Of a DNA stretch of 45,755 nucleotides, positions 1-45,755 are shown piece after piece. A model generated the notes under the pieces. That model saw nothing but the letters and a program-made list of their open reading frames with translations. It did no database searches and had not been told where the DNA came from. Position 1 is the first letter of the stretch; each line of letters opens with the position of its first letter. A program made the position numbers and the translations under genes. Origin of the DNA: a virus (Duplodnaviria > Heunggongvirae > Uroviricota > Caudoviricetes); IMG/VR virus record IMGVR_UViG_2703718845_000006. One strand, written 5' to 3'.

Positions 1-1629
1 TTGTCGCTACATGATAAATTATTAATGCATAACTTCGCATTAGCCAATAAAAAAAGCCCTGACTTCATATCTGAACTTCCTCAAATTGAACCTAAACCAT
101 ACAGCAATGGACATAAAATTAAATGGATAAACCACACACTTACTAGCACTGAAGTTACTCCCCCTGATAACCTGATTAAAATATGCATATTGATTGAGTC
201 AGGGGAAATTGCTATAACATCAGTAAGTGATATTGCCAATTTACTTGGAGTTCCTGCTGGCCAATTACTTTATATACTATATCATAAAAAAGATAATTAT
301 CGTACTTTTGAAATAGAAAAGAAGAATGGTAAAAAAAGAGTCATTAATGCTCCTTGTGGCGGTCTATCGATACTCCAAACGAGACTAAAGCCTGTTCTTG
401 AATATTTCTACAGGCCAAAGAAATCTGCTCATGGTTTTATAAAAGGAAAGAGCATCATTACTAATGCTGGGATGCATATTAAAAAAAATTTTGTCGTAAA
501 CATTGACCTAGAAAACTATTTCGAATCAATAAGTTTTGCTAGGGTTTATGGAATATTTAAAAGTAAACCTTTTAATTTTGCTCATCCAGCAGCTACTGTT
601 TTAGCTCAGTTATGTACTCACAATGGAAAATTACCTCAAGGTGCGTGTACATCGCCAATATTAGCAAATATTGCATCAGCTTCTCTAGACAAACAGCTCA
701 CCCAATTTGCAGGAAGAAAAAAAATATCTTATTCTAGGTATGCTGACGACATAACTTTTTCTTTCAATCAGAGAAATATTGATATAATCAAAAAAAACGA
801 CGACGGAAGTTATAGTCTTAGTGAAACTATAGACAATATTATTTCAAAAAATGGCTTTAAAATAAATTATGATAAATTTAGAGTTCAAACCAGAAATACA
901 AGACAAAGTGTTACTGGCTTAGTGGTTAATGATAAAGTTAACATTAACAGAAGATATATAAGAATTACACGTTCAATGATTCATAGATGGACAGATGATA
1001 AGCTAAAGTATGCACTTCTCTTTGCTACAGAAAAAGGATATCAGGCAAAGGATAATAACCACGCAATTCAAATTTTCCGAAATCATATTTATGGAAGGCT
1101 TAGCTTTATAAAAATGGTTAGAGGGAAAGACTATCCAGGATATTTAAAACTGATGTCATACATGAGTCATAACGATCCATTAAAAACCCAAGAAGGATTG
1201 CGAGCAATGAAAGAAACAGAAAACTTTGATGTTTTTATATGCCATGCAAGCGAAGACAAAAAAGGCATTGCAATTCCAATATATGACGAGTTAACTAAAC
1301 TTAAAATTTCAGCCTTCATAGATCATGTTGAGATAAAATGGGGCGACTCCTTAATTGAGAAAATAAATGCAGCACTAGTTAAATCAAAATATGTCATCGC
1401 TATTTTATCTGCTAATTCAGTCAATAAGGAATGGCCTCAAAAAGAATTAAGGGCAGTTTTAGCCAGCGAAATATCGAGTGGCGACGTAAAACTTTTGACC
1501 TTATTAAAAAAAGAAGACGAGGAGGTCGTAAACCTATCATTACCTTTACTTAGTGATAAGTATTATATGGTCTATGATAATAATCCTGAAGTAGTCGCCA
1601 ACAATATTAAATCACTCTTACAACGATAA
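1..1629 (+). CDS. Retron-type reverse transcriptase fused to a C-terminal TIR domain (RT-TIR); ORF is open to the window edge so the 5' end may be truncated
   Basis: RT motifs in translation: NAPCGGLSILQTRLKP, GFIKGKS..NIDLENYFESI, LPQGACTSPILANI, YADD at aa 247-250 (nt 739-750), retron-typical VTG at aa 304-306. C-terminal TIR-like segment FDVFICHASEDKK (aa 409-421) with W-x3-E (W478..E482). AT-rich compared with the flanking tail genes. Confidence 0.85.
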   Translation: MSLHDKLLMHNFALANKKSPDFISELPQIEPKPYSNGHKIKWINHTLTSTEVTPPDNLIKICILIESGEIAITSVSDIANLLGVPAGQLLYILYHKKDNYRTFEIEKKNGKKRVINAPCGGLSILQTRLKPVLEYFYRPKKSAHGFIKGKSIITNAGMHIKKNFVVNIDLENYFESISFARVYGIFKSKPFNFAHPAATVLAQLCTHNGKLPQGACTSPILANIASASLDKQLTQFAGRKKISYSRYADDITFSFNQRNIDIIKKNDDGSYSLSETIDNIISKNGFKINYDKFRVQTRNTRQSVTGLVVNDKVNINRRYIRITRSMIHRWTDDKLKYALLFATEKGYQAKDNNHAIQIFRNHIYGRLSFIKMVRGKDYPGYLKLMSYMSHNDPLKTQEGLRAMKETENFDVFICHASEDKKGIAIPIYDELTKLKISAFIDHVEIKWGDSLIEKINAALVKSKYVIAILSANSVNKEWPQKELRAVLASEISSGDVKLLTLLKKEDEEVVNLSLPLLSDKYYMVYDNNPEVVANNIKSLLQR

Positions 1630-1911
1630 TTCTCTCACAAAAGCAAATGTGCAGATTGATGCGTATTAAGTATTAATCTGTACATACAAAAAATCAATAA
1701 AATAATATATTTTTCATAACTTGTAGGTAACAACAATATATGTCGTAACGAATAGTTGGATAACCTCTATACCCTATTAATCAACCAATTAACTCTATGT
1801 AATCTCGCAGCCTCAAAACCCGACTATTGTTCTCTTAACAGTCAGTTCACGTTCCATTTCGGCCTGAGCCCCATAACATGGAAGAAAAAACGCCCCCAGT
1901 CAGTCCAGCTT

Positions 1912-2016
1912 TCAGACAATCAGTGTGTCACCTGCCGATAATATTCTGAGTAGTTTTTTCAGCCCAGGCCTTTCGGACTTTGTACCACTGATTTTATCTT
2001 CAAAATCAGCGCGCAT
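1912..2016 (-). pseudogene. Internal fragment of a serine recombinase (DNA invertase/resolvase), 34 codons, lacking the catalytic N-terminus and the C-terminal DNA-binding part
   Basis: Minus-strand translation MRADFEDKISGTKSERPGLKKLLRILSAGDTLIV* resembles the conserved FEDK-SG...RPGLK...GDTLVV block of Pin/Gin/Hin-type invertases (from memory); in-frame stops lie immediately upstream and the frame closes after DTLIV. Confidence 0.55.
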
Positions 2017-2073
2017 ACTTCGTAATCCAGCAAGCTCTTGTATATGACGTTATTATGGCTACAGCAGTAACGA

Positions 2074-2256
2074 TTATTCCATAACAGGTACTGTAGGCCA
2101 CTCAATATCAGGTGCAGTTGATGTATCAACACGGTTCAGCAACACCCGATACTTTTTCCAGGCTTCCAGCAACAAGGTTTCTTCCTCCGTTGCGATTTCC
2201 AGCTCAACAACAGTCTGAACGTACCGGGAACAGCCTCCTTCAGAGCTTGAAGGATA
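2074..2256 (-). pseudogene. tfa: Remnant of the tail-fibre assembly gene tfa (C-terminal ~42 codons only), in frame directly after the stf stop codon
   Basis: Minus-strand translation after the stf TGA reads ...[48 protein letters not shown], matching the C-terminus of lambda Tfa as I recall it; there is no start codon or N-terminal part. Confidence 0.65.
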
Positions 2257-5200
2257 TCAATGTTCGCTTCCTGTTAACTGCCGGACAAGTGCAACCAGTT
2301 CGCTTACCTGATTTTCCAGAGTGCTGATCCGGGTGCCTGCTGTTGCCAGATTTTGACGTAGCGTTGTGTTTTCCTCTTCCAGCGCGGTAACGCGATCATC
2401 TGTTTCACGGGCGACCTGAACAAGTAAACCCGTCACGGCGGCGTAGTCAACATTAAGATAGCGCGTTTCTTCGCGTAGCTTGTTGCCGTCAACGGTCGGA
2501 CCTTGCAACTCTTCACCATAATGAGTAAACGATCCCACAGCTTCTGGTATCGCCTCCATTACTTCCTGTGCAATAACGCCAGCATAAGGCAGGCCGTTTT
2601 CCTTGAGCGTGTAGGTGTAACCGTTCATTTTGCGGATTGCTTTCGTCGCGTCGCTGATAACGCGAATATCGTCTTTAAGGTCGCGGTCTGATGACTGATT
2701 CAGCGTTGTGCAATTAATAGCGCCATTTACATCAAACAACTGGCCTGCTGGTGTTCTTTGCGCATAAAACAGATACGCAGCAGACGTTGCAACCTCAAAA
2801 ACGTTTTGTCGATCACTTGACCCCCAGACCGCGATGCTAACTGGCAGTTCTGAATTACCTGAATTAAGTAAAGCAAAACGATTGCCAGTCCCTGTTTGTT
2901 TTCTAATTACTAAATCGGCAGTTGAGTTAACCTCATCTTTGTTGATGGTTAGCGCCTGCGCTGTAGCACCGTTAACAGTGCCACTTAGTAGTTGAACCGC
3001 TCCATCATCGCCATTTAACAGCACTTGAGCGCTGCTTCTGTGGTTTTTCAGGAACAACTTTTTGCCTGTGCTTTCTGATGTGCCTACCGACCACGCCGAA
3101 TTGGTTCCAGTGCTATCAACACCACGAACGGTACAATTCATGCTGCCATAATCTGACGTACTTCCAAGCACATCAATCCGCCCGCCACCTAATTTTGATG
3201 GAGTCGTCGAGGTTAACGACCTGACGGTTACATCCTGATTCCATCCGGAAACAACAACCTGACTCCACGCTGTCCAGTTTCCATTAACAACAAAGCGAAC
3301 GTATATACGTTTTGTGTCGCTGTTAATCAGCGTTTGCATGTTCGCATAATCTGAATCCCTAACCTTACGAGTCGATTCAACACGGAGCAAAAAGTTACCT
3401 GTTACGCCGTCAGGCTTGTTGGTGATATTTGCACCACCTGCAGAGGATGGACAAATATAGTATTTAACTGCCCCGGCATCTGACTTGATGATGGTCAGGT
3501 TGTTAAGATTAACCGTCTGGCCGTCAATGTTTTCCGGCTCGATGGCTCCTGCTATCCCGGCACTGAACGTAGCAACGGCTGAAAACGCTGTCGTACCTTT
3601 GAAAGCCAGTTGACCACCAATCGTTAATCCCTTGTCGAGTTTCGCTTGCGTGATCAATTTGCTGTTTTGTTTCTGATCAGGACTCTCACCAAAAGCCAGA
3701 TCCCCATTAGTATCAATTCCAAGATACTTTGGGTTCATGTTGTCTAACTTAAACCCAATGGACACATTTTCAGAAGAACCAGAACGCGTTAAAACCAACG
3801 GCGTGTGCTGTACTCCATAGATGCTGAGCGTAGTTGCCGATGAGTCAGTGTCGGTATTTGCAATCTCAATCGTTCTGCTTTTAATTTTATACGCTACTGT
3901 GAGATCACGGACTTCAACCCTCCCGTCGTGACGAACAACAAGATCCCCTCCTGATGTCCCCCCTGCTGTCTTTGCCCTGATGCGAACTTCGCCAAGCGAA
4001 TCAGTGTTAGGACCAGCATAGATTATGCCGCGCTCTGTGTTATCGCCAGTATAAAACCGCAAAGCGGTGACTCCACTGTCTGCCCGCAGGAAGACTGACG
4101 GTGTACCTTTTTTGATTGTCAAGTCACCGGTCATTGTATCGCCGGTTTTTTTTACCTGCGCATCGTTCGTTACGTTGCCAAGTCCAACATCCGATTTCGA
4201 CGGCTTGTTTGCCGAGCCGTATAGCTCATTGACGCTAAAAGTCCCGTTGTTAAGCCGGGCATCGTTGCCGGCATAGATCTTAATCTTCGCGGTTGAGTAG
4301 TCGATATTGATCGCTGACCACGTATCGCCGCACCGCGAGAATATACCAGAACCGTGGCTATAAATGGTCGCCGTGCTTCCGGTCGGCTTATCACCGCGCC
4401 AGAAATGACCACCTTTGTCACGCAGAGCTTTTAAGATCTCTACATCGCTCATCTTGCCGTTTGTTGATATCCCGCTACCGCCAAGACCGAAAGCGCCTGT
4501 AAGCATAGCATTAGAAAGACCCAAATCTGCTTTAGTCGGCTTGTTTACCTGGTCGTAAATCCTTACAACGTTGCCTTCAATATATCCAGAAGGCGCGGCG
4601 GTTTGCTTAACAAATCCGTCTGGAATGTATAATTCCGTGCGTGCCGTCTGCGCCAGTACCGCAACCTTTGCGCCGTTGATAAATGCGCACTGGAAGGCCC
4701 AAACCTCAATAAAGCCATCACCTTTAACCAGGCCGTAACGCATCTGGTTGTTATCGGTCAGCCCGGTTGACCCTAAGCGGCGTATACTCAGATGACGAGA
4801 AACATTATCCGCACTAAGCAAAGAAGGCAGACCGCGCGCCGAGATCTCGATAAAGTCAATGTTTCCGTAAGGGGAGCCGTAGTTACCAGCGTTAGTAACC
4901 ATTAGCGTTACATGGCAATTGTTGCTTCCGGGATCGGAAAGTTTCGCGATCTTTATGTAAAAAGACTCATTACCAGTAACAACGGGCCAATCGTATTGCG
5001 TCATCGGGCTGACGAGTCCCCCGACCTTGTCGAGATATTCTTTCGCCTTGTTCTCTGACGCTTTAGCGTTGGTTTCGCTGACCTTTGCTGCTGCCTCACT
5101 ATTTTTCGCGTTGGTTTCTGATTTTTTGGCTGCTGTCGCGGAGTTTGCCGATGCAGTTTGTGAGTCTGCTGCCGCCTGTGCGCTGTTATCCGCATTCGTC

Positions 5201-6033
5201 TCAGACGTTTTTGCGGCCTTCGCGGAATTTCCTGCTGCCGTTGCCGAGGAAGCTGCACTGCCGGCGCTCGAGGCAGCGCTCGTTTCTGATGATTTTGCCG
5301 CCACTTTTGAAGCCGACGCATCCCGGGCTGAGGTGGCAGCTTCTGACGCTTTCGTGGTCGCGGTGGATGCAGAAGTGGCCGCAGATTTTTGTGATGCTGC
5401 GGCATTCGTTTCTGACGTTTTCGCTGCACCGGCACTGGTGGCTGCCGCGCTTTTTGAAGACTCTGCGGCGGCAGCACTTTTTGATGCTTCAGTGGCCTTT
5501 GTTGATGCCGTTCCTGCGCTGGAAGACGCTGACTGAGCCGACGACGCGGCCTGTCCGGCTGACGTGCTGGCTGCACGTGCTGAGCCTGCAGCATCAGTCG
5601 CACGGGTTGCCGCCTCACGGGCTGATGTGCCGGCATCGCTGGCTGACTTCTTCGCGGCTGCTGTGTTCTGCGCCACTGCGGACGCGTTACGCGCCACCTC
5701 TTCCACCATCAGTTCAAAGCGGCGCAGTGCCTCCGGACGGGCATCATCCTCCGTCATGGCACCGAGAAAATCATTCAGCGTACCGGGTCGGGAATCTTCA
5801 TACACGGTGATGGTCCCGGCATGTGACGGCGGGAATCCTTCCACCAACAGAATAACGCTGTACTGACCGTACTCAACGTCCATGCTGTAACGCCCGGCTT
5901 CATCCGGATTTTCTGAGGCCACCGTGTTCACCACCACCGTGGTGCTGTTACGTTTTGCTTTCAGCTGGATTGTGCAGTTCTGTACCGGTTTACCTGCACC
6001 GTCTTTCAGTACACCTGAAATCTTTACTGCCAT
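2257..6033 (-). CDS. stf: Side tail fibre protein: lambda Stf-like N-terminus, Ala/Ser-rich repeat region, C-terminal intramolecular-chaperone (peptidase S74-like) domain
   Basis: N-terminus MAVKISGVLKDGAGKPVQNCTIQLKAKRNSTT matches lambda Stf; C-terminus DLKDDIRVISDATKAIRKMNGYTYTLKE...VDYAAVTGLLVQVARE is typical of the self-cleaving chaperone domain of tail fibres/endosialidases. Probable start is the ATG at 6033 rather than the GTG at 6039. Confidence 0.9.
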   Translation of the reverse strand: MAVKISGVLKDGAGKPVQNCTIQLKAKRNSTTVVVNTVASENPDEAGRYSMDVEYGQYSVILLVEGFPPSHAGTITVYEDSRPGTLNDFLGAMTEDDARPEALRRFELMVEEVARNASAVAQNTAAAKKSASDAGTSAREAATRATDAAGSARAASTSAGQAASSAQSASSSAGTASTKATEASKSAAAAESSKSAAATSAGAAKTSETNAAASQKSAATSASTATTKASEAATSARDASASKVAAKSSETSAASSAGSAASSATAAGNSAKAAKTSETNADNSAQAAADSQTASANSATAAKKSETNAKNSEAAAKVSETNAKASENKAKEYLDKVGGLVSPMTQYDWPVVTGNESFYIKIAKLSDPGSNNCHVTLMVTNAGNYGSPYGNIDFIEISARGLPSLLSADNVSRHLSIRRLGSTGLTDNNQMRYGLVKGDGFIEVWAFQCAFINGAKVAVLAQTARTELYIPDGFVKQTAAPSGYIEGNVVRIYDQVNKPTKADLGLSNAMLTGAFGLGGSGISTNGKMSDVEILKALRDKGGHFWRGDKPTGSTATIYSHGSGIFSRCGDTWSAINIDYSTAKIKIYAGNDARLNNGTFSVNELYGSANKPSKSDVGLGNVTNDAQVKKTGDTMTGDLTIKKGTPSVFLRADSGVTALRFYTGDNTERGIIYAGPNTDSLGEVRIRAKTAGGTSGGDLVVRHDGRVEVRDLTVAYKIKSRTIEIANTDTDSSATTLSIYGVQHTPLVLTRSGSSENVSIGFKLDNMNPKYLGIDTNGDLAFGESPDQKQNSKLITQAKLDKGLTIGGQLAFKGTTAFSAVATFSAGIAGAIEPENIDGQTVNLNNLTIIKSDAGAVKYYICPSSAGGANITNKPDGVTGNFLLRVESTRKVRDSDYANMQTLINSDTKRIYVRFVVNGNWTAWSQVVVSGWNQDVTVRSLTSTTPSKLGGGRIDVLGSTSDYGSMNCTVRGVDSTGTNSAWSVGTSESTGKKLFLKNHRSSAQVLLNGDDGAVQLLSGTVNGATAQALTINKDEVNSTADLVIRKQTGTGNRFALLNSGNSELPVSIAVWGSSDRQNVFEVATSAAYLFYAQRTPAGQLFDVNGAINCTTLNQSSDRDLKDDIRVISDATKAIRKMNGYTYTLKENGLPYAGVIAQEVMEAIPEAVGSFTHYGEELQGPTVDGNKLREETRYLNVDYAAVTGLLVQVARETDDRVTALEEENTTLRQNLATAGTRISTLENQVSELVALVRQLTGSEH
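5049..5712 (-). repeat. Low-complexity Ala/Ser/Thr-rich coding repeat inside stf (source of the spurious antisense ORFs)
   Basis: Repetitive translation (AAKTSETNA, SASSAGTAST, AAKKSETNAKNSE...); several overlapping ORFs on the opposite strand have no protein-like character. Confidence 0.6.
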
Positions 6034-6042
6034 ATTCACCCC

Positions 6043-6071
6043 ACAAAAAAGCCCGCCTGAACCGGCGGGCT
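6043..6071 (-). terminator. Intrinsic terminator between lom and stf
   Basis: Stem GCCCGCC (6051-6057) / GGCGGGC (6064-6070) with a 6-nt loop, followed on the minus strand by a six-U run (complement of 6045-6050). Confidence 0.6.
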
Positions 6072-6097
6072 GTCATAACACTGTGTTACCTGGCTAA

Positions 6098-6697
6098 TCA
6101 GAACTTATAACCGACACCCATGATGAAACCGTCAGTGCGCCAGTCACCACTGCCGGAGCCTTCATAAGCAATATCAATGGCCACGGATTCGGTCGGGTTA
6201 AACTGCACGCCAGCCCCCCACGCCAGAGACGTGTTGCTGCGGCGACCGTCATCACTTCCGGTCAGCACTTCGTGCGTTTTCCCCTTGTTGTCAGTTACGC
6301 GGAGATAATCCCCGGAGAAAGTCGAAACACGGCTGTAAGCCACACCCGCCATCGCATACGCGCTGAACCATTCATTCACGCGCACAGACGGCCCCGCCAT
6401 CACGCTGAACCAGCGATTACGCACGGAATCTTCATGCCAGCGGGTATCGCTGTAATGAGTCAGCTGGCGATTCTTGTCTTCTGCATAGCTGAATGACGTC
6501 ACCATCCCCAGCGTGTCCGTAAACTCATAGCGGTATTTCACGTTAATCCCGTTAAGATCATCGCTGCCGGGAACGTTCGTCGAGGCATGAAGATACCCCG
6601 CGCTCAGCGTGGACTGATGTTCAGACGCCCATGAAGGCGCACCGGATACGACCAGACAGATGGCTGCGGACAAAATGGCTGCACAAACTTTACGCAT
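6098..6697 (-). CDS. lom: Lom-family outer membrane beta-barrel protein (Ail/Lom/PagC family)
   Basis: Signal peptide MRKVCAAILSAAICLVVSGAPSWA, C-terminal aromatic residue (..GVGYKF), position between J and stf as in lambda. Confidence 0.9.
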   Translation of the reverse strand: MRKVCAAILSAAICLVVSGAPSWASEHQSTLSAGYLHASTNVPGSDDLNGINVKYRYEFTDTLGMVTSFSYAEDKNRQLTHYSDTRWHEDSVRNRWFSVMAGPSVRVNEWFSAYAMAGVAYSRVSTFSGDYLRVTDNKGKTHEVLTGSDDGRRSNTSLAWGAGVQFNPTESVAIDIAYEGSGSGDWRTDGFIMGVGYKF

Positions 6698-6721
6698 AAT
6701 TACCTCTCGCTTTTCTGCAAT

Positions 6722-6750
6722 AAAAAAGGCGTCATTCCTGACGCCCTTTA
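6722..6750 (-). terminator. Intrinsic terminator downstream of J
   Basis: Stem GGCGTCA (6728-6734) / TGACGCC (6739-6745), loop TTCC, followed on the minus strand by TTTTTTATT. Confidence 0.6.
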
Positions 6751-6767
6751 TTGGGGTTATAACAATT

Positions 6768-9700
6768 TCAACGAATACTGATGCCGGAAGCAGCCTTTTT
6801 GGTCACAATCACCGTACAGTCGGTGATATTGCCTGCCCCCTGATTGCCTTTCTGGAAAATCTTAAACTCCAGAGTGACGCTTCCCCTGCCACTCGGCATA
6901 TCAATAACCGCACTGTAACTACCGGGAATGGCCCCTTTAGTTTCTCTGGATGCGATTAATACGCCGTTTTTGCGAACTTCAAAACCATAACCCGTGTATC
7001 TTGTACCTCCCGGGTTATTACCACTTCCCGGATCGCTATACGCTATTCCGTTAAAGATAATGGGCGGAATAATAATCTGGCGGTCAAAGTTATGATCATC
7101 GCTGATGGTGACTGTAACCGTACCGTTTGGTGTTTCCGTGTTACCCCACGTACCGACTTTTTTCGGGAAGGCTTTTGATACAGCTTTAACGAAATCCCCT
7201 CTGACCTGGGTCGCCTCCAGCATGCCCTTAATCGTACAGTTCTGGTTAATCGTGACATTGTTGAGCGTTCCTGAGTTCGCATTCACACTACCACTGATAT
7301 CCGCATTTTTAGCGGTCAGCTTTCCGTCTGATGTCAGGGAAAATACCGGAGGACTGCCACCGCTGGTAATGGTGGGGGCCGTCAGGCGTTTCAGGAACAC
7401 TTCATTCATGAATATCTGATCGCCCTGACCAACAAACATCGGCTTTGTGTTGCCATTCGCAGGATTAATCATCGCAATCCTGTCTGCTGCCAGCAGCACC
7501 TGACTCTGCATGCCGTCAGGGGTGTTCTCAATACCGGCACCGATACCCGCAATATAAAGGCGTCCGTCCTGCATCTGCTGCAGCTTCACTGCCCACATGC
7601 TGTTCAGGTTATTATTTGTATCAACCTGAACCTTCTGTATCTGCTGGATTGCCGCACTCTGGTCTTCCAGTTTCTTATTGACGGTCTGTGTTATTTCATT
7701 GCTGACATCCGTTATGGACGTCCTGATTTCAGTCAGGTCAGGCGCAAGCTGACCGTTATCAATCTGCGTCCACAGCTCCTGAGCCAGATGGGTTTTCCCT
7801 ATCTCGCCTTTGAAAAAATCCAGATAGCCTGATGCATCATCACTCGGCTGACCGACAGCCTCCACGAATGCCGATTTGCCAACGGTGTTCACACTGCGAA
7901 CGTAAAAATAATAATCATGGCCCGGTTTGATATTGATACTGGCGGCTATCCAGTACAGTGCCGTACCAAGATAACGCGCGCTGGTTTCAACCTGCCTGAT
8001 ATCCGCAATCCGTTTTTCCGAGAACCAGAACTCAAACTGTACCGTCGGGTCATAAACGGCAAGATGCGGCGTGGCGGTTATCTGAAAATAGCCCGGCGTC
8101 AGCTCAATCCTCGACGGTGCTGCCGGTGCGGCAATCCGGAACGATACCGACGCCGGATCGCCCTGCTGCCCCCACGCATTTACCGCCCGGACTGTCAGCC
8201 TGTAGTTCCCCAGCGCCAGTTGCCTGAAGCGGTATGTGGTTTCCGTCGTCCGGGCCGTGCTGACCAGCCGCTCACTGCCGTCGTCCGCTGTTACGGTCAG
8301 ACGGAGCAGGAAGCTCACCCCCTTCACCACCTTCGGCGTGTCCCAGCGCGCCAGCACCTGATATTCCCCGCTGTCTGCGGTGACTTCGGCAGTCAGGTGC
8401 TGCACCGCTGGCGGCGTGACACCATTCACCGTGCCGCTCTGGTCGCCGTCAAAGTGCGCCCCGTTATCCACGATGGCCTCTTTTTCCGGTACATGCTGCA
8501 CGGCGGTGATGGCATACGTGCCGTCATCGTTCTCACGGATACTCACGCAGCGGAACAGGCGCTGGCGCAGCGTCGGCAGCTTCAGCCCCCATACGCTGTA
8601 TCCGGCAACGCCGTCAGGAACACGGCTCACTTTCACCTTCACGCCGTCGGTGACGGACTGGACCTCCACGCTGACCGGACTCCCCTGCCCGTCAACCAGG
8701 CTTATCAGCGTGGTACCGGAAGATGGCAGCGTGATTTCACGGTCGAGCGTCAGCGTCCGGGTCTGGCTGTTCACCGCCAGCACGCGCCCGCCGGTGCTGA
8801 TACCGGCATAGTCATCATCGCAGATTTCAATGACATCGCCCGGTACATGGCGAAGCCCTTCGGCACCCACGCTGAAGTCCACGGTCTGCGTCTCCAGCAG
8901 CTCCGTTTTAATCAGCCACAGCCCGGCGCGGTGTGCCTGCCCCCGGCTGGTACAGCCAAAGGCATCCATCTTCGTGACGTTACGACCGTAACGGAGAATG
9001 GCCTGCGTGTCCTCCACAAGCTCTGTCGCCGTCTCCCAGCCGTTATCCGGGTCAATCCAGTTCACCTCAACGGCATTATGGCGGTCTTTCAGGGCGCTGA
9101 AACTGTAGCGGAACGGCGCGCCATCATCCGGCATCACCACATTACTGCGGTTATAGGTCCACACCTTATCCGACGGTCGGTCCTGCACGAACGTCAGCGT
9201 CTGCCCGTTCCATACCGGCATACAGCGCATCGCCGAGCAGAAATCGCTGAGCACATCCCACGCCTTACGCTGTGTGGTCAGCCAGGCATTACAGGTGATG
9301 CGCGGCTCCGTGCCGCCAAAGCCGTCCGGCACTGACTGGTCGCAGTACTGGCCGATAAGATACAGCGCCCATTTATCCACATCCACCGCACCAAGACGTT
9401 TCCCCATGCCGTAGCGCGGATGGGTCAGCATATCCCACAGACACCAGGCCGGGTTGTTGCTGTATGCCGGTTTAAACGTTCCGTCCCAGATACCGCTGTA
9501 TTGCCGCGTCTGCGGGTTATAATTCGACGGCACCTGCAGAATACGCCCGCGCAGATGATAATTACGGCTCACCTGCTGGCTGCCGAACTGCTCCGAGTCC
9601 ACCTGCACGCCGACCAGTGCCGTGTTCGGGTAGCACTGTTTCACATCGATAATTTCGGTGTATGACGACCAGAGCGTTTTGTTCTGCAGCTGGTCTGTGG

Positions 9701-10265
9701 TGCTGTCCGGCGTCATCCTGCGCATCCGGATATTAAACGGGCGCGGCGGCAGGTTATCCACCACCACCGAGGCCAGATACTGTGAAGTGGTTTTACCCTT
9801 AATGGTGATGTCTTTTTCCGTCACCCAGCCACCGTTACGTTGTATCTGAACCAGCAGGCGGACTTCCGATGGATTCCTGTCCCCCTTTGAGGTGGTTTCC
9901 ACCAGTGCCTGCACGCCGAAAGTAAAACGCAGACGGTCAATGTTTGCCGACGTGATGGTCCGGGTGATCGGCGTGTCGTATTTCACTTCCGTACCCAACA
10001 CCGTCTCGGAGCCGGAGGATTCAAATCCCTCCGGCGGAGTCTGCTCCTGCTCACCGGCCCGGAACACCACCGTGACACCGGCGATGTTGGTATTCCCATC
10101 ACTGTCCAGCACCGGCGTACTGTTCAGCAGCACGCTTTTTAATCCATCCACCGGACCTTCAACCGGCCCTTCGCTGATGGCATCGATCACACTCAGCAGC
10201 TGCGTGGACTTCAGGTTGTCCTTCGCTTCGCGCGGGGTATGCCCCTTACTGCTGCCTTTACCCAT
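6768..10265 (-). CDS. J: Tail tip / host specificity protein J
   Basis: 1165 aa; N-terminus [34 protein letters not shown] and much of the length match lambda gpJ as recalled; the C-terminal receptor-binding part diverges. Confidence 0.95.
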
Positions 10266-10325
10266 TCCTCACGCTCCATAAATGACAAAACCGCCCGCAG
10301 GCGGTTTCACATAAAACATTTTGCA

Positions 10326-10973
10326 TCAGCGACCAATCACCACAACCTGACCACCGTCCCCTTCGTCTGCCGTGCTGATCTCCTGAGAAACCACGCGAGA
10401 CCCCACGCGCATTTCACCGTACAGAACCGGCAGAACATTGCCCTGGGCAACCATGTTATCCAGTGAGGAGAAATAGGTGTTCTGTTTGCCGTTATCTGTA
10501 CTTGCTGCCGTGGGCGTCCTGGCTTTCGGTGCCAGCATCTGCGCCACTCCGCCCAGGATCATACTGGCCCCTGCCGCATACATGCCCGATACAGCCGCGG
10601 CACCCAGCCAGCCCACAGGGTTCCACCATGCCACCGCAATCAGCGCCGCCCCCAGCACCACCTGAAACACACCTCCACTTTTAGCTCCCGCCAGACGCGG
10701 CACGATGTGGATCACGGCACCATTTGCCAGCGGCTCATTAAGACGGGCAGACAATTCGGTTTCACCTGCATCACGCCCGGCAATGCGTACCTGGTACCAG
10801 CCGTCACTCAGTTTCTGACGAAACGCCGGGTTCTGCATGGCCAGCGCCCGGATGGCTTCGGACCCCGTTTTCACTCGAAGGTCGATGCGGCGGCCAAATC
10901 GTTGTAAATCCCCGTAAAGGCAGATGCGTGCCATGCCCGGTGACGCCAGAGGGAGTGTGTGCGTCGCTGCCAT
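10326..10973 (-). CDS. I: Tail assembly protein I
   Basis: MAATHTLPLASPGMARICLYGDLQRFGRRIDLRVKTG... matches lambda gpI; overlaps the 3' end of K as in lambda. Confidence 0.9.
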   Translation of the reverse strand: MAATHTLPLASPGMARICLYGDLQRFGRRIDLRVKTGSEAIRALAMQNPAFRQKLSDGWYQVRIAGRDAGETELSARLNEPLANGAVIHIVPRLAGAKSGGVFQVVLGAALIAVAWWNPVGWLGAAAVSGMYAAGASMILGGVAQMLAPKARTPTAASTDNGKQNTYFSSLDNMVAQGNVLPVLYGEMRVGSRVVSQEISTADEGDGGQVVVIGR

Positions 10974-11614
10974 TTGTCGGTGTACCTCTCTCGTTTGCTC
11001 AGTTGTTCAGGAATATGGTGCAGCAGCTCGCTGTCACCACAGTAAATGGCGGCATGATTCGGCACCGATGAACCAAAACAGCACAGCAGCACATCGCCCG
11101 GCTGCGCCGCTGACAACGGCACCTGATACAGCCCTGTGGCCTCCAGATTATCCAGATAGAGATTCTGACCGTTACGCCACCAGTCATCCTCGCGATGAAA
11201 ATCCGGCATCTCAATCCCCGCCAGATGGTAAGCATCCCGGAACAGCGTGTAACAGTCCGTCACCCCGTGCTCAAAGCGCCGCCCGGAAAGATGTGGCACA
11301 CAGCGGAACTTGTGAATCGCCCCCCGGCAAACCAGCCACCACGGCAAATCACTCTGCACCTGCAGCCGCCGGTCGGCCTCACTCAGCCAGGGCAGACCAC
11401 CGGGGTGGCTGTGGACCAGCGCCACAATCTCACCCTGCATTTCTGTCTGCAGCCAGTCCTCCGGAGCCATCCGGAAATAATCCTCCGGCTCACCGGAGAT
11501 ATTCACGCAGGGAAAATATCTTTCCCCCTCCGGCGTTCTCACCACGAAGCCGCACGACTCCGCTGGCGCACATCGCCGGGCGTGCGCCAGAATCGCTGAT
11601 TCTGTCTGTGTCAT
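10871..11614 (-). CDS. K: Tail assembly protein K (NlpC/P60 + JAB/MPN-type domains)
   Basis: 247 aa; conserved His/Cys motifs (HSHP, CxxF); position between L and I. Confidence 0.9.
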   Translation of the reverse strand: MTQTESAILAHARRCAPAESCGFVVRTPEGERYFPCVNISGEPEDYFRMAPEDWLQTEMQGEIVALVHSHPGGLPWLSEADRRLQVQSDLPWWLVCRGAIHKFRCVPHLSGRRFEHGVTDCYTLFRDAYHLAGIEMPDFHREDDWWRNGQNLYLDNLEATGLYQVPLSAAQPGDVLLCCFGSSVPNHAAIYCGDSELLHHIPEQLSKRERYTDKWQRRTHSLWRHRAWHASAFTGIYNDLAAASTFE

Positions 11615-11619
11615 GGGAT

Positions 11620-12318
11620 TTACTGCGAAAGTTTGTTAATGGAAAGGAAGCTGCCAAAGTTGCCGACATTATTGCGAAACTTACAGCCACTCAGGCATTT
11701 GCTGCATTTATCCTTCGTGATATCGGACGTCGGCTGATCATATTCATCCGCGACCGCCGGACCGTGATAACCGCACTCATCACCGCGATAGGTCCAGGTG
11801 CAGGTGTTGGCCAGCATGATACGTCCCGGAAAAACGGCACCGTCCGTTTCCGTCGGCGTGGACAGTACAAAAGAGGCACTCACCGCGCTCAGTTCGCTGC
11901 ACTGCTCGATGCGCCAGCGGCTGATCACCTCCTGCTCCGGATCGGCTTCGCTGTTTCCGTTGACGAAGTTCACCGCATCCAGAAAGCGGGCGTAAACCTT
12001 ACGCCGGACCACCGTTCCTCCGACCAGACTCTGCAGGTCTTCCGCCATCCCGGTGACCATGCCGTGCAGGTTAGAAACCGTCAGTGTCGGACGGGCAGCA
12101 CTGCCCTTGCCGTTCAGTTCAAATCCCGTCCCCTGAATGGGATACGCCTGATACTGTCGCCCCTGCCAGGTGACCGGCTCACCTTTTTCGTTCTGCTCAT
12201 TACAGAAAAAATAACGTTCTCCACCGACCACTGTCAGATCGATTTCCCAGAGCACCACCTGGGCTGACTGAGTGAGGCGTGTCGTCTCATGATGTGTTTC
12301 CTGTGGAATATCCTGCAT
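11620..12318 (-). CDS. L: Minor tail protein L
   Basis: 232 aa; lambda gpL-like with a C-terminal Cys cluster (CSKCLSGCKF); synteny. Confidence 0.9.
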   Translation of the reverse strand: MQDIPQETHHETTRLTQSAQVVLWEIDLTVVGGERYFFCNEQNEKGEPVTWQGRQYQAYPIQGTGFELNGKGSAARPTLTVSNLHGMVTGMAEDLQSLVGGTVVRRKVYARFLDAVNFVNGNSEADPEQEVISRWRIEQCSELSAVSASFVLSTPTETDGAVFPGRIMLANTCTWTYRGDECGYHGPAVADEYDQPTSDITKDKCSKCLSGCKFRNNVGNFGSFLSINKLSQ

Positions 12319-12327
12319 CAGAGCCTC

Positions 12328-12657
12328 CTATGCCACGACCTGTTCAAAATCTGCCGTTATGGTTACCCACAGCGCCCCCACGCTTGCCGACCATTTACGA
12401 CAAACCACCCTGATCGGCTTCCAGTCATAAGGTGGCGTCCACTGAAATGCGCGGACGCCACCGTGCCGTTCCAGAAAGGCTTTTAAAGATGGGTGTTCAC
12501 ATTTACGAACACGTATCGTCACGCTGTAAGTCGACAACTGGTTATTCAGTCCCGCCGCACGACGCTGTTCATAACCATCGCCCAGCTTCACTGTCACCAC
12601 TTTCGGCTCTGATACCACATTCATATCCGGGCGCACTTTCCAGTGAAACGTCTCCAT
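12328..12657 (-). CDS. M: Minor tail protein M
   Basis: 109 aa; synteny between H and L, lambda gpM-like. Confidence 0.85.
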   Translation of the reverse strand: METFHWKVRPDMNVVSEPKVVTVKLGDGYEQRRAAGLNNQLSTYSVTIRVRKCEHPSLKAFLERHGGVRAFQWTPPYDWKPIRVVCRKWSASVGALWVTITADFEQVVA

Positions 12658-15600
12658 TACCGATATGCTCCACTTAACCGACCACCATCACGGGCCTGCT
12701 GTTGCATAAAGTCCGCTGCTGCTTTTTTCCCGAGGTCATAAACCACCTTCAGAGCAGCCGGACCTATCTGCCCGTTCGTGCCATCGTTATTGATCTCTAT
12801 GTTGTACTGCGGGGCAAACATCGCCATACCTGAACCACCAATATCCGCCACAACCCCCAGCTTACCGTCAGCATCACGACGCAGTGGCAGAATGGCTTCA
12901 GGTCCCGCTTCCCCCATCACACCCGCGCCTTTTGCAAAAGCAAAAAACGTCGGACGGTTAACCACCGTGCCACTGTAGCGACTCAAATCAGCCGACTGAT
13001 AAACACCGCCATCAGCATTGGCTACAAAATCAAAAGGCAGCGCGGAAGCAATGCCTTTTACCGCTTTCATTAAAGCTATCTGAGCCATGATTCTGGACAT
13101 ATCTGACAGCACAGAAGAGGTGAAGGATTTGAAATTGAGTTTGCCTGTAGTACAGAATGTCGCCAGCCAGTCACTCATGCTACTGAACGCAGACGTGAAC
13201 AACTGTTCCACTGTCCCGGCTGTGTTATCCGCATTCTCAGTGACATTCTGGAGTGCACGCAGGACTCCGTTTTTCCAGTCACCCTGCACAACTTCAAGCT
13301 GTTGCCAGTAACGGCGATTCTCATTCAGTTGTCGGTTCAGGCTCTCCGTCAGCGCCTGCTCGGCCTTTCTGTAGTCATCCGTGTTATATGTCCCTTTCTG
13401 CTCACTATCCCGCCTCAACTGCTCCAGCTGTTGCTGGTATTTCTGGCGAAGACTCAGTTGTACCTGATATCGCTGCCGCTGCTGATCACCCATACCCACC
13501 GTGGCGATATCCAGGTCATGTTGCTGACGCTGAGCGCGCTCTTCTTCAGCCAGTTGACTGGTCAGCTGAATTGTTTTTTTCTTCAGCTCGTTGAGTGCCG
13601 TCTGTTTCTGAAGCTCCTGCTGTTTTACATCCAGCAGCGTCAGTGCCTGAATCAGTTCATCTTTACGGGCCAGCACACTCTTTTCATCTGCCGTCAGTTT
13701 TTTCCCGTCCAGGTCGCTGATGCGCTGCTGCAGAGCCAGAAGCTGTTTATGCGCTTCTGTCATCCTTTCCGTGGCAATGCCTGCTGACTGTCTGGCAGCA
13801 GCAATCTGTCCTTCCACCTGTGCCTGTTGCTGACTGTACTGCAGCAATAACCGGGTGGCCTCATCATTACGGGTTTCGCGTGTTTTTTTCTTACCGGATG
13901 CCAGGGCTTTCTCGTAACGTTCATTTTCACGTTGTATCGCCGCATCCCTGACAGCCTGATCGGCGTACTGCATGGCATTAATACGCGCAATTTCACGCTG
14001 ATGTCGTGCTGCTTCCGTTTCATTCATCCGGTTCAGTGCAGCATTTTCAGCATTACGGCGTTTCTGTTGCTCCTGATAATTCCGCTCTGCCTGCTCTTTT
14101 GCATCCTGCAAATCCTTCTGGCGTTTTTTCTCCTGAAGATCGTTAAGACGCTGCTGATCGTATTCAACCTGAGAAGATGATGCCGTCCAGGGGAGTCTTT
14201 TCGCCCGCGACACTTTCTCCTGTAAAGCGGCAATCTGTTCATCCAGCGAGTCTTCACGACCAATATTCATGGCCGCATCCCAGAAACGACTCCATAAATC
14301 AGACAGATACTTCAGCGTACTGCCCAGCGCATTGAGGTTATTATCAATATCCGCAGTACGCCGACCGGTTTCCTCTGCCAGTGCAGACATGGCTATCCGT
14401 GCCGCATCACTGGACCGCCCCTGATCCCCAAGGACGCGTATCTGCTCAAGCTGAGTGGCAGTAAGAAAATGCAGCTCATTGTCCAGAGCCTTCGCGGCAT
14501 TTACAGGATCATCCTTCAGCCGCTTAAACTGATTTATGGTATCGCTGACCGACTGGCCAACCGATCGCTCCATCTGTGCGGCAGCTCTCGCCACCATACC
14601 GATATCGTTTCCACGAAATGCACCACTCCCCACCACCTGAGCCAGCGCACCGGCTGCAGCATGTTGCGTGATACCATTTCCGGAAATAGCACGACTGAGC
14701 GTCCACAGCTGCCCGGCAGTGACTCCGGCATAATGCCCCGTCAGTGACAGCTGGCGGTTAAATTCTTCCCCCTCCTTCTGACCGTCATACCAGGCTTTAC
14801 CCAGACCATAGACGGCCGCGGCAATACCGCCAATAACCCCGCCCAGCATCATGCCTTTCGGTGACATCAGTGTGTCTATCCATCCGGCACGGTTAGCCAG
14901 CGTTATCCCGGTTCCCCTCAGCGCTCCTAAATTGCCACGGGCCAGTTCACCTATCAGAACGCCTATCTCCTGGCGGGCTGCTGCACTTTTCAGACCCAGC
15001 GAATGCGTGGCTTTTCCTGCCTGCTCCATTTTGCGGATATACACTTCTGCAGCACTGCTTACCCCCAGCTGGGCTGCCCTGGCACGAAGCAACTCAGAAG
15101 ATGAAAGATTCTGGCGGGTTGCCTGCTCTTTAAGCTGACGGATAAACGCCACTTTCTGTCGGGTAGCCTCTTCCTCAGCCTGTGTAAGAACACGGGTTTT
15201 CGCCGTAACCTCAGAAATCAGCGCCAGATAATCCTGCTGACCAATCCCGCCACTGTTTCTGGCCTGTCGGACCTGCTGCTGAATACGCTGTAATTCCTGC
15301 AGCCCCGCACTGGCCTGTTTCACACTGTCAATCTGACGATAAAACGCAGCAGCCGCTTTATCCTGAGCCTCCGCCAGAGCCATGGCCTGCGCCTGTTCCT
15401 CACGCATTTTCTGGCTCAGTGCCTCCATGCGCTGGCGGGTTTTCTCCACCTCGCGGGCCATGCGTTCATGAGCCTGTGCGTTCTTCTCCACCGTCTGCGC
15501 ATGGACGGATGCGGCTGTTGCAGCCGAAGAAGCCGCCTGCGTTGTCTGCCGGGCGGCCTGAGTCTGACGCTCCATAAAACGCTGCATACGGGCAGAAGAC

Positions 15601-15743
15601 CGTTCTGCATCGCTGGCTGCACCATTCAGAAGGTTTTTGATACGGGGAATTTCATTTTTAAACTCTGCCGCATCAATCCCCAAATCAATGACCAGGTTGG
15701 CTATCTGGTCCATAACGCACACCTCCGGAAATACCTTCCCCAA
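12657..15743 (-). CDS. H: Tail tape-measure protein H
   Basis: 1028 aa; long coiled-coil/Gln-rich regions typical of tape-measure proteins; synteny. Confidence 0.9.
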   Translation of the reverse strand: MGKVFPEVCVMDQIANLVIDLGIDAAEFKNEIPRIKNLLNGAASDAERSSARMQRFMERQTQAARQTTQAASSAATAASVHAQTVEKNAQAHERMAREVEKTRQRMEALSQKMREEQAQAMALAEAQDKAAAAFYRQIDSVKQASAGLQELQRIQQQVRQARNSGGIGQQDYLALISEVTAKTRVLTQAEEEATRQKVAFIRQLKEQATRQNLSSSELLRARAAQLGVSSAAEVYIRKMEQAGKATHSLGLKSAAARQEIGVLIGELARGNLGALRGTGITLANRAGWIDTLMSPKGMMLGGVIGGIAAAVYGLGKAWYDGQKEGEEFNRQLSLTGHYAGVTAGQLWTLSRAISGNGITQHAAAGALAQVVGSGAFRGNDIGMVARAAAQMERSVGQSVSDTINQFKRLKDDPVNAAKALDNELHFLTATQLEQIRVLGDQGRSSDAARIAMSALAEETGRRTADIDNNLNALGSTLKYLSDLWSRFWDAAMNIGREDSLDEQIAALQEKVSRAKRLPWTASSSQVEYDQQRLNDLQEKKRQKDLQDAKEQAERNYQEQQKRRNAENAALNRMNETEAARHQREIARINAMQYADQAVRDAAIQRENERYEKALASGKKKTRETRNDEATRLLLQYSQQQAQVEGQIAAARQSAGIATERMTEAHKQLLALQQRISDLDGKKLTADEKSVLARKDELIQALTLLDVKQQELQKQTALNELKKKTIQLTSQLAEEERAQRQQHDLDIATVGMGDQQRQRYQVQLSLRQKYQQQLEQLRRDSEQKGTYNTDDYRKAEQALTESLNRQLNENRRYWQQLEVVQGDWKNGVLRALQNVTENADNTAGTVEQLFTSAFSSMSDWLATFCTTGKLNFKSFTSSVLSDMSRIMAQIALMKAVKGIASALPFDFVANADGGVYQSADLSRYSGTVVNRPTFFAFAKGAGVMGEAGPEAILPLRRDADGKLGVVADIGGSGMAMFAPQYNIEINNDGTNGQIGPAALKVVYDLGKKAAADFMQQQARDGGRLSGAYR

Positions 15744-16014
15744 GATGCATCAGTTCTTCGTCCGTTCGCTCCGGTATCCCGTTCTCTTCCGGTAAAAGGC
15801 TGAAATCAGCCACCGCAGCATCACTGCTACCGGACACCATTCTCACGATCAATGCCTTCAGCGAGGCAAACTGCGCATCCATCCACACATCACTGAAGCT
15901 CTGCATCCGGAAATAATCGCCCCACTCACCAAGCTCAGTGGCCGACATTTCCGACAGCATCCGCCGCCAGTCTGCCCGCCTGAACTCCCGGGCAAGCCGC
16001 ATGACAAACTGCAT
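15685..16014 (-). CDS. T: Tail assembly chaperone T segment (expected to be made as a G-T fusion by -1 frameshift)
   Basis: ORF in the -1 frame relative to G, overlapping the G 3' end; T frame is open across ..GCC GGA AAA GTC.. The canonical GGGAAAG heptamer is not present; the nearest candidate is CGGAAAAG at 16029-16037. Confidence 0.7.
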   Translation of the reverse strand: MQFVMRLAREFRRADWRRMLSEMSATELGEWGDYFRMQSFSDVWMDAQFASLKALIVRMVSGSSDAAVADFSLLPEENGIPERTDEELMHLGEGISGGVRYGPDSQPGH

Positions 16015-16022
16015 TTCCCGCG

Positions 16023-16451
16023 TCAGGACTTTTCCGGCGTCAGCACCTCATGCTCCAAATCCCCGGCATTCTCAATGGCTCCCATACCGCTCAGCGACAG
16101 AACCATCTCCGCCCCCGTTCCCAGGGCATCATACGACCATGTTGTAATAACGGATGCGCAAAGCGTCTCAACATCCTGAGACTGTTCCGCATTCCACAGT
16201 GAGCGGGAAACCAGCCAGGCATTGATATCCATCCCCATCCGCAGAAAAGCAATCTGTCGTTCAGCCTCCGGCAGTTCTCCCTCTTCGGCATCAAACTTTG
16301 CCGTTCGCTGCTGAACAAACGCCAGATATTCAATTCTCTGCAGCCCGGACAGCTCACTGAGCACCACGGACTGCTTTTCATAATTAAACGTGCCCTGTTT
16401 CAGAAACATCATGTTCTCCACCTGCAAAAAAGCCCCGGATAACCGGGGCAA
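16023..16451 (-). CDS. G: Tail assembly chaperone G
   Basis: 142 aa acidic protein directly after V; lambda-like synteny. Confidence 0.85.
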   Translation of the reverse strand: MPRLSGAFLQVENMMFLKQGTFNYEKQSVVLSELSGLQRIEYLAFVQQRTAKFDAEEGELPEAERQIAFLRMGMDINAWLVSRSLWNAEQSQDVETLCASVITTWSYDALGTGAEMVLSLSGMGAIENAGDLEHEVLTPEKS

Positions 16452-16469
16452 ATGATGAGTATCGTCCTG

Positions 16470-17219
16470 TTAACCTGCGGCGCTGACAGCCACCGCAGCC
16501 ACTGCCACAAAATCGCCGTCAGAAGTCATGCCCACAATGCTGACACTGCCCTGCTTCACGCCTTTCACCGTGGCCACAAGCCCGTTCAGGGTCACCGTGG
16601 CAGTCTGTGGATCTGTCGAATGCACACTGATCGCTTTGTCACTGGCTCCGTCAGGTTTTACTGTAAAGGTCAGCGTGGTGGTTGCTCCCACTTTTACACT
16701 GGCAGATGCCGGTGCCACCGTCAGCCCGGTAACGCTCACTGTTTCAGTGCCTTCCTCTGCCAGATACGGACGCCCCACACCGCTGATTTTCACTGTGCGG
16801 GTCATCACGTCTTTTGAGGCAATGGTTTTACCCAGTGAGCTCAGCCAGCCACGGAAAACATCAACAGTGCCGTTGGGATATTTGATACGAAACGCGCAGA
16901 CTTCACCGGAGTCGAACAACTGAACCAGTTTTTTCTGTCCGCTGTCACCCGGACGCCAGGCCAGCGTCGCCGAAGTATCACCGACGGATTTCTGCCCCTG
17001 TGTTGTCGTTTTCCAGTCTGCATCTTCATCATCGAGATAAGTGTCATCTTCTGCATCAGCGGTCATTTCGCCAGGTTGCAGATCCTTCACCATCGCAAGA
17101 CGCAGCCAGTCAGTGTCCGATAAAGGGTTCGCAAACGCATCGCCCTTGCCGGTGTACATCCAGAACGTCGTTCCCGCACCTTTCGTTTTTGCCAGTGGAT
17201 TTGGTGTGGTCATTGCCAC
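16470..17219 (-). CDS. V: Major tail tube protein V with C-terminal Ig-like domain
   Basis: 249 aa; C-terminal VTGLTVAPASASVKVGATTTLTFTVKPDGA...VATVKGVKQGSVSIVG is a Big_2-like Ig domain as in lambda gpV. Confidence 0.9.
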   Translation of the reverse strand: MAMTTPNPLAKTKGAGTTFWMYTGKGDAFANPLSDTDWLRLAMVKDLQPGEMTADAEDDTYLDDEDADWKTTTQGQKSVGDTSATLAWRPGDSGQKKLVQLFDSGEVCAFRIKYPNGTVDVFRGWLSSLGKTIASKDVMTRTVKISGVGRPYLAEEGTETVSVTGLTVAPASASVKVGATTTLTFTVKPDGASDKAISVHSTDPQTATVTLNGLVATVKGVKQGSVSIVGMTSDGDFVAVAAVAVSAAG

Positions 17220-17224
17220 CTCCT

Positions 17225-17638
17225 TTAATTCGTGTACGTGATCTGGTACGTGATTTCCGCCATCGCCCAGGTGGCCATCTCATTATCACGTTGATAGTTA
17301 AAACCGAGAGGGATCAGGGTGTCGATGAGTCCGGAAAGTGCCGGTATATCATTCAGAGCCGGGAAAATGGTGCTCTCCATCCACATATCCAGCTCTGAAT
17401 CCGGTGCCTGTGCCCGGATGAAGACAGCAATATGCAGAACAGCCTGCCAGTCATCTTCATCCGTCATTTTTCCGGTGTACTGAGCATCACTCAGCCACAC
17501 CGCCACGGCAGGCAGTTCCTGCGCATCAATAAATGCCGGAAGCCCGTCAAAAAACGTGGCGCTGTCTCCACACTGTTCCCGAAGGCGTGCCAGTACGGCC
17601 TGGCGGATTTGTGTATGTCGGTTCATCGGGTCAGCCAT
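17225..17638 (-). CDS. U: Tail terminator protein U
   Basis: 137 aa; synteny between Z and V. Confidence 0.85.
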   Translation of the reverse strand: MADPMNRHTQIRQAVLARLREQCGDSATFFDGLPAFIDAQELPAVAVWLSDAQYTGKMTDEDDWQAVLHIAVFIRAQAPDSELDMWMESTIFPALNDIPALSGLIDTLIPLGFNYQRDNEMATWAMAEITYQITYTN

Positions 17639-18201
17639 AACCTCAGTTGTTGTTTCAGTGCATACCCCAGCTGTTTCGGCATTTCCGCAGCAATGATGCG
17701 GTCGCGGGCATCTTCAAATGCCTGTGTCAGCGGTCCGGAAAGCGGGATTTTCACCACATCAATGGGGTAACGATTTTTGCCATCAATACGCCGCATCACA
17801 TGCCAGCGACCATTCGCCAGTTGCTGAATAAACGCATCCCGGAAAAGATATTTACCCACCTTCAGCACACTGCCACGGTACTGCAGTTTTCCACCACGCC
17901 GGGCCAGTCTGACCCGGGCTGTCCCCAGCTTAATGGCGGGCAGATTGCCCCGGTTAACGCGGATCCTGGCCGTCATTTTTCCTGACGGACTGGCTTTAAA
18001 CACCCGGACACGCTGACGTACCAGTTTCAGGGGGATCCCTTTCACCTGGTTATCTCCCGCAACGGTATTCCCGGCAACCTGCCGGGTGGCAACCGAGACC
18101 GCTTTCTGTGCCACACGGTTTATCGCCCATGCGCTGGCCTGTGGCACCATACGGGTATCAAGGCTGTTCAGATTGCGGATGGCATTCTCAAGCCCCTTCA
18201 T
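17623..18201 (-). CDS. Z: Tail completion protein Z
   Basis: MKGLENAIRNL...NGRWHVMRRIDGKNRYPIDVVKIP...LGYALKQQLR closely resembles lambda gpZ. Confidence 0.85.
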   Translation of the reverse strand: MKGLENAIRNLNSLDTRMVPQASAWAINRVAQKAVSVATRQVAGNTVAGDNQVKGIPLKLVRQRVRVFKASPSGKMTARIRVNRGNLPAIKLGTARVRLARRGGKLQYRGSVLKVGKYLFRDAFIQQLANGRWHVMRRIDGKNRYPIDVVKIPLSGPLTQAFEDARDRIIAAEMPKQLGYALKQQLRLWLTR

Positions 18202-18212
18202 CCCACACCTCT

Positions 18213-18488
18213 TTACTCAATAAAGATCATTGGCTTACCGTTAAAACGTTCATGCCGTGTGACCGTCCATTGTTGTCCGTCATAAACAACGCGATCCCCG
18301 CGCCGTGGGCGGTATCCCGAAGAAAACACCACCAGAGAGACCGCAGGTCCGGACAGAGCATTCAGCTCTGCCAGTGTTTCGCCCGGGATCACAGCCATAT
18401 CGACATCATTAATCGAGGCTGTCTTTCCCATCTTTCTGACCGTGATCGCATCCATACGCGCTGCCAGCCGGGAAAAGGGATCAGACAT
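18213..18488 (-). CDS. Head-tail joining protein (gpFII-like)
   Basis: 91 aa; position before Z; RRGDRVVYDGQQWTV resembles the FII motif. Confidence 0.65.
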   Translation of the reverse strand: MSDPFSRLAARMDAITVRKMGKTASINDVDMAVIPGETLAELNALSGPAVSLVVFSSGYRPRRGDRVVYDGQQWTVTRHERFNGKPMIFIE

Positions 18489-18849
18489 TGAGTTTTACCG
18501 GCACTTCTTCTGCACTGGTTCCGGCATCTGCCCAGACAACCCCGACCAGCGGATCAGAGCCGCTGTTAGTCAGCTGAACTTTTCCGGACTTCAGATAAAC
18601 CTTCTTACCCGTTTTCATGTCATCCGTTTTCAGTTTAGGCAGGATAAACACACCTTCGGTCATGCCGTCGCCTGTTTCACCCTGTGGAATATCGGTCAGC
18701 GCCACCGCAAAAACATCACCCACCTGCACCAGATCTCCGCTGCTGATGGCTGCACTGGCAACAATCGCCACCGTTTTTCCTTCTTCTACAAAATTCTTTG
18801 CCATAACTGTCTCCGCACAGCCCCGTTCAGGGGCTGATTTCAGGTACAA
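18481..18849 (-). CDS. Small head-associated protein (DUF2190-like); start uncertain (possibly the internal MAKNF..)
   Basis: 122-aa Gly/Val-rich ORF directly downstream of the capsid gene. Confidence 0.5.
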   Translation of the reverse strand: MYLKSAPERGCAETVMAKNFVEEGKTVAIVASAAISSGDLVQVGDVFAVALTDIPQGETGDGMTEGVFILPKLKTDDMKTGKKVYLKSGKVQLTNSGSDPLVGVVWADAGTSAEEVPVKLNV

Positions 18850-18890
18850 AAAAAGCCCTTACGGGCCATCAGAGTTGTTGTCTGCGACGT

Positions 18891-20849
18891 TTACGCCGTA
18901 CATTTCACCAGACCGCGGTGATCAACTGGCGCGACACCGGCGTCAATACGCACTTTCGTTGTCACGCCATCCACACTGAAGCCCTCCATCTGATCAATAT
19001 ATGGCGTATCCACACCGTTGAGATAAGCCACTTCAATCGTATCGGAGCCTTTTGACGCAGCCAGGTAGAAGGTGGTCTGGCTGTTATCATCAAGACGAGG
19101 CTCTGCAATAACGGTCGCAAAATCTTTCACCGGGTTAATAATACCGGCGTTAATGTCAGCCCCCTTGACACTTGAGGAGCGAATGACCTGGTTAGCAACA
19201 GACTCCATCGCCGTCGGTACCAGTACGAACGCAGGACGAATATTCAGATGACGCTCCCCCTCTTTCTGAACGCGCATCAACTGGCGGGCTTTATCCAGCG
19301 ATGCCACGTCCATTGCAGCGCTCTCCAGTACGTTTGCATGTTTCGCTTTATCGAACAGACTTACATTATCTGTGGAGATTTTCGGGTTAGACGTCAGAAT
19401 GGCATAAACCAGATCGGCAATAGTGGATTTCGCCGCACGGCCCAGTTTCATCGGGACATCGGTCAGCATATTCAGATCATCATTGATAATGGCCTGACGG
19501 GTGATACTGAACAGCTCGCCATAGGTCGCCAGTGCAATAGTGGCCTGTTTATCTCCGGTGGTGACGTATTTATATTCCGCCCCTTCACGCACCTGACGCA
19601 GAGCACTGAAGCCCCCCATACCCACACGATGGGCAATTTTAAAATCAGACAACTGACCTTTCCGCGTCCACTGTTCATAGGTTTCAGGGGCATCTTCCCA
19701 GCCCTGCAGAATGGCTTTGTTCGCAACATCCAGCAGAATATTACCGAAGTCAGACGTACTGTGTGTGAACGCCGCACCGACCATCTGCATCGGGTTATAA
19801 CTGGAAACCCCAATACCCCGTTCAGTCAGTGACATACGGGCATATTCACGCAGGGTCATCCCGTTGTAGACATTATCACGTTCGGTTTTTTCAAATCCGG
19901 CACGCGCCATCAGCGCCTGGCGGATCCCGTCCCCCACAAAATTACCGTTACCGGCATAAATATGAGCCGGGGTATTTTTATTGGATGGCGTGGACTCGCG
20001 CCCCATCTCGTTCAACAGCTTTTCGCGGGCCTGCTCCAGCGAACATTCAGGATCGGCAAGACACTGAGCCTGCAGCGTCTGATAACGCCCGCCAAACATG
20101 GCAAACAGATCATTAATACCGTTTACACGCGCTTTTTGCTCTGCCAGTACCTGCGCACGGATGCTGTTTTCATCCACCACGGGTGCTGCTGCCTGCACTG
20201 GCGTCCGGGAGGCTTCAGGTTCATTATCCTGTACGCGTGGAGCACTGTTGCGTGGCGGAGTAATCATGTTTCGAATGGATTCCGGCATCTTTTTAAATTC
20301 CTCTGTACGTTTTGACTGAATACATGCCATTGCCTTAACGGCTGGCGTTACCTGATCAGCAAATCCATGTGCCAGACATTCGGCACCGGACATCCAGGTC
20401 TCATCCGCCAGCATGGCAGCAATTTCATCGGTGGTTTTCCCGGTTTTCTGTGCATAAGCGGGTAACAGAACCGCCTCAACTTTATCGAGCAGGTCGGCAT
20501 AGGTGCGCATGTCCTCCGCATCACCGCCCGTAAAGCCAAATGGTTTATGAATCATCATGAAGGTGTTTTCCGGCATAATGACCGGGTTTCCCACCATCGC
20601 AATGACCGACGCCATTGACGCCGCCACACCGTCGACATAAACGGTAATGGACGCACCATGTGTTTTCAGCGCATTAAAAATGGCGATGCCTTCAAAGACA
20701 TCGCCACCCGGTGAATTAATATGGAGATTAATGTGGGTGATATCGCCCAGTGCATTCAGATCACTGATAAACTGCTTCGCTGTAACACCCCAGAAACCAA
20801 TCTCGTCATAAATATAAATATCCGCGTCACTCTGGTGACCAGCCTGCAT
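18891..20849 (-). CDS. Prohead protease (ClpP/S49-like) fused to HK97-type major capsid protein
   Basis: N-terminal ClpP-like region (NSPGGDVFEGIAIFNALKTHG..VDGVAASMASVIAM), then a linker and an HK97-fold capsid region. The ORF-track N-terminal extension (to 21110) overlaps the portal gene and is rejected; start taken at MQAGHQSD. Confidence 0.85.
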   Translation of the reverse strand: MQAGHQSDADIYIYDEIGFWGVTAKQFISDLNALGDITHINLHINSPGGDVFEGIAIFNALKTHGASITVYVDGVAASMASVIAMVGNPVIMPENTFMMIHKPFGFTGGDAEDMRTYADLLDKVEAVLLPAYAQKTGKTTDEIAAMLADETWMSGAECLAHGFADQVTPAVKAMACIQSKRTEEFKKMPESIRNMITPPRNSAPRVQDNEPEASRTPVQAAAPVVDENSIRAQVLAEQKARVNGINDLFAMFGGRYQTLQAQCLADPECSLEQAREKLLNEMGRESTPSNKNTPAHIYAGNGNFVGDGIRQALMARAGFEKTERDNVYNGMTLREYARMSLTERGIGVSSYNPMQMVGAAFTHSTSDFGNILLDVANKAILQGWEDAPETYEQWTRKGQLSDFKIAHRVGMGGFSALRQVREGAEYKYVTTGDKQATIALATYGELFSITRQAIINDDLNMLTDVPMKLGRAAKSTIADLVYAILTSNPKISTDNVSLFDKAKHANVLESAAMDVASLDKARQLMRVQKEGERHLNIRPAFVLVPTAMESVANQVIRSSSVKGADINAGIINPVKDFATVIAEPRLDDNSQTTFYLAASKGSDTIEVAYLNGVDTPYIDQMEGFSVDGVTTKVRIDAGVAPVDHRGLVKCTA

Positions 20850-20862
20850 CCTGAACCAGGAA

Positions 20863-22371
20863 TTATTCTTCGGACTGGTCGTCGGTGTGCTGCGGCTCCT
20901 GTCGTTTCGTTGCGGCACTGCTGCCTCCTTTATCACTGGCCGGATCGGTATCAAATACCAGATCCAGCTTGCGGTTTTCATCAATTTCGGCCTTGCGCCG
21001 ACGTTTGACATCATCCGGATTACGACCACCAGCACGTACCCAGTCTGATTCTGTCGCCGCTCCACCACGAATCTGGATTTTCCAGGCCTCAGCCTCCTTA
21101 ACAGGGTCAATCCACGGCATCACCGGTCCGGAATACACCGCGGTATACAGTGAAGAAAGGTCAAGATCGCGGGGTAGCCTGATAACACCGGATGCCACAG
21201 CCTGTTTTAGCCAGGCACGATACATCGGACGGGTGACGGCACCAATAAACCAGTCCTGCAGGATCAGGTAGCCATCAGTGGATTCAACCAGCTCCTGACG
21301 CTGGGCGCTGTAAGTGCCGTTATAGTTGCGTGCCGTACTGGAAAAACTCAGACGACTGCCCGCCGCCACGGCACGCAACTGACCATTACGAAAAGTTTCA
21401 AGGTTAGGATTTGGGCGATCCGACTTCACCATTCCGATTTCTTCGCCGGGTTTCAGATCATCGTAAATAATGCCTGGCTGAATGGTAAGCTCGCGTTCCT
21501 TATCCTTGCTGCCATTACCATCCGCTTCATAGCTCTGCCCGTCGCCTTTCCGGATGTACATCCCCAGAGCAGCGGCGATCCTTGCTGCAGTCAGCTCAGA
21601 ATCTTCATACTCTTTCAGGGCACTGAGGCGGATCAGCACACCGGACAATAAAGACGTCCCGCGCATCTGGTGCAGACGGCGAACAAATTTAAGATGCAGC
21701 ATTCGCTCTGCATCCACTTCTTTGGTTTCCATCTGCCGTCCGGATACGGGACGGCTTTTATACACCAGATATTTTTCGGGACGCCCCCAGTCATCAACAA
21801 ACACGCCCTGATTCAGCCTGTTGCTCTCATCACTGGTCATGGGAATAAAGTCCGGCTCGAGCGCCTCCAGCCAGAAATGAACACCGGCAGAAGGCGTCAG
21901 GCTGTTTATGCGCCCGGAAACCATCTGGGCAAACACCTCACCATCGCGCAGCCAGGTACGAAGCATCAGACGTTCCAGCATCGGACGGGTAAACTGCCCG
22001 GTGACTTCCGGGCTGACAGACCATTCACTCCATCGGGTGCGAATCTCCGCAGCCAGGTCACGGGCAATGGCCCCATTGCGTAATACCGGATGTGGCTCGA
22101 CAATAATCCCGTTTTTCCCCACCACCCGTTCTTCCAGCTTGTCAAATACACCAATAACCAGATCGTGGTTGTTATCAAGGTAACGGGCCTGCTCACGTAA
22201 CGACACGGCCCCGTACTGGCTTAACTGGTCGGCAGTTCGGTTCTCCCGTCGGGCTTTGTGTGTCCGCGTCGTTTTTACGGCCTCATAAGCCTGGATCACC
22301 GCACGGGAACGCAGCCTTGCCGCTTTCCATCCTGGTGAAAAAACGCCAATCACATCATCAAGAATTGCCAT
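20863..22371 (-). CDS. Portal protein
   Basis: ~500 aa with an acidic C-terminus, between W and the capsid gene; start taken at MAILDDVIG immediately after W. Confidence 0.85.
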   Translation of the reverse strand: MAILDDVIGVFSPGWKAARLRSRAVIQAYEAVKTTRTHKARRENRTADQLSQYGAVSLREQARYLDNNHDLVIGVFDKLEERVVGKNGIIVEPHPVLRNGAIARDLAAEIRTRWSEWSVSPEVTGQFTRPMLERLMLRTWLRDGEVFAQMVSGRINSLTPSAGVHFWLEALEPDFIPMTSDESNRLNQGVFVDDWGRPEKYLVYKSRPVSGRQMETKEVDAERMLHLKFVRRLHQMRGTSLLSGVLIRLSALKEYEDSELTAARIAAALGMYIRKGDGQSYEADGNGSKDKERELTIQPGIIYDDLKPGEEIGMVKSDRPNPNLETFRNGQLRAVAAGSRLSFSSTARNYNGTYSAQRQELVESTDGYLILQDWFIGAVTRPMYRAWLKQAVASGVIRLPRDLDLSSLYTAVYSGPVMPWIDPVKEAEAWKIQIRGGAATESDWVRAGGRNPDDVKRRRKAEIDENRKLDLVFDTDPASDKGGSSAATKRQEPQHTDDQSEE

Positions 22372-22583
22372 CAGAACCTCGCCAGCCGATACCCGGGATG
22401 CCCCCGTCGTCGTGTAATCAGAGCCGCAAGGCGGCGCTCCCACTCCTGCCGTCCCTGCCGGATCTCAGATAAGTTTTCCATGGTCATCTGCTGACCATTA
22501 AAGGTGACGGATTTTCCGTCCAGCACCGCCATTTCAGCTTCCGTATAACGCTGAATCATGGCTTCGATATCATTCTGGTTCAT
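22371..22583 (-). CDS. W: Head-tail joining protein W-like
   Basis: ~70 aa; ...LITRRRGHPGYRLARF resembles the lambda gpW C-terminus; sits between terminase and portal. Confidence 0.7.
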   Translation of the reverse strand: MNQNDIEAMIQRYTEAEMAVLDGKSVTFNGQQMTMENLSEIRQGRQEWERRLAALITRRRGHPGYRLARF

Positions 22584-24682
22584 AACCATCCTCCGGAAGT
22601 CAGCCAGGGGTTAACATCGTCAGTTACTGTTTTCTTCCGTTTTTGTTTTTTAACAGGCGTGGATACCGGTTCCGGTGAGGATGACGGTTCGGTACTGTCC
22701 GGGACACACTCCAGCCAGGTTTCCCGGCTCGCCCACTCCGGTGCATCCGGCCAGCGGATCTTTTCGTATCCATGCAGAATGACCAGAGCCTCGGCATACA
22801 CCATCAGGTCAAAAGCTTCGTTGGCACCGCGACCCGGCTTACTCCATTTCCCGTCACTGCTCCGCTCTTCATACGTCAGTTCGTCGTAAAACCAGCTCCC
22901 CAGCCAGTCAGGGAAATGCACATAGCCGGGACCTGGCGAGTCACGCCATAACGCGTTATTCACCCGGTCTTTCAGTGCATCCGTCTGAAGAAGCCAGAGC
23001 GGCACATCACCTGCGGCCTGCGCCCGGCGGCCCGTTCGTCCGGTGTTATCAGGGAATGTACGGCTGATCAGTTTTGCGCGCCGGATGCTGTCACCCTTAA
23101 ACAGGTAAATACGTTTACCAAGGCCATCACGACGGCAACGACGCCAGAATTTATAGGCATTATCAGTGACCCCGTCTTCACCGCCGGAGTCCACCGCCAT
23201 TGCCATCAGTCGCATTTGTTGAGAAGGATCGGAGGCCAGCGGCCAGCTTTTATGAAAAACATCCGTCAGCAGGACATCCCAGTCTTCCGGGTAGCTGGCC
23301 GGATCAATTCGCTGGCTCTCCCCGTCGCAGTCACCGCGCAATGACTGCGTGATGTTGTAACGATCAATAATCCAGCGTTCGCCACGGCTGCCATAGCCCG
23401 TTACCTGAACCACAAAACGGCGATGACGTCCCGCCTGCACATCCACTGTCGCCACAAGAAAATTAACGCCATCCGGCACACTGCGGGAAGGAACTGGCTC
23501 TGCCCGCTGCTCAAGCAGTTCACTTTTTCGTTGCTCCATGCTGGCGCGGGGAAGATAAGGTAATCCCCAGTCGGTATTGATAACCGTCTTGAGTGTTTCT
23601 TCACTTCCGGTTGTCTCGTATTCCTGTTCTGCAGTAAGCAGTTTGTAAACGAGTTGCGAGAGTGTCTGGTAAGCAGCTGCCGGCCCCTCCATCCAGAATG
23701 ACGCAATACGTGAGCGTCGGGGATCACCATAACGACTGCCATCCGCATTGATGGATTCACCATCCCGCAACCAGACCCCACGTCCGTTCAGCTCACGTTT
23801 TTGTTCAGGCATAATCCGTCCTGAACAGGAAGGACACTGAATATAAGCCGCCTCACTTGCCAGAACGGGATCGGCAATATCACGGAAACCAGCAACCACA
23901 TCGCCGCAGGGCTGAAAATACTCACCACAGTGTGGACAGGGCCAGTACCAGCGACGGCGATCGCCACGGTTATAGAGCGACAGTATCCCCGTGGTTGGTG
24001 GAGCCTCATGCGGTGAAGTCCGTCGCCATTTCACATCCTTCACATCCCTGCCGGGGGAACTCTCCACCAGCGTCATACCACTGGACATAAATGTTGTGGT
24101 ACGTTTTGAGGCAAGAGAGAAAGCATCCCCCTCGCCATCAATATCTTCCGGAAAACGATCATAATCCGTCAGCGCGACGCATTTATAATCTGATGAGGAC
24201 ATGATATTGACTGACGGCCAGCCGATTTTCAGGTAGTTACCAGCAAGGAATGTTCTGTCATAAACGTTGTTGTCATTTTTGTTCGGACTCAGGCGACTGA
24301 CCACTTCCGGGCTGACGCGAAACGTTCTGGCGAGTCGTTTTTTGGAGTGTTCGCGGGCTTTTTCCTCCGTCATCTGAATAATCAGCATATCAGCAGGATC
24401 GCAAATCACGTTGTAAATCACCCAGCCGTCAATCAGGCCGATAGTCTTGCCGGTTCGTGCCGGGCCAACAAATATCACTGCGTCGTATTCACGCGAGGCC
24501 AGGCAGTTCATAGGCTCAATAACATACGGTGCCACCAGCGGATCCCACGGGACTGAGTTCCCTGCCCCCATGGGCACCCGCATATACTGAGCAACGGCAT
24601 CAGCAACCCGCATTCGTCTCGGTGCGCGAAGGATATAACCTGAATCGGTTCGTGCTGCCTTTGCGGTTTCCTGATTCAGCAT
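22580..24682 (-). CDS. Terminase large subunit (gpA-like)
   Basis: 700 aa; Walker A-like VGPARTGKT near the N-terminus; lambda-type order Nu1-A-W-portal. Confidence 0.9.
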   Translation of the reverse strand: MLNQETAKAARTDSGYILRAPRRMRVADAVAQYMRVPMGAGNSVPWDPLVAPYVIEPMNCLASREYDAVIFVGPARTGKTIGLIDGWVIYNVICDPADMLIIQMTEEKAREHSKKRLARTFRVSPEVVSRLSPNKNDNNVYDRTFLAGNYLKIGWPSVNIMSSSDYKCVALTDYDRFPEDIDGEGDAFSLASKRTTTFMSSGMTLVESSPGRDVKDVKWRRTSPHEAPPTTGILSLYNRGDRRRWYWPCPHCGEYFQPCGDVVAGFRDIADPVLASEAAYIQCPSCSGRIMPEQKRELNGRGVWLRDGESINADGSRYGDPRRSRIASFWMEGPAAAYQTLSQLVYKLLTAEQEYETTGSEETLKTVINTDWGLPYLPRASMEQRKSELLEQRAEPVPSRSVPDGVNFLVATVDVQAGRHRRFVVQVTGYGSRGERWIIDRYNITQSLRGDCDGESQRIDPASYPEDWDVLLTDVFHKSWPLASDPSQQMRLMAMAVDSGGEDGVTDNAYKFWRRCRRDGLGKRIYLFKGDSIRRAKLISRTFPDNTGRTGRRAQAAGDVPLWLLQTDALKDRVNNALWRDSPGPGYVHFPDWLGSWFYDELTYEERSSDGKWSKPGRGANEAFDLMVYAEALVILHGYEKIRWPDAPEWASRETWLECVPDSTEPSSSPEPVSTPVKKQKRKKTVTDDVNPWLTSGGWL

Positions 24683-25176
24683 TACTCCTCCTGCTGTAAT
24701 TCCTCCTCATCATCCGCACCTGCTTCAGTCACCCGCAGGGCTATCTGATCGCGAAGATCATCAATAATGGACTGAACACGGCTCACAGCGGCAGGCTGCA
24801 GACCGCAGTCACGTTCAAGAATATCCGGTAATGTCTCCAGCACCTGCACGACCGCTTTTGCCCAGATGGCAAACTCCCGTCTGACATCACTGGCCGGAAT
24901 GAGTTGTGCCGTTTCCTGTTCAAACTTAAGACGCTCACGTTCAGACTGATACCAGGCTTTGCGCTCATGCGCGTCCATTTCGCCTTCTGCAACCGGCGGT
25001 GGTAATGCCAGAAATGCCGACACAATATCAACCACCCGATAAAGCTTGAGGTTGCTTTCATGCCCCCCTGCAACGGGTAGATTTTGCAGCCTTGCCGCAG
25101 CAGTCTGGCGATGTACACCTGACAATGCCGCCAGTTGACTGATATTCAGCGTCAGATTTTTTAACTCTCGATCCAT
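24682..25176 (-). CDS. Terminase small subunit (Nu1-like)
   Basis: 164 aa; N-terminal HTH-like LNISQLAALSGVHRQTAAARL; acidic C-terminus; directly upstream of the large subunit. Confidence 0.8.
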   Translation of the reverse strand: MDRELKNLTLNISQLAALSGVHRQTAAARLQNLPVAGGHESNLKLYRVVDIVSAFLALPPPVAEGEMDAHERKAWYQSERERLKFEQETAQLIPASDVRREFAIWAKAVVQVLETLPDILERDCGLQPAAVSRVQSIIDDLRDQIALRVTEAGADDEEELQQEE

Positions 25177-25289
25177 ACCCGCTCCAGAATGTTTTAAACA
25201 TGCATCTTGCGAACAACTTTAGGCAAACGGTGTTAGTGATGAACAAAAAACAATCAGAATCGACACCATAAAAATAAAATCACTGTAAT

Positions 25290-25366
25290 ATCAATCAATT
25301 ACAGTGGTGGTGATGACGAATAAAATTTCAAAAACTAGCCTTTTTCCGCGACGCTCCCGCCCCGTG
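25290..25366. other. cos-like site (cosN-like core plus adjacent terminase-binding-like sequence) about 175 bp upstream of the small terminase gene
   Basis: Minus-strand sequence ACGGGGCGGGAGCGTCGCGG...TGAAATTTTATTCGTCAT resembles the lambda left end ACGGGGCGGCGACCTCGCGGG...TGAAAATTTTCC...TTCGTCAT as I recall it; the 12-nt core (25351-25362) differs from lambda at about 3 positions. Confidence 0.45.
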
Positions 25367-25991
25367 GCAGGCCACCCCACCGGGAGGACCCGTCAGCCTG
25401 ACAGCCATGACGAACGTCTGATACAGCACCCTGCATGAATGGCATCGGGATAATCCAGAAAGGAATGGCATCGTACCCACAAGAATCTGTGTGAGTGTCC
25501 TGTTTCTTCCACCCCCGCACAGGACTGGCGAGCATGAGGGACAAACCCGCGAATCATTAGCGCGGTAAAAACCCGGTGTGCATCGTTTTTGATTATTCCC
25601 GCACACTCTCGCAGAAGGAGTTCCCCGTCGGGCTACGGTCTCTGTTAATACGGGAATACGGCGACGATACAGCGCATGATGTGTCAGGCTTGAATACCTT
25701 TATCCGTTAAAAGGGATATCAGTTAAGTTATCCCGTGTAGGGTATAAGCCATTATCAAAGCCACTCTGTAGGGAGTGGCTTTTGTAATGGCAATAAAAAG
25801 CCCCGCGAATACGAGGCTAAATCCTGGTATTTGTAATGACTGGCTCTTATCTCAACGCAGCCCCTTACCGCGCGCAAGATGCTCAATATCAAGCATCAGC
25901 AATGAGATGTTTAATCTGGATTCACTCCAGAAGTGATCACCACCCTGTCTACAGAGCCAGATGTGAAGGATGATAAGTAAAATTATCGCTA

Positions 25992-26459
25992 TCATCGAAG
26001 GCATTGCGTCCTGATGTATTCCTGAAGCGTTCTCAGTGCTGTTTGGTCGCTGATGATTCCGTCCCGGATACCGAGAACGTTTCGTCCAGCAACTGGAGAG
26101 AGTTCGACGGTGGCATCATTGCCCATGCCGGAGGCGCTGGAGGTTTCGGCTGAGGATGGCACAGGGCATTTTCCTTTGACGAACACCCGACCACCATTAT
26201 CAAGCTTGCGCCGAAGAGCATCATTTTCAGCTTTCGCATCAGCTAACTCCTTCGTGTATTTAGCATCGAGTGCATCAGCAGAACGCTGGCGCTGCTGCAT
26301 GTCAGTAATGGTGGCGGTCGCCTGCTTCAGCTCACTGACTTTTTTATCTCGCTGTTCTTTGTAGGCGATGGCGTTATCACGGTAATGATTGACCGCCCAC
26401 GACAGGCAGACGATGATGCAGATAACCAGAGCGGAGATAATCGCGGTTACTCTGCTCAT
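25992..26459 (-). CDS. Rz: Rz i-spanin
   Basis: [48 protein letters not shown] is nearly identical to lambda Rz over the N-terminal half. Confidence 0.9.
26033..26239 (-). CDS. Rz1: Rz1 o-spanin lipoprotein, embedded in Rz in another frame
   Basis: [21 protein letters not shown] (lipobox VVGC) followed by a proline-rich stretch [16 protein letters not shown], entirely inside Rz. Confidence 0.8.
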
Positions 26460-26953
26460 TGTTGCCCCCACAAACAGACTTCACGCTCAATCTCACGACG
26501 AGTCATCAGGCCTTTCCATTGCTTACCGCCAGCGTATGTCCAGCGACGTAGCTGGTCACATGCGCCTTTGATATCGCCCTGGTTTATTTTGCGAAGAAGC
26601 GTCGATGTTCTGAAATTGCCAGCACCCACGTTGTAGACGAACGAGTAAAGAGCGCCGCGCGTTGTTTCCGGTATATCGACTTTGATGTACGGGTTAATTT
26701 GTCTGGCGACCGTGGCAAGGTCTTTATTCAGGAGGGCTTTGCATTCTGCTTCGGTATACGTTTTACCGAGCATGATGTCTTTTCCGGTGTGTCCGTGACA
26801 TACAGTCCATACGCCAACGATATCTTTGTATGGTATGTAGCTGACACCTTCCAGGCCATCGTCACCACTTGGGCCAGTGATTAACACTGATGCTATAGCA
26901 ATTGCTCCGCCACCAATAGCAGCAGCAACTGCTTTTCGTAATGATGGAGGCAT
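26456..26953 (-). CDS. R: SAR endolysin (phage-21-type lysozyme)
   Basis: N-terminal signal-anchor-release segment [20 protein letters not shown] followed by a lysozyme-like domain; resembles the phage 21 endolysin. Confidence 0.9.
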
Positions 26954-27168
26954 TATTCACCTCTCGCAGCCTTGCGCTTATCTTCTTTAATCTTGAAATA
27001 AAGGTTTGTCAGGTACGTCAGCAGGCCAAATACCAGGCTACCCAGCACACCTATTGCTGCCCACTGTGAGGGCGTGACTTTATCGAGCAGCTGTAAAAAC
27101 CAGTAACCGGCACTACCTGCTGAGGTGCCATAGGCGACACCCGTTGTTAACTTATCCATGGATTTCAT
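26953..27168 (-). CDS. S: Pinholin (phage-21 S-type holin)
   Basis: 71 aa, two TM segments ([13 protein letters not shown].., [17 protein letters not shown]) and a charged C-terminus; directly upstream of the SAR endolysin. Confidence 0.9.
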
Positions 27169-27204
27169 AACCCCACCTCGCAGATGCGGGTGCTGTGTAA
27201 TGGA

Positions 27205-27228
27205 AATAAAAAGGCCACCTGCGTGGCC
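27205..27228 (-). terminator. Intrinsic terminator between the methyltransferase gene and the holin gene
   Basis: Stem GGCCAC (27213-27218) / GTGGCC (27223-27228), loop CTGC, followed on the minus strand by TTTTTATTT. Confidence 0.55.
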
Positions 27229-27234
27229 ACCAGA

Positions 27235-28287
27235 TTATTTCCCCACCAGCTCGTTTATCTCTTTCACTGTCTGGTTAAACCGCTCTGACTCAAGCTCAAC
27301 ACCTAAGGCCCGACGCCCCAGCGCCATTGCTGCTTTTATTGTGGAACCGGATCCCATAAAAAAATCAGCAACCAGATCACCAGGTCGACTACTGGCATTG
27401 ATTATTTGCCTGAGCATATCCGCCGGTTTCTCACACGGATGTTTACCCGGGTAGAACTGAACGGGTTTATGCATCCAGACATCGGTATAAGGCACGGAGA
27501 CTGATACGGAGAAATAGCGCCGGAGAGATTTAAACTCATCCAGCAATTCAGAATATTTGCGATTCAGTGAATCATAAGATGCCACCAGCTGGTGGTGTGG
27601 TTGTTCCAGTTGTTGTTCCTGAAACTTCTCTGCCGCTATACGGGAAAACAGTGCCTGTAACTTCCGATAGTCAGCCTCATTCGGCAACTGCCACTGACTG
27701 GCACCAAACCAGTGGGAAACCATATTTTTCTTACCTGTGGCTTCGGCAATTTGTTTTGCCGTTATACCCAGTTCGGCACGAGCATCCCTGAAATACGATA
27801 TCAGCGGTGCCATTATGTGCTGTTTGAGTGCCCTTTCTTTTGCCGCATAGCCGTCACTTTTGCCGCGATATGGCCCCTGGTAATGTTCAGCAAACAGAAC
27901 GCGCTCTGTGGCAGGAAAATATGCGCGCAGACTTTCTTTATTACACCCATTCCAACGTCCGGACGGCTTCGCCCAGATGATATGGTTAAGCACGTTGAAA
28001 CGTTCACGCATCATGATCTCAATATCAGATGCCAGGCGATGCCCACAGAACAGGTAAAGGCTTCCGGCAGGTTTCAACACCCGCCAGAACTGGGCCAGAC
28101 AGTGGTCCAGCCACTTAAGGTAATCTTCGTCCCCTTTCCACTGATTGTCCCAACCGTTGGGTTTCACCTTGAAGTAAGGCGGATCGGTAACAATCAGGTC
28201 AATGGAATCATCAGGCAGGGACTGAATAAAATGCAGGCAATCAGCGTTGATTAAATCAACACTGTTTATTTTTACAGTATTTTTCAT
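27235..28287 (-). CDS. DNA methyltransferase, beta class (N6-adenine or N4-cytosine; YhdJ-like)
   Basis: DPPY motif (IVTDPPYF) near the N-terminus and AdoMet-binding FFMGSGST near the C-terminus (motif IV before I). Confidence 0.85.
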   Translation of the reverse strand: MKNTVKINSVDLINADCLHFIQSLPDDSIDLIVTDPPYFKVKPNGWDNQWKGDEDYLKWLDHCLAQFWRVLKPAGSLYLFCGHRLASDIEIMMRERFNVLNHIIWAKPSGRWNGCNKESLRAYFPATERVLFAEHYQGPYRGKSDGYAAKERALKQHIMAPLISYFRDARAELGITAKQIAEATGKKNMVSHWFGASQWQLPNEADYRKLQALFSRIAAEKFQEQQLEQPHHQLVASYDSLNRKYSELLDEFKSLRRYFSVSVSVPYTDVWMHKPVQFYPGKHPCEKPADMLRQIINASSRPGDLVADFFMGSGSTIKAAMALGRRALGVELESERFNQTVKEINELVGK

Positions 28288-28436
28288 GGATCAGTAAGCG
28301 TAACTCTGGTAGGCTCACTCTGCTTTTGCGCTAAAGCAGTGGGCCGTGGTTCGCTTGTGACCAGTAAGCATGAGCGAATGGCTGGCAGGTGCTACCAACA
28401 CCCACCAGCCGCCCATTTTCACAAATTAAAAGTCCT

Positions 28437-28655
28437 TCATTGCTGAAGGCGTCTGTAACAGCCGAACTGGTAATCTGCCAGCCCCGCCATAACCAACTGG
28501 GTCAGTATTAACTGACAGCGTTCGCGTGAAAGATATGTGTTTTGTGCAATCTCCCCGACTGTTGCCGGTTCGATGCTTAATTCATTAAAAACAACTTTCG
28601 CCGTTTCTGTCATATCTTGCTGTTTTAGCATGTCTTTTTTCCTTCTGGTTAACAT
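28437..28655 (-). CDS. Small hypothetical protein (possible winged-helix DNA-binding protein); start uncertain
   Basis: 72-aa ORF between the tR'-like terminator and the methyltransferase gene; TVGEIAQNTYLSRERCQLILTQLVMAGLA looks HTH-like. Confidence 0.4.
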   Translation of the reverse strand: MLTRRKKDMLKQQDMTETAKVVFNELSIEPATVGEIAQNTYLSRERCQLILTQLVMAGLADYQFGCYRRLQQ

Positions 28656-28752
28656 GACATACCAATAACTCTTGTCTAAAAAGCCAGCAAGATAAAAAGT
28701 CAGTATTCACGACCACCAGCGTGTTTACCGTACTGCACCAGGTTTACAGGTA

Positions 28753-28779
28753 CAAAAAAACCCGCTCGACGGCGGGTTT
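28753..28779 (-). terminator. Strong intrinsic terminator on the minus strand, upstream of the lysis-proximal genes (tR'-like)
   Basis: Stem ACCCGC / GCGGGT (28760-28777) followed on the minus strand by seven U (complement of AAAAAAA at 28753-28759). Confidence 0.7.
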
Positions 28780-28834
28780 AAGTTGTGTGGCGAAGTAACC
28801 ACTCTTAACACAATACAATACTTTTTGCGTACGC

Positions 28835-28863
28835 GTTATAGTTTTCTTACAATCAACTTTCAA
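28835..28863 (-). promoter_or_regulatory. Candidate sigma70 promoter on the minus strand (possible late promoter), back-to-back with the start of the DUF262 gene
   Basis: Minus strand reads TTGAAA - 17 bp - TATAAC (rc of plus 28858-28863 and 28835-28840), about 60 nt upstream of the terminator at 28753-28779. Confidence 0.3.
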
Positions 28864-28879
28864 TTAAAGGAACGAAAAC

Positions 28880-30040
28880 ATGACTACACTCAAAGAACTC
28901 AAAGAAGAGCTTGCTCAGATACAAGATGAACACGCTAAGAACAGAAAAAAGGCTGAAATTGCAGCTTTAACCGCTTCCGCTGACAATGAAATCAGACTCG
29001 CTCAGAGAAACATTGGATACAATGTACGTGAGTGGACCGTTGAAGTCATTATTCAAAAGTATGGTGATAATATTGAAAATGACAAAAACGAGCTTTTTAT
29101 TCCAGATTATCAACGTGATTACAAGTGGGATACAAAAACAGCCTCTCGCTTTATAGAAAGTATTCTATTAGACTTTCCAATACCTTACCTTTACATTGCT
29201 GATGTATTTAATGAAGACCCTGAATTAGATGGTAGGGTAGAAATCATTGATGGTTCACAACGGATACGCTCTATTTATTATTTTTGGAACGATCAATTTG
29301 AGTTAAAGGATTTGAAAGAGCTTAAAAGTTTAGAAGGTTTCAAATTTTCAGATCTTTTAGCTAGCCGCCAAAGAAGATTTTTAAGAGCTTCACTAAGATT
29401 TATTGAGTTGAAAGGTGATGTTGAGGAACAACATAGAAGAGATTTATTTGAAAGGATCAACTCAGGTGTTAAAAGATTAGAAGCGATGGAAGTGAGGCAT
29501 GGCTCAGATGCTGCTACCTCAATGTTCTATAAAGATGTTGTGACCCCATGCTCAACAAACTCACTTTTTTCCCAACTAGCTCCATTATCAGACCGGAAAC
29601 GGTCGAATGGCGATCATCGTGAGTTAGTTTTGAGATTTTTTGCATATTTAAATGATTTAGAAAACTATAAGGGATTTGTCCGTCCCTTTATTGATAATTA
29701 TTTAAATGAACAAGCAGCAGCTGTGACTACTCAACAAGATGTTGATAATTTTAAACATGATTTTGAAATGATGCTTGCTTTTGTTGCTACCCATTTCCCT
29801 ATTGGCTTTAAAAAGACCGCAACAAGTAAAACCACCCCACGAGCCAGATACGAAGCCATTGCCGTGGGAACTGCACTTGCATTAAAAACTAACCCACAAC
29901 TCCAGAGTCCAGCCGTACCTGTAGGTGAATGGCTATTTGAAGAGGAATTTGAAACACTTGTTACTGCTGATAGTGCAAACAATACCAGCCAGCTAAAAAA
30001 CAGAATCTTTTACGTTAAAAATAAGTTGTTAGGGATTTAA
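28880..30040 (+). CDS. DUF262 (ParB-like nuclease/NTPase, GmrS-like) domain protein, 386 aa
   Basis: IPDYQRDYKW and DGSQR (aa 124-128, nt 29249-29263) match the DUF262 signature; AAGGAA RBS 8 nt before the ATG; AT-rich; no DUF1524/HNH-like C-terminal domain recognised. Confidence 0.85.
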   Translation: MTTLKELKEELAQIQDEHAKNRKKAEIAALTASADNEIRLAQRNIGYNVREWTVEVIIQKYGDNIENDKNELFIPDYQRDYKWDTKTASRFIESILLDFPIPYLYIADVFNEDPELDGRVEIIDGSQRIRSIYYFWNDQFELKDLKELKSLEGFKFSDLLASRQRRFLRASLRFIELKGDVEEQHRRDLFERINSGVKRLEAMEVRHGSDAATSMFYKDVVTPCSTNSLFSQLAPLSDRKRSNGDHRELVLRFFAYLNDLENYKGFVRPFIDNYLNEQAAAVTTQQDVDNFKHDFEMMLAFVATHFPIGFKKTATSKTTPRARYEAIAVGTALALKTNPQLQSPAVPVGEWLFEEEFETLVTADSANNTSQLKNRIFYVKNKLLGI

Positions 30041-30042
30041 AA

Positions 30043-30732
30043 ATGAGTCTAATTGATTTACGAGATGAATATGAAGAAAGAGCAAGAGACATTATGGAAC
30101 TGCTTTCTCTTGCATCATCTATAGAGATTCATACTCAGCAGTTAGATCCGCAAGCGCATCAAGATGAAATAGAATCTAATATCCTAAGGGTAAATATTTT
30201 AAAATCATCCGTTCATATGATGCTATATAATCAAGTTGAAAATACTGCCAGAGGTTGCATCGAGTCAATTTATGATCATTTACAAGATAATGAGGTGAAT
30301 TACGCATCACTCAGGGAGAAGCTTCAAGTAAATATATTACATAGAATTGTTTCAGATAATGAAACAGGGCAATCCCTTTATAAAAAGATAGGCACTGACA
30401 TTTCCAAAAGAATAATTTCAGCCTCATTGAATATTCGTAAAGAATTCAATGGTAATGTTTGCAAGCCTGTATTACACAAAATAACGCAGGCTTACGGAAT
30501 AACTATCGCAAACTCACCTGAATGTAGAAATGGTATTGACTTAGACTTGCTTAAGGATATCAGAAACGAACTCGCGCATGGAAGTACTAGCTTCTCTAAA
30601 AAGGGGCAAATTGACCCCTTAGAAGAAGTTAAGTCTAGAGCAGAGAGAGTTGATCTATATCTTCGTTTATTAATAAACTCAACTGAAGATTATATTATCT
30701 CTAACGGATATTTATCCCCTCAACATGCCTAA
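30043..30732 (+). CDS. HEPN-like protein (putative nuclease), 229 aa, translationally coupled to the DUF262 gene
   Basis: Starts 2 nt after the DUF262 stop; R-x4-H motif RNELAH at aa 174-179 (nt 30562-30579) in a predicted helical protein; 3' end overlaps the convergent methyltransferase gene by about 32 bp. Confidence 0.75.
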   Translation: MSLIDLRDEYEERARDIMELLSLASSIEIHTQQLDPQAHQDEIESNILRVNILKSSVHMMLYNQVENTARGCIESIYDHLQDNEVNYASLREKLQVNILHRIVSDNETGQSLYKKIGTDISKRIISASLNIRKEFNGNVCKPVLHKITQAYGITIANSPECRNGIDLDLLKDIRNELAHGSTSFSKKGQIDPLEEVKSRAERVDLYLRLLINSTEDYIISNGYLSPQHA

Positions 30733-31741
30733 CAAACGTTCTCCCTATTACTTGGCCAATTATAGGGGGAACAGCATTACCAATCATCGTTCCTAACTTT
30801 TGGAATGAAAAAGGCGTATTTTTTCCAATAAATTTATAATCCATAGGAAAAGATTGTAAAATAGCAGCTTCACGCAAAGTTATTGCTCTATTTTGCTCAG
30901 GATGTCCGAATCGCCCATTACCATATCCATAACATTGGGTAGTTATTGTAGGACTAGTATCGTCCCAAACCATCCGTCCATAAACACTTTTATAGGTAGC
31001 ACCTGAATGCTTTTTATGGCAATCCGCTCTAATTTCTTCAGGCCAATCATCCCACGTACCACCTGGTAAAGAGTGCAAGATTCGTTTAAGGTTAATATCC
31101 CTTAATTTAGGCGAACGATGCAATGGATCACTTTCGAGTTTCTCCCCTGCACCTATTTTTGGCAACTGACCAATAGCATCCTTTACTGTAACTTTACGGC
31201 TTACTTTTTTTTGATCAAGGCTGATTGGCCCCAATATGGACCCAATTAGAATTAATCTACGTCTATTTTGAGGCAAGCCATACTCGGAACATTTTACAAC
31301 GTCGTACCACAGATGATACCCAAGAGTCTTTAATACACTAACAAACTCTTCAAAAACCTTATGATTTCTAAGTTGAGGAACATTTTCCATAGTCACAAGC
31401 TCTGGCATGACATCACTTACAATCCTCTGAAACTCAGATAAAAGACGCCACTTTGTATCATCTTTTCTGCTATTTGGATTACGATACTTGGAAAACGGTT
31501 GGCAAGGGGCACAGCCTGCAAGTAATCTAATATTTCCTTCCTTGAACATAGCAGACACATCGCTGGATTGCAGTTCAGTAACTGACTGGTTAATGAACTT
31601 CGTTAAGGGATTATTGCTCTCAATAGCGAAACGGCAGGACTCATCAATATCAATGCCATGAGAAACTTCAATCCCGGCTTTTTTTAGCCCAAAAGTTAAG
31701 CCCCCTGCGCCACAAAAAATGTCTACTGCTTGAATGTTCAC
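30701..31741 (-). CDS. DNA (cytosine-5) methyltransferase
   Basis: Motif I FCGAGG, motif IV GCAPCQPFS (PCQ), motif VI ENV, motif VIII QNRRR, motif X GNAVPP; GTG start with GGAGA RBS; a TATAAT hexamer lies in the 80-bp gap after Q. Confidence 0.9.
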   Translation of the reverse strand: MNIQAVDIFCGAGGLTFGLKKAGIEVSHGIDIDESCRFAIESNNPLTKFINQSVTELQSSDVSAMFKEGNIRLLAGCAPCQPFSKYRNPNSRKDDTKWRLLSEFQRIVSDVMPELVTMENVPQLRNHKVFEEFVSVLKTLGYHLWYDVVKCSEYGLPQNRRRLILIGSILGPISLDQKKVSRKVTVKDAIGQLPKIGAGEKLESDPLHRSPKLRDINLKRILHSLPGGTWDDWPEEIRADCHKKHSGATYKSVYGRMVWDDTSPTITTQCYGYGNGRFGHPEQNRAITLREAAILQSFPMDYKFIGKNTPFSFQKLGTMIGNAVPPIIGQVIGRTFVRHVEGINIR

Positions 31742-31820
31742 AAGATTCTCCGTTACTTTACCCTGGTATTATATACACATAAAAGTTGGGAAAGTAGAAT
31801 GATTTTACATAGCACTTAAC

Positions 31821-32189
31821 TCATTGTATTAAATAAAAAAATGACAAGCATCCATCAATAAACCCCATAGCTGTTTGCATATCTTTTCGAACTGTTCCGT
31901 CTGAACATTTCCGCTTCTTTGCAATTGTACGGAGCGAAATGCCAACAACAAAGTGAGCAATTATCAGCTCATACTCTGCCGGCTTGTATTTACGCAACCT
32001 AGCGACACAACCGTCTATTATGATGCCCTCATCATCATCGCACTGAATCCGGGACTTTCTGCCATGAGGTAAAAGCCGCTTGAAGCCAGCAGCTACCGGT
32101 TGCCAGTCCACACCACTGTTTTCTGCAGCAGCCCATGCCCCCCAGCGGTCCAAAACTTCATACATATCACGCATCAACTTTCTCCACAA
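31821..32189 (-). CDS. Q: Late-gene antitermination protein Q (Phage_antitermQ family)
   Basis: 122 aa; VLDRWGAWAAA..DWQPVAAGFKRLLP..IQCDDDEG.IIDGCVARL..CSDGTV pattern of the small Q family found in E. coli prophages (as recalled). Confidence 0.85.
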   Translation of the reverse strand: MWRKLMRDMYEVLDRWGAWAAAENSGVDWQPVAAGFKRLLPHGRKSRIQCDDDEGIIIDGCVARLRKYKPAEYELIIAHFVVGISLRTIAKKRKCSDGTVRKDMQTAMGFIDGCLSFFYLIQ

Positions 32190-32191
32190 AA

Positions 32192-33187
32192 TCAGGCCAG
32201 CACGCCAATTGCCAGCGCACGATCGATAAAACGAAATATCAGCTCCAGCTGGGAACCATACTTCTCTTCAAATGCCACGGTATCCGCATGCAGCTCGTCG
32301 TGATGCTTTCTGCACAAAGGCAACACAAAGAGGTCATGCGCTTTTGTACCCATTCCCCCCTGACCGTGGCCTATCAGGTGGTGGGGATCATCAGCAGGCT
32401 TTCCACAACATGCACACGGCTGTGTCTTAACCCAGCGTGTGTACTTTTCATTAACCCAGCGGCGACGTTTTGGGCGTAACATAAAAGACTCCGGCGACTC
32501 CGGATCCACTTTCAGCGCCAGCACATTTTTCGCCTTATCCTGGATGATGCTGGTGGCAGGAACCGAAGGCACAAGGTCACTTTCCCGGGTGACAGACGGC
32601 ACAACAGGCTTCGGTAATCTCAGTGCCTTACGGGCTGCACTTTCCGGTAAGGCATCCGCCAGGTCATTACGAATCAGCCACCAGCACAGTTCCGGCATTG
32701 TCACAACGTGACTGTCATCAAAACCGAGATCCCGACGCACAACAGACAACACCCAGCGGGCACAGTTATCCGTTGCCATTGATTCCAGCCGTTCCGTGAA
32801 CTGATCACGCAGCTGGTTATCGCAGTGCCAGCACAGACGGATTGCGCCCGGCGCGTGTCGCATTGTGGTCATGTTCTCGCTGTGCCAATCGGAATGAGGC
32901 CACTGGCAGCCTTTTTCACGAAGTAACCAGCTTTCAAGACATTCCACGCCACCAGCACGACGGATCACTGCCTCATTGCGGAACACGGCCCGAACGGCAG
33001 GATCATCCGCCAGCGGTTGTGATGCCGCCGGAACGGCACCACTGGCGAAAGATGAATAACGTTCCGGCTCAGGCTCCAGCAGGACACGCCCCTGCATAAA
33101 CAGGGGCATCAGCTCTGAACCTGGCCTGAACAATACGATCCCCATACGCGGGGCAATTTCAGGGGTCAGTAATGCTCTCACGGTCAC
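32192..33187 (-). CDS. DUF968 (YdfU-like) nin-region protein
   Basis: 331 aa; C-terminal Cys/His cluster (CACCGKPADDPHHL..HD..LPLCRKHHDELH); position next to Q. Confidence 0.7.
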   Translation of the reverse strand: MTVRALLTPEIAPRMGIVLFRPGSELMPLFMQGRVLLEPEPERYSSFASGAVPAASQPLADDPAVRAVFRNEAVIRRAGGVECLESWLLREKGCQWPHSDWHSENMTTMRHAPGAIRLCWHCDNQLRDQFTERLESMATDNCARWVLSVVRRDLGFDDSHVVTMPELCWWLIRNDLADALPESAARKALRLPKPVVPSVTRESDLVPSVPATSIIQDKAKNVLALKVDPESPESFMLRPKRRRWVNEKYTRWVKTQPCACCGKPADDPHHLIGHGQGGMGTKAHDLFVLPLCRKHHDELHADTVAFEEKYGSQLELIFRFIDRALAIGVLA

Positions 33188-33188
33188 C

Positions 33189-33998
33189 TCAATGAACGGT
33201 ATCGAGCAGCTTTAACAGCTCAGGGAATCGGGATTCGAAGAAATGCGGCTGCGTCTCGCGCGGATTTGCGGGACTGGTGATGTTCTTGCCGAACATGCAA
33301 CCTTTCGCTGTCAGCGACCAGAATTTTTTGATGTTGTTAATCGCAGTACGACTGTATCGTTCGCGCTGCTCGACGATCCCCAGTTTCACCATCTGGTGAT
33401 ATGCCTGATTAGCCGTCAGGCGGATACCATACTGTTTCAGCAGTGCACTCAGCGACAGCGTAGGGCGACTTGAGCCATCAGGCGCGTCAGCAGGAGCATC
33501 AATGGCATAGCGCGGTGCCAGATTCGGTAAGCCAACAGCCTCCTGGAGTTTCTGACAGGCACCAAGCACTGAAGAGTTAGACAGGTTTAACTCCCTGCGC
33601 ATAAAGTCCAGCAGAATCACTCCAGCCTGCATCTTGTCAGCAGCCTGCCCGGATAATTTTTCCGGTGCGCTGGTTACCATATCGAAAGTACGGATCACCT
33701 TCAGATGGAATGACGGGCTGATCCACATTGCATAGGCATACACCAGTTCTTTGCAGACATACGTCCCCTGGTTATTTCCGCCATTAATGACGCTAACTGG
33801 TTGATTTTGTTCCAGAGGCGGAATTCCACCCTCGGTGAAAAGTTGTTCAATCAATTCACAGGTTTGCTTATTGGAGAGCCAGTATTTCGGGCGGTTTTTT
33901 TGTTCTCCCCCGGCTGCCCTGTGCAGATCGTTCAGGCTGTAACGCCCATAAGCATCACGACGAACTTCAATACCATCAATAACCATCAGATTATTCAT
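33189..33998 (-). CDS. KilA-N domain protein
   Basis: N-terminal MVIDGIEVRRDAYGRYSLNDLHRAAGG...YWLSNKQTCELIEQL...YVCKELVYAYAMWISPSFHLKVIRTF fits the KilA-N pattern. Confidence 0.75.
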   Translation of the reverse strand: MNNLMVIDGIEVRRDAYGRYSLNDLHRAAGGEQKNRPKYWLSNKQTCELIEQLFTEGGIPPLEQNQPVSVINGGNNQGTYVCKELVYAYAMWISPSFHLKVIRTFDMVTSAPEKLSGQAADKMQAGVILLDFMRRELNLSNSSVLGACQKLQEAVGLPNLAPRYAIDAPADAPDGSSRPTLSLSALLKQYGIRLTANQAYHQMVKLGIVEQRERYSRTAINNIKKFWSLTAKGCMFGKNITSPANPRETQPHFFESRFPELLKLLDTVH

Positions 33999-34017
33999 AC
34001 TTCGTTTCTCCTCTTAA

Positions 34018-34407
34018 TCAGGCGGCTGCACCCGCCGGTTTCTCATACTTACTGATAGTGATCTCGACCTTCCCTTTCGGGATAACCGGTCCCCACTCCA
34101 CCAGCATTCTTTTCACCTGTCTGTCGTCTTCCCACACACCCGCGTGGGTCAGGGCGTCAAACAGCGCCTTGTTATAGTTGTCCAGATCGCGGATCCGGTT
34201 ATCCGGAGGAAACAACACGATCTCCACTGAAGCAGGTGCCGACGTTGGTTTTGGCAGACGACGTAACTGCTCAACTATTGCTGCGCACGCCGCGCTCTGA
34301 AATTTTCGCCCCGCCGCGCTTATCAGGCTCTTACCAGCAAATGCCCCTTTGTTGGGGTGTCGCCAGTAGGTGTTCACGCTGGGCGGGAAAGGCAGGATCA
34401 GCTTCAT
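34018..34407 (-). CDS. rusA: RusA-family Holliday junction resolvase
   Basis: 129 aa; FPPSVNTYWR...RIRDLDNYNKALFDALTHAGVWEDDRQV matches the RusA catalytic core. Confidence 0.9.
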   Translation of the reverse strand: MKLILPFPPSVNTYWRHPNKGAFAGKSLISAAGRKFQSAACAAIVEQLRRLPKPTSAPASVEIVLFPPDNRIRDLDNYNKALFDALTHAGVWEDDRQVKRMLVEWGPVIPKGKVEITISKYEKPAGAAA

Positions 34408-34730
34408 ACTTTCAGGCCTCTCTCATGTAACCAGTGAGTTGCACGCAGCCTTGCGTTTTCCTCACCGGCAAGCAGTGAGCGGATAATCCCGACCGCCTCG
34501 CTGTCGTCGTCCTTCACCGCGGTATGAAGCGTGATCCCCCGGGCCACACCACGCTTTATCGTGATGACGCCTTTTTTCTCCAGTGCGCGAAGATGCTCCA
34601 CCGCTGCATTCACCGAACGGTATCCCAGCATGGTTGCCACCTCCTGATTGGTTGGCGGGAAGCCACGCTCTTTCTGATAAGAAATCAGCATATCCAGCAC
34701 CTGCTGCTGGCATTGAGTTAACGTCGTCAT
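34404..34730 (-). CDS. Stand-alone LexA-type N-terminal DNA-binding domain protein (no peptidase domain)
   Basis: LTQCQQQVLDMLISYQKERGFPPTNQEVATMLGYRSVNAAVEHLRALEKKGVITIKRGVARGITL parallels the LexA winged-helix domain; 108 aa with no S24 Ser/Lys dyad. Confidence 0.7.
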   Translation of the reverse strand: MTTLTQCQQQVLDMLISYQKERGFPPTNQEVATMLGYRSVNAAVEHLRALEKKGVITIKRGVARGITLHTAVKDDDSEAVGIIRSLLAGEENARLRATHWLHERGLKV

Positions 34731-35380
34731 GCCGCCATCTCCCTGACCAGCTTTTCCGCCTGCAGGCGAACCTGCGCCAGAAACGCCTCACCACATGCCT
34801 CAAGTTCATCGCGCCCGATGTAGCTGATTGCCGGTCCCTTCCAGGTCTTGTCGAAAACAGCAATAGCACCAGCGAAGAAAGCGCCTGTCGGCACCTGCTT
34901 CTCATCCTTCGGGATAAACCAGGCAGGCAGTTCAAAACCAATACGCCCGCGAATAAAAGCAATATGATCTGCATCTTCCGGCCACCACACTTCGCTGGTG
35001 GCAGCTTTGATCAGGAAAACATAGCGCCCGCCCTTATCACGCATGGCACTGGCATGCTTCATGATGTAACGCATGCCGGTGATGTATTGCCCCTCATGCT
35101 GACTGGCGCGGCTGTATGGGGGATTTCCAAAGGCAGCACCTTTAAGCTCCGCAAGGCGTTCTGACCAGTCATGCGCCAGCGCGTTGTCTTCCGCCGTGTA
35201 ATACGCAGCACATTTGGCGTTATCACCGTCAGTGAACAGATCCAGAACAAACGGACCAAACAGGGTGTTAATTCCCCAGAAAATGTTGTCCGGCGTGCGC
35301 CACTGATCGCCCACTTCCTTCAGTTCATGGGCTGGTTTGTTCCGCAGTTCCACCAGCTCCTGGCAATATTTATTACTCAT
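34727..35380 (-). CDS. Phage-type DNA N6-adenine methyltransferase (Dam-like)
   Basis: W.TPDNIFWGINTLFGPFVLDLF...GNPPYS (NPPY motif); start taken at MSNKYCQ. Confidence 0.85.
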   Translation of the reverse strand: MSNKYCQELVELRNKPAHELKEVGDQWRTPDNIFWGINTLFGPFVLDLFTDGDNAKCAAYYTAEDNALAHDWSERLAELKGAAFGNPPYSRASQHEGQYITGMRYIMKHASAMRDKGGRYVFLIKAATSEVWWPEDADHIAFIRGRIGFELPAWFIPKDEKQVPTGAFFAGAIAVFDKTWKGPAISYIGRDELEACGEAFLAQVRLQAEKLVREMAA

Positions 35381-35874
35381 TAAGCCCCCACGTAATTCCC
35401 TGACAGATACCACTCATCACCCGATACAGCGCGCTTGCTGCTTTTCCGTAAACACTGCTCACGACGCGCCAGAAAATTGTTTCGTTCTGGCTGGGAGTGG
35501 CTTTCACGGAATGCCGCCATCCACACCGTTGCAGCACGACGGTATAAGCCCCTGGACTCCAGTTCTTCAGCCTGGCGGGTCAGGCATAAAATCTCCCGCG
35601 GGTCGTTAGTGCCGACATAGAAATTGCGCACAGGTCTGGTTTCACGAACTGGTTGCCGTTCCGCCTCCGGCGATATCTTTGTCTGGCGCGGGAAATGTCT
35701 GCGTGTATCCCCTTCACAACGGTGAGCCACACGCCCACTCTGACGTAACTTGCTTGCTGACTGCAGAACGCGCTGCCGTGAGTAACCTGCAAAAGCATCC
35801 GCAATGTCTCCGGAAGTACACCCCGGATGGGCTTCAATGAATTTCTGAACTTCATTCAAAAGACTCATGATCAC
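35380..35874 (-). CDS. Putative PerC-family transcriptional regulator
   Basis: LESRGLYRRAATVWMAAF resembles the PerC signature; 164 aa downstream of the replication gene. Confidence 0.45.
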   Translation of the reverse strand: MIMSLLNEVQKFIEAHPGCTSGDIADAFAGYSRQRVLQSASKLRQSGRVAHRCEGDTRRHFPRQTKISPEAERQPVRETRPVRNFYVGTNDPREILCLTRQAEELESRGLYRRAATVWMAAFRESHSQPERNNFLARREQCLRKSSKRAVSGDEWYLSGNYVGA

Positions 35875-36689
35875 CCCCTGAATCCTGCCGGGATCTGGCT
35901 GTAGTCCACGTTGTCGTAACTGGCTTTGAAGTACGGGTCCTCACGTCTGGCTGCAGATACCGCAGGAACTTCCCAGGATTCTTCGAAATGACGATCCGGA
36001 CCAAAGAACGTGACAGCCTGTTTCACAAATTGTGTGCCGCTGTTACCCATCGCAGATACCCAGCCCGCATAGCGTTTCACACCTTCCAGCATGGTTTCGG
36101 GGTTTACCCCCTCATTCAAACGGGCTTTCCAGGCTTTGAAGGCTGCAGATTTTGAATTGCCACCAGCACGTTTGGGATATGCCAGCCATGCCTGCTCAAA
36201 CTCCGGAGAGTATTCCGGTCGGTTTGAACGAACTCGCACAGACTCATCAGCAGATGCACCAACAGCTATTGGTTCATTGACTGGTTCTTTGACTGGTTCA
36301 AAAGAGTGACTGGTTCTGGGTGAATCTCCTGCACTACCCCCTAGTGCAACTCCTGCACTACCTGGTGAATTTGCTGCACCAGATAGTGAATTATTTGCAC
36401 TACCCCCTAGTGAATCTCCTGCACCATCCAGATGAAGGAGATAGATATTACTTGAGTTACCTTTTTCACCTTTCCGGGTGACTTTTTTTACCAGCCCGGA
36501 CTCACAAAGGGCCGCAATATGATTCATCACAGAACGTTTGCTAATCTCGCACTGGTCAGCAATATGCTGGTAGCTGGGCCAGCACTCACCCTGATCGCTG
36601 GCATTATCAGCCAGCTTGATCAGAACCAGTTTTCGCAATGGATTACCCACTCGAATTTTCATCGCTTTAACCATCAGCTCCATACTCAT
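35871..36689 (-). CDS. Replication initiation protein (O-like replisome organiser) with N-terminal winged-helix domain and internal repeat region
   Basis: N-terminal LRKLVLIKLADNASDQGECWPSYQHIADQCEISKRSVMNHIAALCESGLVKK; central Gly/Ser/Ala repeats encoded by DNA iterons; position downstream of cro/cII. Confidence 0.7.
   Translation of the reverse strand: MSMELMVKAMKIRVGNPLRKLVLIKLADNASDQGECWPSYQHIADQCEISKRSVMNHIAALCESGLVKKVTRKGEKGNSSNIYLLHLDGAGDSLGGSANNSLSGAANSPGSAGVALGGSAGDSPRTSHSFEPVKEPVNEPIAVGASADESVRVRSNRPEYSPEFEQAWLAYPKRAGGNSKSAAFKAWKARLNEGVNPETMLEGVKRYAGWVSAMGNSGTQFVKQAVTFFGPDRHFEESWEVPAVSAARREDPYFKASYDNVDYSQIPAGFRG
36278..36440. repeat. Iteron-like direct repeats inside the replication gene (candidate origin)
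   Basis: Three copies of TGACTGGTTC (36278, 36290, 36307) followed by about five ~21-24-bp units of the form (g)aatctCCTGCACtaCCccctaGTG (36322-36430). Confidence 0.6.
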
Positions 36690-36910
36690 GCTGCACCTCC
36701 GAGATGCTTCATGTTTTTTCCGGAGCGAAAGGTTATAAGCGGCATACTGACGCGGTAATTACGGCCCAGCGGTTCACAAATCACCTTCTGACATTCACGG
36801 TCCACCAGGCTAACACGTAGAACATGCCCTGCAGGTGTGGTGTACCACTGACCCGGACGAGGACAACGGAAAGTCTGATTGGTAAACCGTTTGAAAATAT
36901 TCCGGATCAT
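36686..36910 (-). CDS. Hypothetical small protein
   Basis: 74-aa ORF between the Rha-domain ORF and the replication gene; no recognised motif. Confidence 0.35.
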   Translation of the reverse strand: MIRNIFKRFTNQTFRCPRPGQWYTTPAGHVLRVSLVDRECQKVICEPLGRNYRVSMPLITFRSGKNMKHLGGAA

Positions 36911-38058
36911 TTGCGCCCCCTTACCTCTGAAGGGTTCAGCGACAAATTTATGAGGCAGGCCAGTGCCGAAGCATCATTAATATAGTCATACAAGCTAACA
37001 GCCAGCGGAGATTCGGCTTTTGCCAACATAGGATAAAGCTGCTGCAGCCAGACCTGATGAATTGATGAAATGTAGGAACAGAGAACGCTGGCGTTATGTG
37101 CAACGTCGCTCGGTACAGCGGGCTTTGAAAGCTGTTTCTCCATCTGGTTAAAGGCATTGATGTATGCCTCTTTGAACTGGGCAGCACGTTTACCCGTGAA
37201 ACCCATAGCAAGAAACGCAAAGCCGTCGCGGGTTATTTGATAGCAAGGTAGTTTGCGGCCTGTGCAATCGGTGTAATCACTCACCGAAAAATTGCGGGCA
37301 GTGAATGATGCGGAACATTCAAGCGTGCGGATCTTTTTCAGTACATCGTCATGACGTTTGGAGAAGAAGTTGGCAACAGCCAGGGATGAAGTAACAGCCT
37401 GACCATCAACGATGGCAATTTCAGGTTGAGTGAGGGTTGGGATCGTAGCCATGATGGCAGCCTCTTTGGTGATTTTTAATAACTCACCACCAAGGCTTTC
37501 CACGACCTTATTGGTGGTGAGACGTACAGGGGTGGAAATACCGGTCACCAAAGAACCCGGCCCAACCGAAGTTGGCCCTGCACGCCCCACCATAATTTGG
37601 GCGTAATGCTGCTCATGACACAAAAAAACCGCAAGAGCGCGGTTGTGCGCTTTGGTGAATTCCGGGTTTCCACGCCCGGCACCCGCTTTATAAGGTGCCT
37701 GAACAGTGTAACGTCCCGGAATGGCAGAATCAATGTGCTGGTGGTCCTTCACACTCAACAAAATCACGCCTGAATTTCCACAAAGGACTAAAGCATTCAT
37801 GCGGGTAGTCTTTGCGAAGATAGATAACGCGCTGTGTTTCTGGCTCCCAACGAATAACATGAACATAAAGTCCTCTTCCGTCACGAAACCAGCGGTTAAG
37901 TTCCTGCACAACTCGCCCCCCACAGTCAGGTAAAGTTCTCTGTGGTTACTTACAGCCAGGTGATTTGGTAATCTGCATTCATGCCGTAACAACAGGTGTG
38001 CAGCGACACTGACCACCAGCTGTTGCGACAAACGGTTATTTGCCGTTAAACTGTTCAT
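36907..38058 (-). CDS. Rha-family phage regulatory protein; the N-terminal ~200 codons of the ORF are unassigned and the true start is uncertain (possibly MATIPTLTQ near 37446)
   Basis: The C-terminal half has a Phage_pRha-like block (QAVTSSLAVANFFSKRHDDVLKKIRTL...GRKLPCYQITRDGFAFLAMGFTGKRAAQFKEAYINAFNQME). Confidence 0.6.
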   Translation of the reverse strand: MNSLTANNRLSQQLVVSVAAHLLLRHECRLPNHLAVSNHRELYLTVGGELCRNLTAGFVTEEDFMFMLFVGSQKHSALSIFAKTTRMNALVLCGNSGVILLSVKDHQHIDSAIPGRYTVQAPYKAGAGRGNPEFTKAHNRALAVFLCHEQHYAQIMVGRAGPTSVGPGSLVTGISTPVRLTTNKVVESLGGELLKITKEAAIMATIPTLTQPEIAIVDGQAVTSSLAVANFFSKRHDDVLKKIRTLECSASFTARNFSVSDYTDCTGRKLPCYQITRDGFAFLAMGFTGKRAAQFKEAYINAFNQMEKQLSKPAVPSDVAHNASVLCSYISSIHQVWLQQLYPMLAKAESPLAVSLYDYINDASALACLINLSLNPSEVRGRK

Positions 38059-38606
38059 GCGTTAGTTTCTCCACAGACACAAAACGCCACGACGCCCGGA
38101 GCTGCACACTCGCGGGCGTCACTCTTTTCTGGAGCGCAGAAAATTTTGTAGACCAGTGCCGCATGCTCCTGGAGCTTCGAAATTGACAGATACAATTCAT
38201 CATTAATTGCTGTCTGCTCGTGTGGCTCCACTACCCCATCTTCGATTGCCGAACGAATCTGCTTTGAGTAACTCCCGATCTGTTCGATGACTTCCAGCAG
38301 GCGCTGGTTTATATCTGCGTTCTCTACTTCCTCAATTTCAGGAAGCGATACAAACACCCCACCAGCAGACTGTGCGACAGCATCCGCAATGTAGTGAGTG
38401 CCAGCAGCACGCTGTAAAATCATTGCCCATCCCAGCGGGAAAATCTGATCGCCATCTGCACGAAGGCGGTTGAATAAAGCGTTCTCTGTAACATCCAGCC
38501 ACTCAGCAGCTTCAGCGTAACCCCCCGGCAACGCCGCGATAGTTTTTCTGACAGCTTTCACGTACCACTCAGGCTGTTTTTCCACTTTCCAGTGATGATT
38601 ACCCAC
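38055..38606 (-). CDS. Putative CII-like regulatory protein (by position downstream of cro)
   Basis: 183-aa ORF overlapping the cro 3' end by a few nt; assignment is mainly by position. Confidence 0.45.
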   Translation of the reverse strand: MGNHHWKVEKQPEWYVKAVRKTIAALPGGYAEAAEWLDVTENALFNRLRADGDQIFPLGWAMILQRAAGTHYIADAVAQSAGGVFVSLPEIEEVENADINQRLLEVIEQIGSYSKQIRSAIEDGVVEPHEQTAINDELYLSISKLQEHAALVYKIFCAPEKSDARECAAPGVVAFCVCGETNA

Positions 38607-38859
38607 GGCTTACCTCCTGTTCCTGTGGTTTAAACCCATTCTGGTTTTGGCTAGATTGAAAACGTGCCGGATAAAGAATCTGCATTTCGCTGATTTCACC
38701 CTTAAAAAAATTGGCCAGACGTTCTGCAAGATCGATAGATGGAATTTGTTCCAGTCTTTCAATACGACTCAGCGTCGCTGGATTGACCTGAACGCCAGCA
38801 GCAACATGCTGCAAAGTAAATCCGTGCGCCTTACGCACATTCCGTAATGGTGATTGCAT
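38599..38859 (-). CDS. cro: Cro-like HTH repressor (XRE family)
   Basis: HTH LQHVAAGVQVNPATLSRIER; GGAGG RBS 5 nt upstream; divergent from cI. Confidence 0.8.
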   Translation of the reverse strand: MQSPLRNVRKAHGFTLQHVAAGVQVNPATLSRIERLEQIPSIDLAERLANFFKGEISEMQILYPARFQSSQNQNGFKPQEQEVSRG

Positions 38860-38873
38860 ATAACCTCCACATA

Positions 38874-38950
38874 TTGCGTGATAAGCATATTATTTCACGC
38901 AAATATTTTGCGCAAGTTGATTTGCTTAACGCGCAATAAAGAAATGTAAT
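38874..38950. promoter_or_regulatory. Immunity switch: divergent pR-like and pRM-like promoters interleaved with operator repeats
   Basis: Minus-strand promoter TTGCGC (38910-38915) - 17 bp - TAATAT (38887-38892) for cro. Plus-strand promoter TTGCTT (38922-38927) - 17 bp - TGTAAT (38945-38950) placing the start at or near the cI ATG (leaderless-like). Inverted repeats TTGCGTGA (38874-38881)/TCACGCAA (38895-38902) and TTGCGCAA (38908-38915)/GCGCAA (38931-38936). Confidence 0.6.
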
Positions 38951-38956
38951 AAACGC

Positions 38957-39649
38957 ATGAACATAGGAAACCGAGTCAGACAACTTCGCCAGGCGAAGAA
39001 CATGAAAATCGCCGATCTCGCTGAAGCAATAGGAGTGGATGCGGCGAATATCTCACGCCTGGAAACAGGTAAGCAGAAACAATTCACTGAACAAGCCCTG
39101 AGTAATATTGCCAGGAGCTTAGGTGTTGATATTGCTGATCTCTTTACCTCAGACGTCAAAAGTAATACTGTATGTAAAAACAGTATTAGTGAGGATGTTG
39201 CGCAGGTGAAGGATGTATTCCGTATTGAAATGCTGGATGTCAGTGCCAGTGCGGGAAATGGCCTTATCCAGGGCGGTGATGTCATTGATGTGATTCATGC
39301 CATTGAATACAGAACTGATAATGCTGTATCGATGTTTGGCGGACGGCCAGCCAATCACATTAAAGTTATCAACGTTCGTGGGGACAGTATGTGTCCAACC
39401 ATTGAGCCAGGAGATCTCATCTTCGTTGATGTCAGTATCAATCAGTTTGATGGAGATGGTATCTATGTATTTGGTTTTGATGATAAAATTTATGTCAAAC
39501 GACTGCAAATGATACCTGACAAACTACTGGTGATTTCTGATAACCAGATTTACCGTGAATGGGGAATTACCAGCGAAAATGAACACCGGTTTATGGTCTT
39601 TGGAAAGGTCTTAATCAGCCAGTCACAAACCCTTAAGCGACACAATTAA
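38957..39649 (+). CDS. cI: CI-type prophage repressor (HTH + S24 LexA-like autopeptidase domain)
   Basis: N-terminal HTH VRQLRQAKNMKIADLAEAIGVDAANISRLETG; C-terminal S24 domain with GDSM and a downstream Lys (VKRL). Confidence 0.9.
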   Translation: MNIGNRVRQLRQAKNMKIADLAEAIGVDAANISRLETGKQKQFTEQALSNIARSLGVDIADLFTSDVKSNTVCKNSISEDVAQVKDVFRIEMLDVSASAGNGLIQGGDVIDVIHAIEYRTDNAVSMFGGRPANHIKVINVRGDSMCPTIEPGDLIFVDVSINQFDGDGIYVFGFDDKIYVKRLQMIPDKLLVISDNQIYREWGITSENEHRFMVFGKVLISQSQTLKRHN

Positions 39650-39670
39650 CCCTTACCTCCTCATCAATTA

Positions 39671-39694
39671 GCCACCCAAAGGTGGCTTTTCATT
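39671..39694 (+). terminator. Intrinsic terminator downstream of cI
   Basis: GCCACC (39671-39676) CAAA GGTGGC (39681-39686) followed by TTTTCATT. Confidence 0.7.
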
Positions 39695-39704
39695 ACCCTT
39701 TAAA

Positions 39705-39757
39705 TTGCATATCTCGCAACAAAAACACTTGCATAATGCGCAACTTCATTTTATCTT
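39705..39757 (+). promoter_or_regulatory. Left operator region with candidate pL-like promoter
   Basis: Two 15-bp sites TTGCATATCTCGCAA (39705-39719) and TTGCATAATGCGCAA (39729-39743) share half-sites with the cI-cro intergenic region; candidate -35 TTGCAT (39729-39734) and -10 TATCTT (39752-39757). Confidence 0.5.
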
Positions 39758-40215
39758 TCTTTCCAGACAAACAAACAAGGTACTAACAAAATTTGGTTGT
39801 AACACGGCGTATGGCACATGCGTCGTTAGCGGTCTGGGGACGTTAAAGGGGACAATCCACTCCTTGCTCGGGCAAACAAACCAGGTAGCCGGAATGTGCA
39901 AGTCAATGATGATGCTGATAAGACGCCTAACCAGCGTGGCGATTCGGTTTGACGCCTGGGAAGAGACCAGGGTGCAACGATGAGGGCATTTATGGAGCCG
40001 CGACAAAGTGTGGTGCCGTAACTGGCTAAGTGCTCTCAGCGTTGTGGTAATCCGCGAAATGGCGCGGCGGTAAGTATGGCGGGGTTACTCTTTCCCCGTT
40101 GAGGACACCGGATTGTCAGGTTGACCATACGCCTGAGTGACAACCCCACCACAACAGCCACTGCTTTGGCGGTACCAGTTTGTACCCTTGCTTCCGGCTG
40201 GTACCGCTCTTTTTA

Positions 40216-40302
40216 CAAAACAGAGAAGAGCATCACCGGACGACGGGCTCATAACCCAATCCATCCGGGCGGCTGCCACCGCAGGTGTTCTTCTCTGTTT
40301 TG
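40216..40302 (+). other. Long inverted repeat (14-bp arms, ~59-nt spacer) in the early-left leader
   Basis: CAAAACAGAGAAGA (40216-40229) and its exact reverse complement TCTTCTCTGTTTTG (40289-40302); a second inverted repeat GGTACCAG (40171-40178)/CTGGTACC (40198-40205) lies just upstream. Confidence 0.4.
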
Positions 40303-40351
40303 TGGAGAAACTAACCGACCTTACAGGGTCGATATGATGAGGAGCAGCAAA

Positions 40352-40714
40352 ATGGCTAGCGAACGCAGTACTGATGTGCAGGCATTTATCGGGGAGCTGG
40401 ACGGCGGCGTATTTGAAACCAAAATCGGCGCAGTTCTCAGTGAAGTCGCTTCCGGTGTGATGAACACGAAAACCAAAGGTAAGGTCTCACTCAACCTGGA
40501 AATCGAACCATTTGATGAGAACCGTGTGAAAATCAAACACAAACTCTCATATGTTCGCCCGACTAACCGCGGGAAAATTTCCGAAGAAGACACCACCGAA
40601 ACGCCGATGTATGTCAATCGCGGTGGTCGCCTGACTATTCTGCAGGAAGACCAGGGACAATTACTGACTCTTGCCGGTGAACCTGACGGAAAACTCCGCG
40701 CAGCAGGTCATTAA
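40352..40714 (+). CDS. Early-left operon protein, YfdP-like (120 aa)
   Basis: GAGGAG RBS 8 nt before the ATG at 40352; length and position match the first gene of the CPS-53 yfdPQRST cluster (from memory); the upstream ORF-track extension is rejected. Confidence 0.6.
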   Translation: MASERSTDVQAFIGELDGGVFETKIGAVLSEVASGVMNTKTKGKVSLNLEIEPFDENRVKIKHKLSYVRPTNRGKISEEDTTETPMYVNRGGRLTILQEDQGQLLTLAGEPDGKLRAAGH

Positions 40715-40779
40715 TATCGTTCTTAATTAACTGATTATTTATCTCATCACTGAATATCTTTATATAGTGAGGACTTATT

Positions 40780-41604
40780 ATGTCTCAGAACTTAGACGCA
40801 ACCGCAATTAATCAAATCCATGCCCTTATTTCTGCTCAGGGTGTTAATGAAATTATCAGTAAGATTGGTGCCGATGCTGTGGCATTGCCTGAGAATTTCC
40901 GCATTCATGATCTGGAAAAATTTAATTTAAATCGCTTCCGTTTCCGTGGTGCGCTTTCCACTGCCAGCATCGATGACTTTACCCGTTATTCTAAAGATCT
41001 TGCAGATGAAGGCACCCGCTGCTTTATCGATGCTGATAATATGCGAGCCGTCAGTGTGCTTAACCTGGGTACTATTGATGAACCAGGTCACGCAGATAAC
41101 ACCGCCACTCTCAAACTGAAAAAGACAGCACCGTTCTCTGCCCTGTTGTCTGTTAACGGCGAGCGTAACTCCCAGAAGTCACTGGCAGAATGGATTGAAG
41201 ACTGGGCCGACTACCTTGTGGGCTTTGATGCTAATGGTGACGCCATTCAGGCAACAAAAGCGGCTGCGGCGGTCCGTAAAATCACGATTGAAGCAAACCA
41301 GACCGCTGATTTTGAAGACAATGACTTCAGCGGCAAACGCTCTCTGATGGAGTCTGTCGAAGCGAAAACCAAAGACATTATGCCAGTAGCATTTGAGTTT
41401 AAATGCGTTCCGTTTGAAGGCCTGAAAGAACGTCCGTTTAAATTACGCCTCAGCATTATCACTGGTGATCGCCCTGTACTGGTTCTGCGCATTATTCAGC
41501 TGGAAGCAGTACAGGAAGAAATGGCTAACGAATTTCGTAATCTGCTTGTTGAAAAATTCAAAGACAGCAAAGTAGAAACCTTTATTGGTACTTTCACCGC
41601 CTGA
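40780..41604 (+). CDS. yfdQ: YfdQ-like protein (DUF2303)
   Basis: 274 aa, same length and position as E. coli CPS-53 YfdQ (recalled); GTGAGGA RBS. Confidence 0.7.
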
Positions 41605-41731
41605 TTTCATTACTGCAAATGCCCCTGCGGGGGCATTTATGGAAACGTAATTAACTCAATAATCGCCTGATGGCGAGGGTTTTCTTTAACCAAAATTCAG
41701 CGCGGTGCAGCGCATATACGTGGAGAACAAA

Positions 41732-42268
41732 ATGTCATTTATTAAAACTTTTTCCGGGAAGCATTTTTATTATGACAGGATAAATAAAGACGACATCGAT
41801 ATTAACGATATCGCGGTTTCCCTTTCAAATATCTGTCGCTTTGCCGGTCATCTTTCGCACTTCTACAGCGTCGCCCAACATGCGGTTCTTTGCAGCCAGT
41901 TGGTGCCGCAGGAATTTGCTTTTGAAGCGTTAATGCATGATGCAACAGAAGCGTATTGCCTGGACATTCCCGCACCACTGAAACGCCTTCTTCCTGACTA
42001 TAAACAAATGGAAGAAAAAATAGACGCCGTAATCCGTGAGAAATACGGGTTACCCCCAGTTATGAGTACGCCCGTGAAATATGCCGATCTCATCATGCTG
42101 GCAACCGAACGCCGCGATCTCGGGCTTGATGATGGCTCTTTCTGGCCTGTACTGGAAGGTATCCCGGCAACAGAGATGTTCAACGTGATTCCACTGGCAC
42201 CGGGCCATGCCTACGGGATGTTTATGGAACGCTTTAACGAGTTATCGGAGTTACGCAAATGCGCATGA
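41732..42268 (+). CDS. yfdR: HD-domain phosphohydrolase, YfdR-like
   Basis: HD motif ..SVAQHAV...LMHDATEAY; 178 aa from the ATG at 41732 (GGAGA RBS), matching the length of CPS-53 YfdR. Confidence 0.8.
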   Translation: MSFIKTFSGKHFYYDRINKDDIDINDIAVSLSNICRFAGHLSHFYSVAQHAVLCSQLVPQEFAFEALMHDATEAYCLDIPAPLKRLLPDYKQMEEKIDAVIREKYGLPPVMSTPVKYADLIMLATERRDLGLDDGSFWPVLEGIPATEMFNVIPLAPGHAYGMFMERFNELSELRKCA

Positions 42269-42621
42269 ATGTTTTCGAAATGGAAGGGTTTCTTCGTGGG
42301 AGATGTGTACCGCGAGATCTGAAAGTAAATGAAACAGATGCTGAATACCTGGTGCGTAAATTCGATGCGCTTGAAGCTAAATGTGCAGCACAGGAAAACA
42401 AAGTAATACCAGTGTCAACTGAACTGCCACCAGCAAATGAAAGTGTTTTGTTATTCGATGCTAACGGAGAAGGCTGGCTAATTGGCTGGCGTTCTCTCTG
42501 GTACACCTGGGGACAAAAAGAAACCGGAGAATGGCAGTGGACATTTCAGGTCGGGGACCTTGAAAACGTCAATATCACTCACTGGGCAGTAATGCCAAAA
42601 GCACCGGAGGCTGGAGCATAA
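42259..42621 (+). CDS. DUF551 protein, YfdS-like
   Basis: 120 aa; C-terminal NITHWAVMPKAPE resembles the DUF551 signature. Confidence 0.65.
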   Translation: MRMNVFEMEGFLRGRCVPRDLKVNETDAEYLVRKFDALEAKCAAQENKVIPVSTELPPANESVLLFDANGEGWLIGWRSLWYTWGQKETGEWQWTFQVGDLENVNITHWAVMPKAPEAGA

Positions 42622-43232
42622 TGACCACTTTCACCGATAAGGAACTGATTAAAGAAATCAAAGAACGAATCGGCAGCTTAGACGTGCGAGACAATGTTGA
42701 GCGCCGTGCTTATGAAATTGCTCTGGCATCACTGGAAGCAGAGCCGGTGGCGTGGCTTCATTCAGACAATGGCTTAGGTATTCCGGCAATAACCAGGAGC
42801 AAAAACATTGCTGACAGTTGGTTATCAAAGGGCTGGTATGTTCAGCCGCTATATATGGCTCAGCCAGTGTCGGTGGTGCCGGATGCTCTTCCGTCTTTAA
42901 ATAATGGCATAGTCGGCTTTGATGAAGGCTGGAACGCCTGCCGCGCCGTCATGCTTCATGGTGCCGAACCTGTAAGCCAGACTTACAAGTTGAACAAGCT
43001 GTCGGGCAACCCTCCTGTAACTCCGGATGGTTGGATAAGCTGTAGTGAGCGAATGCCAGAGGACGGTCAGCACGTAATTATTTTATGTGATGGCGCATTC
43101 GTTCTTTATGCGCAATATCGAGACGGTGAGTTTTTTGATGTTGTCCGCAATGGTGAGGAGTTCTTCGAAACGCAGAGCCGCAATGTAACCCACTGGATAC
43201 CGCTACCGGAGCCGCCGCAGGAGGTAAATTAA
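42621..43232 (+). CDS. DUF551-domain protein, YfdT-like with N-terminal extension
   Basis: 203 aa; C-terminal VTHWIPLPEPPQ DUF551-like signature. Confidence 0.65.
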   Translation: MTTFTDKELIKEIKERIGSLDVRDNVERRAYEIALASLEAEPVAWLHSDNGLGIPAITRSKNIADSWLSKGWYVQPLYMAQPVSVVPDALPSLNNGIVGFDEGWNACRAVMLHGAEPVSQTYKLNKLSGNPPVTPDGWISCSERMPEDGQHVIILCDGAFVLYAQYRDGEFFDVVRNGEEFFETQSRNVTHWIPLPEPPQEVN

Positions 43233-43426
43233 TGAACAACTTAATGACAACAAAACAAGTCGCCGAATTCTGTGGCGTTTCAATATCGACGGTGCTTCGC
43301 TGGAACAGCGTAAACCGGAGAACTGGCAAGAAATACAGACCAGACTTTCCAGATCCTGATATTAAATCCTGCCCAAATAAATGGGCATCACAAAAGATTT
43401 ACAGGTTTGCAGGAGTCATTGAGTAA
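43232..43426 (+). CDS. AlpA/Xis-like small HTH protein (putative excisionase or regulator)
   Basis: 64 aa; TKQVAEFCGVSISTVLRW...FPDP...W resembles AlpA-family excisionase-like proteins; lies next to the integrase end of the prophage. Confidence 0.6.
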   Translation: MNNLMTTKQVAEFCGVSISTVLRWNSVNRRTGKKYRPDFPDPDIKSCPNKWASQKIYRFAGVIE

Positions 43427-43561
43427 TATGCCTTAGATCAGATGTAAGCTGACACACCACTATGGCACAGAGTCAAACCTAATCTAACTACCTGCTCTGT
43501 GCCAAAAGAAGATACTACTAACATAAGTATAAAATAATCAACGGGACACAGCTCATCTGTA

Positions 43562-44380
43562 CTACTCCACAAGCGGGATAAGTTTTTTACCTGTGTCTTC
43601 AAAGAATGAAAACGAAGACCAGCGGTAAGTATATAAAAAAGCCACTTTGCCTGCATGTTCTTCGATAGCTTTTTTTAAATATGACTTGCGTTTACTGACT
43701 TCTGGAAATTTATCCGAAAAGATAACTATTGCTCTTGATGATAGTCCACCACCATTCCGCATAAAGAGAGTAAACTCACTCAATCTAAGCATATTGAAAT
43801 TTGCACAATTCGCTACATCATTATCAAACTTAGCAACTATACTTTTTATTTTGTCATACAGACTGACCATATCCCTAAAAATATTTTCATCTGCCAACTG
43901 AATATTTCTTTCATTCAACTCTGTTATATATTTATTATCATCCACTATTCCAATAGGATATCGAGCATTTAAAACTATATCTCGAGACGCAACTTTCAAT
44001 AACTTCAGTTCGTCAACGGTTAATGGCAAACCTAAATCAACAGCCATACAATCAAGTTTATGCCCATAATTACAAAACTCATTTTCAATAGCTTTTTTTC
44101 TCGCACCGAGATTCATTAGAAGAATCGCTGACTTTAACAACATTTCAAAAGCATACCCCAACATAAGTCTGCTAGTTTGATCAGTTGCCGATGCGATATC
44201 GATGTATTCATGAACAATAGGAGATTTCTTACTTGCTGCCCGAAGCAATTTTTTGTTTCGCTCACCTTCACTTCTCAACAGCTTCGCAGATAAATACAGT
44301 TTTTTAGACTCTGTTAACCAAGCCTTTCGATCAAATATACCTTTCCCATTTTTCTGCGTGATTATCTCGCTCTGCATCAA
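43562..44380 (-). CDS. Hypothetical protein, 272 aa, AT-rich cargo gene between xis and int
   Basis: Clean AT-rich ORF, predicted mostly helical, no motif I can assign with confidence; flanked by AT-rich non-coding DNA. Confidence 0.6.
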   Translation of the reverse strand: MMQSEIITQKNGKGIFDRKAWLTESKKLYLSAKLLRSEGERNKKLLRAASKKSPIVHEYIDIASATDQTSRLMLGYAFEMLLKSAILLMNLGARKKAIENEFCNYGHKLDCMAVDLGLPLTVDELKLLKVASRDIVLNARYPIGIVDDNKYITELNERNIQLADENIFRDMVSLYDKIKSIVAKFDNDVANCANFNMLRLSEFTLFMRNGGGLSSRAIVIFSDKFPEVSKRKSYLKKAIEEHAGKVAFLYTYRWSSFSFFEDTGKKLIPLVE

Positions 44381-44531
44381 TAACTCCTATGTTATTAGAA
44401 CCAAACCTGCCACTAATCAATTGCAAATCTCGTCGCTGTTATTTTGACCAGACATTACATTGTCTCCATTTGTAAAATACCACTTAACTAACTTGAATGA
44501 GAAATTGTAAGTATTCCGACAAAACAGACTA

Positions 44532-45755
44532 TCAGTTGGGGTCTGAGCTAGCACAAGTAATGATCGATTCAACCCTCTCCCACCACGCCTGGTAGGCTTT
44601 ACGCTGTTCTTCTAGATAATCGCTCTTGTCATAAACCTGCCAAACCCCTGGCAGTTTATGGCCGAGCATTATTTCTGCAATATGAGGAGCAGTAAGATCA
44701 GAAAAGTTTGTTCGTGCTGTTCGCCTCAAATCATGAAGAGACCAATGAGGGAATTGATACCCCAAACTCCGCCATGCGTACTGCATTAAATTGTAAGGCA
44801 GCGACTGCAATGATGTTCGACCAACGGGTTCCCTGCTTCCTTCCTTAGTAAAAAGCATATCGGAACCATTGTTCATAGAGATAGCGTTCTTTATAAGCTC
44901 CTCCACCGGTTCAATAATGGGCCTCTTTAGCGGTTCGCCTGTTATCTCCCCAGTCTTATGTCGTTCTGGTGGTACAGTCCATACCTTATTAATGAAATCA
45001 AAATCGTCCACCCTGGCAGTAATTAGCTCTGAACTACGGCAGCCAAAATGCAGCAATAGCTTAATGAAGGCCCGGTATTTAGGAACCATTCGAGAACCAT
45101 CGATCGCAGCATAAAGGATTTTAATTTCATCATGTGTCAGAAACCGTTTCTTCTGACCTTTACGGATATCCATATCTTTACCCGTGATATCCGACAGCGG
45201 GCGAGTTTCAATGAGCTTTCTCTTATACGCCCAGACATGGGCCTGCTTTGCGTTAATTAGCAATCGGTCTGCTATTGCTGGAGTCTTAGTGCTAAGAGGC
45301 TCCAGGACTTCTAACCAATCATGCAATGTAGCTGCATCGTGAGGGATATTCCCGATTTTAGAGAACAGGTGCAGCTCAAACGAGCGGAGTATCTGTTCAG
45401 AACCTTTTTTATTTTTTACACAATATGCTTCATACCAGGCACGGATCACAGACTCTACCGTCATGGCTTCAGTAGCTTTTCGTTTTTCAGCCTGCTTGAC
45501 AAATCGTGGATTACGGTTTGACTCAAGTTCACCACGGAGACGAATAACTTCTTCTCTGGCCTCTTTTAATCCAGTTGCCGGGTAAGTTCCGATATCAAGA
45601 CGCTCACCTTTCCCTGCCCATTGATAACGATATTGGAACACTACGCGACCTTTCGGTGATACTCTGACAGACAGACCATCACGATCGGATTTAACCAAAA
45701 CCTTATCACGTTCCTTTCCAACGACTGAACGCAACCACGCATCAGACAGCGCCAT
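44532..45755 (-). CDS. int: Tyrosine integrase, P4-like (N-terminal arm-binding DUF4102-like domain + catalytic domain)
   Basis: N-terminus MALSDAWLRSV..VFQYRYQWAGKGERLDIGTYP resembles P4-type integrases; catalytic region has R (HFGCRSSE), H-x-x-R (HDLRRTART) and a C-terminal Tyr region (WQVYDKSDY); the ATG is at the last base of the window. Confidence 0.9.
   Translation of the reverse strand: MALSDAWLRSVVGKERDKVLVKSDRDGLSVRVSPKGRVVFQYRYQWAGKGERLDIGTYPATGLKEAREEVIRLRGELESNRNPRFVKQAEKRKATEAMTVESVIRAWYEAYCVKNKKGSEQILRSFELHLFSKIGNIPHDAATLHDWLEVLEPLSTKTPAIADRLLINAKQAHVWAYKRKLIETRPLSDITGKDMDIRKGQKKRFLTHDEIKILYAAIDGSRMVPKYRAFIKLLLHFGCRSSELITARVDDFDFINKVWTVPPERHKTGEITGEPLKRPIIEPVEELIKNAISMNNGSDMLFTKEGSREPVGRTSLQSLPYNLMQYAWRSLGYQFPHWSLHDLRRTARTNFSDLTAPHIAEIMLGHKLPGVWQVYDKSDYLEEQRKAYQAWWERVESIITCASSDPN

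Follow-up and report, generated by a model that had tools for sequence, protein, structure and literature searches.

A candidate HEPN-T-like two-domain protein carried as exchangeable cargo between xis and int of a lambdoid prophage

Gene Content of the Locus

The window analyzed here, a stretch of 45,755 nucleotides of viral DNA (IMG/VR record IMGVR_UViG_2703718845_000006), has been found to be a lambdoid prophage with early genes of the ymfK/T/L and yfdP/Q/R/S type, which is integrated next to yjjG. Between its xis/AlpA-like ORF and its P4-type integrase (Table 1), an uninterrupted ORF runs along the minus strand at positions 43562..44380. This ORF is co-directional with int and positioned downstream of it, and the early operon of the plus strand (yfdP/Q/R, DUF551 and the xis-like ORF) runs in the opposite direction. 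The listed start is a TTG, and the likely start is an ATG one codon inside it, at 44377. Taking into account the AGGAG ribosome-binding site ahead of this ATG, the product most likely comprises 271 aa, and an identical protein of this length has been annotated by RefSeq in E. coli MY732. The GC content of the ORF is 0.354, and 0.306 at third codon positions, compared with 0.497 for the window, 0.456 for int and 0.421 for the xis-like ORF, and only 4.6% of 816-bp windows have been found to be as AT-rich. The clean, AT-rich ORF on the strand opposite to the early operon, which an earlier preliminary description had placed between a xis-like gene and int, has thus been confirmed in reading frame, composition and orientation.

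Table 1. Coordinates of the features at the locus (positions in the window).
Feature	Position	Strand	Remarks
xis/AlpA-like ORF, 64-aa HTH	43232..43426	+	HTH_17/MerR-like, below Pfam cut-offs; conserved left flank; not annotated in RefSeq
Inverted repeat/stem-loop	43463..43504	.	Perfect 10-nt arms 43463-43472 and 43495-43504, 22-nt loop; left slot border
Variable cargo cassette, ~1 kb, GC 0.35	43514..44528	.	Everything inside swapped for other genes in sister prophages
CDS, 271 aa	43562..44377	-	Stop codon 43562-43564; RefSeq WP_001190315.1 'hypothetical protein'
C-terminal α/β domain (residues 186-271), predicted	43565..43822	-	(Near-)invariant R207-x-G209-G210, R215, W253, E260
N-terminal helical domain (residues ~17-185), predicted divergent HEPN-T-like fold	43823..44329	-	Conserved W20, R35, Y75, E78-x3-K82, H106, R139-Y140-P141, Y150
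AGGAG ribosome-binding site	44384..44388	-	6 nt before ATG
12-codon relic ORF (MSGQNNSDEICN*)	44417..44455	-	First and last codons of Mrr_cat nuclease gene, ~290 interior codons lost
Cassette 5′ block, 55 nt	44474..44528	-	87% identical to region just upstream of Mrr_cat in Klebsiella island L011; abuts int stop
P4-type tyrosine integrase	44532..45755	-	Arm-DNA-bind_3, Phage_int_M, Phage_integrase; conserved right flank

An Exchangeable Slot Between xis and int

Comparison with sister E. coli prophages, in which int is 94-97% identical at the nucleotide level and the xis side is shared as well, has revealed different genes between these two flanks. Among the sister prophages, the conserved left-hand part, to which xis and the stem-loop belong, reaches up to 43513, and the right-hand part sets in at 44524-44530 with the int stop; the cassette has accordingly been delimited to ~43514-44528. 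The alternative genes found in this place encode products of 515 aa (on the other strand), 239, 413 and 377 aa, none of the four with a match in Pfam or PADLOC. Together with the gene studied here, five different cargo genes have been observed between conserved flanks in related prophages. The xis-int position is therefore a slot for swappable accessory cargo, as had been supposed from the location of the gene. Of the 5426 complete E. coli genomes searched, 19 contain the exact cassette, with the same flanks every time.

The stem-loop that had been described as separating the gene from xis does exist at this place; it belongs, however, to the xis-side backbone rather than to the cassette, and it is not a canonical terminator. 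A U-tract is lacking on either strand and no terminator has been called. Its folding z-scores of -1.46 and -0.58 are no better than those of shuffled sequence, and in two sister prophages the structure is degenerate without compensatory changes. A function as terminator or structured RNA has been rejected on these grounds, namely the missing U-tract, the non-significant z-score and the lack of covariation.

A Gammaproteobacterial Family of Hypothetical Proteins

Full-length homologs of the 271-aa protein with 46-99% identity occur across the Enterobacterales, those with 46-80% identity being found in Klebsiella, Enterobacter, Serratia, Yersinia, Pectobacterium, Pantoea and others. The identical protein is encoded on 643 E. 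coli and Shigella contigs. A profile search of 1.84 billion proteins has returned ~185 representative relatives at E<=1e-3, of which 114 remain at E<=1e-10, and most of the 185 are 260-300 aa long and align over their full length. The named members belong to Pantoea, Shewanella and Pseudomonas, and all of them are called 'hypothetical'. A narrow alignment used for the retrieval of loci has yielded only two genome loci and five viral loci. Regarding these 185 representatives, the designation of the gene as an orphan was overstated: a gammaproteobacterial family exists, and 'orphan' is correct only if taken to mean 'unannotated'. Indeed, the protein is recognized by none of Pfam, PADLOC v2, PHROGs and NCBIfam. 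Its best PADLOC v2 matches are at noise level (REase_II, E 0.0012 over 40 residues; PDC-S19, E 0.0067), and no PADLOC family is common to 58 diverse members of the family. Searches by tblastn against INPHARED phages and PLSDB plasmids have given no relative, and WP_001190315.1 has neither been found by full-text literature search nor in the portion of the DefensePredictor supplements available to us. One apparent relative, P0136 (769 aa, 12 repeats), has been rejected as a spurious, repetitive p53-like sequence.

The dN/dS between gene copies ranges from 0.11 to 0.18, and purifying selection acts on this conserved gene. The opposite reading, in which the ORF has no function and either arose by chance or is decaying within AT-rich junk DNA, would agree with the base composition, with the deletion of an adjoining gene (see below) and with the prediction of promoters and terminators, which has returned neither a consensus promoter nor a terminator for the cassette. 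Such a reading is opposed by full-length conservation down to 21-29% identity among the 58 aligned members, by the low dN/dS, by a confident structure prediction and by the strong ribosome-binding site upstream of the ATG. We consider it extremely improbable and, in view of the homologs, the profile-search family and the dN/dS, effectively refuted.

Predicted Structure and Probable HEPN Assignment

An AlphaFold2 model based on a 22-sequence alignment (pLDDT 84, pTM 0.82) divides the protein into two predicted domains. The N-terminal one is all-α with a four-helix up-and-down core, which is the architecture of HEPN domains. When compared with the PDB by Foldseek, as had been proposed in the preliminary description, HEPN proteins have indeed been ranked first, although with E-values that are all >= 0.2. 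The best structural matches are the classical HEPN-T proteins TT1696 (1ufb), ST0689 (1wol), TM0613 (1o3u) and AF0298 (2hsb). The match values amount to 10.8 for 1wol (116/122), 10.5 for 1ufb (114/127), 10.0 each for 7ae2 and 4nqf, 9.8 for 2hsb, 9.6 for 5yep, and 8.7-9.3 for 1ylm, 3o10, 8xdj, 1jog and 1wwp. The C-terminal domain of ~85 aa has been modeled as β-β-β-α-α-β-β (195-271) and has no convincing structural relative; its matches are too weak for a fold name to be given, and an RNA-binding flavor is the only hint that they contain. A hidden nucleotidyltransferase or MNT antitoxin in its 'RxGG' segment has been discarded, as no DxD motif follows this segment and no NTase gene is adjacent.

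Conservation has been evaluated in an alignment of the 58 members, which are 20-40% identical to the window protein. Residues W20, K82, H106, Y140 and P141 are invariant, and E23, R35, S69, Y75, E78, R139, R207, G209, G210 and W253 nearly so. The Ex3[KR] motif is present, with E78 in 57 and K82 in all 58 members, and both residues align with E36/K40 of TT1696-type proteins. R139 is likewise kept in 57/58 and is part of an invariant A-R-Y-P motif. The Rx4-6H motif, on the other hand, is absent, since none of the positions +3 to +8 from R139 holds a conserved His in the 58 members, and at +4 to +6 the family lacks a His altogether. The invariant His is instead H106 ('NYGHKL'), located 33 residues before R139 and matching the conserved His of classical HEPN proteins. 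Four residues upstream of it, position 102 is K or R in 52/58 members, and a Cys occurs solely in the window copy. The preliminary description had pointed to helical content and a possible degenerate R...H segment, and had judged both too weak for HEPN to be called. The fold suspected there has turned out to be the right one and its His is invariant; the Arg, however, was the wrong one, as R94 ('GARKK') is not conserved and the HEPN Arg corresponds to R139.

As a reference, TT1696, ST0689 and TM0613 from the PDB have been combined with 120 proteins labeled PF05168. The hallmarks of these classical HEPN proteins are a W (DWL), E-x3-K, G-H, R-Y-P and a later Y, and in 108/121 the Arg of R-Y-P starts an R-x4-H motif. 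In a relaxed hhalign comparison, W20, E78/K82, H106, R139-Y-P and Y150 have been found collinear with these hallmarks, and the helices are equivalent. Direct sequence comparison is far less telling. The hhalign run against the 123 PF05168 proteins gave P 0.041, which has not been counted as evidence because 5/40 block-shuffled controls score as high, and the run against a 3-sequence HEPN alignment gave nothing. PF05168 is matched by a single one of the 58 members (E 0.0028), the window protein matches no Pfam HEPN family, HEPN_AbiV included, and sequence-profile searches of the PDB with the family alignments are empty at E<=10. A 53%-identical homolog is nevertheless called 'HEPN domain-containing protein' in UniRef. 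As significant sequence matches are lacking, the assignment rests on the fold and on the collinear placement of the motifs, and on this basis the N-terminal half is probably a divergent HEPN domain.

The pattern of the family, with the Arg kept, the motif His lost and a conserved His located N-terminal to it, is that of the AbiV/AF0298-type variant. AbiV and the AF0298-type HEPN-T proteins have been described as keeping the Arg, usually losing the motif His and having a conserved upstream His, which has been proposed as a possible alternative active site, and the Ex3[KR] motif has been noted in the same work (Anantharaman et al., PMC3710099). The missing canonical catalytic His casts doubt on catalysis, as HEPN domains of this kind can be non-catalytic and can serve as nucleotide- or RNA-binding modules (PMC3710099). 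For the window copy, the Cys at position 102 adds to this doubt. Taken together, the family is a plausible candidate for a new branch, which would combine a HEPN-T-like 'alternative His' domain with a C-terminal domain not described before, as cargo of a prophage slot.

Origin of the Cassette and a Lost Nuclease Gene

A homolog with 80% identity is located in the P4-like island L011 of Klebsiella, in which an integrase at ssrA is followed by an unknown gene, Abi_alpha, the homolog, an Mrr_cat nuclease, AlpA and a DUF927 primase. The same pair of Mrr_cat and the gene, with 87% nucleotide identity over 1825 nt, has been found in an unrelated, resolvase-bearing E. coli element and in two Enterobacter genomes. 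Ahead of the ATG, the window cassette has the sequence TTGGTTCTAATAAyATAGGAG in common with the Klebsiella cassette, and it has also retained the ribosome-binding site and ATG of Mrr_cat. From these shared elements, together with the 55-nt block and the relic ORF (Table 1), it follows that the cassette arose from a two-gene operon by an internal deletion. The deleted form is common to all 19 E. coli copies. The 55-nt block itself is a probable regulatory or promoter region.

Since an Mrr-like nuclease accompanies the gene in its closest clade, it may not work alone. In an alternative explanation, the product would be a non-catalytic, HEPN-like partner of a nuclease, that is, a sensor, regulator or immunity subunit, and the Mrr-like PD-(D/E)xK effector would have been deleted here, leaving behind an orphaned, harmless subunit, which would itself have hardly any activity or none. 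Two-gene conflict systems usually decay by losing the toxic component and keeping the harmless one. The derivation of the cassette from an operon that two unrelated elements and two Enterobacter genomes still carry intact agrees with such a course, and so does the missing His of the Rx4-6H motif. Furthermore, the dN/dS of the window lineage is raised in residues 91-185 (0.29 vs 0.08 between paired copies), K67Q, T96A and K/R102C occur in the window copy alone, and in one metagenomic member, P0049, the protein continues into a fused C-terminal extension bearing an 'RNKHVAH' motif. Against this explanation, the Mrr-like gene is absent from 18/22 compared loci, which have no other neighbor in common either, and the invariant residues are of the kind expected for an active-site-like cluster (Ex3K, His, Arg), beyond what a simple binding surface would need. 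Moreover, the 643 contigs and the 19 complete genomes carry the solo form intact and near-identical. Finally, a 236-aa protein encoded upstream of the K. pneumoniae homolog had been considered a canonical HEPN protein ('NRHAFAHG'), and this has been supported neither by Pfam nor by BLASTP or the PDB. Weighing both sides, we regard the orphaned-partner explanation as the foremost alternative, if a rather unlikely one.

A related and quite unlikely extension of this idea would turn the whole family into a degenerate-HEPN sensor or adaptor module that is combined with exchangeable nuclease effectors, and the copy in the E. coli prophage would be a naturally 'disarmed' or re-purposed solo form. 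The candidate effectors would then be the Mrr-like PD-(D/E)xK nuclease of the closest clade, the fused 'RNKHVAH' domain and possibly the tightly linked upstream gene of K. pneumoniae, and such a family would represent a new modular two-component defense architecture.

Genomic Neighborhood of the Homologs

Among the 22 loci compared, the only gene common to all is the family member itself. Mrr_cat is found in four of them, all belonging to the closest clade, and DUF1493 and a resolvase in three each; an NTase-like neighbor is present neither in the window nor in the 21 homolog loci. Genes of defense type have been observed beside the homologs in several loci, comprising Abi_alpha/PDC-S47 (E 6e-36) with the Mrr-like nuclease in L011, DRT2 (E 1e-194) with a KAP NTPase in L015, PDC-S31 (E 6e-38) in L035, an AriA/PtuA-like ATPase in L029 and a DUF4238 protein in L033. 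Some distant relatives adjoin housekeeping-type genes, for example a thiolase gene and one resembling class II tRNA synthetases.

In the window, the gene occupies the third of three AT-rich islands. The first of them (1-1629) encodes a fusion of RVT_1 and TIR (RT-TIR), and the second (28880-31741) encodes GmrSD_N and HEPN_MAE_28990 proteins beside a C5 DNA methylase.

A Possible Role in Phage Defense

Based on its association with defense genes, a role in defense is the most likely one for the gene. The protein has neither a predicted TM segment (max KD19 1.37) nor a signal peptide. A membrane protein of the Sie type is therefore unlikely, and superinfection exclusion at the membrane, one of the functions that had been suggested by the position of the gene, has been rejected for want of a hydrophobic segment. 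We give about even chances to the more specific reading that we prefer, drawn by analogy, that the gene encodes a stand-alone, cytoplasmic, two-domain protein of the HEPN type with anti-phage activity resembling abortive infection.

In this mechanism, for which expression, oligomerization, trigger and substrate are modeled on HepS, AbiV and Tha, the lysogen would produce the protein through expression from the 5′ block of the cassette or through read-through from int. Its HEPN domain may dimerize, so that two E78/K82/H106/R139 clusters would form a metal-independent RNase or an RNA-binding site. This putative site would have the 'alternative His' arrangement that has been proposed for AbiV and AF0298. 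The protein would stay inactive until an infecting phage supplies the trigger, which might be sensed by the C-terminal domain with its R207-x-GG, W253 and E260, unless this domain serves to hold the RNA. Cleavage of RNA would then halt translation, and the infection would be aborted.

Slots adjacent to att or int also carry virulence and fitness morons. The cargo may thus have nothing to do with defense and act as a factor of lysogenic conversion or host physiology, as a prophage regulator that binds RNA or nucleotides, or as a counter-defense protein. In favor of such functions, HEPN domains devoid of the catalytic His can bind nucleotide or RNA (PMC3710099), all four alternative slot genes are of unknown function, and the housekeeping-type neighbors of some distant relatives fit as well. 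The recurrence of defense genes beside homologs in independent loci speaks against them, as does the presence of defense genes in the two further AT-rich islands of this prophage. Neither a signal peptide nor a TM segment is present, and the gene, which does not share the conservation of the phage backbone, is dispensable for the life cycle. A function outside defense consequently appears unlikely to us.

Relation to Known Systems

The closest parallel to the stand-alone defense protein proposed above is HepS (STM14_3211) of the Salmonella prophage Gifsy-1, a solo HEPN abortive-infection protein of an enterobacterial lambdoid prophage, which rests as an inactive oligomer, is activated by a phage tail-tip protein and acts as a tRNA anticodon nuclease (PMC13043305). 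Like HepS, the window protein is a single HEPN-domain cargo protein, as far as the predicted fold holds, of an enterobacterial lambdoid prophage, with neither a partner nor an inhibitor gene. HepS, in contrast, has a canonical R100-x4-H105 motif and a single domain in less than 250 aa, whereas the window protein comprises two domains in 271 aa, has no motif His and, unlike HepS, is encoded between xis and int. According to the published criteria for HepS and to the empty sequence searches of the PDB, it is not a member of the HepS family.

AbiV of Lactococcus, a small HEPN abortive-infection protein, has been described as a metal-independent rRNase (bioRxiv 10.1101/2024.05.05.592566). The window protein resembles the AbiV group of PMC3710099 in its kept Arg, lost motif His and conserved upstream His. 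L. cremoris AbiV itself, however, bears an R91-x5-H97 motif and depends on the abiV2 RNA for its inhibition, and with its 201 aa it is devoid of the C-terminal α/β domain of the window protein. The window protein does not belong to the AbiV family either. Classical HEPN-T proteins of PF05168 have a length of ~120-135 aa, usually have a minimal nucleotidyltransferase as partner and for the most part contain R-Y-P-x-x-H. The window family differs from them by two insertions (α1-α2 and K82-H106), by having no His after the Arg and no MNT neighbor, and by its added domain. As no gene for a minimal nucleotidyltransferase is adjacent, the locus does not represent an MNT-HEPN toxin-antitoxin module. 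Tha from Staphylococcus aureus prophages is also a prophage HEPN defense protein and is activated by a structural protein of the incoming phage (PMC11087260); its host and its phage group are unrelated, and it is likened here as a functional analog only.

That a solo prophage HEPN protein can by itself constitute an abortive-infection system is a recent finding, made with HepS and Tha. The gene described here is interesting but not unprecedented, and from a specialist view its proposed role is plausible rather than surprising. The family would add to the HEPN proteins a branch that lacks the canonical catalytic His and has an unknown C-terminal domain, and it would thereby offer a direct test of the proposal made in 2013 that an upstream His can take over in the active site of HEPN proteins. 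In addition, because the Mrr-like gene has been lost naturally, a solo form can readily be compared with a paired one.

Regarding the slot, a similar arrangement is known from P2 and P4 hotspots, in which the content between conserved phage genes is swapped among similar elements (PMC9122126; PMC13586616). The 80%-identical homolog in L011 likewise occupies the cargo region of its P4-like island, beside Abi_alpha. The slot described here differs from these hotspots in belonging to a lambdoid prophage at yjjG and in that its five cargo genes match no known system. With at least five uncharacterized genes, the slot between xis and int in prophages of the yjjG family is a compact and easily cloned source of candidate defense genes.

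Alternative cargo in the xis-int slot

In sister E. coli prophages at yjjG, the slot between xis and int has been found to hold four other genes, encoding proteins of 515, 239, 413 and 377 aa (table), none of which has been matched by Pfam or PADLOC, and which together form a compact set of cargo genes. The flanking xis/AlpA-like HTH ORF of 64 aa is kept in these sister prophages, although RefSeq has not annotated it in strain MY732. The stem-loop at 43463-43504, which the preliminary description had placed as a separator between xis and the family gene, is one among many, because 21 perfect inverted repeats (arms of at least 9 bp, loops of 3-30 nt) have been counted in the whole window, compared with 4.5 in mononucleotide shuffles.

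Residue changes in the window copy

Residue 102 (codon 44072-44074), four residues N-terminal to the invariant His, is Cys in the window copy and Lys or Arg in 52 of 58 aligned family members. Two further changes, K67Q and T96A, set the window copy apart from all 21 of its close relatives (21/21).

Neighbours of family members

Upstream of the family gene in K. pneumoniae, a gene for a 236-aa protein with the motif 'NRHAFAHG' stops 1 nt before it, and the metagenomic family member P0049 (491 aa) bears 'RNKHVAH' in a C-terminal extension. The two sequences resemble Rx4-6H motifs, but nothing that backs this reading for either has come from searches of Pfam and PDB or from BLASTP. A DUF8209 and DUF1493 pair, or a lone DUF1493, has been observed repeatedly within 1-2 kb of the family gene in Pantoea, Enterobacter and Serratia. 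Pantoea and K. pneumoniae also encode, downstream of that gene, proteins of 217 and 222 aa that are 59% identical to each other and have no PADLOC match. On a metagenomic contig (L015, 7246-12436), a distant family member has a DRT2 reverse transcriptase (E 1e-194) and a KAP NTPase of 1120 aa encoded 1.5 kb away, as well as a Peptidase_C1 gene upstream.

Other defence-like genes in the window

Amid phage genes on the - strand, a third AT-rich island (28880-31741, GC 0.35-0.40) carries GmrSD_N/DUF262 and HEPN_MAE_28990 genes that may together constitute a defence module of two genes; the gene beside them encodes a C5 cytosine DNA methylase. Nowhere is the window richer in AT (GC ~0.32) than in the stretch that encodes a 542-aa fusion of a reverse transcriptase (RVT_1) and a TIR domain (TIR_2), which appears to be a defence protein of a retron- or DRT-like kind. 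This gene is situated at the opposite window end from the family gene.

Coordinates of slot genes, neighbours of family members and defence-like genes
Feature	Location	Strand	Remark
515-aa slot gene	L002 1569-3116	+	sister prophage at yjjG
239-aa slot gene	L003 1613-2332	-	sister prophage at yjjG
413-aa slot gene	L005 995-2236	-	sister prophage at yjjG
377-aa slot gene	L006 934-2067	-	sister prophage at yjjG
xis/AlpA-like HTH ORF	window 43232-43426	+	
236-aa gene	L010 5289-5999	+	K. pneumoniae
DUF8209 + DUF1493 pair or DUF1493 alone	L007 4841-5607; L018 8115-8821; L017 5752-6078		
217/222-aa protein	L007 7692-8345; L010 7598-8266		N-terminal hydrophobic segment
GmrSD_N/DUF262 protein	window 28880-30040	+	
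HEPN_MAE_28990 protein	window 30043-30732	+	E 3e-17
C5 cytosine DNA methylase	window 30704-31741	-	
RVT_1 + TIR_2 fusion	window 1-1629	+	RVT_1 E 3e-19, TIR_2 E 4e-18
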